From positions 1-50,581 of the forward strand of contig JAUPVQ010000005.1 of assembly GCA_030916965.1 (NCBI GenBank): a DNA stretch of 50,581 bases, written 5' to 3'. Below, in pieces: positions 1 to 50,581 of this stretch (position 1 is its first letter; each line of letters opens with the position of its first letter). The DNA comes from Patescibacteria group bacterium (GTDB lineage Bacteria; Patescibacteriota; Minisyncoccia; Phycocordibacterales; UBA9973). Position numbers and translations under genes: made by a program. Under the pieces are notes generated by a model. That model saw only the letters and a list, made by a program, of their open reading frames with translations, was not told the DNA's origin and did no database searches.

Positions 1-13
1 TTGTTTATATTGT

Positions 14-214
14 TTATTTAGCGATAAATGGCAATAGGCCCATGAATCGTGAACGCTTGATTGCCTCGGCTACCTTGCGTTGATTTTTAGAAGTTGTGTT
101 TGTCTTCTTGCGACCCATCATGCGAGCATTTGGGGCAATAAACTTTTTCAGCAATTCTATATCTTTGTAATCAATATATTTTATATTGTTTGAAGAGAAA
201 TAATCTTGTTTCAT
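14..214 (-). CDS. rpsR: 30S ribosomal protein S18
   Basis: IDYKD...L.KF and QRKVAEAIKRSRFMGLLPF motifs; rpsF-ssb-rpsR order. Confidence 0.97.
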   Translation of the reverse strand: MKQDYFSSNNIKYIDYKDIELLKKFIAPNARMMGRKKTNTTSKNQRKVAEAIKRSRFMGLLPFIAK

Positions 215-236
215 AAATTTTTAATAATTTTAATAA

Positions 237-692
237 TTAGAATGGAATATCTTCTGATGCGATTTCATCTTGAGGATAATCTATTGTATCAAGCCCACTA
301 TCATCTTGTTCGTTTGATTTAGCAGGTGCTTGTGTTGGGGCTCCTCCTGTACGTGGTGCATTGCCTGTAGATCCAAATTGGACTCGATCTGCAACAACCT
401 CTGTACGATACTTCTTTGTGCCAGTTGTGGCATCATCCCAGCTACGTGTCTGCATGCGGCCCTCTATCATTACTTGGCTACCCTTTTTCATATATTGGGC
501 AACTGTTTCTGCTTGGCGACCAAATACTACAACATTGTGATAATCTGCTGCTTCCTGTTTGGCACCATTTTGGTCCTTCCAAACACGATTTGTAGCCACA
601 GAGAAGCTACACACTTTGATACCAGATGGTAATGCTTTCAACTCAGGATCCCGAGTTAGATTACCTATGATTAATGCTTTGTTTAAGTACAT
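237..692 (-). CDS. ssb: single-stranded DNA-binding protein
   Basis: LNKALIIGNLTRDPE N-terminus, acidic EDIPF C-terminus. Confidence 0.98.
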   Translation of the reverse strand: MYLNKALIIGNLTRDPELKALPSGIKVCSFSVATNRVWKDQNGAKQEAADYHNVVVFGRQAETVAQYMKKGSQVMIEGRMQTRSWDDATTGTKKYRTEVVADRVQFGSTGNAPRTGGAPTQAPAKSNEQDDSGLDTIDYPQDEIASEDIPF

Positions 693-722
693 ATATAATA
701 TAGGATTAATTTATTAATACCT

Positions 723-1202
723 TTATTCTACCACAAGAGCATCGATATCTTTGTCGATAGTCTCTTCGTTTATTGGTCCTGCTTCTGCCTCCACAGCTTT
801 TGCAGTACGGCGCTTTGCACCTGCACCACCTTCAGTTTTTGTGTATGCACGCTTTGGAGCCATTGTGCTCTCTCGAACTGTCTTTATAAGAAGGAATCGG
901 ATTATTGATTCGTTCTTATCAAGCATTTCTTTTACCTTTAGAATATTTTCTGTTGGGATTTCGAATTTCACCCATCCAAAATAACCTGTAGTAAACTTTG
1001 CTTTTTTGTTAAGGATTGTACGAGACATCTCGTAAGCAAGCTCAATCATCTTTGGATATTCATCAGAAATGAATTGTGCTCCATTCCCTGACAACATATC
1101 CTTCAACACTGTAACTTCACCTCCTACATTCTCTTCCGCAATAGTTGGCACCAAAAGGTATCCAACCTCATATACGGTCATTTTTGCTTCTTTTTCTTCC
1201 AT
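723..1202 (-). CDS. rpsF: 30S ribosomal protein S6 with C-terminal extension
   Basis: YEVGYLLVP, LAYEM and IIRFLLIK motifs; synteny with ssb and rpsR. Confidence 0.93.
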   Translation of the reverse strand: MEEKEAKMTVYEVGYLLVPTIAEENVGGEVTVLKDMLSGNGAQFISDEYPKMIELAYEMSRTILNKKAKFTTGYFGWVKFEIPTENILKVKEMLDKNESIIRFLLIKTVRESTMAPKRAYTKTEGGAGAKRRTAKAVEAEAGPINEETIDKDIDALVVE

Positions 1203-1233
1203 AAAACGTTATTTTTTAAATTTTAATAATACA

Positions 1234-1282
1234 TCTCGCTATGGACCTAAGTGATACGCTTTCAGGAGCGCATCAAACGAGA
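1234..1282 (-). promoter_or_regulatory. structured 5' leader of the rpsF operon, candidate S6:S18 autoregulatory element
   Basis: nested stems 1234-1240/1276-1282 and 1252-1260/1267-1275, located between the promoter and the rpsF start. Confidence 0.45.
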
Positions 1283-1289
1283 CTTGCCT

Positions 1290-1318
1290 ATATTAGCAGA
1301 AATAAGGCCACATGTCAA
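1290..1318 (-). promoter_or_regulatory. sigma70 promoter of the rpsF operon
   Basis: TTGACA-17bp-TAATAT with extended TGn on the minus strand. Confidence 0.75.
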
Positions 1319-1337
1319 AGTGACTATTGATTCTGGG

Positions 1338-2180
1338 TTATTTTATGGTGAATTTACTGGAAACTGCGTAAAAACTATCCGTGAAAGGAGTATCTTTCGT
1401 AGTATTGGTAAATACATTATTTTTTATAGGAATAGGGGTAGAGTTACCCATTGGTATATGAGTACTATCCATTATAGGATAATAAACAGAAAATTGATAT
1501 TTATTAGTAAAAGATTTACTTTTTGGATTTAAAGCTACCCCGAACAACTTACGTGCTGGCAAGGTAAATGTTGCTGAACCAGTATTTTTTGTCTTAAGTC
1601 TATAGTTTACAACTGGGGTATTATTAATAGTACCACCATTTGAATCGACTGTTGATATACCTATTATAACTTCCGCATCACTAGGAATGTTTCTAGTATT
1701 CCATTTTACCTTTACGGTATCGCCCGGCTTAAAAGTATCCCTGCTCGTTGGAGAAATTACTTCAATCTCAGGCCCAGTACATTTTTTTGCACATGGAGTT
1801 ACCTTAAATTTTTTCGAGCTACTATTCTTCCCCGCCACACCATTTAAGGACGTAACTGAAATATCAAACTTATTGTTTAAAAATTGACTTGGTAAATCAT
1901 TTAGCAAATAAAAACTTGCTGAGCCAGTATTCTTTGCATACGCTTGAGCCCCAAACCCCGCACTTCCTGTGGTAGTATTTGTGTTAAGCCCTATTACAAC
2001 AGTCTCATCGGAAGGAACCCCAACACTACTCCATTTGACTGTTATTTTATCCCCAAGCCTAATCGTCTTGCTATCCATTGGGGAAAGGATTGTAATACTA
2101 GGAACTGGGTCCGCGTTTACTTTTTGTGCCCCTAAACCAAAAACCAATATAAAAGACAGAAGAGTGAAAAGTTTTTTCAT
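1338..2180 (-). CDS. secreted Ser/Thr-rich protein with two repeated Ig-like modules
   Basis: signal peptide; two copies of I.(I/V).SP....G..(I/V).VKW....P.D..V.IG...KNTGSA.F. Confidence 0.7.
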   Translation of the reverse strand: MKKLFTLLSFILVFGLGAQKVNADPVPSITILSPMDSKTIRLGDKITVKWSSVGVPSDETVVIGLNTNTTTGSAGFGAQAYAKNTGSASFYLLNDLPSQFLNNKFDISVTSLNGVAGKNSSSKKFKVTPCAKKCTGPEIEVISPTSRDTFKPGDTVKVKWNTRNIPSDAEVIIGISTVDSNGGTINNTPVVNYRLKTKNTGSATFTLPARKLFGVALNPKSKSFTNKYQFSVYYPIMDSTHIPMGNSTPIPIKNNVFTNTTKDTPFTDSFYAVSSKFTIK

Positions 2181-2247
2181 AATTATTCTACTTTATTAAT
2201 ATGAATATATTGTACCATTTTAAATTTAAAAGGCTAAAAAAATTTTC

Positions 2248-3762
2248 TTATTTTTTTAAAACACAATCTGGTAAATGTTCTAGGACGTCTATTGCATGAG
2301 ATGCATCACTTACGCTATCTACTTTACCAAATCTTATTTTCATATATTCAACATTTTCAATCATTCTTTTTATAGCACTTTGAACAATTTTTTTCGTATT
2401 AGGATCTAGTTCAAAATCATTTGGCAATTCAGTAAATGGAAGTAACTCGTGTGATAGATCATGAATCAAGTCCATAATTTCATTCTTTTTTTCTGGAATT
2501 TTTGTTTCCATAAGTCTTTTTTCAAGCATTTGTGTAGCTAAAGCCAAATGTTCATTTAATTTAATAGAATCCTTTGAATACAAATCATACATCGTCAAGG
2601 CATGTAAAGTATGTGCTCCCTCGCATGCAGTATTGTGTGTTTTTAGGGTCTCAGCTTGTTTTTCCATTTGCTTCAAAGTAAATTTTTCTTCTCTTGATGT
2701 AGTTGTATCAAATGTGAAGTCAAGCCTTTTTTGGTTTATATTATTTAATTCTTCCAAAGTAACAGGATTACCAACATTACTTCCCATAGTAAAATTTGTT
2801 TTAATTTCCCTTTTTTCAAGCTCTAGTAAAGTTGAAGTAATCCATTCAACTTCGTTTGGATTTAAATATGAGCCAAATCTAGATATTACTAAGTTATTTG
2901 GATTTTTAGCATCGCATTCATAGTGTGCTGGATTACTAATATCATTTATTATTTTATTTACCAATTCTTCACCTTCGCCACCTTCTTTTATAAATTGATC
3001 ATATGCTCCTGAGCGCAATAATGCGTAAGCTGTGCTTCCTAGGTGATATTCTCTTGTTTCTTTGCGTGTATGTTTAATATATTCTTTGTATTTTTTTTCT
3101 TCTTTTATTAATTTATCACCTTCTACCCAATTACGGTATATTCTCAGATAATCTTCAAACCCACCTTTAGCCATAAAAGATCCCTCTTTTTCCAATGAGT
3201 CGTAATCTGATTTTATTTTTTCAATGGCTTTTGCTTTTTGTTCATCATTGTACAAATGTAAATTTTTGTCTGCAAGAAATCCTTCAAAAGACATTTTGGG
3301 TGATTCCTCATAATAAATAGAATCCCCTGTTTTACCCATTAGTTCTAAAAAATCTTTTGTGTTAAATTTTGGATTATCTCCTAATGCAAGTATTTCATGA
3401 TCATGGGAGTAAATTTTCTTATATTTTTCGTATCTATCATTGTAATGTTTTTCTATATCTTTAGGAATTTGCTTTATTACATCATCTCTTAGTGTATTTA
3501 TTGTTTTTTCAATACGCTCTTTACTTATAAAAGTTTCAAATTCTTTTGTTTTTTCTTCTACTTTTTTATCATTAAAATGGCCCATAGTATCAGGACTAAT
3601 TTCTTTAGGTTTAATTGCTTCTGTATGAATAGCAGGGGGATTTAAGTCTTGATTAGAAATTTGTTTATTGTCACCCGTCTTACTTGGGATAGATCCAATC
3701 ACGAGAGCTCCGGCTATCTCTAAACCTTTTTTTAAATTTTTCTTGAAAAAATTATTGTCCAT
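2248..3762 (-). CDS. hypothetical protein
   Basis: 504-aa ORF directly downstream of tatD; K/E-rich, no family recognised. Confidence 0.75.
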   Translation of the reverse strand: MDNNFFKKNLKKGLEIAGALVIGSIPSKTGDNKQISNQDLNPPAIHTEAIKPKEISPDTMGHFNDKKVEEKTKEFETFISKERIEKTINTLRDDVIKQIPKDIEKHYNDRYEKYKKIYSHDHEILALGDNPKFNTKDFLELMGKTGDSIYYEESPKMSFEGFLADKNLHLYNDEQKAKAIEKIKSDYDSLEKEGSFMAKGGFEDYLRIYRNWVEGDKLIKEEKKYKEYIKHTRKETREYHLGSTAYALLRSGAYDQFIKEGGEGEELVNKIINDISNPAHYECDAKNPNNLVISRFGSYLNPNEVEWITSTLLELEKREIKTNFTMGSNVGNPVTLEELNNINQKRLDFTFDTTTSREEKFTLKQMEKQAETLKTHNTACEGAHTLHALTMYDLYSKDSIKLNEHLALATQMLEKRLMETKIPEKKNEIMDLIHDLSHELLPFTELPNDFELDPNTKKIVQSAIKRMIENVEYMKIRFGKVDSVSDASHAIDVLEHLPDCVLKK

Positions 3763-3763
3763 A

Positions 3764-4606
3764 TTATTTTAAATTGAAAACTCTTTTCGCATTTACTACG
3801 AGCTGATTGGCAACTTCGTCGATTGGCAAACCTTTGATTTCAGCGATTTTTTTGACGACTTCTATTACATATACTGGCTCATTTCTCTTGCCACGATATG
3901 GTATAGGGGTTATGTATGGCGAATCAGTTTCCGACATAATCATATCAAGCGGTGTTTGGCGGACAACTTCATCATAATCATGAGTAAATGTAATCACTCC
4001 TGTAAAAGATAATGTGAAGCCGAAATCTACAAACCCTTTCGCATCTTCGAGACTTCCTGCAAAGAAATGCACATCCCCTAAAACCCTCGCATGCTCTTTC
4101 AAAATTTCCAACGCGTCGCTGTATGCATTGAGAGTTTTATCTTCAGGGTTATTGCGAATATGTAGCATCAATGGCTTGTTATATTCATTTGCGAGATTTA
4201 TCTGCTCTATGAAAGCTTGCTTCTGCTTAGCAATTGTTTCCTCTGTACAACGATAGTAATCTAGCCCGCATTCCCCTATTGCTACAACCTTTGGATCGAC
4301 AATTAATTTTTTGTAATTTTCGTAATCAAAAACTTCGCCACGGCTTGTAAAAGCCTTGCCTTCCTCCCCAAGTTCTTTCGTATCGTGATACGATGCGCCA
4401 GTATGTATCGGATGCAATCCAATAATCGCATATACACCATCATATTTATTTGCCATCTCCACTGCAAATCGTGATGTATCTATCTGCGTGCCGACATTGA
4501 TCACAGCAACGCCTGCATCGAGCGCACGCATAATAACAGCATCTCGATCCTCCTCGAATGCCTTGAAATTTGTATGTGAATGTATATCTATGTATTTGAA
4601 ATTCAT
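3764..4606 (-). CDS. tatD: TatD family hydrolase/DNase
   Basis: IDIHSH, GLHP, AIGECGLDY, ETDSPY and RGKRNEP motifs. Confidence 0.96.
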   Translation of the reverse strand: MNFKYIDIHSHTNFKAFEEDRDAVIMRALDAGVAVINVGTQIDTSRFAVEMANKYDGVYAIIGLHPIHTGASYHDTKELGEEGKAFTSRGEVFDYENYKKLIVDPKVVAIGECGLDYYRCTEETIAKQKQAFIEQINLANEYNKPLMLHIRNNPEDKTLNAYSDALEILKEHARVLGDVHFFAGSLEDAKGFVDFGFTLSFTGVITFTHDYDEVVRQTPLDMIMSETDSPYITPIPYRGKRNEPVYVIEVVKKIAEIKGLPIDEVANQLVVNAKRVFNLK

Positions 4607-4620
4607 AAATTTTTTGACTT

Positions 4621-4713
4621 CCTCCCCTCCTTACCAAGGAGGGAAATGAGGGGGGTTCCCCGAATTAATTAAGAACCTCTCCCCTGACCCCTCTCCTTGT
4701 TAAGGAGAGGGGG
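4621..4713. repeat. tail-to-tail pair of hairpin+tail palindromic repeats (BoxC/REP-like)
   Basis: CCCTCCTT-acc-AAGGAGGG (4625-4643) plus purine tail; AACCTCTCCCCTGA tail plus CCCCTCTCCTT-gtt-AAGGAGAGGGG (4688-4712). Confidence 0.85.
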
Positions 4714-5059
4714 AATCCAATTCCCTCATAATTTTATCTACCACTCCATCTATATTAGCATTTACTTCATTATTCCAAAAACGCAAAACCCTGATACCTA
4801 GATTGTTTAAAAATTTAGTTCTTTCTTTGTCATACTCTTTATTTTCAATATGTTGTGAGCCATCAATTTCAATCGCTAACTTTTTTATTGAACAATAAAA
4901 ATCCAAAACATACGGTCCAACAGAATATTGCCTTTTAAATTTATACCCCGTCTGTCCCCTCCTTAATCTTGCCCACAAAATAATTTCTTGGAGAGTTTGA
5001 TTCCTCCTTAAAAATAAACGTTTGCCTAAATTCTTAGATTTGTTGTACAAAATTGTCAT
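4700..5059 (-). CDS. DUF559 / Vsr-like PD-(D/E)xK endonuclease domain protein
   Basis: LRRNQT..E..LW..LR, KFKRQYSVGPYVLDFYC, LAIEIDGSQH, D.ERT.FL...GIRVLRFWN.EV. Confidence 0.92.
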   Translation of the reverse strand: MTILYNKSKNLGKRLFLRRNQTLQEIILWARLRRGQTGYKFKRQYSVGPYVLDFYCSIKKLAIEIDGSQHIENKEYDKERTKFLNNLGIRVLRFWNNEVNANIDGVVDKIMRELDSPSP

Positions 5060-5068
5060 ATTAGCATT

Positions 5069-5114
5069 TCCTCCTCTCCTTAATAAGGAGAGGACTGAGG
5101 AGAGGTTCTTAATT
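5069..5114. repeat. single hairpin+tail repeat, inverted relative to the copy at 4667-4712
   Basis: TCCTCTCCTT-aat-AAGGAGAGGA followed by CTGAGGAGAGGTTCTTAATT. Confidence 0.85.
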
Positions 5115-5125
5115 TAAAATCCATA

Positions 5126-5596
5126 TTAATCCGTGACAACAAAATCAACCCATTTATACGGCGAAGCTTTTGGGTCTATCTCCTTTAATTTTTTACTGGT
5201 TATATAACACACCTTGTCCATCCCATATTTATCACCTGAATGGACATCTCCGTCTATGTCACGAATAACTTCAAAAGTAATATATGGAAGAGTAACATCT
5301 TTTCCATCAAGTTTTTCACAAATGATTCTATTGTTATAATTTCTATAAATAATGAAAGCAGGCATACTTAAAAGTAAAACAAGGCAAACTATATAATAAA
5401 TTTTCTTAGAATTTTGCCGACGTGTAATAAAAATTATAAATGTAAATACCAAAAAAGATACAAGTATTACCCCTCCTACTCCTAAACGAGACGGTATGGG
5501 TACCACCTCCCACAGCAGAAAAGACATGACTGTTGGGAGAATTGCAATAAAGGCACTATACAGAAAATCTTTTATGATTGGAATTATATTTTGCAT
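5126..5596 (-). CDS. hypothetical membrane protein (3 TM)
   Basis: three hydrophobic segments; in the metG transcription unit. Confidence 0.7.
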   Translation of the reverse strand: MQNIIPIIKDFLYSAFIAILPTVMSFLLWEVVPIPSRLGVGGVILVSFLVFTFIIFITRRQNSKKIYYIVCLVLLLSMPAFIIYRNYNNRIICEKLDGKDVTLPYITFEVIRDIDGDVHSGDKYGMDKVCYITSKKLKEIDPKASPYKWVDFVVTD

Positions 5597-5598
5597 AT

Positions 5599-7149
5599 TT
5601 AATCTTTTCTTAAAAACAAAGGTTCTGTTGGTTTTTTGTTTTCTTTTATCAGATTTAAAATCTTTTCTGATGTTTCTGGAATAATAGGAAGTAGCATTTC
5701 AGCAATACCATGGAGACGCACGACAAGATCCTTAATTAAACTTTTACCTTTTTCTAAATCAACTTTAACAACTTTAAAAGGTTCTGTAGATTGAATAATT
5801 TTATCTACATTTTGAATTTCATTCCAAATAAAATCTGTTGCATGTTTTATTTCAAATTTTTCAAGATAATCAAAGCAAGCTTTTTGCATAGAATTTGTAA
5901 AAGTCTCAGGGCATCCATCCAAATATTTTTCTGAAAGTGTTAGGATACGCGAAGTTAAATTACCTAATCCATTTGCTAGTCCAGAATTATATGCATCTTT
6001 GAATCGCTCTATTGTGAACGGTGAATCTTCAAAATTGCTTACTTCTCGGAGGAGGAAATAGCGAAGTGCATCTGTACCATACTCAGCCACTATATCGCTC
6101 GGGTCTACTACGTTCCCTAGTGTTTTACTCATTTTAAGGCCTCCATCTGCTGTTATAAAGCCATTTACCACGATTTGATGGGAGTTCGGTACATCGGCTG
6201 CCATAAGCATGGCTTGCCACATAGCACTCTGGAAGCGTGTATTGTCCTTACCACAGTATTGCGTCGGATTGCCATTGACCCAGTATTTCTCAAAGAGAGA
6301 TTGCATTTCCCCTCCTCCTTTATAAGGGGGAGGCTGGGTGGGGGTTCCTAAATTAAGAACCTCTCCCCGGCCCTCTCCTTGGTAAGGAGAGGGGGCACCC
6401 TCTGGCCAGCCTAAGGTAGAAATATAATTTGTAAGCGCATCAAACCATACATACATAACTTGCTCCTCATCGCCGGGCACAGGTATCCCCCACGGCATTT
6501 TGGATTTGAGTCGTGAGATCGAGAAGTCTTGCAAGCCATTCTCGACAAAAGAAATAATTTCATTAAAACGAAATTCTGGAATTACAAAGGTAGGATTATT
6601 TTTGTAGAATTCCAAAAGCTTATCTTGGAATGCAGAATACTTAAAGAAGTAATTTTCTTCTTTGATAATTTGCAAATCAATACCTGGATGATCCGGGCAC
6701 TGCCCTTGCTCGTTGAGTTCGCTGTCCGTCTTTTCACTTTCACACCCTACACAATATTTTGCTTCGTAGGTTTTCTTGTAAATATATCCATTGTCGTATA
6801 CACGTTTCCAGAATTCTTGGGCAGCTTGCTCGTGATTACTATCTGTAGTACGAATAAAGTGTATATCATCGCTTACACCAAACATCTTGATTTGATTTTT
6901 AAATGTAGCAAAACCAGCATCTACAAACTCTTGTGCTGTTAATCCATTTGCATTTGCCTTCTCGTAAATTTTTGTGCCATGCTCATCGGTCCCAGTATTG
7001 AAATAAACATCAAAGCCAACGAGCTTTTTGTACCGAGCGATTACGTCGGCACGTACGAACTCCAATGCATGCCCCATATGAAGTGGCGCATTTACATATG
7101 GTAATGTTGTAGTTAGATAAAAAGGTTTTCCAGTATTTTCATTATTCAT
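5599..7149 (-). CDS. metG: methionine--tRNA ligase (short form) with an in-frame repeat insertion
   Basis: YLTTTLPYVNAPLHMGH, GTDEHG, YVWFDAL and KMSKTLGN motifs. Confidence 0.97.
   Translation of the reverse strand: MNNENTGKPFYLTTTLPYVNAPLHMGHALEFVRADVIARYKKLVGFDVYFNTGTDEHGTKIYEKANANGLTAQEFVDAGFATFKNQIKMFGVSDDIHFIRTTDSNHEQAAQEFWKRVYDNGYIYKKTYEAKYCVGCESEKTDSELNEQGQCPDHPGIDLQIIKEENYFFKYSAFQDKLLEFYKNNPTFVIPEFRFNEIISFVENGLQDFSISRLKSKMPWGIPVPGDEEQVMYVWFDALTNYISTLGWPEGAPSPYQGEGRGEVLNLGTPTQPPPYKGGGEMQSLFEKYWVNGNPTQYCGKDNTRFQSAMWQAMLMAADVPNSHQIVVNGFITADGGLKMSKTLGNVVDPSDIVAEYGTDALRYFLLREVSNFEDSPFTIERFKDAYNSGLANGLGNLTSRILTLSEKYLDGCPETFTNSMQKACFDYLEKFEIKHATDFIWNEIQNVDKIIQSTEPFKVVKVDLEKGKSLIKDLVVRLHGIAEMLLPIIPETSEKILNLIKENKKPTEPLFLRKD
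6304..6399. repeat. tail-to-tail repeat pair inserted in frame in metG
   Basis: hairpins 6311-6333 and 6371-6393 with the shared AATTAAGAACCTCTCC tail; encodes GAPSPYQGEGRGEVLNLGTPTQPPPYKGGGEM. Confidence 0.85.
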
Positions 7150-7152
7150 AAA

Positions 7153-8220
7153 TTAATTTGCCCGCGCAGTTATCTTTTTCTTTTCTCTGTCGTCTAGGAA
7201 TTCCAGCAACAACACAGCAACTGGTATAGCAAGTACTACTCCCCAAAATCCTGCAAGTGTATAACCGATTAGTAATGATAGTATCACAACTAATTGTGAT
7301 ATTCCTACAACCTTTTTTACAATCAGTGGATATATTAAGTACGCTTCAAATTGATGGATAACAAAGTACAATATTCCCACCATAAATGCGAGGCTTACTC
7401 CCCCTCCGAGATATCCAAATAACATAGCAGGGATAACAGCAAGTAGTATACCAAATGGCACAAGCTCCAAACATGCAGTTAACAATGCCACAACAAGCGC
7501 ATACTTTACTCCCAGAATGACCAAACCTAAATATGTCAGGAGTCCTACAATCACACCAAGTAACATCTGCCCCTGCATCCATAGTCCAATCTTGTGCTCA
7601 GTGCGTAGCCACAGATCTATCACATACTCTTCATGTTTGTCCGGCACAACAATACGCAAGAAATTCTCTATACCCTTTTCTTTAACAGAAAGGTAAAACG
7701 AAATAATTACAATAAGTACCAAGTTCAATATTCCACCAAAAGCTGTACTAAATATTGTGAGGAATCCTCCAGAGAAGCTCCCTGTAAGTCCTTGTGTACT
7801 TTTGATAACTTCGCCAAGTGAAGCATTGTGGGAAATTGTACTTACGACTCCTTTTGCCCCAGTAATAGTATTGGATTGGAAAGAATTGAGTATACTACCC
7901 TCTGGAATATATTTTGCAGATTGATCAACAAGTGCAGACATTTCCTCAAGGAATACTGGTACAAATACACTAAAGAGTCCTACTACAATCCCAAAAGATA
8001 CAAGGTAGATCAAGAATACTGCAATTGCGCGATTTTTTATAAAAGGCTTCATCTTTTTTACGCCAGACTCTATAAATGAGGCGATTACAATCGCAGTTAG
8101 AACGACAAGCACAATATCACGCAATTTTATAAGGGCAAAGATAGAAATGACAATAACAGCCACGCGAACAAGCGTACCAGTCGATATGGAGATTGTAGTA
8201 TTTTTGGGACTATCATTCAT
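7153..8220 (-). CDS. AI-2E family transporter
   Basis: polytopic membrane protein; LELVPFG and QFEAYLIYPLIVKKVVGIS...GFWGVVLAIP motifs. Confidence 0.92.
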   Translation of the reverse strand: MNDSPKNTTISISTGTLVRVAVIVISIFALIKLRDIVLVVLTAIVIASFIESGVKKMKPFIKNRAIAVFLIYLVSFGIVVGLFSVFVPVFLEEMSALVDQSAKYIPEGSILNSFQSNTITGAKGVVSTISHNASLGEVIKSTQGLTGSFSGGFLTIFSTAFGGILNLVLIVIISFYLSVKEKGIENFLRIVVPDKHEEYVIDLWLRTEHKIGLWMQGQMLLGVIVGLLTYLGLVILGVKYALVVALLTACLELVPFGILLAVIPAMLFGYLGGGVSLAFMVGILYFVIHQFEAYLIYPLIVKKVVGISQLVVILSLLIGYTLAGFWGVVLAIPVAVLLLEFLDDREKKKITARAN

Positions 8221-8241
8221 ATTATAATAATATCACACAAA

Positions 8242-9513
8242 CTAAAATTCTAGTATTTTCTCAAATTTCATTTTATCTTTAAAAGGCCCAATGATTGTAA
8301 GGTTCAAATTCTTTTTGATAAATATTTTGCGTGCCATATTGCGTATATCAACAGCGGTGACCTTGTTGAGCTCTTTGGCTTTTTCCTCGATAGTCTTCAT
8401 TTCCTTTTTCAAAATCTCTTGCCCCCCGTAGAAATTGGCTATATCATCCGTCGCTTCAAGCGATAGTTTGGAGTTCCCTATGATAAATGATTTTACTTTT
8501 GCCAATTCTTTTTCACTTACTAATTCCTCTGTAAGTTTTTTACATTCTTTCAAAATTTCTTTTATTACTTCCTCGGCTCTTGCATTTGTAACTCCAGCAG
8601 AGATCTGGAATGCTCCATGATCAAGACTTGTGTCATTACCTGCGCGCACATAGTACGCTACTCCCATATCTTCACGTAATTTTATAAATAATCTAGAGCT
8701 CATACCCATACCAAGTATTCCTCCGAGTAATGACAGTGTGGAATTCTTTTTATCGAACATATCAAAGCTCCTCACCCCTAGCACGAAGTGGGTTTGATCG
8801 CTATCTTTGTATTTCAACAAAACGGCAGGACTCTTTTGGGTACTGATTGTTTTTTTCTTTTTGCCTTTTGCTCCTGTGTGGACTTCTTTGAAATGTTTTT
8901 TAGCTTCATTTAAAACTTGCTTTGTGTCGATATTCCCAGCCACAACAATCGTTGTTGCACTTGCTACATAGTGTTCTTTTTTATATTTCACAAAGTCATC
9001 CCTCTTCATTCCCCTCACATTTTCGCGTGTACCTGCAATATTTCTACCGGCAGGTTGATCACCATATAGCAACTCTTGGAATAAATCTTGCACATGACGA
9101 TGTGGCATATCTTCATACATATTTATCTCTTCTACTATTACACCCTTCTCCTTCTCCATTTCAGTTTCAGGAAAAGTGGAGTTTAAATAAATATCCGAAA
9201 TAATTTCAAAAATCTTTTTGAAATGTTTGCTGTCCGCTTTTGCATAGTAGCCTGTCAATTCATGATCAGTAAAAGCGTTGTATTGGCAACCTAGAGCATC
9301 AAGTTCGTGTGATATAGCTTGTGCGCTCGGCCGAGCAACTGTACCCTTGAAGCACATATGCTCTAGGAAGTGTGATATTCCACCCACCTTTTTATCCTCA
9401 TAGTCACTCCCCGTCCCCACCAATACAAGCACAGTGACAGTAGGATTGTCCTTCATAGGCACAGTCACAATCCGCAAGCCATTTGGTAATGTTGTCTTCT
9501 TAGGTTTTTGCAT
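8242..9513 (-). CDS. M16 (pitrilysin) family zinc peptidase
   Basis: LPNGLRI, GISHFLEHMCFKGT (HxxEH), NAFT, SSRLF..LRE. Confidence 0.95.
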   Translation of the reverse strand: MQKPKKTTLPNGLRIVTVPMKDNPTVTVLVLVGTGSDYEDKKVGGISHFLEHMCFKGTVARPSAQAISHELDALGCQYNAFTDHELTGYYAKADSKHFKKIFEIISDIYLNSTFPETEMEKEKGVIVEEINMYEDMPHRHVQDLFQELLYGDQPAGRNIAGTRENVRGMKRDDFVKYKKEHYVASATTIVVAGNIDTKQVLNEAKKHFKEVHTGAKGKKKKTISTQKSPAVLLKYKDSDQTHFVLGVRSFDMFDKKNSTLSLLGGILGMGMSSRLFIKLREDMGVAYYVRAGNDTSLDHGAFQISAGVTNARAEEVIKEILKECKKLTEELVSEKELAKVKSFIIGNSKLSLEATDDIANFYGGQEILKKEMKTIEEKAKELNKVTAVDIRNMARKIFIKKNLNLTIIGPFKDKMKFEKILEF

Positions 9514-10847
9514 TAGTTCATCTTCTCTTTTATGTAATCGATGATTTCGTCTTTCTTGATTCTTTCTTGGGTGCCTGTGTCGCGGTCGCGTATGGTGACT
9601 GTATCTTTGTGCTCCGGATTCTCCTCACCTAGTGTGTCGAAGTCTATGACTATACACCATGGTGTACCGATTTCATCTTGTCTGCGATACCTTTTACCTA
9701 TGTTGCCATTGTCATCCCACATTACTCTGCCAAATTCATCTTTGAGCATTCTATACACTTTATGAGCATAATCACGTAACTCTGGCTTGTTCTTGAGCAA
9801 TGGTGACACTGCACAAACCACAGGCGCTATAGACGGGCTAAGTGCCAGGTATGGCCTTGCTTCCTCCCCTTTTACTTCCTCTTTGTAAGCACTAGTTAAC
9901 AATGCCAAAACAGTACGATCCACACCAAATGAAGGCTCTATAACATGAGGGATCAATCGCTCTTTTGTCTCATCGTCGAAATATGACAAATCTACAGTAC
10001 TATTTTTCCCATGAGTTTGAAGGTCGAAATCTGTACGGTATGCGAGTCCATATAATTCCTTGCGTCCAAAAGGAAATTCAAATTCGAAATCAATTGTGCG
10101 TGAGCTGTAGTGGGCAAGATCTGTCTTCTCCACCTCAAGCTCATAAACACTATTCATGTCTAAACCGATGCTTTCCATCCATTCGAGCATTTCTGCGCGC
10201 CAGTATGTGAAATATTTTTCCCAATCATTTGGGTGAAGAAAAAATTCAATTTCCATTTGCTCGAATTCACGCTGTCGGAAAATAAAATCTCTTGGAGTAA
10301 TTTCATTGCGGAATGCTTTACCAATTTGAGCTAACCCAAAAGGCAATTTTGGGTGTATAGAATCCATTACATTTTTGAAATTCACAAACATACCTTGCGC
10401 TGTCTCGGGTCGTAGATATACAGTAGATGAGCTGTCTTCCACTGCACCAATTTGTGTAGCGAACATCATGTTGAACTTTTTCTCATCACCGAGTTTACCT
10501 CCACAATCAGCACAAATTTCTTTGTCTATGATTTGGTCAGCGCGAAACCTTTTTTTACATTTGCTGCATTCTACCATCGGATCTGAAAAATTATCTATGT
10601 GCCCTGTTGCTTTCCACACATTACTATTCATCAAAATTGCCGCATCAACTCCGTACATATCTTCACGGTTATCAACAAACTTTTTCCACCAAGAATTCTT
10701 GATATTATTTTTCAGCGCGACTCCAAGTGGGCCATAGTCATATGTACCAGCTAATCCTCCATAAACTTCGGAACCTTGAAAAATAAAGCCACGGCGCTTT
10801 GCAAGTGATGTTATTTTCTCCATTAAGTTGTTGTCTTTATTTTCCAT
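9513..10847 (-). CDS. glyQS: glycine--tRNA ligase, alpha2 (eukaryote-like) type
   Basis: YLRPETAQG, GKAFRNEITPR, REFEQME, IGKRYRRQDEIGTP. Confidence 0.97.
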   Translation of the reverse strand: MENKDNNLMEKITSLAKRRGFIFQGSEVYGGLAGTYDYGPLGVALKNNIKNSWWKKFVDNREDMYGVDAAILMNSNVWKATGHIDNFSDPMVECSKCKKRFRADQIIDKEICADCGGKLGDEKKFNMMFATQIGAVEDSSSTVYLRPETAQGMFVNFKNVMDSIHPKLPFGLAQIGKAFRNEITPRDFIFRQREFEQMEIEFFLHPNDWEKYFTYWRAEMLEWMESIGLDMNSVYELEVEKTDLAHYSSRTIDFEFEFPFGRKELYGLAYRTDFDLQTHGKNSTVDLSYFDDETKERLIPHVIEPSFGVDRTVLALLTSAYKEEVKGEEARPYLALSPSIAPVVCAVSPLLKNKPELRDYAHKVYRMLKDEFGRVMWDDNGNIGKRYRRQDEIGTPWCIVIDFDTLGEENPEHKDTVTIRDRDTGTQERIKKDEIIDYIKEKMN

Positions 10848-10860
10848 TTTTTTCTTATAC

Positions 10861-12753
10861 TTATTTTATAACACGCTCATTTCCAATCACAAAATTAGGG
10901 TCATTCTCAAGTCTTGTATTTATATCTCCTGCACTTGATTTAAGAGTAGCCCCTGTAAAAGAATCAATTCCTGTAAGATATACTTCTTTTATTAGTTGTG
11001 GGCCAGTACCTACTTGGGATAGTGAGGGCTTTAGTACTAGAGAGAATGAAACTTCTCTCTCCCCTGCACCAAATCCTGTGTTAGCTAGGACCTTACCAAT
11101 TTTCCAGACAACTTCGTGAGTATTTGGATCATAGGAAATATTCTCGGACCCACCACCAATCATTGCTCCCCATTTCATATATGAAGGTATTATTGCTCTA
11201 GCCTCTGCATTGTTTATGTTATTTACTGAGTTCGACAGTGTCCAAATTATTTTATATACAGTATCACGATCTACTTGCGGTGGCAACGCACCTCCATACC
11301 AGAGCCCTGAAGATGCAATTTGGAAATCTGATGTTACTCGTATAATTTTCTTTGTAAAGTTTGTAACCTCCGACACTCCTCCAGAGCCAGACTCTTGGCC
11401 TTTGATACTAACAGATATCATAACCTGAGGTGAACTTATGGATTGGGATGCCCCAAGTACTGATGTCGGTGTAAAGGAGAAACTAACTCTACCCTTGCTA
11501 CCAGGATCCACAGAAGTTAATTCTCTGTTTGTGTTCCTATCCCAAATAATCACATTGTTTGTGGAGTCAAAAAATCCGTCGTTTACAGAAATAGAGTTTT
11601 TGTCGAGAACATTTCCCGAAATATTGGCTGTGATTTGTGCATTCAATATTCTTGTAGGGAGATTGTTTACCCATTCTATGTCTACCTTTACCGATTTGCC
11701 TCCCGCAGTTGAATATGTTTCCAAGTCTTCTCCGCCAACAATTATTTTTGCTTCAAGGAATGGCTTGTCTATAGTTACTGTGTGAAGTAATGAATTGTAA
11801 ACAACATCAATAACTGATTGGTTGGCGAGATTTGGGTTACCAACATATACATGGAATGCTTGCTCGTCGCCGTTTTGACCTATCATACTACCCTTTATAT
11901 TTATAACCATCGGCTTGCCAATCTCTAAATCATTTATATTCCAGAGTGAATTTCCAAGTGATGGTTTCGGGAAAGAACTTTCAAATCGAAATCCTGTAGG
12001 ATACTCTACTTTCAATAAAGTTTTGTCGCTAGGTAGTGCGGTATTGAGTGTAGCGGTAATTTGGAAATTTACATCTTGGCCTGAACTTGTAACTGTTGGG
12101 CCTTCGAATAATAATGAAAGTGGGGCTGAGCTAATAGTGACTGGATAAGATTTCTCTCTAGTGAAAATTGCGTTGGAACCCTCGGGATGGTACTCCAATC
12201 TAACTGTTACATTCCTAATCGCACCTTGGTCACCATAGAGTGTAACTTTTTTATTTCTTTCTATGCGTTCACCGGGCTTGATTGTACCAATAGCTTCACG
12301 AGGTAAGCGTATCATATCTAGAGTCGAATCAGCGGTAGCTCCACGTGGATACTCTACTATCAAATCTACTAATTCTAGCTTGGCATTATTTTTATTTACA
12401 ATTTCTATCTGTATTGGCAATTCTTCGCCTGCTTGCACAAAGGCATTACCAAGTACTGTAACCTCTATATTGTCTCCCGACACAGTACTCTTGCCTTGCA
12501 TGAAAGTGTATACACCATAACCAACAGCTCCGAGAAAAAACAAAATTGCTATAAAAAAGAATCTTTTAAAAAATTTTGTATATTTGGGTGAAGTTATAGG
12601 ATGAGCTTGCCCATCATCCCAAGTTTGCGCGACTTTGTGAGGGATATTATGAAGTACCCCTTCTTTGTGATGTTTGGACGAGTCGAAATCTCGCTCATAT
12701 AAGGTACGCTTGATATCCTCTATTTTGTGTAATGGCTTTTCATCTTCTTTCAT
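10861..12753 (-). CDS. membrane-anchored protein with repeated Ig-like/DUF11-like domains
   Basis: single TM followed by a long beta-rich extracytoplasmic region. Confidence 0.7.
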   Translation of the reverse strand: MKEDEKPLHKIEDIKRTLYERDFDSSKHHKEGVLHNIPHKVAQTWDDGQAHPITSPKYTKFFKRFFFIAILFFLGAVGYGVYTFMQGKSTVSGDNIEVTVLGNAFVQAGEELPIQIEIVNKNNAKLELVDLIVEYPRGATADSTLDMIRLPREAIGTIKPGERIERNKKVTLYGDQGAIRNVTVRLEYHPEGSNAIFTREKSYPVTISSAPLSLLFEGPTVTSSGQDVNFQITATLNTALPSDKTLLKVEYPTGFRFESSFPKPSLGNSLWNINDLEIGKPMVINIKGSMIGQNGDEQAFHVYVGNPNLANQSVIDVVYNSLLHTVTIDKPFLEAKIIVGGEDLETYSTAGGKSVKVDIEWVNNLPTRILNAQITANISGNVLDKNSISVNDGFFDSTNNVIIWDRNTNRELTSVDPGSKGRVSFSFTPTSVLGASQSISSPQVMISVSIKGQESGSGGVSEVTNFTKKIIRVTSDFQIASSGLWYGGALPPQVDRDTVYKIIWTLSNSVNNINNAEARAIIPSYMKWGAMIGGGSENISYDPNTHEVVWKIGKVLANTGFGAGEREVSFSLVLKPSLSQVGTGPQLIKEVYLTGIDSFTGATLKSSAGDINTRLENDPNFVIGNERVIK

Positions 12754-12777
12754 ATATAGAGTTTATTATAACACAAA

Positions 12778-13365
12778 TTACAGCTGACTCTCACGCAGTG
12801 CTTGGTTGATAGCTAGGACTATTGATCTTTTGTTGAACAATACATCTTTTGCCATATCTTGCTCAAATCCCCCATTCAAGTATGAGGTCAAATCCTTGTT
12901 GTCACCGATATACCCGAGTCTATTTAAAATGCGTAATACTAAATGGAGTTCGAGTGCCTCCCGTGTTTCTGTACTTACTTCTTCGTTATCAAGAATAAAA
13001 AAAGACTGCAATACGTCTACATAAACATCTTTATTCCCTTCCTCTCCACTACATAAGCGTTCGAGTAATTTACTCACTCGCAGCATAAGTGCCAAGCTAT
13101 CTATATTGCTTTGTGCAATAGAAAAAGAATTTATCGGTGTAGCAGAAGTCACACGCCAAATATCTCGGCCACGCACCAAATCAATTTTGGCATAAGATAA
13201 ATCCTGCAAAGAAAAACGAAGTTTCGATTTGTTGAGTCGTATACCCTGCGCTGCCGCATTGATCAAGCCATGCTCGAGCGTATAAATAGAGAGCATCTTA
13301 TTGGCCTCCCCCCGTGCACGATGAGAAAGTATAATCCCCTCTGTGTGGTGTATATGATGATGCAT
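12778..13365 (-). CDS. recO: DNA repair protein RecO
   Basis: TEGIILS....GEANK...IYT.EHG.I...AQG.R..KSKL OB-fold motif. Confidence 0.9.
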   Translation of the reverse strand: MHHHIHHTEGIILSHRARGEANKMLSIYTLEHGLINAAAQGIRLNKSKLRFSLQDLSYAKIDLVRGRDIWRVTSATPINSFSIAQSNIDSLALMLRVSKLLERLCSGEEGNKDVYVDVLQSFFILDNEEVSTETREALELHLVLRILNRLGYIGDNKDLTSYLNGGFEQDMAKDVLFNKRSIVLAINQALRESQL

Positions 13366-13384
13366 ATATACAAATTATAACATA

Positions 13385-13413
13385 TTGCATGAAATGGCTA
13401 TATTTGCTAGATT
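13385..13413 (+). promoter_or_regulatory. sigma70 promoter, divergent from recO
   Basis: TTGCAT-17bp-TAGATT with TGn extension, 7 nt before the leader ATG. Confidence 0.6.
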
Positions 13414-13420
13414 AAATATA

Positions 13421-13498
13421 ATGAATTATTACACAAGCATAGTTACCAACTTGCCGTTACCGCCCGCTATACATTTAGTGGCTGGTCTTTGTGTTTAA
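13421..13498 (+). CDS. candidate leader peptide MNYYTSIVTNLPLPPAIHLVAGLCV
   Basis: leaderless 25-aa uORF overlapping the attenuator pairing segments. Confidence 0.55.
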   Translation: MNYYTSIVTNLPLPPAIHLVAGLCV

Positions 13499-13555
13499 TA
13501 ATACAAAAAGAAATCGTAATTGATCTCAAACACCAGCCACTAAAAGGCTGTTTTT
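13459..13555 (+). promoter_or_regulatory. candidate transcription attenuator
   Basis: 1:2 pairing 13459-13469/13476-13486; perfect 13-bp antiterminator 13474-13486/13532-13544; terminator CAGCC-7nt-GGCTG-TTTTT 13534-13555. Confidence 0.6.
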
Positions 13556-13586
13556 AATTTGTCCTTTAACATTTAAATATAAAATT

Positions 13587-13775
13587 ATGGAAAAAATCAA
13601 ACTAGACATCGATGAGGTTAAGATTTATGTATCTCTTGCCTTCCTTTTTATTCTTGCTATAGTCACTATCCCGTATTGGCTACCTATTATGGTTTATCAG
13701 GATTTAAACGAGACAAAAGAACAGAAAGCACCTACTAGTTGGGCAACCCAACCAAATATTTTTGGTGAAAATTAA
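13587..13775 (+). CDS. small single-TM membrane protein
   Basis: 62 aa with one hydrophobic helix; lies between the attenuator and a terminator. Confidence 0.6.
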   Translation: MEKIKLDIDEVKIYVSLAFLFILAIVTIPYWLPIMVYQDLNETKEQKAPTSWATQPNIFGEN

Positions 13776-13804
13776 TTACCGAAAAAGAAATTTTCCTATC
13801 ACGC

Positions 13805-13832
13805 AAAAAACCGTATTCATTTACGGTTTTTT
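13805..13832. terminator. bidirectional intrinsic terminator
   Basis: AAAAAACCGTA-6nt-TACGGTTTTTT between convergent genes. Confidence 0.8.
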
Positions 13833-14460
13833 ATTTTAAAATAGTCTCAACTGTATTCAATAAATCTATCGGACTTTCGATTATTTTTTCTGGATTGCCT
13901 AGCCTTAAGGTATGCTCTTTGTGCAAGCCCCATGTGACTCCTATCGATTTAACATTGCATTCATTGGCCTCGCGCACATCACCAAGAGTATCAGTTATAA
14001 AAACTGTATCATCTGGGGTAATTTTGTATTTATCTAATAGATAATTTATTTTTACAACTTTAGAAGAATGAAAGTCGTAACCCAATACTTCCTTGAAACA
14101 AGGGAGCAAATTTTCTTTCTCTAGAAAATTCGATATTATTACAGAAGAAGCCGAGGAAACAATTACTAAATCGTATTTTTCAGTTAATTTCAAAACTGTG
14201 TCGTGCAATATATCACCAACAGAAAAAACTGAATCGAGAGCATTTACATATTTTGTTTCATAATCCTCTGGGTACGCGTACGAATCATCTTTTAGTAATC
14301 TCCTTTGAGTCTCTATAAAATTCCCATGGCTCATCTCTTCAAAACGCTCCCATGTTAAATCTCCGTTTGATGCTTTGTGTAGGCTAAACCAAAATTCTGC
14401 AGTGTTTACAAGCACACCGTCAAAATCAAACATTACTAATTTTTTATTTTCACGATTCAT
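13831..14460 (-). CDS. HAD superfamily phosphatase
   Basis: FDFDGVLVNT motif I, VSS motif II, DT.GD motif IV, GVTWG. Confidence 0.93.
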   Translation of the reverse strand: MNRENKKLVMFDFDGVLVNTAEFWFSLHKASNGDLTWERFEEMSHGNFIETQRRLLKDDSYAYPEDYETKYVNALDSVFSVGDILHDTVLKLTEKYDLVIVSSASSVIISNFLEKENLLPCFKEVLGYDFHSSKVVKINYLLDKYKITPDDTVFITDTLGDVREANECNVKSIGVTWGLHKEHTLRLGNPEKIIESPIDLLNTVETILK

Positions 14461-17400
14461 TTTATAATCTGAATTTTGAATACAATTTCCCCAATTTTTG
14501 CTTCGGACCCATCATTCTCCCCTTGGTTGATCTCTTTAGCAGATACAGTTTTCTTGAAATCACTTTCAAATTCTTTTATCAATTCTTCGCCTTTTGTGTC
14601 AGTAGAAATCATAAGAGTGATCATGTCGCTTGGCATAAGACCTTCCTTCTTGCGCATATCTTGTACAGCTCGCAACAACTCACGATAATCCCCTTCTCTT
14701 TTTAAATCCTCTGATATATTTGTATTCAAGTCTACACCCTCTTTGTCATTCTTCTCTAAAATAATTTTTTTCAGATTTAACTCATCCTTAATTATTTCAA
14801 TATATTCATCTTTAAATTCTTCATTCCATATTGTTAATTCACCAAGGGGTTGGCGTACGGGTATATTATTTTTCTGGCGTGCTTGTAATCCTAGCGTGAC
14901 CACATTGCGCACATTTTGCATCTCTGTAATTATCTCATTATTTCCAAACTCAAATTCTTCCCAGAAAGCTAGGTGTACACTCTCTACGTCTTCTTCTTGC
15001 TTCAATTTCTGCCAAACGTGCTCTGCGACAAATGGAGTAAACGGTGCCAACAATTTAGAAATATTTTTCAATACAAAATACAAAGTTTGTTTTGCCCCTT
15101 TATTCCCGTCTTTTAGAACTTCGCGTGACCGGCGTAAATACCAGGTAGAAAGGTCCTCAATAAACAAATCAAATGGTCGTGTAGCTTGCGCCATATCGTA
15201 GACTTCCATTTGTTTTGTGACTTCTTTCGACAACTCGCTGTATCTTGTCAGTATCCATTTGTCTAAAACATTTGTGGTTTCAAAATTATTTGTTTCTTTC
15301 TCTAAATTTAGGTCTCTATACAATTCATAAAAAGTTAGTACATTTTCTAATCTTCCTACAATTTTACTCGCAATCTCTTGCACTGTCCTCTCCGAGAAGC
15401 TTACATCTTCCCCTTTCATTAGAGTTGAGGACATAAGGTAGAATCGTAGTGCGTCTACTCCGTATTTATCAAAAAGTATCGATGGGTCTGGAAAATTATT
15501 TTTAGACTTACTCATCTTGCTACCGTCCTCAGCGAGGACTGTACCAGTAGTCACCACATTTTCAAACGGAGCATGGTCAAAAAGAATTGTGGAAATAACA
15601 TGAGAGTAGTAGAACCATGTTCGAGTCTGAGCTATATACTCAGCCACAAATCCTGCAGGGAAATTTGTTTCCTTCCAGTCTGGACGCTCAAATGGATAGT
15701 GGTCCTGTGCAAAAGGCATAGAGCCTGATTCAAACCAGCAATCGATAACCTCGGGAATTCTTTTATACTCTGTGCCCTCTTCATCGACAAGCGTAATTGC
15801 ATCGATATAAGGCCGATGCATATCAAGCTCGTAATTTATATTGTGAGGTATAGGGGTAAAATCTAATTGATAACATTCTGCTGGAACATATCTTTTGTTT
15901 TTGATTAAATTATCAGTTTCCTCTTTTGTAAGTCCTTGATTTACCGCTGGTAGGACCTCAAGACCAATACCATGAGTTACGATTAAAATATTTTTGTTTT
16001 GATACTTTGAATCAATATTATAAATAAATTCTCCAAAACGATTTTTCGCTTCTTGAAAAGACTCTCCACCAGGAATCTTTTTATCCATATTGTCTAAATA
16101 ATCTTCCCGTATTTTCAAAAATTCTGTGAACGGTTGACCATCTAAATCCCCCCAATTTAATTCATGAATACGTGGGTCTATTATTATTTCATCTTTTGAA
16201 AAATTAATCTCTGAAGCAACAATTTCTGCTGTCTGTATTGTTCGTAAAAATGGAGAAGAAATTATCAAATCAATTTTTTTATCTTTTAGACTTTGAGCAG
16301 TATGTTTTGCTTGCTCTATTCCATTTTCGTTAAGATTATATTTCTTTTTAGTATCATAACTTACAATAGAGAGAGCATTGTGTTCCCCTTCCCCATGTCT
16401 CATTACAAAATACTTGTTTCCACTCTTTTTTGTTTTATTTTTTAAATCCTCTATAGAATTTACAAACAAAATCTTACCAGTTTCTGATTTCCAAATTGGC
16501 AAAGGGCTTGCCCAAAAGCGATTGCGGGATATAGTCCAATCTGGAGCATTCTCCATAATATTCTTAAACCTACCCTCTTTTAAGTGCTCAGGTATCCAAT
16601 TCATACTCTTTGCCTTCTCGAGCAGATTTTCTTTTACTTTTTGTATATTTACGAACCAGCTAGGTAGTGCGTAATAAAGGAGTGGTGTATCACAACGATA
16701 GCAGTGAGGGTATGCGTGAATTATTTTCTCTTTTGCAAAGAGTGTTCCTTTGCCAGCAAGATATTTGATCACCAATACATCTGTTGATTGTGGGTCATCT
16801 TTTGGCTTGGCTTTTACATTTGGGAAGTCAGTTACTTCTTTTGTGAAAATTCCATTTGGTTCTACGTGACGAATAAAAGGAATGTTATTTAATTTTGCAA
16901 GATTCATATCATCTTCTCCAAATGCTGGTGCCTCGTGGGCAATACCTGTACCCTGGTCAGCTGTTACAAAATCTGCATGCCAAACTTTCCAAATATTTTC
17001 CTTATTTAGGATGTCCACATTTTTGTAATAATCAAAAACTGGTTCATATGTTAAGCCCACCAATTCACTCCCCTTCACTTCTTTTATGATTTCAGGGTTT
17101 GTAAATTTATCTTTCAATTTATCAAATAAATCTTTTGCCAATATTAAAGTATCATTCCCATTTTTTACATAGATGTAATCAATATTATTATTTACTGCTA
17201 TAGCAGTATTACCTGGAAGAGTCCAAGGTGTTGTGGTCCAAGCCAATAAATAAGTATTTTCTTCTCCAGTTATCTGGAACTTAACATAAACAGAAATATC
17301 TGTAATATCTTTGTAGCTATTATCCATAGCAATTTCGGAATTTGCGATTGGTGTCTCGCAACGCGGACAGTATGCAAGCACGCGCACGCCTTCGTATAGT

Positions 17401-17897
17401 AGTCCTTTGTTGTTCATTTCGCCGAGCGCCCACCACACACTCTCGATGAAGCTATTGTCCATTGTCATATATGCATTGTCGAAGTCTACCCATCGCCCAA
17501 TACGATCCACTGTCTTCTTCCACTCTGCTACATATTTAAGTACCGAGGCGCGAGCATGTTCGGCGAATTTATCTACACCGTATTCCTCGATAGCTTTGCG
17601 TCCAGAAATTCCTAGATCTTTCTCGACAATATTTTCGATTGGCAAACCGTGCGTATCCCAGCCCCATTTGCGAGGTACACGAAATCCGCGCATTGTCTGA
17701 TAGCGCCCGATTACATCTTTTACTGTAGACCCAAGTATATGCCCATAGTGTGGCAAGCCAGTAGCAAAAGGTGGCCCATCATAAAATACGTAGTTCCCTT
17801 TGGGAGCATCCTTTGTAAGTGACTTGTTGAAAACATCATTCTCTTTCCAGAATTTCAATGTCTCCTCTTCTCTTTGTGCGTTTTTTGATTTATCCAT
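14457..17897 (-). CDS. ileS: isoleucine--tRNA ligase (type 2) with inserted histidine-phosphatase domain
   Basis: DGPPFATGLPHYGH, GWDTHGLP, AWTTTPWTLP, WTISRNRFW, KMSKS; internal RHG...SSP.LR..QTA...THG domain; upstream Ile T-box. Confidence 0.96.
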   Translation of the reverse strand: MDKSKNAQREEETLKFWKENDVFNKSLTKDAPKGNYVFYDGPPFATGLPHYGHILGSTVKDVIGRYQTMRGFRVPRKWGWDTHGLPIENIVEKDLGISGRKAIEEYGVDKFAEHARASVLKYVAEWKKTVDRIGRWVDFDNAYMTMDNSFIESVWWALGEMNNKGLLYEGVRVLAYCPRCETPIANSEIAMDNSYKDITDISVYVKFQITGEENTYLLAWTTTPWTLPGNTAIAVNNNIDYIYVKNGNDTLILAKDLFDKLKDKFTNPEIIKEVKGSELVGLTYEPVFDYYKNVDILNKENIWKVWHADFVTADQGTGIAHEAPAFGEDDMNLAKLNNIPFIRHVEPNGIFTKEVTDFPNVKAKPKDDPQSTDVLVIKYLAGKGTLFAKEKIIHAYPHCYRCDTPLLYYALPSWFVNIQKVKENLLEKAKSMNWIPEHLKEGRFKNIMENAPDWTISRNRFWASPLPIWKSETGKILFVNSIEDLKNKTKKSGNKYFVMRHGEGEHNALSIVSYDTKKKYNLNENGIEQAKHTAQSLKDKKIDLIISSPFLRTIQTAEIVASEINFSKDEIIIDPRIHELNWGDLDGQPFTEFLKIREDYLDNMDKKIPGGESFQEAKNRFGEFIYNIDSKYQNKNILIVTHGIGLEVLPAVNQGLTKEETDNLIKNKRYVPAECYQLDFTPIPHNINYELDMHRPYIDAITLVDEEGTEYKRIPEVIDCWFESGSMPFAQDHYPFERPDWKETNFPAGFVAEYIAQTRTWFYYSHVISTILFDHAPFENVVTTGTVLAEDGSKMSKSKNNFPDPSILFDKYGVDALRFYLMSSTLMKGEDVSFSERTVQEIASKIVGRLENVLTFYELYRDLNLEKETNNFETTNVLDKWILTRYSELSKEVTKQMEVYDMAQATRPFDLFIEDLSTWYLRRSREVLKDGNKGAKQTLYFVLKNISKLLAPFTPFVAEHVWQKLKQEEDVESVHLAFWEEFEFGNNEIITEMQNVRNVVTLGLQARQKNNIPVRQPLGELTIWNEEFKDEYIEIIKDELNLKKIILEKNDKEGVDLNTNISEDLKREGDYRELLRAVQDMRKKEGLMPSDMITLMISTDTKGEELIKEFESDFKKTVSAKEINQGENDGSEAKIGEIVFKIQIIK

Positions 17898-17917
17898 AAA
17901 ATTTAAAAATTAAAATT

Positions 17918-18088
17918 AAAAAAACTCGTCCACGTACAACAATTAAAAAATTGCTATACAAGGACGAGCTTCTACTCGTGGTACCACCTTGATTACTTCT
18001 CATTTAATAGGTTCTACTCCCCCCGAGGGTTTCTTCCCAAGCTTGCCCCGTTTTGCGGGGCGAAGGGGTGATATCCCCTTCATCGCAT
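17918..18088 (-). ncRNA. T-box riboswitch, Ile (AUC specifier)
   Basis: T-box AAGGTGGTACCACG (17977-17990); short Stem I GAAGGGG-ATATCA-CCCCTTC; GGAAGAA...AGTAGAACC Stem II; terminator CTCGTCC/GGACGAG plus U-tract. Confidence 0.9.
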
Positions 18089-18094
18089 ACATAA

Positions 18095-18123
18095 ACTATA
18101 CATATAAAACCAATATTTTGCAA
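18095..18123 (-). promoter_or_regulatory. ileS promoter
   Basis: TTGCAA-17bp-TATAGT just upstream of the T-box. Confidence 0.75.
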
Positions 18124-18193
18124 GAAATTTAATTCATTTGCAATTTTGAAAAATAAATGTAATATAAGCCTCAAATTGTACCTTCTTTGGTAT

Positions 18194-18289
18194 ATGTATA
18201 CAGTTTGTGGGCACTACAATGCTCCGCCCAAAAAACAAACAGCCGACCCTCTTAAGGCAAAAGCATATATCCTGTGCACAATTTTATAG
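18194..18289 (+). CDS. candidate 31-aa peptide MYTVCGHYNAPPKKQTADPLKAKAYILCTIL
   Basis: short ORF after a possible promoter (TTGCAA 18138, TAATAT 18160), ending right at a terminator. Confidence 0.3.
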   Translation: MYTVCGHYNAPPKKQTADPLKAKAYILCTIL

Positions 18290-18323
18290 AAATCCTGGTC
18301 CTCCATTCGGCCCAGGATTTTTT
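18290..18323 (+). terminator. intrinsic terminator
   Basis: AAATCCTGG...CCAGGATTT followed by a T-tract. Confidence 0.65.
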
Positions 18324-18401
18324 ATTTTAATTAATTTCCGCCAAGTAACATTTCTCGCAATACACAATCTCGGGGTGCTTAAGGGCGTATGATGTTATAA
18401 A

Positions 18402-18430
18402 TTGACAAGTTTATATAATTAGTGCATAAT
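18402..18430 (+). promoter_or_regulatory. sigma70 promoter
   Basis: TTGACA-17bp-CATAAT. Confidence 0.7.
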
Positions 18431-18449
18431 TAAGAAAATCATAAAAATT

Positions 18450-18713
18450 ATGAGAAAGAAAACTATTATAATCAATTGCCGAGAATGCGGGGGAACTGGG
18501 GTCCATTATCGAGAAAAAATGGATGGTCATGGATTACTTTGCTTAGAATGTTTAGGTTCAGGAAGTCAAACAATCAGCTTTACTCCTTTCAAAGGGAAAT
18601 TGGCTATTGCCAATGTTTGTACTGTAACAGCAAGAAAGAAGTATGGGCCTTCAGGCGAGATGGTAACATACGATGAGTTCGCAAAAGGCAAGATCCCCGC
18701 ATTCGATGATTAA
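18450..18713 (+). CDS. small zinc-finger protein (DnaJ-type CxxCxGxG repeats)
   Basis: CRECGGTG and CLECLGSG; has its own promoter and terminator. Confidence 0.75.
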   Translation: MRKKTIIINCRECGGTGVHYREKMDGHGLLCLECLGSGSQTISFTPFKGKLAIANVCTVTARKKYGPSGEMVTYDEFAKGKIPAFDD

Positions 18714-18733
18714 CATTTCTATGAGAAATTACG

Positions 18734-18764
18734 AAAAATCTCTTGGGTAAACCAAGGGATTTTT
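18734..18764. terminator. bidirectional terminator
   Basis: AAAAATCTCTTGG-gtaaa-CCAAGGGATTTTT. Confidence 0.75.
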
Positions 18765-20476
18765 TACATTTTCTCGGGAGTTTGGATGCCTAGGAGATAG
18801 AGGCCGTTTTTCATTGTATTTTTAAAGGCTTCTACAAGTGCCGCTCGGTAGCCAGAATGTTGATCATCTTTGTTGACTACAAGTGTATTGCCATAGAAAG
18901 AGTTGAAGGCACTCGCAAGCTCGGTGAGATATGTAGCAATATGATGTGGCTCGAGTTCTTCGTATGAGTGAGCAACGACTTCTGGGAATTGATACAGCAA
19001 CTTCTCCAACACTGTTATTTCCTCGGGAGCATTTTCGCTATTGATTTCGATGTCTTGCTCTTTGGCCTTTTTCAAAATTGCGTTTGCGCGGACAGCTGTG
19101 TATTGCAAATACGGACCCGAATCCCCTTCAAAAGAAATCGACTTTTCAAAATCATAAATAATATCACTTCCAAGTGATGAGCGTAGTATGGAATATTTCA
19201 GCGCAGACACACCGACGATCTCGGCTACTTCTTTCTTCTCAACATCCCCCATCTCGCGATCTTTCATCTTTTCATAAACTGTATCTATTGAATCGTGGAG
19301 CAATGATTCGCCTGTAATTATATTTCCCTTGCGTGAAGACATCTTGCCAGTTGTTAGGCGCATCATACCGTGGGTAATGTGCTTCATCTTTTTCTCCAAT
19401 TCCGGATGCATTAATGAAATCGCTTTCTGAACGACTTTCATATATTCGCCTTGCTCAATCGCAGTCACCACAATAGAGAGATCCATATCAGGCTCCTTTT
19501 CGAACTTGGTCATTGTCAGGCCGATTTCTTTCGTCTCGTACAATGGTATGCCAAGTGTTGTGATAAATACACGAGTGTGCAATTTAGGATCATGCTCTTC
19601 GGCTTTGAAAACAATCGCCCCTTCACTCTCTGTGAAAACGTTCGGAATATTTGCACGGACGATCTTCTCTCCTATCGGTGCCATCACACTTTCGAAAAAG
19701 TAGTGGACAAATTTTGTACCAAGGATTTTATAAATTTCTTCAAATGCTTCAAGTGTTGCCTTCCTCCCCCAATCATAAACTTGGTTCACTTGTTCGTCGC
19801 TTCGATCATAGACTTTTTTATTGAAAGCTTCAATCTCCTTTTTCGCCTCGGGATCACTATCATAAGCATCGCTACCTTTTGCATAGCATTCTCCAATATA
19901 TAGTGCAATTTCAGATGCGGGAGCAGATTCATTGGCCGGAGGACCAGCTTTATACATACCATAAATCGCTTTTGCTACATGCATACCGACATCGCCTTGG
20001 TAATTGGCGCGGACAGTTTGCGCTCCAGAGAATTCGACAATACGTGCAATCGATTCCCCTATTGCATTGGTCATAAGGTGGCCTATGTGGAATGGCTTGA
20101 AAGGATTCGGATCTGTGTATTCCACCATAATTTTTTTACCAGTAAGGATTTTATTCTGACCCCAACTTTCTTTGTTATTCAAAATTTCTTTTACACTGTT
20201 TGTAAAAAATTCACGGGATAAATAGAAGTTGATAAACCCGGCCCCGGCAACTTCAATTTTTTCTATATCTGCAATTTTATTTTTGTTTAATTCTTCGACA
20301 ATTTTTTCAGCCAATATACGTGGATTTATTTTTGCTTGCTTGGCACAAGCCATTGCCACATTTGTAGAATAATCACCATTTTTTAAATCTGCTGGGTGCT
20401 CGAGTACAATACTCTCTATTTGTATATTGAGATTTCCTAAGGCTATTTGAATTTGTTCTTTTATTTTATCTGGCAT
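18764..20476 (-). CDS. argS: arginine--tRNA ligase
   Basis: GDYSTNVAM, AGAGFINF, EYTDPNPFKPFHIGH, KMSSRKGN, GPYLQY. Confidence 0.97.
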   Translation of the reverse strand: MPDKIKEQIQIALGNLNIQIESIVLEHPADLKNGDYSTNVAMACAKQAKINPRILAEKIVEELNKNKIADIEKIEVAGAGFINFYLSREFFTNSVKEILNNKESWGQNKILTGKKIMVEYTDPNPFKPFHIGHLMTNAIGESIARIVEFSGAQTVRANYQGDVGMHVAKAIYGMYKAGPPANESAPASEIALYIGECYAKGSDAYDSDPEAKKEIEAFNKKVYDRSDEQVNQVYDWGRKATLEAFEEIYKILGTKFVHYFFESVMAPIGEKIVRANIPNVFTESEGAIVFKAEEHDPKLHTRVFITTLGIPLYETKEIGLTMTKFEKEPDMDLSIVVTAIEQGEYMKVVQKAISLMHPELEKKMKHITHGMMRLTTGKMSSRKGNIITGESLLHDSIDTVYEKMKDREMGDVEKKEVAEIVGVSALKYSILRSSLGSDIIYDFEKSISFEGDSGPYLQYTAVRANAILKKAKEQDIEINSENAPEEITVLEKLLYQFPEVVAHSYEELEPHHIATYLTELASAFNSFYGNTLVVNKDDQHSGYRAALVEAFKNTMKNGLYLLGIQTPEKM

Positions 20477-20504
20477 TTCCTTATATTTATACTAATCACT
20501 TATA

Positions 20505-20930
20505 CTATTGATGTCCTGTACTGCCAAAACCTTTGTCACCTCTTACTGTGTCTGATAGATCGGATACTTCTACAATATCACAATCTTCAAACTTTTGTAT
20601 TATCATCTGAGCTACTTTGTGGCCTTTCTCTATTACCTGCTCTTGGTCAGTTGTGTTATACAAAGATATTATGATCTCGCCACGGAAACCGGCGTCTATC
20701 ACCCCACCCATCACCTTGAGCCCCTGCTTGAAAGATACGCTAGATTTATCCCATATCAACCCTACGTGCCCGTCGGGGATCTGCACAGCTATACCTGTAG
20801 GAACTCTCATTTGAGCATAAGGCCCAAATACCACTTGCTCAGTTGCAAAAAAGTCGATCCCTGCGTCACCGGGGTGGCCTTTTGTAGGCAGCTTGGCCTC
20901 GAGGTTCAATTTCTTAACATTCAAATTCAT
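20505..20930 (-). CDS. dut: dUTP diphosphatase
   Basis: AGIDF, KSS, GVIDAGFRGEI, VAQMI, RGDKGFGSTG motifs. Confidence 0.96.
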   Translation of the reverse strand: MNLNVKKLNLEAKLPTKGHPGDAGIDFFATEQVVFGPYAQMRVPTGIAVQIPDGHVGLIWDKSSVSFKQGLKVMGGVIDAGFRGEIIISLYNTTDQEQVIEKGHKVAQMIIQKFEDCDIVEVSDLSDTVRGDKGFGSTGHQ

Positions 20931-20973
20931 AATAAAAATATAACATAATTAGAGATCAATATACAGGTAAACG

Positions 20974-21000
20974 AAAAGGCTTGTTACCAAGCCTTTTTTT
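20974..21000. terminator. intrinsic terminator
   Basis: AAAAGGCTTG-ttac-CAAGCCTTTT. Confidence 0.75.
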
Positions 21001-21014
21001 GTTTTTAAATTTTT

Positions 21015-21392
21015 TTACCTGTTTAATACTTCAGGAAAGTAACTATTTTCAGATAGTACCTCCCTTAATGTTTTATTAGAAAACAAAACTGAATAAAATT
21101 CAGACAGGGTAAACATGTTTTTACTGTGAATCATAATTGCAATAATATCCATGCTATACATGAAAATATCCATATAACCCCAGTCGTCTTTTTCCCAAGG
21201 CCTTTCTGTTCTTTCCTTGTTTTTGGATTCATCTAGGCAATACGGACCGAACAGTATGTTGGCCATATGGGCATCTGGGCGAAAACGACTCTCAACTAAT
21301 TCAAATGCTAAGATTTGGTTGAGGTCCGCAAGGGTAAAGCCATTCACTGACATCTCTTGATTGCCGTGAATCAATATTCCTATTTTTTTCAT
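21015..21392 (-). CDS. hypothetical protein
   Basis: 125-aa ORF with an upstream TTGACA and a downstream terminator. Confidence 0.6.
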   Translation of the reverse strand: MKKIGILIHGNQEMSVNGFTLADLNQILAFELVESRFRPDAHMANILFGPYCLDESKNKERTERPWEKDDWGYMDIFMYSMDIIAIMIHSKNMFTLSEFYSVLFSNKTLREVLSENSYFPEVLNR

Positions 21393-21457
21393 AACTTTAT
21401 TTTTAAGTTTTTCTTCACCTTACGCCTATTAGCACAACTTGTCAAGTATAGTAAAAA

Positions 21458-22147
21458 TTATTTTATTTTATTTTTTACTATCTTATATACCATTTCATGA
21501 ATCTCCTCTCGGGCTAAAATTTTTTTGTTTTTCGCGCATTCTACTTTTACCCAATTCTTATGTGTCTTGGCGAGCCACAATGCGCTCTTGATAGAATTCT
21601 TTAGGAATTTTTTGTCTTTTTCATGCACGTCTTTCTTGCTACCCAAATACGCTCGGGTACCTTTGTAATCACGCTCTTTGATTAATTTTAAAACCATTTC
21701 AATTGGTAGTGATAAATATATAGTTAAGTTTGGTTCAGGGATTTTGAAGACTTTGTATTCCATCTCGGCGAGCCACTTGATAAATTCTTCACGCTTTTTT
21801 ACATTGGCAATCTTGCCCCCTTGGTGGATTTGGTTGGCAGAAATATAGCGATCCATAACAACAACATATCCTTTCTTAATAAATTTATTTATTTCATCCT
21901 TTGATTCCCATCTATCTGCCGCATACATAACTGATGCAATCTTTGGGTGAATATTGACCCAATTGTAATACTGCTCGGAAAGACAGTGCCCGATAAATTT
22001 ACCAAAAAAGTTCTCCTTGTATCTAGGAAAATGAATGAATTTAACATTATATCCTTCCTTTTTTAAACGCTTGATAAGCAGATTGGTCTGAGTAGTCTTG
22101 CCACTACCATCTGTCCCGTCTATTACTATTAGCTTCCCTTTTTTCAT
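21458..22147 (-). CDS. tmk: thymidylate kinase
   Basis: VIDGTDGSGKTTQ P-loop, FPRY, ADRW, DRY..AN..HQG. Confidence 0.93.
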   Translation of the reverse strand: MKKGKLIVIDGTDGSGKTTQTNLLIKRLKKEGYNVKFIHFPRYKENFFGKFIGHCLSEQYYNWVNIHPKIASVMYAADRWESKDEINKFIKKGYVVVMDRYISANQIHQGGKIANVKKREEFIKWLAEMEYKVFKIPEPNLTIYLSLPIEMVLKLIKERDYKGTRAYLGSKKDVHEKDKKFLKNSIKSALWLAKTHKNWVKVECAKNKKILAREEIHEMVYKIVKNKIK

Positions 22148-22173
22148 AATTCTATATTATCACAAGGTAGGAA

Positions 22174-22653
22174 TTATTGCCCACCAAGCTCTTCGAGTGC
22201 TTTTGTTGCATAGAATTTAATATTTGGAATAATCTCTGTATTATCTAAGTCTTCCTTTGTAAACCATTTCGTCTCTACCCCTTTCTCGTGGTCTAATACA
22301 GATTCTGAGACAACATCGGTGTTGCTTGTAGCGAAATAGACAAATACAACATGCTCGTGAATTTCAGTTACAGGGTGCCTACCAAAATATCTTGGTGGGA
22401 TTAAATATTTATATCCTTTATTTTTAGGATCATTTTCATCTGGACCATCTGCACTACCTGCGATTTGTATATCCAGACCCACTTCCTCTTTCACTTCACG
22501 AATAGCCGCCTGGACAGGATCCTCGTCGAGCTCAATATGCCCTCCAACAGAAAACCAATCTTTATACTTATCATGCATACGAAGAAGGACTTTATTTTTA
22601 TGAACAATAAATACTTCGGAACAAAAATCAATTTTTTCGTGAATGTGGGCCAT
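22174..22653 (-). CDS. NUDIX hydrolase
   Basis: GGHIELDEDPVQAAIREVKEEVG Nudix box. Confidence 0.93.
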   Translation of the reverse strand: MAHIHEKIDFCSEVFIVHKNKVLLRMHDKYKDWFSVGGHIELDEDPVQAAIREVKEEVGLDIQIAGSADGPDENDPKNKGYKYLIPPRYFGRHPVTEIHEHVVFVYFATSNTDVVSESVLDHEKGVETKWFTKEDLDNTEIIPNIKFYATKALEELGGQ

Positions 22654-22656
22654 CTT

Positions 22657-22989
22657 TTATAAATTCAAAATTTTAATAAATCTTTTCATTACGACAAAGC
22701 AATATCCCCACAAGAATGGCAGCCACAGTGGCATAAGCCCTAGCAAGCTATTACGAACAAAAGTTTCTACTCCAGTGCTGATAAACATGACTTCGGAGAA
22801 AATCATCACAAAAAATCCAATGAAAAATATTACAATCTCTTTTCTATCCATTTTTACAAAAAAAGAAATTAAAATAATACCAATAAATAGTGCTGTAAGA
22901 ATATAATCATTTTGAACAAATGGGATCAACCCTATCATTAAAAAAATTGGGATTGTATTTAATATTATTAATTGGATTTTATTTTTCAT
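22657..22989 (-). CDS. small 4-TM membrane protein
   Basis: hydrophobic, MPLWLPFLWG motif; start moved to the ATG at 22989 because TATAAT lies 6 nt upstream. Confidence 0.7.
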   Translation of the reverse strand: MKNKIQLIILNTIPIFLMIGLIPFVQNDYILTALFIGIILISFFVKMDRKEIVIFFIGFFVMIFSEVMFISTGVETFVRNSLLGLMPLWLPFLWGYCFVVMKRFIKILNL

Positions 22990-23023
22990 ATAAGTATTAT
23001 ACACCAATCGGTAAAACATATTT

Positions 23024-23575
23024 TTATATATATTCTTCGCAGAGTTCCTTGTATAACTCTGGTTTTACTTTTTTAAAATATTCTTCCCTTTTCACTATTC
23101 CATTGACTTCAGGTACCCCAAAAGACTTACCGAATTCTAAAATTTTATTTTGGGCATTTTGCACTTCGTCTTTGCTTTCTACCATAATCTCTACCTCGAC
23201 AACACTCAGTCCGAAATCGAGCTCATCTACGCAAATTTCAAATTCACCGTTTTTATATTTCTTTCTTTTTGTAGAGTAATCTATAAAAGGCTTCATGTTT
23301 GCATTAATGAAATCCACTAGAGGAATTTGAATATTAAAAAAGTTATTAATTTCCTCTTCTGTCTCGAGCTCCTCGGCAACACCACCCCCGCTACCCACCT
23401 TTAGTTCCCAACCACCGTTGCGATTGCGTAGGCGTGTACCCTTTTTAAACATACGATAGTCTGGGTAATCATAATAAACATCATGCAAAATCTTCTCACC
23501 AAGAAATTCCGCATCTTTAAGCATTGCGTTCAATTGCTCCTCGTTGGGTTTAAATTTTTTCTCGACTTCGATCAT
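23024..23575 (-). CDS. CYTH domain protein (thiamine-triphosphatase-like)
   Basis: IEVEKKF (ExExK), DVYYD, LRNR, WELK, EVE. Confidence 0.92.
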   Translation of the reverse strand: MIEVEKKFKPNEEQLNAMLKDAEFLGEKILHDVYYDYPDYRMFKKGTRLRNRNGGWELKVGSGGGVAEELETEEEINNFFNIQIPLVDFINANMKPFIDYSTKRKKYKNGEFEICVDELDFGLSVVEVEIMVESKDEVQNAQNKILEFGKSFGVPEVNGIVKREEYFKKVKPELYKELCEEYI

Positions 23576-24003
23576 TTATTTATTTTGCTATCGTGATAAA
23601 TTTCTTTATTTTTATAACTTTGTATTGAAAGCTTGGTCATAGAGTACAGAGGCTCTGGCAGATTATCTATTTCATACCAACCCCAGCTCTCGCACTTCTC
23701 GGGCTCTAGAACCTGTGGCTCGCCACTCTCCCAATCAGCAGTGAAAGAAATATTTACAAAATGTTTTGGTGCATAGGACAAATCATTGGCAACGTGAAGA
23801 AATTTAAGGTTATTTATTTTTACTCCACACTCTTCCAGGACTTCTCTTTTGGCGCATTCATCAATACTCTCCATGTATTCTAAGTGTCCTCCAGGAGAAG
23901 AATATTCCCCACTACCATGAGCACCTTTACGCTTACCAAGTAAAATTTTCCCGTCTTTGAAAATCACTACCCCTGTACCAACTCTTGCTTGTGGTGTTTC
24001 CAT
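23572..24003 (-). CDS. NUDIX hydrolase (NUDT15/MutT-like)
   Basis: LLGKRKGAHG.G...PGGHLE..E....CA.REVLEE and EPEKCESW.W. Confidence 0.93.
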   Translation of the reverse strand: METPQARVGTGVVIFKDGKILLGKRKGAHGSGEYSSPGGHLEYMESIDECAKREVLEECGVKINNLKFLHVANDLSYAPKHFVNISFTADWESGEPQVLEPEKCESWGWYEIDNLPEPLYSMTKLSIQSYKNKEIYHDSKINK

Positions 24004-24007
24004 ATAT

Positions 24008-24445
24008 TTATATTAAACCATTATCTACAACATACCTAATCATGTCCTTTTGGTCATATGCAATATCTAAATTCAAGGCCTCGTTTGGGTCTATCCATTT
24101 TATTTCTTCTACCTCCTCTATTTGATTCACTTTCGGTACGCCCGAAACTATCTTACAAATATGTGGCAATGCGATTCGGGAATGTTTTTTAATTGGTAAA
24201 TTATTGGTATCAAAGTATTGGCCAATAAATTTTATTACTTCTATTTCCACCCCAATTTCTTCTCGAACTTCTCTTTTCACTGCATCTTCTACCTTCTCGC
24301 CCCATTCCATCCAACCACCAGGCAAACACCAGCATCCAGGATATGTATCCATAGTACTTGCCCGCTTCTCAAGCAAAATCCGCCCCATATCATTGAGAAT
24401 GATTGCATCTACCCCTACCCATGGATGATCCTTGTTTGTATTCAT
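24008..24445 (-). CDS. NUDIX hydrolase
   Basis: WCLPGGWMEWGEKVEDAVKREVREEIG. Confidence 0.93.
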   Translation of the reverse strand: MNTNKDHPWVGVDAIILNDMGRILLEKRASTMDTYPGCWCLPGGWMEWGEKVEDAVKREVREEIGVEIEVIKFIGQYFDTNNLPIKKHSRIALPHICKIVSGVPKVNQIEEVEEIKWIDPNEALNLDIAYDQKDMIRYVVDNGLI

Positions 24446-25044
24446 AGATTAATTCCTAATTGCTTTAAATAATTTTTAAATGAATTACTGTCTGTATAAA
24501 CAAAACCATTAATACCTAAATTAATAGCACTATCAACATTCGGCTTATTGTCATCAATAAACAAACATTCTTCCGGCTTTGCCTTAATTTTATTTAATGT
24601 ATATAAAAAAATATCATCATTTGGTTTTACCATCCCTATTTCCGAAGAAATAATGATATCATCAAAAAGTGCTTTAAATTCTGGATATTCTTGGTATATT
24701 TTTCGCTCAAAAAAAGAAGAGTTGCCATTTGAAAGTAAGGCTGTCTTAAAACCACTATTTTTTAATTTTTTTATTACATCTGATAAGTTTGTATCTATTT
24801 TGAGAAAACTATCAATTTCACTGCGTAGCTCCTCTTTGGTTGAATTTACCCCTTCATATTTTGAAAAATATAGAACTATATCATCTTCTGATAAAATTCC
24901 TAAATCAAATTGCTGAAATACTTTATGAAGATTTTCATCTATTAATCCGTGCTTAAGTCTGTTTTCCTTATACCACCCATTTAACAGAGGGTCACAAATA
25001 ACCCCAAAACAGTCAAAAATAAATGTTGTAATCTTTGGATTCAT
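24442..25044 (-). CDS. HAD superfamily phosphatase
   Basis: IFDCFGV, LLSN, KP...IF, FIDD..PNV. Confidence 0.9.
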   Translation of the reverse strand: MNPKITTFIFDCFGVICDPLLNGWYKENRLKHGLIDENLHKVFQQFDLGILSEDDIVLYFSKYEGVNSTKEELRSEIDSFLKIDTNLSDVIKKLKNSGFKTALLSNGNSSFFERKIYQEYPEFKALFDDIIISSEIGMVKPNDDIFLYTLNKIKAKPEECLFIDDNKPNVDSAINLGINGFVYTDSNSFKNYLKQLGINL

Positions 25045-25047
25045 ATT

Positions 25048-26298
25048 TTATACAAAACTTTCTGGTATTGGGAATTTGGATGCTAGGGCTTTTATTTTTT
25101 GTTTTATTTCTTCTTTCTTCTCAGTGTTATCTTTATTCTTCAGAGTTTCAAGCAATAATTCTGCAACTTGTGCACAATCTGCTTCTTTGAATCCACGAGT
25201 AGTGATGGCTGGTGTACCGAATCGGATTCCAGATGGGTCCAGAGGTTTCCTAGTGTCACCTGCGATTGAATTCATATTGAGTGTAATACCCACTTCATCA
25301 AGCACTGCTTGCGACTCTTTACCAGTCACTCCTAGTGAGCCGAAAACATCGGCAAGGATAAGATGGTTGTCTGTCCCCCCTCCAATCATGCGTACATTAT
25401 TGTCTTTGAAAACTTTCTCCATTGCTTTGGCGTTACGCAAGACTTGTTGTGCGTACTCTTGATAAGCCGGTGTCATTGCCTCGCCAAATGCCACAGCCTT
25501 GGCTGCTATAGTATGCATGTGTGGGCCACCTTGAATTCCTGGAAAAATTGCTTTGTCTATCTTCTTTGCGATCTCTTCACTCTCACGAGTTAGTATTATT
25601 CCTCCACGTGGACCACGAAGTGTCTTGTGTGTTGTCGATGTAATTATATCGAAGCCATCATCAAATGGGTTACGAAGTGCCTTTGCAGCGATCAATCCTG
25701 CAATGTGTGCCATGTCGGCCATTGTGATTGCGCCCACCTCTTTTGCAATATCAACAAACTTTTTGTAATCAAGAGTTCGTGGATATGCAGAGAATCCTGC
25801 AATAATTAATTTTGGCTTTTCTACTTTTGCGACACGTAGCATATCATCGTAATCAATCTCGCCAGTCTCGGGATCCTTCATCTTGTAAGTTACGAATTTA
25901 TAAATCTTGGCAGGAAGTGTCATTGGGTGGCCATGAGTAAGGTGCCCACCATGGGATAAGTCCATGCCCATCACTGTATCGCCTGGTTCAAGTAGTGCCG
26001 CATATACAGCCAAGTTGGCAGGTGCACCAGAGTGAGGCTGAACATTGGCAAATTTACAATTAAATAGTTTGCACACACGCTCAATAGCAAGTCGCTCTAC
26101 GACATCGGTATATTCTTGTCCGCCATAATAGCGACGGCCTGGATAACCTTCGGAATATTTGTTGGTCATTATAGAACCGTTGGCTTCCAAAACAGCCTTG
26201 GAAACATAGTTCTCTGAAGGAATAAGCTCCAAACCATCTCTTTGGCGTATAGCCTCTCCAGCAATTGCATCAAAAACCTCTTTGTCGTGTGTACTCAT
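25048..26298 (-). CDS. glyA: serine hydroxymethyltransferase
   Basis: LELIPSENY, NKYSEGYPGRRYYGG, GGHLTHG, TTHKTLRGPRGG; start trimmed to MSTHD. Confidence 0.97.
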   Translation of the reverse strand: MSTHDKEVFDAIAGEAIRQRDGLELIPSENYVSKAVLEANGSIMTNKYSEGYPGRRYYGGQEYTDVVERLAIERVCKLFNCKFANVQPHSGAPANLAVYAALLEPGDTVMGMDLSHGGHLTHGHPMTLPAKIYKFVTYKMKDPETGEIDYDDMLRVAKVEKPKLIIAGFSAYPRTLDYKKFVDIAKEVGAITMADMAHIAGLIAAKALRNPFDDGFDIITSTTHKTLRGPRGGIILTRESEEIAKKIDKAIFPGIQGGPHMHTIAAKAVAFGEAMTPAYQEYAQQVLRNAKAMEKVFKDNNVRMIGGGTDNHLILADVFGSLGVTGKESQAVLDEVGITLNMNSIAGDTRKPLDPSGIRFGTPAITTRGFKEADCAQVAELLLETLKNKDNTEKKEEIKQKIKALASKFPIPESFV

Positions 26299-26372
26299 AA
26301 TTGTAAAAGTTAGATAATAATACCCGTATTTTAGCATGTTGAATAGAAAATTAAAAACTGTATAATTGGCTT

Positions 26373-27314
26373 ATGGATAAATATCATGTAGACAATATAT
26401 ATCTCGATCTTATCGAGCGAATCAAGAATGAAGGGGTCAAAAAGACAGACCGCACAGGCACAGGCACTATATCATTGCTAGGTCACCAAATGCGTTTCGA
26501 TCTTTCAAAAGGCTTCCCTCTCCTTACTACAAAAAAGGTTCCTATTAAATCTATTATTCATGAGCTCATCTGGTTTGTGCGTGGTGATACCAACCTAAAA
26601 TATCTTGCAGACAACAATGTCCACATCTGGGATGAATGGCCATACAAAGCATATCTCAAAAGGAACAACATTCCAGTACCAGCGACTGGAAGTGACGAAT
26701 GGAATACTGGCATAAAAGAATTCGTAGAGAAAATAAAAACAGATGAATCTTTTGCAAAAGATTATGGCAACCTCGGTCCAATCTATGGATACCAATGGCG
26801 CAACTGGCCTACCCCAAATGGCGAGCATGTAGATCAACTGAAAAAGGTTATCGAGGATATCAAGAACACTCCTGACTCTCGCAGGCTAATAGTCTCTGCA
26901 TGGAATGTCGCTGATATCGATGAGATGGCAAAAGCAGGTCTTCCTCCTTGCCACTGTTTCTTTCAATTTTATGTTGCCGATGGCAAACTTTCTTGCCAAT
27001 TGTATCAACGAAGTTGCGACACATTCCTCGGAGTGCCATTCAATATTGCTTCATACTCAATCTTGCTCATGATGATCGCTCAAGTTACTGGACTTAAACT
27101 TGGAGAGTTTGTCTGGACTGGGGGTGATGTGCATTTGTATTCTAATCATTTAGAACAAGCAGATATACAACTTGCTCGTCGCAACGACATCCGACCAATG
27201 CCAACCATGAAAATAAATTCTGAAATAAAAAATATTGAAGATTTTACAATCAACGATTTCGAACTTGTAGATTACAATCCCCACGATTCAATTAAAGCTC
27301 CTATAGCTGTATAA
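26373..27314 (+). CDS. thyA: thymidylate synthase
   Basis: [34 protein letters not shown]. Confidence 0.98.
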
Positions 27315-27336
27315 ATGAATATTATTTAATACTCTA

Positions 27337-27366
27337 AATTCCCCTATAACCCATAGGGGAGTTTTG
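27337..27366 (+). terminator. thyA terminator
   Basis: TCCCCTAT-aaccc-ATAGGGGA then GTTTT. Confidence 0.7.
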
Positions 27367-27394
27367 TTTTCCACAGTTTTATCCTAAACCTTGC

Positions 27395-27423
27395 TTGACT
27401 TAAAAATACTTCCATACTAGTAT
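27395..27423 (+). promoter_or_regulatory. sigma70 promoter overlapped by the operator
   Basis: TTGACT-17bp-TAGTAT, 6 nt before the leader ATG at 27430. Confidence 0.7.
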
Positions 27424-27442
27424 ACTAGTATGGAAGTATTTT
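27403..27442. promoter_or_regulatory. TrpR-type operator (40-bp perfect palindrome)
   Basis: AAAATACTTCCATACTAGTATACTAGTATGGAAGTATTTT; core ACTAGTatACTAGT matches the E. coli trp operator core ACTAGTTAACTAGT; ACT/AGT repeat every 8 bp. Confidence 0.88.
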
Positions 27443-27513
27443 ATATTAGAACTAAATACACAAAGAACACTACCAACCAAATCTGGTGGAACTCATTTAC
27501 GCATATGCGTTGA
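27430..27513 (+). CDS. trpL: tryptophan attenuator leader peptide MEVFYIRTKYTKNTTNQIWWNSFTHMR
   Basis: 27-aa uORF with tandem TGG TGG at 27484-27489, directly before attenuator segment 1. Confidence 0.85.
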   Translation: MEVFYIRTKYTKNTTNQIWWNSFTHMR

Positions 27514-27585
27514 TGAGTGCCTTCCCCTACCCCTCTATTAAATAAGGAAATTACTCACCAGCGCAGAAATGCGCTTAATTTTTTT
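27491..27585 (+). promoter_or_regulatory. Trp transcription attenuator
   Basis: 1:2 hairpin 27491-27518; 2:3 antiterminator 27506-27518/27553-27565; 3:4 terminator AGCGCA-GAAA-TGCGCT 27560-27575 plus T-tract. Confidence 0.85.
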
Positions 27586-27629
27586 GTCCTTTCAAAATTA
27601 AATAAAACAAATATATTAATTATACAAAC

Positions 27630-28313
27630 ATGAAAACAATCATCTCCAACACAGAAAAAAAATGTATCGGATTTAAAAGATCTGATAATCGTTTCATCCA
27701 AATGGTAACAAATGAAAGTATTTTGGAATCAGATTTTACATTAAATGATTCAAAAAATTCTTTTTTTAGAGCCTATGATTACATCACCAAAGTAAAAGAT
27801 GGTGACGGTAAGCAATCCTACTGCCCTTTTGTCCGCTTGATTGAAAAACAAAATGGGTATTACCTGAAGTGCTATCACAAAACACTCAAAGAAGATTACC
27901 TAACAAACACTTCAACGGAACTTTTGCAAAAATTTATTGCACTATCTCCCTGTAAAACTTCGATTGATCAAAAGGTGGATACAACTACTGTGGTTGCAAT
28001 ACTTACGAATAGTAAAGCAACAACAGAAGAATCTCTTTCTCTTATGATCCAGGTCCGTGACAAAGTTAGACTCTCGTTCTTAGAGCAAGGCTTAATGATT
28101 GCGTACATGCACCCAATCCATGAGCTTGGTGGTGTAGGGAAACGTGGAAGTACCCTTCCAGAAACTCCAATGTATGTTGCAGAAATCCCTCTACTTATGG
28201 TTCGCAGAATGCACAAAGAAGACTACGTTTTCATGAATACTGAAGCTGAAAAGGAAGCATATTCAAAATACTTTTTGTCTAATACCCCTTTAAAGTGTCC
28301 ATTTCACAAATAA
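27630..28313 (+). CDS. Trp-regulated protein of unknown function, DUF6875-like
   Basis: G..SYCPFV, GLMIAYMHP and PLLMVRRM..ED motifs recall DUF6875; C-terminal CPFH; contains no Trp residues. Confidence 0.6.
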   Translation: MKTIISNTEKKCIGFKRSDNRFIQMVTNESILESDFTLNDSKNSFFRAYDYITKVKDGDGKQSYCPFVRLIEKQNGYYLKCYHKTLKEDYLTNTSTELLQKFIALSPCKTSIDQKVDTTTVVAILTNSKATTEESLSLMIQVRDKVRLSFLEQGLMIAYMHPIHELGGVGKRGSTLPETPMYVAEIPLLMVRRMHKEDYVFMNTEAEKEAYSKYFLSNTPLKCPFHK

Positions 28314-28334
28314 ATTATTTGCTCTTTTAAAAAC

Positions 28335-28370
28335 AAATCCCCCGCAAACTAAACTTTCGGGGGATTTTTT
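28335..28370 (+). terminator. intrinsic terminator
   Basis: AAATCCCCCG...CGGGGGATTT plus T-tract. Confidence 0.8.
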
Positions 28371-28396
28371 ATACTTCTATACTAGTAGGCAAGTAT
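28371..28396. promoter_or_regulatory. second, weaker TrpR-type operator upstream of trpR
   Basis: ATACTTCTATACTAGTAGGCAAGTAT, an imperfect version of the 27403 palindrome that is one 8-bp unit shorter. Confidence 0.72.
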
Positions 28397-28430
28397 TTTA
28401 ATAATTTAATTTTTGGGGTATAATACTACT

Positions 28431-28715
28431 ATGATTGACCCACGGAAAAACAAAGATGAGCTTATAAAGGCTATTATGATTGCGAGCTCTGATAAGGCTG
28501 TGCTTGAGGCATTCCTAGAAGATTTGCTTACTCCAAGAGAAAGAAATGCACTACCCAAGCGCTGGGAGATTGTCCGCCGGTTGTACAAAGGGGAGAAGCA
28601 GTGGGATGTAGCAGAGGATTTGAAGCTAGGTGTTGCAACTGTAACCCGAGGCTCCAGAGAGCTAAAAGACAAGAATGGGGGCTTTATAAAAGTATTGAAA
28701 AAATTGTATAAATAA
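28431..28715 (+). CDS. trpR: Trp repressor
   Basis: LLTPRER.AL..R..IV..L..G..Q..VA..L..GVATVTRGS..LK closely matches E. coli TrpR; start at the ATG 6 nt after TATAAT (28419-28424). Confidence 0.9.
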   Translation: MIDPRKNKDELIKAIMIASSDKAVLEAFLEDLLTPRERNALPKRWEIVRRLYKGEKQWDVAEDLKLGVATVTRGSRELKDKNGGFIKVLKKLYK

Positions 28716-28716
28716 T

Positions 28717-29244
28717 ATGATACTATCTTTAATTGCAGGTATTGGAAAGAATAATGAGCTTGGACTTGGCAATGCACTTCTCTGGGATTTGCCACGCGAC
28801 ATGAAGCACTTCCGCGAAACTACAAGTGGCCACCCAGTGATCATGGGTCGCAAGACTTTTGAATCTATTGGCAAGCCCCTTCCAAAGCGAAGAAATATTG
28901 TGATTACTCGAGATAATTCTTATATGAAAGATGGTATTGAAGTAGCAAATTCGCTCGAAGAAGCACTTCGTTTAGCGAGCCTTGATCAGGGCAAGAACTT
29001 TGAAGAAAATCAGGAAGAAGTTGAAGCTTTTATAATCGGTGGTGCAGAAATTTACAAGCAAGCAATTGCAAAAGCTGGAAGACTCTACATTACGCATGTT
29101 GATAGCGCCTTTGAGGCAGATGCATTCTTCCCTGCTATAGATCAAGCTTTTTGGAAAGAAACAAAACGTGAGCACTACGATGCAGACGAACAAAATAATT
29201 TACCCATGGATTTCGTAGTATACGAACGCACTATTGCAAAATAA
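28717..29244 (+). CDS. folA: dihydrofolate reductase
   Basis: LW.LPRDMKHFR..T.GHPVIMGRKTFESIGKPLPKRRNIVIT, IIGGAEIY, DAFFP. Confidence 0.97.
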   Translation: MILSLIAGIGKNNELGLGNALLWDLPRDMKHFRETTSGHPVIMGRKTFESIGKPLPKRRNIVITRDNSYMKDGIEVANSLEEALRLASLDQGKNFEENQEEVEAFIIGGAEIYKQAIAKAGRLYITHVDSAFEADAFFPAIDQAFWKETKREHYDADEQNNLPMDFVVYERTIAK

Positions 29245-29268
29245 TTAATAAAAAGGCAAAATAGCATT

Positions 29269-29805
29269 ATGATTTTATCTGACAAAAAAATTCTAGAATG
29301 TGTCGAAAAAGGCGAGATCGTAATCACGCCTTTTGATGAGAGTAATATGGGTGGCAATTCATATGATGTCCACTTGAGCAAACACCTTGCCCAATATATA
29401 GATGAGTGTATTGATGCTAAAAAACACAACGAGATTAAACATTTCGAAATACCAGAAGAAGGCTTCGTATTACAACCGGGCCAACTCTATCTCGGCTCCA
29501 CTCTTGAATACACAGAGACGCACAAGCATGTACCATTCCTCGAGGGTAAATCAAGTACCGGGCGCCTAGGTGTAGATATACATGCCACTGCCGGTAAAGG
29601 AGATGTAGGATTCTGCGGATATTGGACTCTTGAAATATCGACAAGCAAGCCTGTACGCATATATGCGGGGATGCCAATCGGCCAAGTGATATACTATGTA
29701 GTAGATGGGGAGGTAGAAAGAAATTATGGTAAAAAAACAAGTGCTAAATATCACAACCAAGATCACCTACCAAAAGAATCAATGATGTGGAAAAATAACT
29801 TTTAA
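29269..29805 (+). CDS. dcd: dCTP deaminase
   Basis: MILSD, SYDVHL, EGKSSTGRLG, TAG.GD.GF.G.WTLE. Confidence 0.95.
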   Translation: MILSDKKILECVEKGEIVITPFDESNMGGNSYDVHLSKHLAQYIDECIDAKKHNEIKHFEIPEEGFVLQPGQLYLGSTLEYTETHKHVPFLEGKSSTGRLGVDIHATAGKGDVGFCGYWTLEISTSKPVRIYAGMPIGQVIYYVVDGEVERNYGKKTSAKYHNQDHLPKESMMWKNNF

Positions 29806-29808
29806 TTA

Positions 29809-29850
29809 TTAAAAAATAAAACCCTACAGTTGTAGGGTTTTATTTTTTAA
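29809..29850. terminator. bidirectional terminator between dcd and rplK
   Basis: 20-bp arms TTAAAAAATAAAACCCTACA/TGTAGGGTTTTATTTTTTAA. Confidence 0.85.
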
Positions 29851-29856
29851 CATTTG

Positions 29857-30282
29857 TTAATCAACTATTGTTATACCTGCTGAACGTGCACTTCCTTCGA
29901 TAATCTTCATTGCACCTTCGATGTCTTTTGCATTGAGATCAGGCATCTTCTTCTCGGCGATTTCACGGACTTGTGCCTTTGTGATTTTGCCTACTTTTGA
30001 AGTATTTGGCTTACCTGAACCTTTCTCTACCCCTGCAGCCTTTTGGATCAATCCTGCTACTGGTGGAGTCTTGACGACGAAATCGTAAGTACGGTCTTCA
30101 TAAACGAATATTTGTACACCCACTACATCACCTGCCATAGCAAGAGTAGCAGCGTTGAACTTTTGACAGAATTCTGCAATGTTCACTCCGGCTTGTCCGA
30201 GCGCAGGTCCAAGTGGTGGAGCTGGGGTTGCCTTTGCAGCTTGGATCTGTAACTTCACTTTCTTCATTATTTTCTTTGCCAT
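29857..30282 (-). CDS. rplK: 50S ribosomal protein L11
   Basis: [22 protein letters not shown] and KMPDLNA. Confidence 0.98.
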
Positions 30283-30363
30283 AAATTTTTTATACTTAAA
30301 TACTAATATTTATCATTATATTCTGTACAGAAGGAGAAGCGCCTTTTGTACAAACAATATATC

Positions 30364-30912
30364 CTACAGCTTTTTAATTTGCAAGAAGTCCAATTCTACT
30401 GGTGTCTCGCGTCCGAACATTGATACCAACACCTTGACCTTGCCTCGATCTTGATCGATCTCGCTGACCTTGCCTTCCAAATCCTTGAATGGGCCGTCTG
30501 CAATACGAACAATCTCTTCCAGAGTTAGATCAATTGCATGTTTTGCATTCTCGGCTTTGTCCATACGGCCAAAGAGATCATCAACTTCACTCTTGTTCAA
30601 TGGAACTGGATTTACACCTGCACCAACGAATCCTGTAACACGAGGAGTGTTGCGAACTACGTACCATGAATTGTCATCCACTATCATATCTACAAGGACA
30701 TATCCTGGGTACACCTTCTCTTCAACTTCTACTCTCTTTCCACCTTTGATTTTAATTTTCTTTTCTGTTGGAACAATAACATTGAAAATCTTGTCATTCA
30801 TACCCAAACTATCTATACGCTGACGTAGGTTTCTAAGCACGGCATTTTCATACCCTGCATATGTGTGTATTGCATACCAATTCCTCTCGCCTCTTAATTC
30901 TTGTTTTGCCAT
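30364..30912 (-). CDS. nusG: transcription termination/antitermination factor NusG
   Basis: WYAIHTYAGYE, YPGYVLV, VRNTPRVTGFVG, KOW domain, MFGRETPVEL. Confidence 0.98.
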   Translation of the reverse strand: MAKQELRGERNWYAIHTYAGYENAVLRNLRQRIDSLGMNDKIFNVIVPTEKKIKIKGGKRVEVEEKVYPGYVLVDMIVDDNSWYVVRNTPRVTGFVGAGVNPVPLNKSEVDDLFGRMDKAENAKHAIDLTLEEIVRIADGPFKDLEGKVSEIDQDRGKVKVLVSMFGRETPVELDFLQIKKL

Positions 30913-30923
30913 AAAAAAATATT

Positions 30924-31109
30924 TTATCTATTAAGTAATTTCTCGAGACCTAGTTTAAATATAAAATCAAAAACACCCAAATAATAAGCAACTAGTACAG
31001 AGACTAGGATCACAGCAGTAGTAAAACCGATTGTTTGCTTACGAGTTGGCCACTTTACATTGTCCATCTCCACCTTTGTTTCCTTGATATAATTTGTTAT
31101 TTTGTTCAT
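30924..31109 (-). CDS. secE: preprotein translocase subunit SecE
   Basis: E...EM..VKWPTRK plus one TM; upstream of nusG. Confidence 0.95.
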   Translation of the reverse strand: MNKITNYIKETKVEMDNVKWPTRKQTIGFTTAVILVSVLVAYYLGVFDFIFKLGLEKLLNR

Positions 31110-31191
31110 AAATTTTTACTTCTATTAAAAAACACCCCGGGGGTGTGTATATTTAGATAATACCCTTTTAAACAAACAAAGTCAATACAAC

Positions 31192-31221
31192 AAAAAACCC
31201 CTCAATTCTGAGGGGTTTTTT
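31192..31221. terminator. intrinsic terminator
   Basis: AAAAAACCCCTCA-attc-TGAGGGGTTTTTT. Confidence 0.8.
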
Positions 31222-31232
31222 GCTCTTAGTCC

Positions 31233-32018
31233 TTATTTTATCTTGTAAGTAATTGTTACGGTTGAAGTAATCTTATTCTCCCCTTTTGGCAATGCTGGTG
31301 CCACTTCGGGAGTAGCCATTGAATCTGATTTCATCATCGCATTCGCATACATTATTGGATATCCTCCAGAATTTTCAGAGAAGCTTACTACGTCCCCAAG
31401 CCTTACATGCAATTCCTTCGCCAAAACTTTTGCTTTTGCGCGAGCTTTCTCGATTGCCTTTCCACGAGCTTCTTCTTTAAGTGCCTCTTCATCGTCAATA
31501 CTAAATGTAGGACCAGAAATATTTGTAATTCCTAGATTTGCTAACCCTGTACGAACTTCGTTTGCATTGTCTGCGTTACGAACCTTGATAGTTATTGATT
31601 GTGTCGCTGTGTATCCTACTATTACTGTCTCGCCTTGTGGACAAGGATAAGTAATACAATAAATTTGGTTGTTTTTATATTTTGGATTTACTCCTCCGTA
31701 TTCTGACTTTATGTCTTTGTCTTCAATCTTTTGATCTTTAGTGTAAGCTAAAATTTTTGTAACCATTTCGTTTACCAAACCTTGGGCTTCTTTTGCTGTC
31801 TTTCCTTCTTTCTCTACATTAAGAGTTATAACTGCAACATCAGGAACTGCCATAACATCAGCCTCAGCAGTAACCGAGATCGTGTTTTCTTGTTGACCAA
31901 ACATTCTTTTGTCATTGTCTAAGGTGTGTATAATCTTTGCTACAACTAGCAAACACAATAAGCCCATTAAAATAGTAGTAAATTTGATAAATCTCTTGTT
32001 TGTTGTAATTGTTTCCAT
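31233..32018 (-). CDS. SIMPL (DUF541) domain protein
   Basis: ISVTAE..V...PDVA, GY.A...I.IK, AR.KA..LA..L...LG, PKGE..I...V...Y. Confidence 0.92.
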   Translation of the reverse strand: METITTNKRFIKFTTILMGLLCLLVVAKIIHTLDNDKRMFGQQENTISVTAEADVMAVPDVAVITLNVEKEGKTAKEAQGLVNEMVTKILAYTKDQKIEDKDIKSEYGGVNPKYKNNQIYCITYPCPQGETVIVGYTATQSITIKVRNADNANEVRTGLANLGITNISGPTFSIDDEEALKEEARGKAIEKARAKAKVLAKELHVRLGDVVSFSENSGGYPIMYANAMMKSDSMATPEVAPALPKGENKITSTVTITYKIK

Positions 32019-32069
32019 ATATTATTAATATTAACCTGATAATACGACTTAAACCTATTATACCATACC

Positions 32070-32747
32070 CTACTTATTCAAAACATCGCTAGTAATTGCC
32101 CCATCAGTCATGAATATAGTTCTATCTGCAAGCTTGGCATACTCTGGTTCGTGCGTCACCATTATGATCGTCTGTCCATCTTTATTTAAGTCCAAAAAGG
32201 CTTGGATAACTTGCTCCGAAGTCTCGGAATCAAGATTGGCTGTCGGCTCATCTGCAAAAATAATCTTTGGGTCATGAGCAATCGCTCGAGCGATTGATAC
32301 ACGCTGTTGCTGGCCACCCGACAACTGACTCGGTAAGTTGTTCATACGATCTAATATACCCAAACGCTCTAATGCTTTGCATGCTTTACCTACTGCCTCT
32401 TTTTTACTATAACCTTGCATCAAAAGAGGTAGCATCGTATTCTCGAGTGCAGTAAGTGAAGGTAGTATTGCATAATCTTGGAATATATAACCCAGGCTGT
32501 TCAACCTAACATCTGTACGCTCATTTTCCCCGATTGGTACGTAATCCCTACCATCTATCCAGACCTCTCCGCTTGTTGGGATATCAAGCAACCCTAGTTG
32601 ATAAAGAAGTGTAGACTTACCAGACCCAGAGCGACCCGAAACTGTAAGAAACTGTCCTTCTGGCACAGCAAAAGAAACATTATTTAGCGCTATAATTTCT
32701 TGATCTCCGTTCTTAAACTTTTTAGTTAAATTTTTTACTTCTATCAT
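32070..32747 (-). CDS. ABC transporter ATP-binding protein (MacB/LolD type)
   Basis: GRSGSGKS, LSGGQQQRV.IARA, ADEPTANLD, VTHE. Confidence 0.96.
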   Translation of the reverse strand: MIEVKNLTKKFKNGDQEIIALNNVSFAVPEGQFLTVSGRSGSGKSTLLYQLGLLDIPTSGEVWIDGRDYVPIGENERTDVRLNSLGYIFQDYAILPSLTALENTMLPLLMQGYSKKEAVGKACKALERLGILDRMNNLPSQLSGGQQQRVSIARAIAHDPKIIFADEPTANLDSETSEQVIQAFLDLNKDGQTIIMVTHEPEYAKLADRTIFMTDGAITSDVLNK

Positions 32748-32751
32748 ACAA

Positions 32752-34029
32752 TTATCTTCCTAAGATTGCGCTTAGTGTATTTTGCTTAATAACAATCCGT
32801 GCTGGAATAAATCCGGCAATCATTGTAGTCACCAACAATATACCGGCTCTGTATAATGTCCCTGGTAGTGTAGCTACTAAAATTCCGTCGGAGAATGGGA
32901 AGTTGATCGGGTTGGCAGTAAAGTATGGTTTGATGAAAAAGAATATCAAAACCATCCCTACAATAATTCCAGACAATGCATAAATCACAGCCTGATAAAT
33001 ATATGAGTATAGAATTGCCTTTCGGTTAATACCTATACCCTTCAGTATACCAATATAACGCCTACGAGTAATTGCATTTACGAATATAACAATAAATATT
33101 GTAATAGATGCAACAACAAGTCCTATTCCTGAAATTGCACTTCCCAATATTCCAAATGTTGCTTTAATATCTTTTAAGAATTTAGGAAAAGCATCTTCAG
33201 CTGTTTGAACACGGGCGTACTCACCCACACCATTGTCGAGTAAATATTGCTTGATCAAGCTTGGCTCTGTGCCAGGAAGAACTTGGATAGCGATTTTACT
33301 AGCGTTGAAGTCTTCTCTTCCGATCATTTTACGGACCTCACTCTCCAGAGCAACAACAGAAGTGTCGAAGTCGTCTACTTTACTTGAAAGGATTCCTTTT
33401 ACAATATATTCTTTTGATTTATTATCAACTGTAACTTTTATCCTTGAACCTACAGAAATATTCTTCAATGTTTGGAACCCCGGTGCATCAATCGGAGTAA
33501 ATTCATAAAGCAAATTTTTACCTATCAAAACACTGTCTTGATCAGAAGGAGTTAGATACGAGCCACGAACAATAAACTTGGAAACTCCTGAGAATTTCTC
33601 CTCTTGGATGGGATCAATACCCATAAATGACCCTCCGGCACCATTGCGCAATTCTCCAGGCTTTACTGTCGAACGATAATCGGACTCAAAGCGAGCACTG
33701 CCTGCATATCGTACGGTATGATTTTTGTAATTAGGGATTGTCTTTACTATATTTACTACCTCTTGAGTATTTAATATGTACGAGCGATTCAAAAATGAAG
33801 TAATTACAACATCTCCAATCGAGTACTTTTTCTGTGCATCTTCGGAGCCTTGGATAAGGCCGATCAAAATACCAGAAACAACAACTAGGTTTAAGAAGGT
33901 CAAAGTCATCACCGCCATAATAAGTGTTGTTGTCCATATATTTGCTCGTCGAATATCGCGCTTGGCCAAAAACCAACCAACTTTTATATTTTTCAAAAAA
34001 TCTTTTTCAAAGGCAGAAATTCTATCCAT
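32752..34029 (-). CDS. ABC transporter permease (FtsX/MacB/LolE type)
   Basis: one TM, a large periplasmic domain, then three TMs; RRRYIGILKGIG. Confidence 0.92.
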   Translation of the reverse strand: MDRISAFEKDFLKNIKVGWFLAKRDIRRANIWTTTLIMAVMTLTFLNLVVVSGILIGLIQGSEDAQKKYSIGDVVITSFLNRSYILNTQEVVNIVKTIPNYKNHTVRYAGSARFESDYRSTVKPGELRNGAGGSFMGIDPIQEEKFSGVSKFIVRGSYLTPSDQDSVLIGKNLLYEFTPIDAPGFQTLKNISVGSRIKVTVDNKSKEYIVKGILSSKVDDFDTSVVALESEVRKMIGREDFNASKIAIQVLPGTEPSLIKQYLLDNGVGEYARVQTAEDAFPKFLKDIKATFGILGSAISGIGLVVASITIFIVIFVNAITRRRYIGILKGIGINRKAILYSYIYQAVIYALSGIIVGMVLIFFFIKPYFTANPINFPFSDGILVATLPGTLYRAGILLVTTMIAGFIPARIVIKQNTLSAILGR

Positions 34030-34030
34030 A

Positions 34031-35323
34031 TTACTTTTTGTTTATTACCACAACACTGTCCCCTTCACTCAAACCACTTTGGATTTCGACTAAGTTGCCG
34101 TCACCAATTGCGCCGATAGTTACTGGCACGTATTTGTATAATTTGCGTTTGTCGTTTGTTATTAAACCTACAGTTGATACACCATCAACAGTTTGGATAG
34201 ACAACAGTGGAGCAACTAGTACGTTTTCTTTTGTAAATGTTGTTATAACAATGTTGGCATTCATTCCCGGGCGAATCACGGATTCTGTATCTTTTAATCC
34301 AACTTTGATCTTGTAATTTACTACACCGTCTGTGTTGTTAGAAGACGGGTCAATAGAAAATACTTCTCCTTGGAAAAATTTGTCAGGACCCACTGCATCA
34401 TAAGTTATCTTTACAGGGTGACCAATTTTAACGATTGCAATATTTGCTTCATTTATATTTGCCTCTAGGTATAAACTACTGATATCTTGTAGTACCATTA
34501 CTTGCTTTTGTGATACAGCGAGCTCACCTAACTTGATGTCAACACTTGTAATAGTTCCTCCACCTGGTGCACGCAATAATGTGTTTTCATATTTAGAATT
34601 TGCAGACTCTAGACTACCTTGAGCAGACAATATATCTGCTTTTGCCAAATCTAGATCGGATGTTCGAGCAAGTGCCTGCTTTACATCAAGCTCAGCTTGA
34701 CGCTGATTGATTGTTGATTGTAGTCCAGAGAGAATTGTGTCTCTTGTTTTTTTTGCATATTCAAAATCATTTTTGGCAGTAATCAGATTTGTGCCGGAGC
34801 TAGTAGCAGTAGAATAATATTTATTTTGTGCTTCCTCTACAAGGATATCTTGCTGGATTTTTGTATTTGCATATTCTGTTTTTGCATTATCTAAAAGAAT
34901 TTTTGATAGAGCAATCTCAGACTCGGTACTACCCTCTTGAATCTTGTTGAATTTTGCTTGAGCTTGGGCTACATTTGCACGAGCCTTTGTAAGCTCAGCA
35001 AGTTCTGCCCCTTGATCTAAATGTGCAAGTATCTGACCTTTATAAACCTTGTCACCAACAGAAACATTGAGTGACTTAACAATTCCGCTATTACTAAAAG
35101 ATAGTGATAGGTCTGTCTTTGAAGTTACCTGACCTGTAGCAAGTACTGTTTTTGCAAGATTCATACGGACAACTTTTTCTGCAATAATACTTGAACTATT
35201 GTCAGTAGGACCAAATTTTTTATAGCCTAAAAAAATTACCAAAACAAATATAACAGCAAAGAAGATTTTCCTCCTTGTTGACCAGGATTTTATTTTTTTA
35301 AATATATTATTAGTTTTTTCCAT
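34031..35323 (-). CDS. efflux periplasmic adaptor subunit (MacA/HlyD family)
   Basis: lipoyl halves V.VGD.V.KGQ.LA.LD and LRAP..GTI, coiled coil, IRPGM.AN, SGLSEGD.VV. Confidence 0.93.
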   Translation of the reverse strand: MEKTNNIFKKIKSWSTRRKIFFAVIFVLVIFLGYKKFGPTDNSSSIIAEKVVRMNLAKTVLATGQVTSKTDLSLSFSNSGIVKSLNVSVGDKVYKGQILAHLDQGAELAELTKARANVAQAQAKFNKIQEGSTESEIALSKILLDNAKTEYANTKIQQDILVEEAQNKYYSTATSSGTNLITAKNDFEYAKKTRDTILSGLQSTINQRQAELDVKQALARTSDLDLAKADILSAQGSLESANSKYENTLLRAPGGGTITSVDIKLGELAVSQKQVMVLQDISSLYLEANINEANIAIVKIGHPVKITYDAVGPDKFFQGEVFSIDPSSNNTDGVVNYKIKVGLKDTESVIRPGMNANIVITTFTKENVLVAPLLSIQTVDGVSTVGLITNDKRKLYKYVPVTIGAIGDGNLVEIQSGLSEGDSVVVINKK

Positions 35324-35325
35324 TT

Positions 35326-35835
35326 TTATTTTTTTATTGCAACGAGCTCTACTTCGAATATAAGATCAGAATTAGGAGGTATACGATCTCCTGCTCCTCG
35401 TGCCCCGTAGGCTTTCTCCGCAGGGATGTTTAATGTCTTTTTTTCTCCGACTTTCATTCCGACTAGACCCTCGTCCCAACCTTTGATAACTTGGCCAGCC
35501 CCTAGTATAAACTCAAACGGTTGCACATGACCAAATTTTGGGTCTACATTTGAATCAAACACAGTTCCGTTTGTAAGTCTGCCTGTGTAATTCATTGATA
35601 ATACATCTCCGTTTTTTGATATTTCTTCCATAGATTTTTTTGTTGGTGATAAAACATTTTCAGGATTTTCCTCTATAATTTTCTCTGAGTTGGAAACTTG
35701 CTCATTTTCTGTAATTTGAGCCTTGCCTGGTGCTTGTACTTCCTTTTTTGCAAAAGCATACACAACAAATCCAACCAATATAATAGTGATAATTATAGAA
35801 ACTGTCATTGAAATTTTTCCTTCTTGTTTATTCAT
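35326..35835 (-). CDS. membrane-anchored FKBP-type peptidyl-prolyl isomerase
   Basis: YTGRL.NGTVFDS, LGAGQVIKGWDEGL.GMKVGE, IPPNSDLIFEVEL. Confidence 0.96.
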   Translation of the reverse strand: MNKQEGKISMTVSIIITIILVGFVVYAFAKKEVQAPGKAQITENEQVSNSEKIIEENPENVLSPTKKSMEEISKNGDVLSMNYTGRLTNGTVFDSNVDPKFGHVQPFEFILGAGQVIKGWDEGLVGMKVGEKKTLNIPAEKAYGARGAGDRIPPNSDLIFEVELVAIKK

Positions 35836-35907
35836 ACCATTTGATATTAATTATAATAATATGCTCATTGTAGCATAAATATACCCTATTATAAATACGA
35901 ATTTGAA

Positions 35908-36552
35908 TTAAATAATAGTCTTTTTGAACAGTGGTATCATGGCCTCGCACATATCATTTGTAATTTCATTTGGTTTAATATTTGTATGTGCAAATATCTT
36001 TTCCTCTATACTATACAATGCTAGGTAGATATCCTGTATTTCTGTGCCTTTTTTTGCATTCTCACCTCCTCCGTATCTCGCCTCCATATCTATCATTCTT
36101 TCTTTTAGTGTTGCCACCCCCGTCGGCTTAACCCTCATGTCGGCATACAAACAAATCATTTTCTCGATTTCGTTGGATTCGTTCACATTTACTGATTTTG
36201 AAAAGCCCATAGAATTCAAAAGCTCGAGCACCCTTAAGCTTGCCCCTACTTCAAGAGCGATTGCGACAGTTGCATTGTGTTGATCGTTGCCATACTTCTC
36301 TATAAAATTACTCTTAACACTCTGCCAATATTCGATACCAAGCGGTTCATTAAACTCTGGGAATTTAGTTAAGTCGAATTTAATAATATTGCCCATATCA
36401 TGCAGTAAGCATGTATTGATAATACTTTTTTTATCAACAGAAGTCTGGAAATTATCGCAAATCAAGCTTGCAACTGCAGCAACACGATACATGTGGCTAC
36501 ACAATTGTGGCATGATATAATAGCTTGCATAAACTTCTTCAACCGTCTTCAT
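35908..36552 (-). CDS. HD domain phosphohydrolase
   Basis: H..RVA, LLHDMGN, H, YAD.RV. Confidence 0.88.
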   Translation of the reverse strand: MKTVEEVYASYYIMPQLCSHMYRVAAVASLICDNFQTSVDKKSIINTCLLHDMGNIIKFDLTKFPEFNEPLGIEYWQSVKSNFIEKYGNDQHNATVAIALEVGASLRVLELLNSMGFSKSVNVNESNEIEKMICLYADMRVKPTGVATLKERMIDMEARYGGGENAKKGTEIQDIYLALYSIEEKIFAHTNIKPNEITNDMCEAMIPLFKKTII

Positions 36553-36591
36553 AAGGCTATTATACCATAGTCTTAAATTTGCATTTAAAAA

Positions 36592-37014
36592 CTATTTTAA
36601 TTTTCCTGGATGGTAGCCATCCTCTTGGTCGTTAATTTCTCGATTATGAGCTTCTTGTTCTGAGATGTAATCTTCTTGATCTTCAAGGACTTTGTTCCCC
36701 CAAGCAGCATAAGCAGAATTGGTAAAAACGGTATCACACTCTGCAACCATTGGTACATTGTATGTATGCAGGCCTCCGATAAAACTTGATAACTTTTCTG
36801 ATAGACTTTTTTTTGTTGTAAATATAACCATATATTGGACAACATCTTGTATCACATTTTGCCATGGATAAATAGATTCTATAGGCCAGAAGTCTGCACA
36901 AATTGCCAACTTCTCCTCAACAGCTGCGTACCCAAGATGTTTAGCCTCCCCTTTGTCTCGACAGGTTGTATATATAAATACCATTTTATCTTGAGTATCT
37001 TTATTTAGAATCAT
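36592..37014 (-). CDS. cutA: divalent-cation tolerance protein CutA
   Basis: YTTC....EA..L....VEEKLA.C, SIYPW, H.Y.VP. Confidence 0.88.
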   Translation of the reverse strand: MILNKDTQDKMVFIYTTCRDKGEAKHLGYAAVEEKLAICADFWPIESIYPWQNVIQDVVQYMVIFTTKKSLSEKLSSFIGGLHTYNVPMVAECDTVFTNSAYAAWGNKVLEDQEDYISEQEAHNREINDQEDGYHPGKLK

Positions 37015-37019
37015 AAATT

Positions 37020-37568
37020 TTATTTAATTCGAGAAACATATTTATAATTGACCATTAACAATAATATAAATAGTGACGCAGTTAATGCCATAACAGGAAT
37101 AGTCACATAACTGAATTCAAACACGTAGCGAGTTGCGCAAGAAACCTCTGTTGCACTTGGTGCAGCACAAGGGAGCCCAGCGGTACCACCATGCTCTATA
37201 TATACATGATATAAAGATGTAACAATACCAAGTAGTGCAAATACAATAGAGAAATCTACAATTGTACGATCACGCTTGTATAATTCCATTCCGAAAAGAA
37301 TAAACTGAGGATAAATAAATATACGCTGTAAATAACAAAGCTCGCAAACTGGGAATCCTATTACATTTGAATAAAATAAACTTAATGCAATCGCTCCCAA
37401 TGCAATCAAAAATCCAATATAAAAAGCAGAGTCCTTAAAAAATTTACGAACAACATTCTCCCTATCTGGAACGAAAAGCATAGTTACAACAAGCACTAAA
37501 CAAAATAGTTGCATTACAACAACACTGATCGATACAAATTGATTAAAGCTGTTTATATATGTAGGCAT
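37020..37568 (-). CDS. dsbB: disulfide bond formation protein B (DsbB/BdbC)
   Basis: SLFYS...GF.VCELCYLQRIF.YP, second Cys pair, TIPVMALTA. Confidence 0.9.
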   Translation of the reverse strand: MPTYINSFNQFVSISVVVMQLFCLVLVVTMLFVPDRENVVRKFFKDSAFYIGFLIALGAIALSLFYSNVIGFPVCELCYLQRIFIYPQFILFGMELYKRDRTIVDFSIVFALLGIVTSLYHVYIEHGGTAGLPCAAPSATEVSCATRYVFEFSYVTIPVMALTASLFILLLMVNYKYVSRIK

Positions 37569-37574
37569 AAATTT

Positions 37575-37952
37575 TTATTGAGGTAATACACACTGAGTCT
37601 TCTCGGCCAGAGTCTTTAGATCTACTTCACCATAAAGCTTTTCGCCACTTGGGAATATCCATGTTGGGTAGCCTTCTATCTTTTTATCAAGACAAATTTG
37701 TGTTACTGATCTATCTGGGTTGGAACATTCTATATAAGGAAGCAGGTTTTTAGCACCGCCAAACAAAGCCTTTTGCGATTGGCAGTGTGGACACCAGAAA
37801 GCTCCATAGAATTCTGCCCCACTATCCTTTATACATTGTGCTAATGGTCCATATTTACCAACAGCTTTTGGTTTATTTGCAAATACTCCCAACACAACAA
37901 CAAGCACGATAACTAATAGTGTAATAACAATAAATTTCTTTGTTTGAGTCAT
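37575..37952 (-). CDS. membrane-anchored thioredoxin-fold oxidoreductase
   Basis: FYGAFWCPHC..QK.LFG, YIEC, C....IEGYPTW. Confidence 0.88.
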   Translation of the reverse strand: MTQTKKFIVITLLVIVLVVVLGVFANKPKAVGKYGPLAQCIKDSGAEFYGAFWCPHCQSQKALFGGAKNLLPYIECSNPDRSVTQICLDKKIEGYPTWIFPSGEKLYGEVDLKTLAEKTQCVLPQ

Positions 37953-37964
37953 ATGTCTATTATA

Positions 37965-38002
37965 CCCCGTAGTGAAATTTTAGTAAAATTCTACTACCGG
38001 GG
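37965..38002. repeat. short imperfect palindrome
   Basis: CCCCGTAGT...AATTTT-agt-AAAATT...ACTACCGGGG. Confidence 0.5.
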
Positions 38003-38037
38003 ATACAAAATCCCCCAAACTTTCGCTAGGGGAATTT

Positions 38038-38118
38038 TTATAACACATCTTTCTGGTAGCAACTCTCAATAGTGAAGTTTTGTTTGCAATTTTGGCAGTT
38101 TTTGGTCTCTGGGATCAT
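38038..38118 (-). pseudogene. 26-aa remnant MIPETKNCQNCKQNFTIESCYQKDVL of a zinc-ribbon protein gene
   Basis: a CxxC N-terminus joined directly to a C-terminal-like CYQK.V end; followed by a hairpin at 38007-38038. Confidence 0.5.
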
Positions 38119-38193
38119 GTAACAAAATTATACATTTTAGACCTTTTTACGCAAGGAAATATCACAAGTCTGTAAATATGATATTATAGAATT

Positions 38194-38976
38194 ATGGAGA
38201 AAACTTTTAAACAAAAGATGGGCAAGGTTTATATCGCATTTGTAGTTGGGTTAATAACCTTGGTTTTAATGGTTGGGAAATTTTTTATAAATAAATTTGG
38301 TTTTGATTTTATTGTCCTAAATACTTTGATCAGTAGCGTTATTGCGGGCTCGATTTTTATCACAGGATTTTTATTGGCTGGAGTATTCTCTGATTATAAA
38401 GAAGTCGAGAAGATTCCTGCAGAAATTCGGTCATCTCTGGAGAGTATCTTATCTGAAGGTTCAGCTCTTAAAAGAAAAGACTCCGGTTTTGATGTTCAAA
38501 AAATAAGGCAAACAATAATAAAATTTATAAACGAATTCGAAGATGGGTTGAGTGACACAAAGGACCATGTTCATATGAATTGTGCTCTAGAAGTAATTTC
38601 GGAATTTGATTTGTCGTTTGATGATATGGAGAGCCGTGGTGTTCCCCCTAATTATATGACCCGAATTAAATCCGAGCAGTCCCAATTGCGCAAAATTCTA
38701 TTGCGTGTTTATCACATACAAAAAACAAATTTTATTCCTTCTGTTTCAGTATTGGTGGAATCTATTGTTTTTCTTGTAATACTTCTATTAATGTTCGCAA
38801 ATATGGATTTTTATGAGGGAATAATCATCCTCGGTATACTTTCTTATTTGCTAATTTATATAATGCATTTAATACATGTATTGGAAAAGCCTTTCCGTAA
38901 AGGAAAAGATGATACTTGTGATGATGTTAGTATATTTCTACTAAGAGAGTTCCGAGAAGATTTAAGAAAAAAGTAA
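38194..38976 (+). CDS. hypothetical membrane protein (2+2 TM with a helical loop, bestrophin-like topology)
   Basis: hydropathy pattern; LEKPF near the C-terminus. Confidence 0.65.
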   Translation: MEKTFKQKMGKVYIAFVVGLITLVLMVGKFFINKFGFDFIVLNTLISSVIAGSIFITGFLLAGVFSDYKEVEKIPAEIRSSLESILSEGSALKRKDSGFDVQKIRQTIIKFINEFEDGLSDTKDHVHMNCALEVISEFDLSFDDMESRGVPPNYMTRIKSEQSQLRKILLRVYHIQKTNFIPSVSVLVESIVFLVILLLMFANMDFYEGIIILGILSYLLIYIMHLIHVLEKPFRKGKDDTCDDVSIFLLREFREDLRKK

Positions 38977-39013
38977 ATTTGAGATAGTGTAAAAAATAAT
39001 ATATAATGGCCTC

Positions 39014-39952
39014 ATGCATATTTGGTCAATGGTACTTACAGTTTTAGGGCTCTGCATGTTCGAGATTATCTCGAGTATTGATAATGCTGTTATCAATGCC
39101 GAAGTTCTCGGCACAATGAGTGCCAAAGCTCGTCGCTGGTTCCTAGTTTGGGGCCTACTTATTGCTGTCTTTGCTATACGAGGCTTATTGCCATGGCTGA
39201 TCGTTTGGGGTGCTATACCAGGACTCGGACCCATCGAGGCCTTTACTGCTACTTTCTCCAACGATCCATCTGTACACGCGGCAATCGATACAGCAGCACC
39301 AATACTACTTATGGGTGGTGGAATATTCCTTGTTTTCCTATTCTTCCATTGGTTATTCCTAGAGCCAAAGAATTTAGGTATCCGTGGGGAGAGATTCTTC
39401 CACAAGCATGGTGTATGGTTCTTTGCTACTGTATCGATCCTCCTTGCTACTATCGTATGGTACTCGATGAAGATCAATCCTATGCTTGCCTTCGGTGCAG
39501 TGATCGGATCGACTGCATTCTTTATCACTCACGGCTTCAAAGAGAACGCTGAGAAAAGTGAGAAAGAATTACTAAGTGGAAAATCTGGCATGAGTGATCT
39601 ATCTAAAATTTTGTATTTAGAAATCATCGATGCAACATTTTCTATCGATGGAGTTCTCGGTGCATTTGCCTTTACACTATCTATCCCACTAATTTTGATT
39701 GGTAACGGAATCGGAGCTCTAGTATTACGCCAGCTTACAATTGGAAACATAGAAAGAATCAAGAAGTATAAATATCTTAAAAATGGCGCAATGTATTCAA
39801 TACTTGCACTAGGTATTGTGATGCTTACAGATGCATTTGGAGTACATGTACCTCAATACGTATCGCCGGTAGCAACATTCGCAATCATAGCTTACTTCCT
39901 ATGGAAGTCGCACATAACAAACAAAAAAGGTCTTCCTGTTGTGTCGATTTAA
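39014..39952 (+). CDS. DUF475 / TerC-like membrane protein
   Basis: FEIISSIDNAVINA, LYLEIIDATFSIDGVLGAFA, YLKNGAMYSI. Confidence 0.92.
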   Translation: MHIWSMVLTVLGLCMFEIISSIDNAVINAEVLGTMSAKARRWFLVWGLLIAVFAIRGLLPWLIVWGAIPGLGPIEAFTATFSNDPSVHAAIDTAAPILLMGGGIFLVFLFFHWLFLEPKNLGIRGERFFHKHGVWFFATVSILLATIVWYSMKINPMLAFGAVIGSTAFFITHGFKENAEKSEKELLSGKSGMSDLSKILYLEIIDATFSIDGVLGAFAFTLSIPLILIGNGIGALVLRQLTIGNIERIKKYKYLKNGAMYSILALGIVMLTDAFGVHVPQYVSPVATFAIIAYFLWKSHITNKKGLPVVSI

Positions 39953-40443
39953 ATTTTTTCTCCTTTAACTTTCTTTACGAGATCAGAACTTGATTGGACT
40001 TTGCCTCCACGGCCCACTCCAAATACCATCTTCATCCCCCAATCTTTCCCTGCGTCGAGCTCTGGAATATTCTTTTTCGTCCTATCTCCACCATTGGCGA
40101 AAATATGAGGTTTGATTTTGCATAAATCTTTACACACACTAATATCATCTGTATTTTTAGTGTGGCTTGTGATTATTACTTTGTCTACACCAGCGATGTG
40201 CTCAATAATCTCTTTGCGCTCAGCTTCCGGCATAAAAGCAAAACCTTTTTTTAAGATGAGCCAATTGTCGTTGTTGAGTATGACTACCACTTTTCCATCT
40301 GGTCCTGCGATTTGTTTTGCCTCGTGTATCATACGTACATGTCCAATATGAATAGGGTCAAATCCTCCAGAAACAGCTACGGTAAGTATATCTTTTTTAT
40401 TCTTTGCTGTTTTTTTATTTATCTTTTTTATTACCTTTTTCAT
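39949..40443 (-). CDS. cytidylyl/adenylyltransferase family protein
   Basis: SGGFDPIHIGH (HxGH), ANGGDR, KVQSSS. Confidence 0.92.
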   Translation of the reverse strand: MKKVIKKINKKTAKNKKDILTVAVSGGFDPIHIGHVRMIHEAKQIAGPDGKVVVILNNDNWLILKKGFAFMPEAERKEIIEHIAGVDKVIITSHTKNTDDISVCKDLCKIKPHIFANGGDRTKKNIPELDAGKDWGMKMVFGVGRGGKVQSSSDLVKKVKGEKI

Positions 40444-40446
40444 ATA

Positions 40447-42381
40447 TTATAACTTTATCCCTCTTTTAAGGACTTGTAGTATTGTATCAAGCTTGATAGT
40501 AGCTACTCCTGTAACTTTATCGGCTCCACCATAATAGATAAATAGTATACCTTTTTTAACAACCATGCCGCATGGAAATACTACATTGTTTACAATACCG
40601 ATTTTCTCATAATCTGTCTCCGGTTCAAAAATTGGGTCGGTGATACGAGAGAGCACAATAGTGGGATCCTTGAGTGACAATAGTACTGCCCCTACCCTAT
40701 ATGTACTATGGCTACGAGATACGCCGTGGTACAAAAGTAGCCAACCGTACTTTGTCTTGATTGGAGGAGCGGTAATGCCCACCTTGGAACTATCCCATCC
40801 ATTTATTCTTGGGCCTAGGATTTTTATACAACGCATAACTTTATCCTTTTCGAAATCTAATGTCTTAATATAATCTGCACATATATCTGTACCAATTCTG
40901 TGCATTATCATATACTTACCATCAATTTTATCTGGCAAGAAACAAGTATCCTTGTCGTCGATACCATTTGGTGTCAGGATTACAGGCTTGGACCATACCC
41001 AATTTCTTTTTAGAAAATCCTTTTCAGTTATTGATGTTACTGCTACTCTTGGTGGGCCTATACTATCAAAGGCTGTGTAACACATATAAATAAGAGATCC
41101 AATTTTGATTAATCTAGGATCTTCACAACCAGAATTTCCATTTGGGATCTTTTTGGTTTCAAAAGACTCACGAGGTGAATATATTGGTAATTGCAATCTT
41201 TCATCAAGATTAAATCCGTCTTTGCTTACTGCATATCCGATATAAGAAGTATTGTCATTTGCCAGCGTGCGGTAAAGTATGTGGATTTTATTACCGAGCA
41301 TTATTGCAGCAGGGTTGAATGTGGCTGTTGCCTCCCACGCATTATCCTTATTTGGAGATATGATAGGGTTATTTTTATAGCGTGTAAATTTATTTACTTT
41401 ATTATCACTATATGAGATTGTTTTTAATAAATCACTTAAAACAATATTTGCTCTACAACAAGTTGTATCAGCTGCACCATAATAAATATGAAGTAAGTCC
41501 TTCTCTACAAGTGCTCCACTCGGGAAAACAATATTCGGCGCAAAGCCAGAAAGTTCGTACGGCTCTTCTGGTACCAATATAGGTCCTTCAGTCCTACCTA
41601 CAATTTTTTGCGGATTTTTAAGATCAAACAGTAATGCCTCTATACCAAAGATACGAGGATCATGATCTTTTGGTTCAAAATAATTTTGAATATGTGAATA
41701 TATAAAAAGCCATCCAAGTTTAGTCTTTATAGGGACCGCACCCACCTCTACGTGATCCCTTATGGATCTTTCAATATTGGGAATAATATTATTCTCAATA
41801 TTTTTCTCCCAATTTTTCCAGAAAGAAGCTTCCCATAGTTCCTCGATTTTATTACACTGAGCTATCGCGATGTGCGCAGGTGGCATATCTGTATGATAAC
41901 TAAATATTACAGTTATTTTCCCATTTATACGCTCGGGAAAGAGTGCCATAGCTTTAGCGTTGAATGGTGTTACGAGATGCTTTTCCTTGATAGTTTTTAA
42001 GTCATCGCTTACTGCCACCGCCACTTTTATCCCATTTGAATTAAAAGGATACTCTGAAAGAGCTGTATAAAAAGTGTAGTATTTACCTTCAAAAAATGTC
42101 ACCCTTGGGTCCTCGCAACCAAACTTCTCCCAATCATTTTCGGGATAGATAAAATGTGTCTTGTCTTTGTAGTGTATTCCGTCTACTGTAGTTGCGTGAC
42201 CAATTGTAGATAGGCTTTCAGGTCGTGTAAGTGGGTCTGGGTATGATATTGCCCTATAAAGCACGTGTATATTTTTACCCTTTTTGATTGGTGACCAATT
42301 AAAAGTTGCGATAGCTTCCCATGGGTGCTGTCGCTCTGGTATAAGAACTGGATTATGATGTGATCTTTTTGCTACGTACAT
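40447..42381 (-). CDS. GH130-like glycosidase/phosphorylase with two tandem domains
   Basis: two sets of FN, LYR, GCEDPR and VFP.G...IYYG.AD motifs. Confidence 0.88.
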   Translation of the reverse strand: MYVAKRSHHNPVLIPERQHPWEAIATFNWSPIKKGKNIHVLYRAISYPDPLTRPESLSTIGHATTVDGIHYKDKTHFIYPENDWEKFGCEDPRVTFFEGKYYTFYTALSEYPFNSNGIKVAVAVSDDLKTIKEKHLVTPFNAKAMALFPERINGKITVIFSYHTDMPPAHIAIAQCNKIEELWEASFWKNWEKNIENNIIPNIERSIRDHVEVGAVPIKTKLGWLFIYSHIQNYFEPKDHDPRIFGIEALLFDLKNPQKIVGRTEGPILVPEEPYELSGFAPNIVFPSGALVEKDLLHIYYGAADTTCCRANIVLSDLLKTISYSDNKVNKFTRYKNNPIISPNKDNAWEATATFNPAAIMLGNKIHILYRTLANDNTSYIGYAVSKDGFNLDERLQLPIYSPRESFETKKIPNGNSGCEDPRLIKIGSLIYMCYTAFDSIGPPRVAVTSITEKDFLKRNWVWSKPVILTPNGIDDKDTCFLPDKIDGKYMIMHRIGTDICADYIKTLDFEKDKVMRCIKILGPRINGWDSSKVGITAPPIKTKYGWLLLYHGVSRSHSTYRVGAVLLSLKDPTIVLSRITDPIFEPETDYEKIGIVNNVVFPCGMVVKKGILFIYYGGADKVTGVATIKLDTILQVLKRGIKL

Positions 42382-42384
42382 ATA

Positions 42385-43677
42385 TTATAATTTTGTTTTA
42401 TTTAAAGAAAATTTTGGAATTTTTTGATTCATTAATTCTTGAAGGAATGATTCGAGTGGTGCTGTCGCACATGCGATGTATTTATCTCCCCCTCCGTAAT
42501 AAACAAATAATGTTCCATCTTTCACTACAGCTCCGCTTGCATATACTATTCCTGGTTTGTAATCATTTTCATACCACTCATCAGGTTCCAGTATCGGTCC
42601 AACTGATCTATACAATACTTGTGTTGGGTCCTTCAAATCTAGAATCATAGCACCAACTTTGTAACGACTGTGATCATTTTTCTCCATGGCGTGATACAAA
42701 AGTAACCAACCATATTTTGTCTTGATAGGTGGCGCTGCAGCGCTACGTGTCCTGTTGTGCCATGCAACTTCATGGTCTGGTAGACATTGTGGATCAGGAG
42801 CATCGCTCCCGCTTGGAGTTTGTGACATATTTAAATGATCCAAGTATGCTATATGTACTTTCTTTGCATCACCCTTATCAAGATTGTGAAAAAGTGCAAA
42901 CTTACCGTTAATTTTTTCTGGGAAAAGAACCCAGTTTTTCTGTCTATCCCCTGGCTTCGACAGATACACTAGGTCGCTCCATCTCCACTTCATATTCAAA
43001 AGATCATCTTCTTTTATAGAAACAGTTGCAACTCGCATCGAATGCCAACCATTGAACATGTTGAGAGTGAGATAAACTCTACCTTCTATGATGACGGCTC
43101 TAGGATCCTCACATCCGCCCCACCCACCACCAGAAGTATAAAATTGTGGGTTAAATTCAAGCCTAGCTGGAGAAGTATGTGGTGAGTGTGAATTTATTGC
43201 TTCGAAATTTGGTGGTATATATGCTGGATATAAAAGTCTATCATTAAAATTAATACCATCATCACTTATTGCATATCCAATTCGTGATACACCATCGTCC
43301 CCTAGTGCTCGATAAAAAAGATGCACTTTGTTATTAGAAATTACAACTCCTGGGTTAATAACGGCTTGTGACTCCCATGAATTGTTTATATTTGGTTTTA
43401 AAATAGGATTTTTGTCTGAGCGGTTAAGGCTAGGTACATACTTGGCTTTTTTTGTAACAGACTTTTTTAAGTTTACTTTAGCTTTTATTTTTATTTTTAC
43501 TTTAGTTTTAGTTTTAGTTTTAGTTTTAGTTTTAGTTTTAGGAATTATCTTCTTGATTATTTTTTTTGGCAAAGGTTTTTTAACAACCTTTTTTGAGGTT
43601 GTTTTTTTAACAGTTTTTTTAGTTACTTTAACAATCTTTTTAATAATTATTTTCTTTTTCTTTTTAGGTAAAGCCAT
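42385..43677 (-). CDS. GH130-like glycosidase with Lys-rich N-terminal extension
   Basis: NPIL.P, INPG, YRA, GCEDPR, KNWVLFPEKI, YYGGGD. Confidence 0.88.
   Translation of the reverse strand: MALPKKKKKIIIKKIVKVTKKTVKKTTSKKVVKKPLPKKIIKKIIPKTKTKTKTKTKTKVKIKIKAKVNLKKSVTKKAKYVPSLNRSDKNPILKPNINNSWESQAVINPGVVISNNKVHLFYRALGDDGVSRIGYAISDDGINFNDRLLYPAYIPPNFEAINSHSPHTSPARLEFNPQFYTSGGGWGGCEDPRAVIIEGRVYLTLNMFNGWHSMRVATVSIKEDDLLNMKWRWSDLVYLSKPGDRQKNWVLFPEKINGKFALFHNLDKGDAKKVHIAYLDHLNMSQTPSGSDAPDPQCLPDHEVAWHNRTRSAAAPPIKTKYGWLLLYHAMEKNDHSRYKVGAMILDLKDPTQVLYRSVGPILEPDEWYENDYKPGIVYASGAVVKDGTLFVYYGGGDKYIACATAPLESFLQELMNQKIPKFSLNKTKL
43501..43541. repeat. hexamer microsatellite (TTTTAG) x ~7
   Basis: encodes the KTKTKT run of the GH130 N-terminus. 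Confidence 0.9.
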
Positions 43678-43742
43678 ATATCCCTTAGATATTTAATACC
43701 CATACAGTATACCAAATAATAATATATTATACAGTGGTATAA

Positions 43743-45353
43743 CTACTCCTCAATCAACCCTAGTTTTACAAGGCGGGCTCTTATCCCCCCTGTCTTTCGG
43801 CCCAATATTTTACCTATTTCTGACTGCGTTTTACCCTTATTAAACAAGTCTATTAGCTCTCTTTGCTCTTCCTCTCCCCAGCGCATGTACGCTTTTGGGT
43901 GCTTTTCCCTCAGTTTCTCGAAAGATGACTTATCTTTACTGTCAGACTCTTGAGGACTTACCTTGAGATTTTTTGTTTCTTTCCATACGCCACCACATGC
44001 AAGAATAAAATGCTTTTGCATTTTTAAAACATCCCCTTTTGCCATTTGATTAAATGCAAGTTCAGCATTGCTTGAATCACGATGGAAAATGGAATCCTGC
44101 TCAATTATTTGTGGGTGTACCTTTAATGCTTGCTCATTGATACCCAAAAGATGTAGTCCAGATAATCTGCGCACCCGGGAAAGTGCCACATACCCTTGTC
44201 CGTATTCAAATACTTGTGATAAATCCATGACCGCCGCATCCAAACTCATACCCTGGCTCTTGTGTACAGTAATCGCCCATGCTAGCCGAAGGGGTATCTG
44301 AGTAATCTGAGCCTTTATCTTGCCATTGTCTTCTACTACCCAATCTGTTGGCTCAACCCTGATTGTCTTGCCATTGTTCGTGCGTACAATTGGGTACCTC
44401 GTATTACTATCAAAGTCTACTACCTCACCAAGGGTACCATTCACATACCCATCCTTAATATTGTTTTTGGTAAACATAACCACGGCACCTCTCTTTAGAA
44501 GTAATTTTTCTGGAGAAAGACACCCTTTTATCAATACACTTACAAGCTTCTCCTTTCCACTCGATTGCATGACATGAGTAGATTGATCACTATTTATTTT
44601 AATTAATTCATTATTATTTATCCTATCTACATCTATATTGTGTGAAAATAATCTTGTAATATTATCATGAGTATCTCCGAGTTTGACCTGACGCTCATTT
44701 ATTTTATTTATGTGATCAATGTTTACACTATTTGCACGAATGGCGGATAGGATAGACAGGTACATATCATCATCCTGGCGATGCTGTTCTGTAAGGTAGC
44801 AAATTATTGGAGACAATTTTTTCCAAGCCTGCGACTGGTAGGCAAAAATTCCCACTTCCTCTTCTTCAAAGAATGAATCTTGATTTATATCATCTGTATT
44901 TGTAAAAGAATTTTTTACTATTGGAGGGAGCTGAAAGAAATCTCCCACAAGTACAATCTGCATTCCACCAAAAGGCTCATTTGTTTGCTTCACTTCCCTA
45001 CAAACAGCTTCTATTATAGTCAGAGTAGCTGGAGACAGCATTGAGATTTCATCAATTATCAAAACTCGAGTTTTGCCAATTCTTTTTGCTACATACTCAT
45101 TGCTTGCGATTTTATCAAGCTCATATTGATCAAGTTTATCCCGTATTCCAATTCCGCTCCATGAATGTATTGTCATCCCACCTATATGAGTAGCGGCTAT
45201 GCCAGTACTTGCAGTAATTGCCGGCTCTATACCTTGAGCACGCAAATATTTCACATAAGCGTTAATTGTATGCGTTTTACCAGCGCCAGGCTCACCTGTT
45301 AGGAATACATTGGCTCCAGTTTTCAGAATAGTTAGTGCTTCGTTTTGGGTCAT
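43743..45353 (-). CDS. Pif1/RecD-like SF1B helicase with C-terminal HTH-like tail
   Basis: GEPGAGKT, IIDEISM, PFGG.Q..LVGDFFQLPP, QIPLRLAWAITVHKSQG, YVALSR; start trimmed to MTQNE. Confidence 0.93.
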   Translation of the reverse strand: MTQNEALTILKTGANVFLTGEPGAGKTHTINAYVKYLRAQGIEPAITASTGIAATHIGGMTIHSWSGIGIRDKLDQYELDKIASNEYVAKRIGKTRVLIIDEISMLSPATLTIIEAVCREVKQTNEPFGGMQIVLVGDFFQLPPIVKNSFTNTDDINQDSFFEEEEVGIFAYQSQAWKKLSPIICYLTEQHRQDDDMYLSILSAIRANSVNIDHINKINERQVKLGDTHDNITRLFSHNIDVDRINNNELIKINSDQSTHVMQSSGKEKLVSVLIKGCLSPEKLLLKRGAVVMFTKNNIKDGYVNGTLGEVVDFDSNTRYPIVRTNNGKTIRVEPTDWVVEDNGKIKAQITQIPLRLAWAITVHKSQGMSLDAAVMDLSQVFEYGQGYVALSRVRRLSGLHLLGINEQALKVHPQIIEQDSIFHRDSSNAELAFNQMAKGDVLKMQKHFILACGGVWKETKNLKVSPQESDSKDKSSFEKLREKHPKAYMRWGEEEQRELIDLFNKGKTQSEIGKILGRKTGGIRARLVKLGLIEE

Positions 45354-45360
45354 GGATTTA

Positions 45361-46440
45361 TCATAACACTTTTTCAATGAGCATTGGTATAGGCTGAGTA
45401 TATCTTACCTCAAAACCAATGGTCCCAATCACTTGCCCCCTCATTGTTTCTACTCTCACGCGCCATTTACCCTCCTTTAAACTTGTTTTGTAAGAGTATC
45501 CACGATAACCATTCAAATTCCCTCCAGAAATCGGAAAGGAAATTTCTGTTATACTTTCCCATTTTTTTATTTCTGGATTATAGTATTGCCAATCGTGCAT
45601 AATATTTGTATTTATATCTGTTGGAGAAAATACTGCACTATATGCATATACGGGGTCACCCTCCCTTATATTCACAACTTTATTAAAATTCAAGAATCCT
45701 TTTTCCTTTTCCCCGACAACATGATAACCGTCTGGTAATTTATATATAGCGTTGTAAGCTTCTCCCCTTTTCAGGGATAGAGGTATCGGTGGAATAAGAT
45801 TTGCAAAGTACAAACCATTTACAAATATATATACGAGAACAATGCTTACAATCAGATTCCTTGAACTATTTTTAACTTCAATTAAAAAATATGAAAACAT
45901 GTATAAAATGACCGAAATTGAAAGCATGCTTGCGAAACCACTAATCAAAAAAGTTTTTACATTAATTGCATTTAATATTACTGGAACTGCAAATATGTAG
46001 TAAAAAAATAGTCCGGTGAAAAATATTGTAATCTGCAGTACAAAATTTTCATAATGTTTTTTAAAGATATCGTTCCCCAGCATTAAAACAAGTAGTAGAA
46101 ATATAAAGAACCAACTCGATGCCAAAGACCCACTCCTGTAATAGAAAACGGCGAAACCACTAAATAATCCCCCGAACATAAATTGGATAACATATGGCGA
46201 GAAAATATAGACTTTTTCTAAAAATTTGTTTTTGATTTCTTTTCCACGCAGATAGTTAAAAATAAAAATTCCAACGATTGCAAAAAATAGATATGATGTA
46301 AACACAATATTTTCAAAAGCTCTATCTACCCTATTGAGAGTTATATAATCTATAACAAATCCGAGCACAAGTGATAATGGCATTAGGATTTTGTTGTTTC
46401 TTTTGATCCAATTTTTTAAATTATTTATTTTATGCTTCAT
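45361..46440 (-). CDS. polytopic membrane protein with DUF2914-like C-terminal domain
   Basis: multiple TMs; IPPIPLSL, GG...GYRGYSYK, GKWRVRVET..GQVIG. Confidence 0.82.
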   Translation of the reverse strand: MKHKINNLKNWIKRNNKILMPLSLVLGFVIDYITLNRVDRAFENIVFTSYLFFAIVGIFIFNYLRGKEIKNKFLEKVYIFSPYVIQFMFGGLFSGFAVFYYRSGSLASSWFFIFLLLVLMLGNDIFKKHYENFVLQITIFFTGLFFYYIFAVPVILNAINVKTFLISGFASMLSISVILYMFSYFLIEVKNSSRNLIVSIVLVYIFVNGLYFANLIPPIPLSLKRGEAYNAIYKLPDGYHVVGEKEKGFLNFNKVVNIREGDPVYAYSAVFSPTDINTNIMHDWQYYNPEIKKWESITEISFPISGGNLNGYRGYSYKTSLKEGKWRVRVETMRGQVIGTIGFEVRYTQPIPMLIEKVL

Positions 46441-46508
46441 AAATCAATAAAACAATTATAGCACAGTACGATTATGATATTTCGGATATTTGCGCTATAC
46501 TCTCTTAT

Positions 46509-46622
46509 ATGGCAAAAAGAGCAAGTCAAGGTATTAAAAATAAGCAATCTCGATCGCCTAAGACAACAAAGCGTCTACAAGCTAAGCGCGTGCGTCTTTA
46601 TGGAGAGAAAGCTCATAAATAA
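46509..46622 (+). CDS. unannotated 37-aa basic protein MAKRASQGIKNKQSRSPKTTKRLQAKRVRLYGEKAHK
   Basis: TATACT 7 nt before the ATG and a terminator right after the stop; 13 of 37 residues are K/R. Confidence 0.65.
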   Translation: MAKRASQGIKNKQSRSPKTTKRLQAKRVRLYGEKAHK

Positions 46623-46638
46623 TTATTGTTAATTTATC

Positions 46639-46665
46639 AAAAAACCACCAATTTGGTGGTTTTTT
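46639..46665. terminator. bidirectional terminator
   Basis: AAAAAACCACC-aattt-GGTGGTTTTTT. Confidence 0.82.
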
Positions 46666-46679
46666 GAATTCTGGTAGAC

Positions 46680-47207
46680 TTATAAAATTTCTTCTTCCAA
46701 TTTTTTTTCTATTTCTTCTTCGCTGATCGGTTTGAGCAATTTCTTCAATTCTGGGTCTTTGGATAAGTCGATCCCATTTTTTTCCAAAAGCATCTCAGTC
46801 ATTTTCAGCATTTTTGTAACCTCTTTCGCAATAATCAGATTAACTTGCAATTGTACCTCGTCTCTCAGATCATCCACCTTTGAACTACGGTTCTGTGAAA
46901 TCAGAACAAAGACTGCGAGGATAATTGCCTCCAATGATACTATTGTTGTGAGTAAACTAAATGGGAAAGGGTCAAATGGTGCAATGAAACTAATTTGGCC
47001 TGTGTGTATAAATATCCAAAAAAAGAATACCAATACATTGAAGGTCAAAAATGCCATGCTGCCAAACCGGGCTGTCATGAAATCTGCAACTCTTTCTGTG
47101 GTTGTCCTTTTTGCATTTGCCTTAGCCTTTATACTATTCAACATCTTTTTGTGAGGTTGATCTTCTTTTTGATTCCCATTAAATAGGGAAAAAATATTTT
47201 TAAACAT
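46680..47207 (-). CDS. DUF1003 domain membrane protein
   Basis: ERVAD..T..FGS, FDPFPF.LL...VSLEAI.L...VLISQNR. Confidence 0.93.
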   Translation of the reverse strand: MFKNIFSLFNGNQKEDQPHKKMLNSIKAKANAKRTTTERVADFMTARFGSMAFLTFNVLVFFFWIFIHTGQISFIAPFDPFPFSLLTTIVSLEAIILAVFVLISQNRSSKVDDLRDEVQLQVNLIIAKEVTKMLKMTEMLLEKNGIDLSKDPELKKLLKPISEEEIEKKLEEEIL

Positions 47208-47236
47208 AATAAAATTATAGCATACTCAAAAGCAAA

Positions 47237-47413
47237 TGGGGCTGCTGGGACAATATAGCTGCTGGGAATCGGCCTTTACAAGCCCGGGTACTTTTCCGCC
47301 TCGCTTTGCTCGTATGGAAAAGTCTTTCGATTCCCAGGCGCACGTGAAGCAGTTCACGTGCTTAGCCCCCCAATTAAAAAAGACCCTTTCGGGCTTTTTT
47401 AATTGGGGGGCTA
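47237..47413. repeat. nested inverted and direct copies of the tRNA-His 3' end
   Basis: perfect 20-bp inverted repeat 47363-47382/47394-47413; T-arm copies at 47237-47250, 47258-47271 and 47326-47337. Confidence 0.75.
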
Positions 47414-47478
47414 CTGGGAATCGAACCCAGATCGAAGGTTCCACAAACCTCAGTGTTAACCGTTACACCATAACCCCC
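47406..47478 (-). tRNA. tRNA-His (GTG)
   Basis: cloverleaf GGGGTTA/TAGCCCC with G-1 and C73, anticodon loop TTGTGGA, GGTTCGATTCC T-arm; full CCA not encoded. Confidence 0.95.
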
Positions 47479-47569
47479 ATATACAACTCCTTATATAGCA
47501 AGGAGAGATTTATCATTTATACCAGAAAAACACTTATAAATCAAAGTTTGGTTAGATCGAGAGAATATA

Positions 47570-47989
47570 TTAAAAAGCAAAATTGTAAATAAAAGATAGA
47601 GTACAAATTAGTAGTGAAATAGATGCGGAACACATACACCACATACACCATTGTTTTATTTTGAATGCTTGTAAATATATTAGATAAAGAGAAAACAATG
47701 TAGCAAATAAACTAATATAAAATAAAATTATTGGGACAATTACTGGTAAAGAGCTTAGGTTGTACAAACCATACGAAAAAGCAATAAAGGCATAGTAGAA
47801 CATTCCTAAAATCTCAACTGGGATCCCGTATATTTTTGAGTAATCACTGTTGATCACAGTGTCGCAATCTGATCGGAGTGGACAAACCAACTTCTTTTTA
47901 GCCATTTTCTTGTTATGTATGTAGGAAGCTAAAATAAAACCCATAAGCCCAAGTAATATTAAGATTGTTTTAGAAAAGATTAATATCAT
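47570..47989 (-). CDS. vitamin K epoxide reductase family protein
   Basis: C.....CDTV..S.YS.IYGIP...LG..YY and Q...IKQWC.WC. Confidence 0.93.
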   Translation of the reverse strand: MILIFSKTILILLGLMGFILASYIHNKKMAKKKLVCPLRSDCDTVINSDYSKIYGIPVEILGMFYYAFIAFSYGLYNLSSLPVIVPIILFYISLFATLFSLYLIYLQAFKIKQWCMWCMCSASISLLICTLSFIYNFAF

Positions 47990-47990
47990 A

Positions 47991-49844
47991 TTATTTACAA
48001 ATAGTACTTGTTAATGGAACTTTTGTTTCTTTCATGCCGCCAACATTATCTAAGCACCACATTGTTGTTGGGTCGCTAGCAAGTGGAACAGATATTGCAT
48101 ATCCTTTTGATGTAGAGTAGCAACTTGCTATATTGTCCGTTGCATTAAGTACCAGTGCCATTGGCTCTGAATTATCAAATAGTGAACCTTTTGTAGGACT
48201 GGTGCAACTTCCGTTTGAGTTTGCCTTACCGTATGAATTTTTATTTTGGTCATAAAACAATTCTGCATGCGCACGCATATTTGCAAGATTGGCTTTGATT
48301 GCAGCGTCCTTGCCTCTTATTTTTGCCTTATTTACTTCTTCCATCATCGAGCGGGATACCTCTGGAACATCTATTGTGACATTCTCATTGATTTTTGAAA
48401 TTACAGAATTGATAGTGACCTTACCTTTTACTTTCATTGAATCCTTGATAATTATATCTTTTGTAGAAAGAACAAAGGTGAATTTCTTTGGGGTATATGT
48501 CCCCTTCACTACCCATACATCAGCTTTGATTTCATCAATAGAATCCATTTGGGAAAGAATTTCAGTCTTTTGTGAGTTGAGCTCAGGTTCGTCTGATATA
48601 TCAATCATTTTTGAAATAAAATTCTTTAATACCTCTTTGCTAACAAGAATCTGATAGTGACGGGTTGATTCGTTGTCGATTGTCTCTACTCCAACTTCAG
48701 TAATACTTTCTATAAACTTAGTCTCCTCTACAAGAGCTTTAATTTGTTTAATTTTTGCCTCATTATAAGGCACAGGAGATTCTTCCTTTGATAATTCCTT
48801 TATATCACTTTCATTAAATGCAAGCCAAGAATTTGGCTCCCCAGCGAATTCACTAATCATTCCTATGTCTGGAATTTTCATATAAAATGTTTTGTTAATC
48901 ATTCTGAATTCACTATCCAAATTGAGGCTGAAACCACCCAATATAGACATGTTCGCATTAGCGATAGCGCTCAGATTTATTGAGTCGGGGTTTGTAAGAT
49001 CAACATCCATGTCAGTCTTGATTTTAACCTTGTTTGTCATAGCCACTTTTTTGTCAGGACTGGAATCAGTATCTAGGATATTACTTGGATAAAGCTCAGT
49101 ATTATCCTTCATTGTATCCAATTCTTCAACAGTTATAGAAAGCTCTAGGTCCGTAGCTTGGTGAAGAGTTTTCATATCAGATAAATTACTCATCATTTTC
49201 GCCATTGCAACTTCTGGTGTCGGCTTGAAGAATGGGATTTCAAAAGGTAAATTTATATAACCTTTTATGCTTGCAAATATTGCTCCTCCTCCACCTAAAA
49301 TAAGTAGAATAAAAATTGTAATGAAAATAGATCGTACTATGTGGCTCTTTGGCTCCCCACTTATTGTTTCTAGGTTCTGATAATCCTTCCTATAAGAAGC
49401 TGTTACTGCTCCTTGTGGCAACGGACCTGGGGACATAATATTTGCAGTAACCATAGGCTGCACTTTTTGCTCTGGGCGAAAAGCATCAAAAGAGTTCATG
49501 CGTGGGTCCTGAGGTTGAGGTTGGGATTGAGGTTGAGGTTGGGATTGAGGTTGAGGTTGGGATTGAGGTTGAGGTTGTTTTGAATTTAGAACAGGTGAAG
49601 CTTCAATCTTCTTTATTGGGAGTGCACCAGCTGGGCCAACAACTTTTGGCATCAAGTTTGGTTTGAGTGGCTCTGGAGGGGTGAAAGTTGGTGTTGGAGA
49701 AGAAGTTGGGAAAAATTTCTCCAACCCTTCATTAATATCTTCTGTCTTCCACCCAGCATTTGATAATTTTAAAGAGATGTCTTCGCGCGATACTCCCTTT
49801 AATTTTTGAGCATCTATGTATTTTATTAGATCTTCATTTATCAT
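47991..49844 (-). CDS. membrane-anchored surface protein: Pro/Gln linker, TM, beta-rich domain, pilin-like C-terminus
   Basis: KAKIRGKDAAIKANLANMRAHAELFYD resembles the pilin helix; four C-terminal Cys. Confidence 0.65.
   Translation of the reverse strand: MINEDLIKYIDAQKLKGVSREDISLKLSNAGWKTEDINEGLEKFFPTSSPTPTFTPPEPLKPNLMPKVVGPAGALPIKKIEASPVLNSKQPQPQSQPQPQSQPQPQSQPQPQDPRMNSFDAFRPEQKVQPMVTANIMSPGPLPQGAVTASYRKDYQNLETISGEPKSHIVRSIFITIFILLILGGGGAIFASIKGYINLPFEIPFFKPTPEVAMAKMMSNLSDMKTLHQATDLELSITVEELDTMKDNTELYPSNILDTDSSPDKKVAMTNKVKIKTDMDVDLTNPDSINLSAIANANMSILGGFSLNLDSEFRMINKTFYMKIPDIGMISEFAGEPNSWLAFNESDIKELSKEESPVPYNEAKIKQIKALVEETKFIESITEVGVETIDNESTRHYQILVSKEVLKNFISKMIDISDEPELNSQKTEILSQMDSIDEIKADVWVVKGTYTPKKFTFVLSTKDIIIKDSMKVKGKVTINSVISKINENVTIDVPEVSRSMMEEVNKAKIRGKDAAIKANLANMRAHAELFYDQNKNSYGKANSNGSCTSPTKGSLFDNSEPMALVLNATDNIASCYSTSKGYAISVPLASDPTTMWCLDNVGGMKETKVPLTSTICK
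49510..49577. repeat. 18-bp tandem repeat x ~3.8
   Basis: TGAGGTTGAGGTTGGGAT units encoding QPQPQS. Confidence 0.9.
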
Positions 49845-49866
49845 GATTATATTATATCATCTATAT

Positions 49867-50442
49867 TTAAAATTCATAGGCAATCAAGTGACGAGCGAGC
49901 TGTCTTTTTTTTCTCAAGAGATCAATTTCTGCAACAGCAGCCTTTTGGGTGAATTTAAATGTTGCAGACACCAGGCGCGCTCCAGGAGGTAGCTCTTTCT
50001 CAAGCTTACCGAGCATGTCATCCATAATTTGTGGATATAAATATACAAATATATGTGTAGCCTTGGATAAATCATGTTTAAAAAAATCTTCTCTTAAGAT
50101 TTGTACATTATCACCATGGCCCATTTTCTTGTTCCACCAAGAAATCGTCTTCGCCACATAGTAAGGGAAGACCCCATTTTCGATACCGATAAATGTTGCC
50201 TTCGGATTCTTTTTCGCCAGGTATCTTAATACCCTTGCGTCTCCACACCCTAGGTCATAAACTACGCTATCGGATTGTATATCGAGAGCTTTTTCAATAT
50301 CTGGCAAAATAGAAAATGGCACAGAAATAAATGGTACTTTGGTTGTGATTGCGCTATACATCCAAACAAGCATCACAAAAAGTATGATGAATAAAAAGAA
50401 AACCAAAACCCACTCTAAGGAATAGAGAAATATTAAATGCAT
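49867..50442 (-). CDS. membrane-anchored class I SAM-dependent methyltransferase
   Basis: VPF.S, YDLGCGDAR motif I, GIE, A..IFVYL.P, ARLVS..F. Confidence 0.9.
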   Translation of the reverse strand: MHLIFLYSLEWVLVFFLFIILFVMLVWMYSAITTKVPFISVPFSILPDIEKALDIQSDSVVYDLGCGDARVLRYLAKKNPKATFIGIENGVFPYYVAKTISWWNKKMGHGDNVQILREDFFKHDLSKATHIFVYLYPQIMDDMLGKLEKELPPGARLVSATFKFTQKAAVAEIDLLRKKRQLARHLIAYEF

Positions 50443-50581
50443 TTGTAGATTATAACATAATTTGTGTCTCTATTGTACCAAGTTAGAACCTATTTTCAAA
50501 ATCGCTGATACAGCGTTCCCCGCGCGCTGAAGCGCCTCTGTGCTTCGCACAGAGCTTTCCAAAATGGAAAGTGCGGGAAAA

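Follow-up and report, generated by a model that had tools for sequence, protein, structure and literature searches.

A predicted Vsr-like nuclease cassette and its hairpin repeats look like a selfish system in a Patescibacteria genome

The analysis of a 50,581-nucleotide stretch of DNA from a Patescibacteria group bacterium (the window) points to a probably selfish cassette at positions 4667-5114, whose Vsr-like nuclease would spread both the cassette and gene-less pairs of its flanking repeats, a reading to which we assign a probability a little below 0.6. Given an insertion that is absent in close relatives and a gene-less copy that is read through in metG, the cassette and the metG repeat together look like an undescribed selfish nuclease-plus-repeat system. 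No published account of the cassette was found in the literature, the supplements of which may hold more.

In the mechanism that we propose, the 5′ unit of the cassette gives the nuclease its ribosome-binding site and the 3′ unit its stop, and the gene-less pairs at 4619-4715 and 6303-6397 would be non-autonomous kin of the cassette ends, as REPINs accompany a RAYT gene or MITEs an insertion sequence. The DUF559 protein may nick or cut the unit, in folded or duplex form, or the DNA close to it, after which repair or strand transfer would copy the cassette or a gene-less pair to new sites. Wherever a copy enters an essential protein at a surface loop that tolerates it, as in the methionyl-tRNA synthetase (MetRS) here, it would survive, and the units are readable through because their C/T and A/G runs leave few possible stop codons.

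The cassette, its nuclease and the repeat unit

The inserted block (4607-5125, without strand) contains pair A of the repeats, the DUF559 gene and unit B, and lies between the start codon of tatD at 4606 (3764-4606, minus strand; PF01026, E 1.5e-71) and, on the other flank, the stop at 5126 of an open reading frame for a predicted membrane protein of 156 aa (5126-5596, minus strand), which is without family match and is also found in the related genome G010. Pair A comprises a diverged left half, unit A1 (4619-4666, minus strand), with a hairpin at 4623-4645 that folds and GGGGGGTTCC at 4650-4659, and unit A2 (4667-4715, plus strand), which lies 3′ of the DUF559 gene and carries AATTAAGAACC at 4667-4677, the tail CCTCTCCCC at 4676-4684 and a hairpin at 4688-4712. 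A1 can be aligned with the left halves of pairs in five other genomes, and A2 scores 48.2 bits against our repeat model R1. The DUF559 gene itself (4700-5059, minus strand) encodes 119 aa and is preceded, 5′ of its start, by unit B (5064-5114, minus strand; 49.1 bits against R1), in which the minus-strand order is AATTAAGAACC, tail, hairpin (5072-5094) and GGAAATGC. The original prediction that inverted repeats with outer ends at 4667 and 5114 flank the gene is borne out, the arms 4667-4715 and 5068-5114 being 84-85% complementary and bounding a unit of 448 bp. Its claim that the repeats supply coding and expression signals also holds: the last codons of the gene (D-S-P-S-P) and its TAA stop (4700-4702) fall within the A2 hairpin, and AGGAGG comes from the purine arm of the unit B hairpin, 10 nt before the ATG at 5059. 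In relatives, the 5′ unit also gives the DUF559 start codon.

A reading of the hairpins as intrinsic terminators was rejected, as no T-run follows any of the triplex hairpins on the DUF559 sense strand. Promoter-like sites in the region were not above shuffles (11 against 8.0 +/- 3.1). One such site, read from 5139 to 5111 on the minus strand, overlaps with unit B at its outer end and is a consensus match only.

The protein matches the DUF559 domain (PF04480) at 123.3 bits against a curated cut-off of 20.6 (E 4.9e-36), and this is the only DUF559 match in the genome. It also matches PDB 3HRL (E 9.2e-24) with a conserved D..ExD..H core, its vlDFyc and aiEiDGsqH aligning to ivDFmC and ivEaDGgqH of that structure, where the catalytic residues were assigned by reading; the match to PDB 3R3P (I-Bth0305I) is weak (E 0.06). 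The cassette protein is thus predicted to be a Vsr-like PD-(D/E)xK nuclease with an intact catalytic motif. The description of the element as an IS-like unit of about 450 bp without a transposase is upheld, with no match to TnpB, rve or DDE_Tnp_1 in this genome and DUF559 as the sole coding content of the cassette.

The repeat unit spans about 50 nt and is built from AAGAACC, a 9-nt pyrimidine tail, a 3-nt spacer, a 10-11-bp pyrimidine/purine hairpin and GGAAATGC. Exactly three exact copies of the 16-mer AATTAAGAACCTCTCC occur in the window, at 4667 (plus), 5114-5099 (minus) and 6351 (plus); with up to 3 mismatches, 0.65 matches would be expected, and three were reached in 1 of 100 shuffles. 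The hairpin CTCTCCTT-NNN-AAGGAGAG, allowing up to 2 mismatches, was found at 4625, 4691, 5074 and 6373 against an expectation of 0.00 (100 shuffles), and separate scans found a fifth hairpin at 6311-6333. These scans agree with the earlier count of five related units within 1.8 kb and none elsewhere in the window. The whole 730-kb genome holds only seven units, five of them within the 1.8 kb (4619-6397) around the sole DUF559 gene and the remaining two at C13:18291-18324 and C9:4411-4442.

The earlier description of the repeats as a tail plus a hairpin needs revision, as 4619-4715 and 6303-6397 each hold two copies of a single unit of about 50 nt, arranged head to head. Folding as single-stranded DNA gives the elements z values of -2.8 to -3.3 relative to shuffles. 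The tail is a mirror of the stem at 9/9 positions in A2, 8/8 in B, 8/8 and 7/8 in the two halves of the metG pair (C2 and C1) and 8/9 in the C13 unit, and stem, partner arm and tail co-vary across 19 aligned pairs. This mirror symmetry, which the first reading missed, makes the unit a predicted intrastrand-triplex motif, in which either strand could form such a triplex.

Insertion sites and in-frame copies

In G010 (locus L010), about 9 bp separate the ortholog of tatD (94% identical over 102 aa) from that of the membrane-protein gene, where the present genome has 519 bp; an empty site between tatD and the upstream gene, which the original prediction proposed to look for, was therefore found. 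Moreover, tatD directly follows metG in 18 of 29 relatives' loci, and in G019 a decayed DUF559 remnant lies between metG and tatD. Judging from this comparison, the block 4607-5125 is an insertion without counterpart in close relatives. Against the selfish reading, the cassette is unchanged (0 differences) in DNA contigs of three independent studies (X5, X6 and X7), among which no same-strain contig lacking it was found. Two joints with short sides, 4597 to 5598 in X5 (24 letters) and 5108 to 6351 in X7, were considered as excision in this strain and rejected, because a relative in which tatD adjoins metG, and a join between two repeats, would account for them.

The third copy of the repeats, at 6303-6397, is not intergenic, and its host gene escaped the first reading. 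It lies within metG (5599-7149, minus strand), which encodes methionyl-tRNA synthetase (PF09334, E 1e-93; TIGR00398, 393 bits, above cut-off). This gene-less pair C (without strand as a whole; C1 at 6311-6344, minus, and C2 at 6351-6393, plus) is translated in frame in MetRS as EGAPSPYQGEGRGEVLNLGTPTQPPPYKGGGEMQ, giving 31 extra residues in a loop, and at the same site PDB 2CSX has a 4-residue link. The insert is absent in 24 of 27 relatives, and an orthologous insert is present in G013. As judged from its open frame, pair C is read through as part of essential metG. In G013, 10 of 15 elements lie within long open frames; those in frame include metG and KsgA-, UvrB-, AlaRS- and ArgRS-like genes, with names read from the flanking peptides.

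Relatives also carry the gene-bearing form inside a coding region. In G068 and G052, the whole cassette including its flanks lies in frame within the leucyl-tRNA synthetase (LeuRS), at a loop that has its standard empty form in 18 of 31 genomes. Against Pfam, the G068 LeuRS matched only DUF559 and the LeuRS editing domain, with no Hint domain. The same loop takes a different, unrelated element of about 24 aa in 5 of 31 genomes; given that it accepts unrelated inserts, the sharing of sites may reflect loop tolerance, not targeting. The LeuRS of the present genome was considered as a third occupied site and rejected: contig C42 begins 22 nt before the site and resembles the empty form, and the N-terminal part of the gene is absent from the assembly.

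Gene-less pairs from six species can be aligned along about 100 bp, and the sequences around them are unrelated. In the commonest form, the units meet at their outer (AAGAACC) ends at a fixed 52-nt period; tandem runs exist as well. This outer-end joining differs from the product of gene loss, so the route from cassette to gene-less pair is unexplained by simple gene loss. No target-site duplication was evident in the alignment of 19 repeat pairs or in the comparison of the cassette junctions between the present genome and G010; AATT frequently, if inconsistently, borders the units.

These pairs bear on a reading without mobilisation in trans, in which the units would be expression and boundary signals of the cassette and the solo units and pairs its gene-less remnants or recombination products. 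The 5′ unit with AAGGAGG and ATG and the 3′ unit with the stop accord with it, as do a gene-less pair in the G068 LeuRS that is ordered as the cassette minus its gene and the decaying cassette of G019. We nevertheless consider it distinctly improbable, for repeat matches far exceed genes (272 R1 matches in 17 genomes with 1 to 3 strong DUF559 genes each), the dominant outer-end joining, the 52-nt period and the tandem runs are not produced by gene deletion, and the pairs of the six species are more alike than the host genes.

Co-occurrence of repeats and nuclease across the genus

The build of the cassette recurs across the genus. A perfect pyrimidine/purine hairpin lies within 130 nt of the domain ends at 16 of 20 strong DUF559 loci, on both sides at 7 of 20, and the same test gave 0 of 9 for loci with weak DUF559 hits. 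Hairpin density is 4.26 per kb close to the strong DUF559 gene and 0.21 per kb elsewhere in those loci. The hairpin and tail sequences vary between DUF559 subgroups and are common within them, with differing genomic contexts.

Of 93 genomes, 17 have a strong DUF559 gene, and R1 detects repeats in 16 of them; among the other 76, it does so in 18 (Fisher p = 7.7e-8, a statistic that treats related genomes as independent, which kin are not), so that the link between motif and gene anticipated by the original prediction extends across genomes. The mean number of matches is 16 with and 0.7 without the strong gene, in counts that include reverse-strand matches on palindromic hairpins. R1 was built partly from cassette flanks; with the five genomes that supplied its sequences removed, 11 of 12 genomes with strong DUF559 still have repeats (p = 1e-5). 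Exceptions are 18 genomes with a few repeats and no strong DUF559, and G062, which has a DUF559 gene and no repeat match. Repeats are thus not distributed independently of DUF559 genes, and empty alleles exist. The proposal of a nuclease-driven repeat or mobile system is sustained as regards insertion, recurrent build and the link to repeat load, while no recent transposition event or target duplication was seen.

A different mover is conceivable. Y1 (HUH) transposase-like proteins may move the units as REP- or REPIN-like elements, with DUF559 as passenger or neighbour, and Y1 transposases are established as the enzymes that move hairpin repeats, REP and IS200/IS605 among them. The Y1_Tnp domain has three matches in the present genome and occurs in 75 of 93 genus genomes; repeats are found in 33 of 75 genomes with Y1 against 1 of 18 without (p = 0.002) and, among genomes without strong DUF559, in 18 of 59 with Y1 against 0 of 17 without (p = 0.008). 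DUF559 is, however, by far the better predictor, with repeats in 15 of 16 against 18 of 59 among Y1-positive genomes and a Spearman correlation with repeat presence of 0.66 against 0.41 for Y1. Positional evidence further separates the two: in the present genome the Y1 genes are all distant from the units (the smallest separation, on contig C9, is about 8 kb), no Y1 gene adjoins a unit in G068, G069, G013, G054 or G048 among the best 150 matches of each list, and G052 has 12 repeat matches and a DUF559 gene with no Y1 match. RAYT genes carry their own flanking REPs, whereas the units here flank DUF559 genes. Mobilisation by Y1 proteins is on balance unlikely.

The co-occurrence would also follow if DUF559 were a structure-specific nuclease serving the host, a relative of Vsr that curbs repeat instability and is co-selected with the repeats. 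Such a role is consistent with the homology of DUF559 to Vsr-type repair nucleases and with a LeuRS DUF559 domain that is intact, by eye, in two species differing at about one third of residues; TMECO sites in E. coli are moreover reported to be tied to local genome instability (PMC4666352). The gene is, though, patchily distributed (26 of 93 genomes), is itself an insertion absent in close kin, enters coding regions together with the repeats that match it, and is lacking from 76 genomes of which 58 have no repeats to control. This appears the least probable of the rival accounts.

Relation to known repeat systems and E. coli

To our knowledge, the BoxC/PIT/TMECO repeats have been unexplained since the 1990s. 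These repeats of E. coli and other bacteria resemble the present units in their three-block build, a tail that mirrors the stem, a pyrimidine/purine hairpin that is rich in G/C and about 10 bp long, short variable loops and frequent inverted pairs. Whereas the present units bracket a DUF559 gene and also occur in frame within genes, TMECO repeats are reported to be exclusively intergenic and to have no mobility gene in their vicinity (Holder et al. 2015, PMC4666352); that paper contains neither the word "endonuclease" nor a link between BoxC and ycjD.

The likeness to BoxC and to RAYT/REP pairs, already drawn in the original prediction, is apt. With REP/REPIN-RAYT systems, the present family shares a single- or few-copy gene flanked by inverted hairpin repeats, dispersed inverted doublets and a repeat load that tracks the gene; it differs in that the enzyme is a predicted Vsr-like PD-(D/E)xK nuclease and not a Y1 HUH transposase, in the triplex tail, and in that many copies are intragenic and in frame, RAYT repeats being extragenic. 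Terminal inverted repeats are shared with MITEs and insertion sequences, but no known transposase is present in the gene-bearing form.

Rickettsia palindromic elements are palindromes of about 100 bp that lie in frame in conserved genes and form extra surface loops, and we know of no enzyme for them. They are likewise read through as in-frame palindromic repeats of conserved genes; by description, they differ in sequence and phylum, and the present family has a gene-bearing form.

I-Bth0305I is reportedly a Vsr-like homing endonuclease that resides in a group I intron. Homing endonucleases of its family, and the ShiLan insertion, offer a parallel in the small nuclease as selfish cargo with presence or absence at a fixed site, and in the relatives' cassette lying inside a host open reading frame without intein or intron features. 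In phage methylases, ShiLan hides an out-of-frame HNH nuclease (PMC11855218). The nuclease here, by contrast, is in frame or free-standing (in the window, the latter), has no residence in a self-splicing intron or intein, and has hairpin repeats at both ends and gene-less copies, features that homing elements are not known to have.

These comparisons raise the broader and more tentative possibility that DUF559 is the missing enzyme of the BoxC/PIT/TMECO repeats, in a widespread partnership parallel to that of RAYT and REPIN, with the cassette and gene-less pairs able to reside in frame in essential genes, such as those of aminoacyl-tRNA synthetases, and never being spliced out. If true, DUF559, a large family without assigned function, would gain one, BoxC or triplex repeats, studied biophysically without an associated gene, would gain a mover, and the combination of a single-copy gene with dispersed hairpin doublets, so far that of RAYT/REPIN, would have a second, unrelated enzyme class. 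The data also show that essential synthetases of very small CPR-type genomes can accommodate repeat insertions and, in relatives, an entire nuclease domain, which affects gene annotation and the reading of "extra loops" in CPR-type proteins.

The idea is testable in E. coli K-12, whose DUF559 gene ycjD has a BoxC unit about 170-200 bp away and its stop codon in a degenerate hairpin. Model R1 matches this BoxC unit at 24.9 bits (E 1.5e-4 in 10 kb) at this single locus. The K-12 fabI-ycjD-sapF stretch is present over at least 80% in 3346 of 5426 complete E. coli genomes and the others break just after fabI; the single E. coli genome opened there has a different island and no clean empty site. 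In a separate study, a table includes, without comment, the "DUF559 domain-containing protein" with an odds ratio of 14.3 for enrichment in predicted targets of programmed inversion (PMC9881135).

Anatomy of the repeat unit

The repeats that the original prediction described around the DUF559 gene are real, since its 16-mer, hairpin pattern and inverted arms were all found. The 16-mer AATTAAGAACCTCTCC occurs three times in the window against 0.65 expected with three mismatches allowed, the hairpin pattern has four matches (0.00 expected), with a diverged fifth hairpin at 6311-6333, and the DUF559 ORF is bracketed by inverted arms at 4667-4715 and 5068-5114. The genome (G000) holds seven units in total, five of these around the DUF559 gene. 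By aligning the window copies with 24 copies of G013, the nearest repeat-rich relative, and 19 repeat pairs from six species, we resolved a unit of about 50 nt that runs from AAGAACC (often with AATT in front) through a 9-nt pyrimidine tail, a 3-nt spacer and a hairpin of 10-11 bp (pyrimidine 5' arm, variable 3-nt loop, purine 3' arm) to GGAAATGC at its end. The tail mirrors the pyrimidine arm: in five of the seven genome units, the two agree at 9/9, 8/8, 8/8, 7/8 and 8/9 positions, and a stem change between copies is accompanied by changes in both the partner arm and the tail (19 aligned pairs). Judged from the alignment, the unit is built, like an intrastrand triplex motif, of three blocks, and it shares this build and its inverted pairs with the E. 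coli BoxC/PIT/TMECO elements, for which Holder et al. (2015, PMC4666352) describe a three-block intrastrand triplex and frequent inverted pairs. The elements at 4619-4715 and 6303-6397 are head-to-head unit pairs whose AAGAACC ends meet at an AATT-rich centre; in single-stranded DNA folding, the pairs form three hairpins, with z about -3 versus shuffles.

A solo unit at C13:18291-18324 (locus L004, C13:18249-18370) sits in a divergent intergenic region, with a copy of the 17-mer ATATATAGTATAATATT on either side of it; the two copies could be a promoter-like sequence that was duplicated, or a long target duplication. Repeats of other kinds were also observed: the window carries an exact tandem array of TGAGGTTGAGGTTGGGAT (18 nt, at least three copies) at 49510-49577, and related palindromic repeats based on ATACTAGTATACTAGTAT at 27401-27443 and 28366-28408, about 950 bp apart. 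The first and last 60 bases of another contig of the genome (C31, 9390 bp) are G+C-rich and mutual reverse complements, and could either be inverted repeats at the ends of a linear element or have arisen by fold-back in the assembly.

The DUF559 cassette upstream of tatD

The window corresponds to contig C22 of a genome of 730,340 bases in 42 contigs (95.7% complete, 37% G+C), which by size and gene content is of the small CPR/Patescibacteria type. Gene order in the region, all on the minus strand, is permease, metG (5599-7149), a membrane-protein gene (156 aa, 5126-5596), the only DUF559 gene of the genome (4700-5059) and tatD (3764-4606). Among relatives, tatD directly follows metG in 18 of 29 loci, and the empty site between tatD and its upstream gene that would be expected of the mobile system originally predicted was found in G010, where metG, the membrane-protein gene and tatD follow one another with the last two about 9 bp apart, against 519 bp (4607-5125) in G000, an interval filled by a unit pair (4619-4715), the DUF559 gene and a further unit (5064-5114). 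On this comparison of gene orders, the DUF559 cassette (4667-5114) is an insertion. In G019 the interval from metG to tatD holds the decayed remnant of a DUF559 gene, with three stop codons; a different kind of hairpin element, the perfect 17-bp palindrome CTGCTACAAACTCAGCC/GGCTGAGTTTGTAGCAG, is contained in this remnant (L016:3039-3075).

The cassette was recovered with 0 differences on contigs of three independent studies. In one sequencing run (X6), a contig shows 0 differences across 1515 bases (window 4464-5978), spanning the cassette and the membrane-protein gene, while neighbouring contigs of similar depth differ by 0.7-4%; the identical segment could reflect recent exchange between strains or mixed strains in the assembly.

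The ORF matches PF04480 (E 4.9e-36), the DUF559 family, which PMC3424549 assigns to a Vsr-like fold. It also matches the structural-genomics entry 3HRL (E 9.2e-24), an alignment in which the D..ExD..H core is retained, and these matches make an active Vsr-like nuclease a plausible product. The match to the homing endonuclease I-Bth0305I (3R3P) is weak (E 0.06). We infer the role of this nuclease in the cassette.

Association of repeats with DUF559 genes

PF04480 matches are present in 26 of the 93 genomes of the genus, and 20 strong DUF559 loci (domain E-value 6e-22 or better) were analysed. Perfect pyrimidine/purine hairpins with a stem of at least 7 bp, no more than 130 nt from the domain ends, occur at 16 of the 20 strong loci (on both sides at 7/20) and at 0/9 weak-hit loci, and their density is 4.26 per kb near the domain ends versus 0.21 per kb elsewhere in these loci; some of the four strong loci lacking a perfect hairpin show looser hairpins by eye. 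At least six types of hairpin and tail sequence are distinguishable, and they track the DUF559 protein subgroups, with the tail outside at some loci and inside at others. Moreover, a covariance model of the unit (R1), built from 13 units and run on all 93 genomes, gave at least one hit in 16 of 17 genomes with a strong DUF559 gene (at least five hits in 12; mean 16) versus 18 of 76 without one (at least five in 3; mean 0.7), these counts including weaker reverse-strand hits on palindromic hairpins and at least two hits contributed by each cassette on its own. Fisher's test gives p = 7.7e-8 for genomes that are kin and not independent, and p = 1e-5 (11/12 vs 18/76) when the five genomes that contributed model sequences are removed. 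The predicted enrichment of repeats near DUF559 genes was borne out in this genus.

It is unlikely, in our assessment, that the repeats are moved by Y1_Tnp-like proteins and not by DUF559. Y1_Tnp-like genes, whose Pfam match covers only the C-terminal two thirds of the model, are found in 75/93 genomes of the genus, often in multiple copies, and G000 has three such ORFs of about 230 aa outside the window (C40:5701-5925, C21:20472-20687 and C9:12375-12596), yet none of those that could be placed adjoins a unit. Repeat presence tracks Y1 (Spearman 0.41), but less closely than it tracks DUF559 (0.66), and although genomes without a strong DUF559 gene carry repeats in 18/59 cases with Y1 versus 0/17 without it (p = 0.008), DUF559 still separates the Y1-positive genomes (15/16 with repeats vs 18/59), and G052 has repeats and DUF559 without a Y1 match. 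TnpB, rve and DDE_Tnp_1 gave no match in G000. The reading of the DUF559 gene and its flanking units as a putative mobile cassette is well supported by comparison.

The E. coli K-12 DUF559 gene ycjD ends within a degenerate pyrimidine/purine hairpin, and some 170-200 bp further downstream comes a BoxC unit (L081:5207-5240). Although R1 was built solely on this genus, it gives that BoxC unit 24.9 bits (E 1.5e-4, a single locus). For that E. coli genome, PMC4666352 gives 23 TMECO copies and reports no mobility gene near them; with 23 copies in 4.6 Mb, the chance that one falls no more than about 250 bp from a given gene is roughly 0.3%, calculated post hoc and for a single locus. Among the complete E. 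coli genomes (5426), 3346 have at least 80% of the fabI-ycjD-sapF stretch (L081:4900-5950); in the remainder the match breaks off about 40 bp short of the BoxC unit, and an O157:H7 record, the one genome inspected, has a TetR/RND island after fabI. The parts are already known, namely DUF559 as a Vsr-like fold family, BoxC/TMECO, RAYT/REPIN, RPEs and in-frame homing elements (ShiLan, PMC11855218, being an example). Our literature searches found no published link of DUF559 to triplex-hairpin repeats, the nearest hint being a table in PMC9881135 with DUF559 proteins enriched among predicted inversion targets.

In-frame copies in synthetase genes

A point absent from the original prediction is that the pair at 6303-6397 lies in frame within metG, where it adds 31 residues (EGAPSPYQGEGRGEVLNLGTPTQPPPYKGGGEMQ) to the predicted MetRS, between GWP and FEKYW. 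The insertion site is a short link, because 2CSX, the closest solved MetRS, has only four residues between the two aligned blocks opposite query residues 247-286. The insert is without counterpart in 24 of 27 relatives' MetRS spanning the site, most having a 5-residue link; the G013 MetRS carries an orthologous insert of 28 extra residues with both hairpins retained, and that of G005 a shorter, dissimilar stretch of 11 extra residues. Among 15 further G013 elements, 10 lie in long open frames extending at least 40 residues on either side, in host genes that, from their flanking peptides, appear KsgA-, UvrB-, AlaRS- and ArgRS-like. Since the repeats stand in frame inside genes, in metG as in the G013 ORFs, the family behaves like the Rickettsia palindromic elements, the likeness being that of a repeat family residing in frame within genes.

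The DUF559 domain itself, with its flanking units, is in frame within LeuRS in G068 and G052, where the editing domain starts, the flanks being translated as NPSPALPKGKGE... and ...VLPFGEDLGGV; Pfam found no intein domain there, only DUF559 and the LeuRS editing domain. Across 31 genomes, this site has the standard 23-residue spacing in 18 and near-standard spacing in 4, the cassette in 2, another type of in-frame insert, about 24 residues long (SGPRMREDEEPDHSEN type, consensus like FSSGPRMREDEEPDHSENL) in 5 (G011, L086; G054, L100; G071, L103; G092, L105; G063, L111) and a 206-residue insert in one (G094, L090), while the G000 LeuRS, truncated at the end of its contig, resembles the empty form. 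As read from these sequences, the LeuRS loop is a hot spot where several kinds of insert survive, which argues for loop tolerance at least as much as for targeting. Downstream of the cassette in the G052 LeuRS (contig C9, L063), a NUDIX hydrolase-like motif, GLITGGVEEDEDIVEGALREIYEETGY, was read by eye from the peptide within the synthetase.

What the first reader, a model, noticed from the sequence alone, without database searches (positions are those of the whole stretch)
27395..28715. Self-contained tryptophan-sensing module (TrpR operator, WW attenuator, trpR) controlling an orphan enzyme-like gene rather than trp biosynthesis genes
Seen in sequence: a promoter covered by a 40-bp perfect palindrome; a leaderless 27-aa peptide with tandem Trp codons; mutually exclusive 1:2, 2:3 and 3:4 hairpins; one 227-aa gene; a terminator; a second operator; and an E. 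coli-like trpR. Established: TrpR repression plus trpL attenuation is the enterobacterial trpEDCBA control logic, and CPR bacteria generally lack amino-acid biosynthesis. Inference: this organism switches on a single non-trp gene when tryptophan is scarce, which suggests an undescribed Trp salvage, repair or scavenging function. No trp or Trp-transporter genes are in the window.
Basis: partly seen in the sequence, partly recalled or inferred. Interest (0 to 1): 0.92.

Follow-up and report, generated by a model that had tools for sequence, protein, structure and literature searches.

The report
Tryptophan-starvation switch driving a Trp-oxidase-family gene
A tiny parasitic-type bacterium that cannot make tryptophan carries a complete E. 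coli-style tryptophan sensor (repressor, operator and a Trp-Trp leader peptide) that switches on a gene of a newly described family of haem enzymes acting on tryptophan.

Summary
A 40-bp perfect palindrome (27403-27442) covers a TTGACT-17-TAGTAT promoter. A 27-codon ORF starts inside it, and its UGG-UGG abuts mutually exclusive 1:2, 2:3 and 3:4 hairpins. A 227-aa gene, a terminator, a second operator and a TrpR-family gene follow. Related Candidatus Saccharibacteria genomes support it. Five homologous leaders keep the start column, the stop column and both folds, and four of them keep WW. A sixth, unalignable WW leader precedes a 42%-identical homologue. The tandem operator core occurs in 10 of 93 genus genomes, all TrpR-positive.

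The gene is not an orphan. It belongs to DUF6875, or "cytochrome P422", a family shown in a 2025 preprint to be haem-thiolate enzymes oxidising free L-Trp. All four DUF6875 genes found in Saccharibacteria sit behind an operator plus a WW leader. In relatives the same switch drives other cargo: trpS, a TrpD-like gene, racemase-family genes and unknowns.

The genome lacks trpB, TrpD, Mtr-type permease, ferrochelatase, ferredoxins and flavodoxin, so the enzyme's role under Trp starvation is open. This is a new variant of a known regulatory kind, and I found nothing in print on it for these bacteria.

The parts
27336..27364 (+). Terminator of the upstream thyA gene. It isolates the module as its own transcription unit.
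   Evidence: Terminator-like site, 12 pairs; thyA is PF00303.
27395..27423 (+). Promoter: -35 TTGACT (27395-27400), 17-nt spacer, -10 TAGTAT (27418-27423).
   Evidence: The same TTGACT-17-TAG(C/T)AT arrangement is invariant in 5 of 5 aligned leaders.
27403..27442 (.). Operator O1: 40-bp perfect palindrome, three ATACT half-sites per strand at 8-bp spacing. It covers the -10 hexamer, the inferred start site and the leader ATG.
   Evidence: It has the same NNACT-N3-NNACT/AGTNN-N3-AGTNN layout as the E. coli trp operator read.
27430..27513 (+). Leader peptide ORF of 27 codons, probably leaderless, with no SD. Tandem Trp codons at 27484-27489 and stop UGA at 27511-27513 inside segment 2.
   Evidence: Start column and stop column are identical in 5 of 5 relatives, and all indels are multiples of 3.
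27491..27518 (+). Hairpin 1:2 (anti-antiterminator).
   Evidence: Together with 3:4, 91.5% of cells are paired in 5 leaders, against 17-46% when slid.
27506..27565 (+). Antiterminator 2:3 (27506-27525 pairs with 27546-27565). It sequesters the 5' arm of the terminator.
   Evidence: 94.1% of cells are paired in 5 leaders, against 34-47% when slid.
27560..27585 (+). Attenuator terminator 3:4 (AGCGCA/TGCGCT) plus a run of 7 T.
27630..28313 (+). 227-aa DUF6875/cytochrome P422-family gene. It has Cys65-Pro66 and R192-x-M-x3-D198-x2-F201, and no Trp residue.
   Evidence: PF21780 E 1.8e-12, 48.1 bits, cut-off 24.5. Motif positions come, compared.
28332..28370 (+). Terminator after the P422-family gene.
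   Evidence: Inverted repeat I4, 16 nt, 88% complementary, ending in a T-run.
28371..28396 (.). Operator O2 (ATACT-N3-ATACT/AGTAG-N3-AGTAT) just upstream of the trpR -10.
   Evidence: It is absent from the homologous spot in G504 and G007.
28419..28424 (+). trpR -10 TATAAT, 6 nt before the ATG (leaderless trpR mRNA inferred).
   Evidence: Sequence. The same ...GGGTTATAAT-N7-ATG is present in G504 and G007.
28431..28715 (+). trpR, 94 aa.
   Evidence: PF01371 E 8.6e-18. It aligns to E. coli TrpR chains, E 1.3e-6. The counterparts of E. coli T44, R54, T81, T83, R84 and G85 are invariant in 13 aligned orthologues.

Best explanation
The stretch 27395-28715 is a working copy of the enterobacterial two-tier tryptophan sensor, placed in a Candidatus Saccharibacteria genome that has no trp biosynthesis genes. 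It controls a DUF6875/cytochrome P422-family gene.

Tier 1 (inferred from sequence and co-occurrence). TrpR with bound L-Trp sits as tandem dimers on the 40-bp palindrome. The palindrome overlaps the -10 hexamer and the start site, so initiation is blocked when Trp is plentiful.

Tier 2 (inferred from structure, logic and conservation). Transcripts begin at or next to the AUG of a 27-codon leader ORF.
- When charged tRNA-Trp is scarce, the ribosome pauses at UGG-UGG (27484-27489). Its footprint covers the 5' arm of hairpin 1:2. Segment 2 then pairs with segment 3, the terminator cannot form, and RNA polymerase reads into the gene.
- When Trp is sufficient, the ribosome runs to the UGA inside segment 2. 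Hairpin 3:4 plus the U-run then terminates transcription.

trpR itself has its own -10, a leaderless start and a second operator, which implies autorepression in this genome.

The product keeps the family's Cys-Pro haem-ligand dipeptide and the complete indole 'clamp' motif. I therefore take it to bind Trp or a close Trp-like indole compound at a thiolate-ligated haem. It is made only under Trp starvation. My favoured, unproven reading is that it converts a Trp-related compound from the host or environment, either regenerating usable Trp or making a Trp-derived signal. I do not think it simply burns scarce Trp.
For: Anatomy and energetics.

Likeness to the operator of E. coli K-12. Both have -35 TTGAC(A/T), a 17-nt spacer, ACTAGT-N2-ACTAGT over the -10, and a downstream leader with UGG-UGG.

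TrpR. PF01371 scores over its cut-off. The recognition helix GVATVTRGS compares with E. coli GIATITRGS. The counterparts of T44, R54, R84 and G85 are kept and are invariant in 13 orthologues.

Co-occurrence in the genus.
- A window-type TrpR is in 16 of 93 genomes.
- The core TACTAGNATACTAGTA is in 10 of 93. All 10 are TrpR-positive, and each has a site within about 2.2 kb of trpR. The count is 0 of 77 TrpR-negative genomes, and the backwards control gives 0. Fisher p is 1e-9, but kin are not independent.
- Four more TrpR-positive genomes carry 4-5 copies of the variant TGTACTAGTACA.

Leader conservation.
- Five homologous leaders (G000, G504, G013, G007, G492) share the start column, the stop column (TGA in four, TAA in one) and in-frame indels.
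- In all five, W occurs only at the regulatory position: WW in four and a single W in G007.
- Both alternative folds are kept.
- An unalignable leader, MVYPKTTTTLWWSARTYSSASVC, with its own operator and terminator, precedes the 42%-identical homologue in G507.

Link to the cargo. All DUF6875-family genes found in Saccharibacteria sit behind an operator plus a WW leader. They are G000, G504 and G492 (3 of 93 genus genomes), plus G507. The G492 protein is only 17% identical to the window's.

Other Trp-linked cargo. trpS sits directly behind an operator in G507 (TIGR00233 291.6 bits, over its cut-off). A TrpD-like gene sits behind an operator in G016.

Family function. I read the P422 preprint's abstract and sections 6-8. 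ZigI was seen in passages of PMC13307353.

Auxotrophy. No trpB, Trp_Tyr_perm or Glycos_transf_3 was found in the 95.7%-complete genome.

Initiation without SD. SD-like 4-mers are not enriched upstream of 408 long ORFs (11% against 12% at random positions).
Against: - There are no expression or binding data.
- Covariation is almost nil: 1 pair with changes on both sides in the 2:3 helix and none in 1:2 or 3:4. The five leaders are close kin, so the fold rests on conservation plus one independent leader.
- In G504 the minimum-energy fold with a ribosome at WW still keeps the stronger terminator.
- The promoter match alone is not above chance.
- The 8-mer TACTAGTA is not enriched genome-wide: 17 found against about 24 expected.
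- Plain identity of the operators to the E. coli 26-mer (18 and 17 of 26) is also reached by an unrelated site at 1018-1043.
- One operator-type palindrome (contig C6 11617-11650) lies between the 3' ends of the tmRNA gene and purB, and looks like a two-way terminator.
- O2 is missing in front of trpR in G504 and G007, so autoregulation is not conserved.
- TrpR scores below the NCBIfam equivalog cut-off. E. coli R69, K72 and S88 are W, A and E here.
- The cargo is a paradox: known P422 enzymes consume L-Trp. The genome also shows no ferrochelatase, Fer2, Flavodoxin_1 or Fer4_7.
- Three of the four published motifs deviate. HBR keeps only C-P. SBR2 is R143-x3-R147 instead of (Q/H)x3K. SBR3 is M-x-A-x-M instead of MxGxF.
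Confidence: 0.8

Rival explanations
1. The 227-aa protein is not a redox enzyme in this organism. It has no haem synthesis and no recognisable electron donor, so it acts as a Trp- or haem-binding protein (a buffer, chaperone or sensor) made during Trp starvation. Alternatively it uses peroxide instead of a redox partner.
For: - No ferrochelatase, Fer2, Flavodoxin_1 or Fer4_7 was found in the genome.
- The HBR, SBR2 and SBR3 motifs deviate.
- Elsewhere a canonical DUF6875 domain is fused to a GGDEF output domain (P0125), which suits a sensor role.
Against: - Cys65 is at least 90% conserved and Pro66 is invariant across 66 aligned family members. The clamp residues R192, D198 and F201 are nearly invariant. 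That is what an active site would show.
- The genome is 95.7% complete in 42 contigs, so absences are not proof.
- Only four donor or haem families were searched.
Confidence: 0.25
2. The TrpR-family protein senses a ligand other than L-Trp, for example the substrate or product of the cargo enzyme such as a hydroxy-Trp or another indole. Tier 1 would then be a substrate or product switch, and only the leader would report Trp.
For: - It scores below the TrpR equivalog cut-off.
- The counterpart of E. coli S88 is Glu, and R69 and K72 are not kept.
- The cargo differs from genome to genome.
Against: - The counterparts of T44, R54, R84 and G85 are invariant in 13 orthologues.
- The operator has the E. 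coli layout.
- In G507 the repressor gene follows trpS behind an operator.
- Operator and WW leader are combined at the same promoters, which argues for one signal.
Confidence: 0.12
3. The palindromes are RNA hairpins, terminators or a repeated palindromic element. Their position next to trpR is a coincidence.
For: - The copy on contig C6 lies between two convergent genes, flanked by A- and T-runs.
- O1 is followed by TTTTATATT.
- Arms of 12 nt are identical between O1 and the C6 copy.
Against: - The tandem core is found only in TrpR-positive genomes (10 of 16 against 0 of 77) and always near trpR.
- It sits between -35 and the start at TTGACT-17-TAGNAT promoters in at least 9 loci.
- O1 lies downstream of a separate thyA terminator.
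- O1 differs from the C6 copy by exactly one 8-bp unit, which is the half-site spacing.
Confidence: 0.04
4. The short ORF is not translated. The hairpins would respond to something other than a stalled ribosome (a protein, a tRNA or a small molecule), or would terminate constitutively.
For: - There is no SD and no mapped 5' end.
- No Rfam family matched, so nothing is known about the RNA.
Against: - Start and stop columns are fixed.
- The stop is kept through a TGA-to-TAA change.
- All indels are in frame.
- W occurs only at the regulatory site in 5 of 5 leaders.
- WW recurs in the unrelated G507 leader and in a second leader type in G450, G456, G002 and G009.
- The genome as a whole does not use SD.
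Confidence: 0.05

Closest known systems
E. coli trpEDCBA control region (TrpR operator plus trpL attenuator)
   Same: From E. coli K-12 sequence read:
- -35 TTGACA, a 17-nt spacer, and the operator ACTAGT-N2-ACTAGT over the -10.
- A flanking NNACT/AGTNN layout at 8-bp spacing.
- A leader ORF with UGG-UGG, then terminator and antiterminator hairpins.
- trpR autoregulated (passages of PMC5343134).
   Different: - The cargo is a Trp-oxidase-family gene, not trp biosynthesis genes, and the organism has none of those.
- The operator has three half-sites per strand instead of two, and A instead of G at the outer position.
- The leader mRNA is probably leaderless, with its AUG inside the operator.
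- Seven codons, not three, lie between WW and the stop.
- trpR lies immediately downstream.
Cytochrome P422 / DUF6875 family (Mc170, Ba855, Ss890, ThnD, AcmE, ZigI)
   Same: - The Pfam PF21780 hit is over its cut-off.
- Cys-Pro is at the haem-ligand position.
- SBR1 Rx(M/L)x3Dx2F is complete.
- Basic residues sit at the two carboxylate-anchor positions.
   Different: - It belongs to a divergent subfamily: 80 representatives at E <= 1e-10, then a gap to canonical members at about 1e-5.
- HBR, SBR2 and SBR3 are not as published.
- The host phylum is not among those listed in the preprint.
- It is not in a natural-product or kynurenine cluster but behind a Trp-starvation switch.
- No redox partner or haem synthesis gene was found.
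Chlamydia trachomatis trpRBA (TrpR in an auxotroph controlling salvage genes)
   Same: A TrpR-family repressor in a host-dependent bacterium without full Trp synthesis, sitting in one locus with the genes it controls. I saw only the abstracts of PMC7755916 and 10.1101/2020.05.03.075317 in the listing.
   Different: There the cargo is trpB and trpA (salvage from indole), and the second tier is an iron-dependent repressor. Here there is no trpB, and the second tier is a ribosome-mediated WW attenuator.
Mycobacterial polycysteine leaderless short ORFs as attenuators
   Same: A leaderless short ORF enriched in codons for one amino acid, acting as an attenuator of downstream genes (10.1101/834739; title and start of the abstract only).
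   Different: Those sense Cys and control Cys-related operons. I did not read that paper's mechanism. Here the ORF senses Trp and is combined with a DNA-binding repressor whose operator contains the ORF's start codon.

Membership tests
TrpR family (PF01371) tryptophan repressor | Sequence membership | tested here: met
   PF01371 E 8.6e-18, 64.6 bits, cut-off 27. It is nearer to TrpR (46.3 bits) than to YerC/YecD (26.2 bits) in NCBIfam, but below both curated cut-offs.
TrpR family (PF01371) tryptophan repressor | Corepressor-pocket residues of E. coli TrpR. That T44, R54, R84, G85 and S88 form the pocket is recalled, not checked here. | tested here: inconclusive
   The counterparts of T44, R54, R84 and G85 are present and invariant in 13 orthologues. 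S88 is Glu here. Ligand binding was not tested.
TrpR family (PF01371) tryptophan repressor | CTAG-centred palindromic operator overlapping a promoter | tested here: met
   It occurs only in TrpR-positive genomes.
TrpR family (PF01371) tryptophan repressor | Trp-dependent DNA binding | not testable with these tools
   Needs a band-shift or footprint with and without L-Trp.
Ribosome-mediated transcription attenuator (trpL type) | Short translated leader ORF with regulatory codons for the sensed amino acid | tested here: met
   WW at 27484-27489. The ORF frame, start and stop are conserved in 5 of 5 leaders. WW occurs in 1.1% of short ORFs by chance. Translation itself is not shown.
Ribosome-mediated transcription attenuator (trpL type) | Mutually exclusive antiterminator and terminator, with the regulatory codons placed so that a stalled ribosome frees segment 2 and the stop codon so that a finished ribosome covers it | tested here: met
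   Pairing is kept in relatives. In G504 the stalled-ribosome MFE keeps the terminator.
Ribosome-mediated transcription attenuator (trpL type) | Compensatory base changes supporting the helices | tested here: inconclusive
   Only 1 pair has changes on both sides. Shuffles reach the observed scores in 74-288 of 500.
Ribosome-mediated transcription attenuator (trpL type) | Read-through raised by Trp starvation | not testable with these tools
   Needs a reporter or in-vitro coupled assay.
Cytochrome P422 / DUF6875 | Sequence membership | tested here: met
   PF21780 E 1.8e-12, residues 51-220 on model positions 11-172 of 178. All 12 of 12 close homologues carry PF21780.
Cytochrome P422 / DUF6875 | Haem-binding motif RxGxVCP with the Cys ligand | tested here: inconclusive
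   The window has G-K-Q-S-Y-C65-P66, so only C-P is kept. C65 is at least 90% conserved and P66 is invariant in 66 sequences.
Cytochrome P422 / DUF6875 | SBR1 Rx(M/L)x3Dx2F indole clamp | tested here: met
   R192-R-M194-H-K-E-D198-Y-V-F201. R192, D198 and F201 are nearly invariant.
Cytochrome P422 / DUF6875 | SBR2 Dx2(Q/H)x3K carboxylate anchor | tested here: not met
   R143-x3-R147 is invariant in the 13-sequence subfamily, with no conserved Asp. Register with the canonical motif was set by eye from the hhalign alignment with the canonical G492 protein, which reads Q-x3-Q there. Basic character is kept at the Lys position.
Cytochrome P422 / DUF6875 | SBR3 MxGxF | tested here: not met
   M156-I-A158-Y-M160.
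Cytochrome P422 / DUF6875 | Fold, haem binding, 422-nm CO spectrum and Trp oxidation | not testable with these tools
No relative is in the PDB by sequence.

The most novel reading that the evidence does not exclude
The operator-plus-WW-leader unit is a portable tryptophan-starvation switch. These host-dependent Saccharibacteria use it to deploy interchangeable accessory genes.

The P422-family cargo does not feed the cell directly. It makes a modified tryptophan, such as a hydroxy-Trp, that acts on the host, for example by mimicking Trp shortage or blocking the host's Trp sensing. The host would then make or release more tryptophan.

An equally new alternative is that the enzyme strips a modification from a Trp derivative to regenerate Trp.

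Either way it would be the first amino-acid-starvation-triggered effector or salvage system described in the candidate phyla radiation.
Probability: 0.2. Interest if true: 0.9.

Novelty: new variant of a known kind. Interest (0 to 1): 0.78.

Why it matters
The TrpR and trpL logic is the textbook example of feedback control of a biosynthetic pathway. Here the same logic survives in an organism that has lost the pathway, and it serves as a pure starvation alarm. That gives a direct handle on a long-standing question: how ultra-small, host-dependent bacteria sense and respond to shortage of nutrients they cannot make.

It also gives the newly described P422 haem enzymes their first physiological context outside natural-product clusters, and a puzzling one, since they are induced when their known substrate is scarce.

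The regulon also points to a set of unannotated genes as candidates for Trp acquisition. These are proteins of 255, 278-293 and 325 aa, racemase-family and TrpD-like genes, and a PQ-loop-like membrane protein.

Every claim is cheaply testable in E. coli with synthetic DNA.

Tried and rejected
- Rfam scan of 27250-28800 at E <= 10: only sub-threshold chance hits, all below their gathering scores, and no leader or riboswitch family.
- The PDB sequence search with the 66-sequence profile found nothing at E <= 1.
Contexts of the metagenomic homologues P0001, P0003-P0006 and P0008-P0012 therefore could not be seen.
- The metagenome scan gave only one 33-residue match (L021), which I did not examine.
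- The second Atlas call failed.
- The listing of cluster members gave no names or taxa for 10 homologues.
- No RNA holder was listed for the stretch, so nothing can be said on expression.
- In the laid contigs of runs X7 and X8 there is no cover of 27657-28370. I do not count this as absence of the gene there.
- The '8 bases left out at 27414' in X5, X6 and X7 probably comes from the 32-bp palindrome of contig C6, not from a variant of O1. The X5 contig's loose end reads as the C6 flank.
- Homologues of the operator-preceded 188-aa membrane protein in five other genomes have no operator upstream.
- A genome-wide scan for other WW short ORFs followed by a hairpin and T-run gave two more. The one on C7 lies inside a 332-aa ORF. 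The one on C42 was not looked at.
- I first drew the 2:3 helix one column out of register (39% paired). It is corrected.
- Plain identity to the E. coli operator 26-mer does not discriminate.
- Supplements of the P422 preprint (lists of 707 sequences, taxa and neighbourhood figures) are closed. They could show whether members from these bacteria or trpR neighbours were already noted. The main text has no occurrence of repressor, TrpR, Saccharibacteria, Patescibacteria or attenuat-.
- Searches for prior description found nothing: 'Saccharibacteria' + 'TrpR' gave 0 papers and 'Patescibacteria' + 'trp repressor' gave 0. In the search for Saccharibacteria, tryptophan, attenuation and leader peptide (3 of 4 terms), none of the 20 papers listed was relevant.


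Full report
**What is in the sequence**

The region lies between thyA (26373-27314, PF00303) and folA (28717-29244, PF00186). glyA lies upstream on the other strand and a dCTP deaminase gene lies downstream. thyA ends in its own terminator (27336-27364), so what follows is a separate transcription unit.

- A TTGACT-17-TAGTAT promoter (27395-27423) is covered by a 40-bp perfect palindrome (27403-27442).
- The palindrome is built of ATACT three times on each strand at 8-bp spacing.
- Its core, ACTAGT-N2-ACTAGT, occurs once in the 730-kb genome.
- A 27-codon ORF starts at 27430, six bases after the -10 hexamer, so the mRNA is probably leaderless. This is inferred from spacing only.
- The ORF's only two Trp codons, 27484-27489, abut a hairpin.

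**How the leader folds**

The leader folds far better than shuffles: -39.5 against -23.95 +/- 3.27 kcal/mol, z -4.76. The folds are those of a classical attenuator.
- 1:2 is 27491-27518, at -18.0 kcal/mol.
- 2:3 is 27506-27525 with 27546-27565, at -18.1.
- 3:4 is 27560-27575 plus seven T, at -9.7.

Masking a ribosome at WW gives 2:3, which takes the terminator's 5' arm. Masking one at the UGA, which lies in segment 2, gives the terminator.

Downstream come:
- the 227-aa gene (27630-28313);
- a terminator (28332-28370);
- a second palindrome with the same 26-bp layout (28371-28396);
- a TATAAT six bases before the trpR ATG at 28431;
- trpR, which runs to 28715.

**Is it more than chance?**

Single elements are not.
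- Promoter-like matches are as common in shuffles.
- TACTAGTA is not enriched genome-wide.
- 18 of 26 identity to the E. coli operator also turns up at an unrelated place.

The combination and its conservation are. WW occurs in 1.1% of short ORFs (27 of 2505).

The 26-bp layout NTACT-N4-TACTAGTA-N4-AGTAN, with one mismatch allowed, occurs at five positions in the genome. Three are in this module, one is on contig C6 and one is on C29.

**Who is the organism?**

The genome has 730 kb, 37% GC and 42 contigs, and is 95.7% complete. The two public contigs with the closest homologues of the 227-aa gene are titled uncultured Candidatus Saccharibacteria bacterium. One of them is also a genome of the window's own genus (G504).

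Searches of the window's genome found no trpB, no Trp/Tyr permease family and no TrpD family member. It has one TrpRS, on contig C14. SD-like words are not enriched before long ORFs (11% against 12%), so starts without SD are normal here.

**The repressor and its operator**

The 94-aa protein matches PF01371 (E 8.6e-18) and aligns to E. coli TrpR chains. The recognition helix reads GVATVTRGS against E. coli GIATITRGS.

The counterparts of E. coli T44, R54, R84 and G85 are present and invariant in 13 orthologues. Their role as corepressor-pocket residues is recalled, not checked here. For that alignment I aligned 13 of 16 loci: my motif filter missed three ORFs, the truncated G491 copy was left out, and G507 was added. 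R69, K72 and S88 are not kept.

I read the E. coli K-12 trp control region for comparison.
- It has TTGACA, 17 nt, and the operator GAACTAGTTAACTAGTACGCAAGTTC over the -10.
- Its trpL has UGG-UGG.
- The layout is the same. The window's O1 simply has one more 8-bp unit.

Across the 93 genomes of the genus:
- a window-type TrpR is found in 16;
- the tandem core TACTAGNATACTAGTA is found in 10, all of them TrpR-positive and each with a site within about 2.2 kb of trpR;
- none of the 77 TrpR-negative genomes has it, and the backwards control gives none;
- four further TrpR-positive genomes carry 4-5 copies of a single-unit variant, TGTACTAGTACA. That variant also occurs once or twice in three TrpR-negative genomes.

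So 14 of 16 TrpR-positive genomes have recognisable operators. Kin are not independent, so the Fisher p of 1e-9 overstates the case.

**The leader in relatives**

Homologous leaders lie behind the same promoter and operator in G504, G013, G007 and G492.

All five, with the window, start at alignment column 36 and stop at column 120. The stop is TGA in four and TAA in one. They are 24-28 codons long with in-frame indels only. W appears only at the regulatory position: WW in four and a single W in G007.

The terminated fold is paired in 91.5% of cells and the antiterminated fold in 94.1%. When the partner columns are slid, the figures are 17-47%. Compensatory change is almost absent, so this is conservation and not covariation.

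Independent support comes from G507, whose P422 homologue is only 42% identical. There a different operator (TACTATTGTACTAGTAC) precedes a 23-codon ORF, MVYPKTTTTLWWSARTYSSASVC. A different set of hairpins and a terminator follow, with the same logic.

A second leader type occurs just downstream of trpR in G450, G456, G002 and G009...NTWWGAS...LIC and ...YTFWWSD...LIC. In G450 and G002 it is preceded by TGTACTAGTACA and followed by a hairpin and T-run (sequence seen).

**The cargo**

The 227-aa protein is a DUF6875 member.

A bioRxiv preprint of December 2025 renames the family cytochrome P422. I read the abstract and sections 6, 7 and 8. It reports the following.
- Family members are thiolate-ligated b-haem proteins.
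- Of 84 purified members, 41 N1-hydroxylate free L-Trp, 18 C7-hydroxylate it and 15 C6-hydroxylate it. ThnD and ThdM form a C-S bond on a Trp-derived thiol.
- A 2.5-A structure of Mc170 with Trp bound was solved.
- Four motifs are defined.

A 2026 JACS paper uses the assignment for ZigI (passages only).

How the window protein compares:
- It keeps the Cys-Pro of the haem motif. Pro66 is invariant and Cys65 is at least 90% conserved in 66 sequences that span the subfamily and canonical members.
- It keeps the whole SBR1 clamp, R192-x-M-x3-D198-x2-F201.
- SBR2 is R-x3-R, and SBR3 is M-x-A-x-M.

It belongs to a distinct subfamily: 143 representatives at E <= 1e-3 and 80 at <= 1e-10.

The gene is rare:
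- with the 227-aa protein as query, own genome only among 41;
- with the Pfam model, 1 of 401 genomes sampled across the phylum and 3 of 93 in the genus.

All three genus copies (G000, G504, G492), and the G507 copy, lie behind an operator plus a WW leader. The G492 protein is a canonical-type DUF6875 (E 1.1e-28) that is only 17% identical to the window's.

Two very different branches of a Trp-binding enzyme family therefore sit behind the same Trp sensor. I take this as the strongest single argument that both the sensor and the cargo are about tryptophan.

**The switch carries other cargo too**

At the same thyA-to-folA spot:
- G007 has operator, leader, a 293-aa unknown, an Asp/Glu-racemase-family gene, a small membrane ORF, trpR and folA.
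- G483 has a 34-bp palindrome, a 133-aa unknown, trpR and folA.

Elsewhere:
- G013 has operator, leader and a 325-aa unknown. It also has operator, a 255-aa unknown and trpR.
- G016 has operator, a TrpD-like gene (TIGR01245 143.5 bits, below its cut-off), BtpA and trpR.
- G466 and G447 have operator, an unknown of about 278 aa, a racemase-family gene and trpR.
- G448 has operator, a YbdK-like ligase, an EgtC-like amidotransferase and trpR.
- G507 has operator, trpS and trpR.

Contigs of two wastewater runs carry a leader that is nearly identical to the window's: 2 other letters and 1 gap over 27413-27637 in X7, and 1 other letter over 27420-27565 in X8. Each then continues into sequence unlike the window. 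This fits cargo exchange downstream of a fixed switch.

**What does the enzyme do under starvation?**

This is the open part. Known P422 enzymes use up L-Trp, O2 and electrons from a ferredoxin and its reductase.

This genome shows no ferrochelatase, Fer2, Flavodoxin_1 or Fer4_7. Haem would have to be acquired, and the electron source is unknown. Peroxide is a possibility.

The protein has no Trp residue. That suits a protein made when Trp is short, but it is weak evidence.

I favour action on a Trp-related compound, either regenerating Trp or making a signal. The racemase-family, TrpD-like, trpS and transporter-like genes in the same regulon all suit acquisition.

I rate a non-catalytic binding or sensor role at about one in four. 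A canonical DUF6875 domain fused to GGDEF, and another fused to an aminoacyl-tRNA editing domain, show the fold is used in other ways.

**Novelty**

The kind of control is textbook. Leaderless leader ORFs acting as attenuators are known from mycobacteria (10.1101/834739; title and start of the abstract only). TrpR regulons described so far cover Trp synthesis, uptake and catabolism in gammaproteobacteria, where the regulator is said to be concentrated (passages of PMC5343134).

I found nothing in print on TrpR or Trp attenuation in Saccharibacteria or Patescibacteria. The main text of the P422 preprint has nothing on such regulation.

**Verdict**

- The regulatory interpretation is supported.
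- 'Orphan' is corrected to P422 family.
- The function under starvation is unresolved.
- This is a new variant of a known kind, of high interest.

Noticed in passing
own genome contig C6 11617-11650 (L001 about 3118-3151), outside the window: A 32-bp perfect palindrome with the same arms as O1 minus one 8-bp unit. It lies between the 3' end of the tmRNA gene and the 3' end of purB, which are convergent, and is flanked by A- and T-runs. It could be an operator without a promoter, a two-way terminator, or both.
   Followed up: partly
own genome contig C29 18496-18521 (L002 2997-3022), outside the window: An operator-type palindrome, ATACTTGCATACTAGTAGGCAAGTAT, lies 10 nt before the ATG of a 188-aa multi-pass membrane protein. 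The protein has no Pfam family, and language-model features place it nearest clusters named PQ-loop repeat protein (score 0.96). It is a candidate TrpR-controlled transporter. Its paralogues in five other genomes have no operator. In G483 a like palindrome at the same spot, after the Cys-rich zinc-finger-like gene, precedes a DUF218 gene instead.
   Followed up: partly
whole own genome; window 27430 and 28431: SD-like 4-mers are no commoner before 408 long ORFs than at random positions (11% against 12%). The leader ORF and trpR both start 6 nt after a -10 hexamer. The organism seems to start translation largely without SD, and partly on leaderless mRNAs.
   Followed up: partly
L020 (G507) 1790-3053: A trpS-trpR operon. 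A GTACTAGTT operator word sits between a terminator and a TATAAT, directly before a bona fide tryptophan--tRNA ligase gene, and trpR starts 3 nt after the trpS stop.
   Followed up: partly
relatives: L082 (G016), L083 (G466), L084 (G447), L085 (G448), L015/L032 (G013), L033/L012 (G007), L057 (G483): TrpR is usually the last gene of a short operon behind its own operator. The cargo varies: TrpD-like plus BtpA; an unknown of about 278-293 aa plus an Asp/Glu-racemase-family gene; a YbdK-like ligase plus an EgtC-like amidotransferase; and unknowns of 255, 325 and 133 aa. A PLP-decarboxylase gene lies convergent to trpR in G016, G466 and G447.
   Followed up: partly
L019 3343-3683 (G504) and L058 about 1537 (G013): A second promoter with TACTAGTATACTAGTA drives a small ORF (102 aa in G504, 79 aa in G013, no family). 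It lies immediately upstream of the operator-plus-WW-leader unit, so two TrpR-controlled units stand in tandem.
   Followed up: no
L072-L075 (G450, G002, G456, G009): A second family of WW leader peptides (23-28 aa, ending in LIC) lies just downstream of trpR, behind TGTACTAGTACA operators. They precede unrelated genes of 139-289 aa.
   Followed up: partly
proteins P0125, P0148, P0061, P0128 (distant DUF6875 members): DUF6875 domains occur fused to a GGDEF domain, to an aminoacyl-tRNA editing (YbaK-type) domain, to GHMP-kinase/CYTH domains, and (weakly) to a CHAT domain. These architectures were not mentioned in the parts of the P422 preprint that I read.
   Followed up: no
window 25048-29805: glyA, thyA, folA and a dCTP deaminase gene form a thymidylate/folate cluster. 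The Trp module is inserted between thyA and folA. In G007, G483, G492 and G504 the same gap holds the variant cargo, so it looks like a hot spot for exchange.
   Followed up: partly
L012 1120-1200 (G007): Downstream of the racemase-family gene lies a degenerate second copy of attenuator segments 3 and 4 (...TTATTCACCAGCGTGTATGCGTTAAATTT...), which may be a remnant of an earlier arrangement.
   Followed up: no
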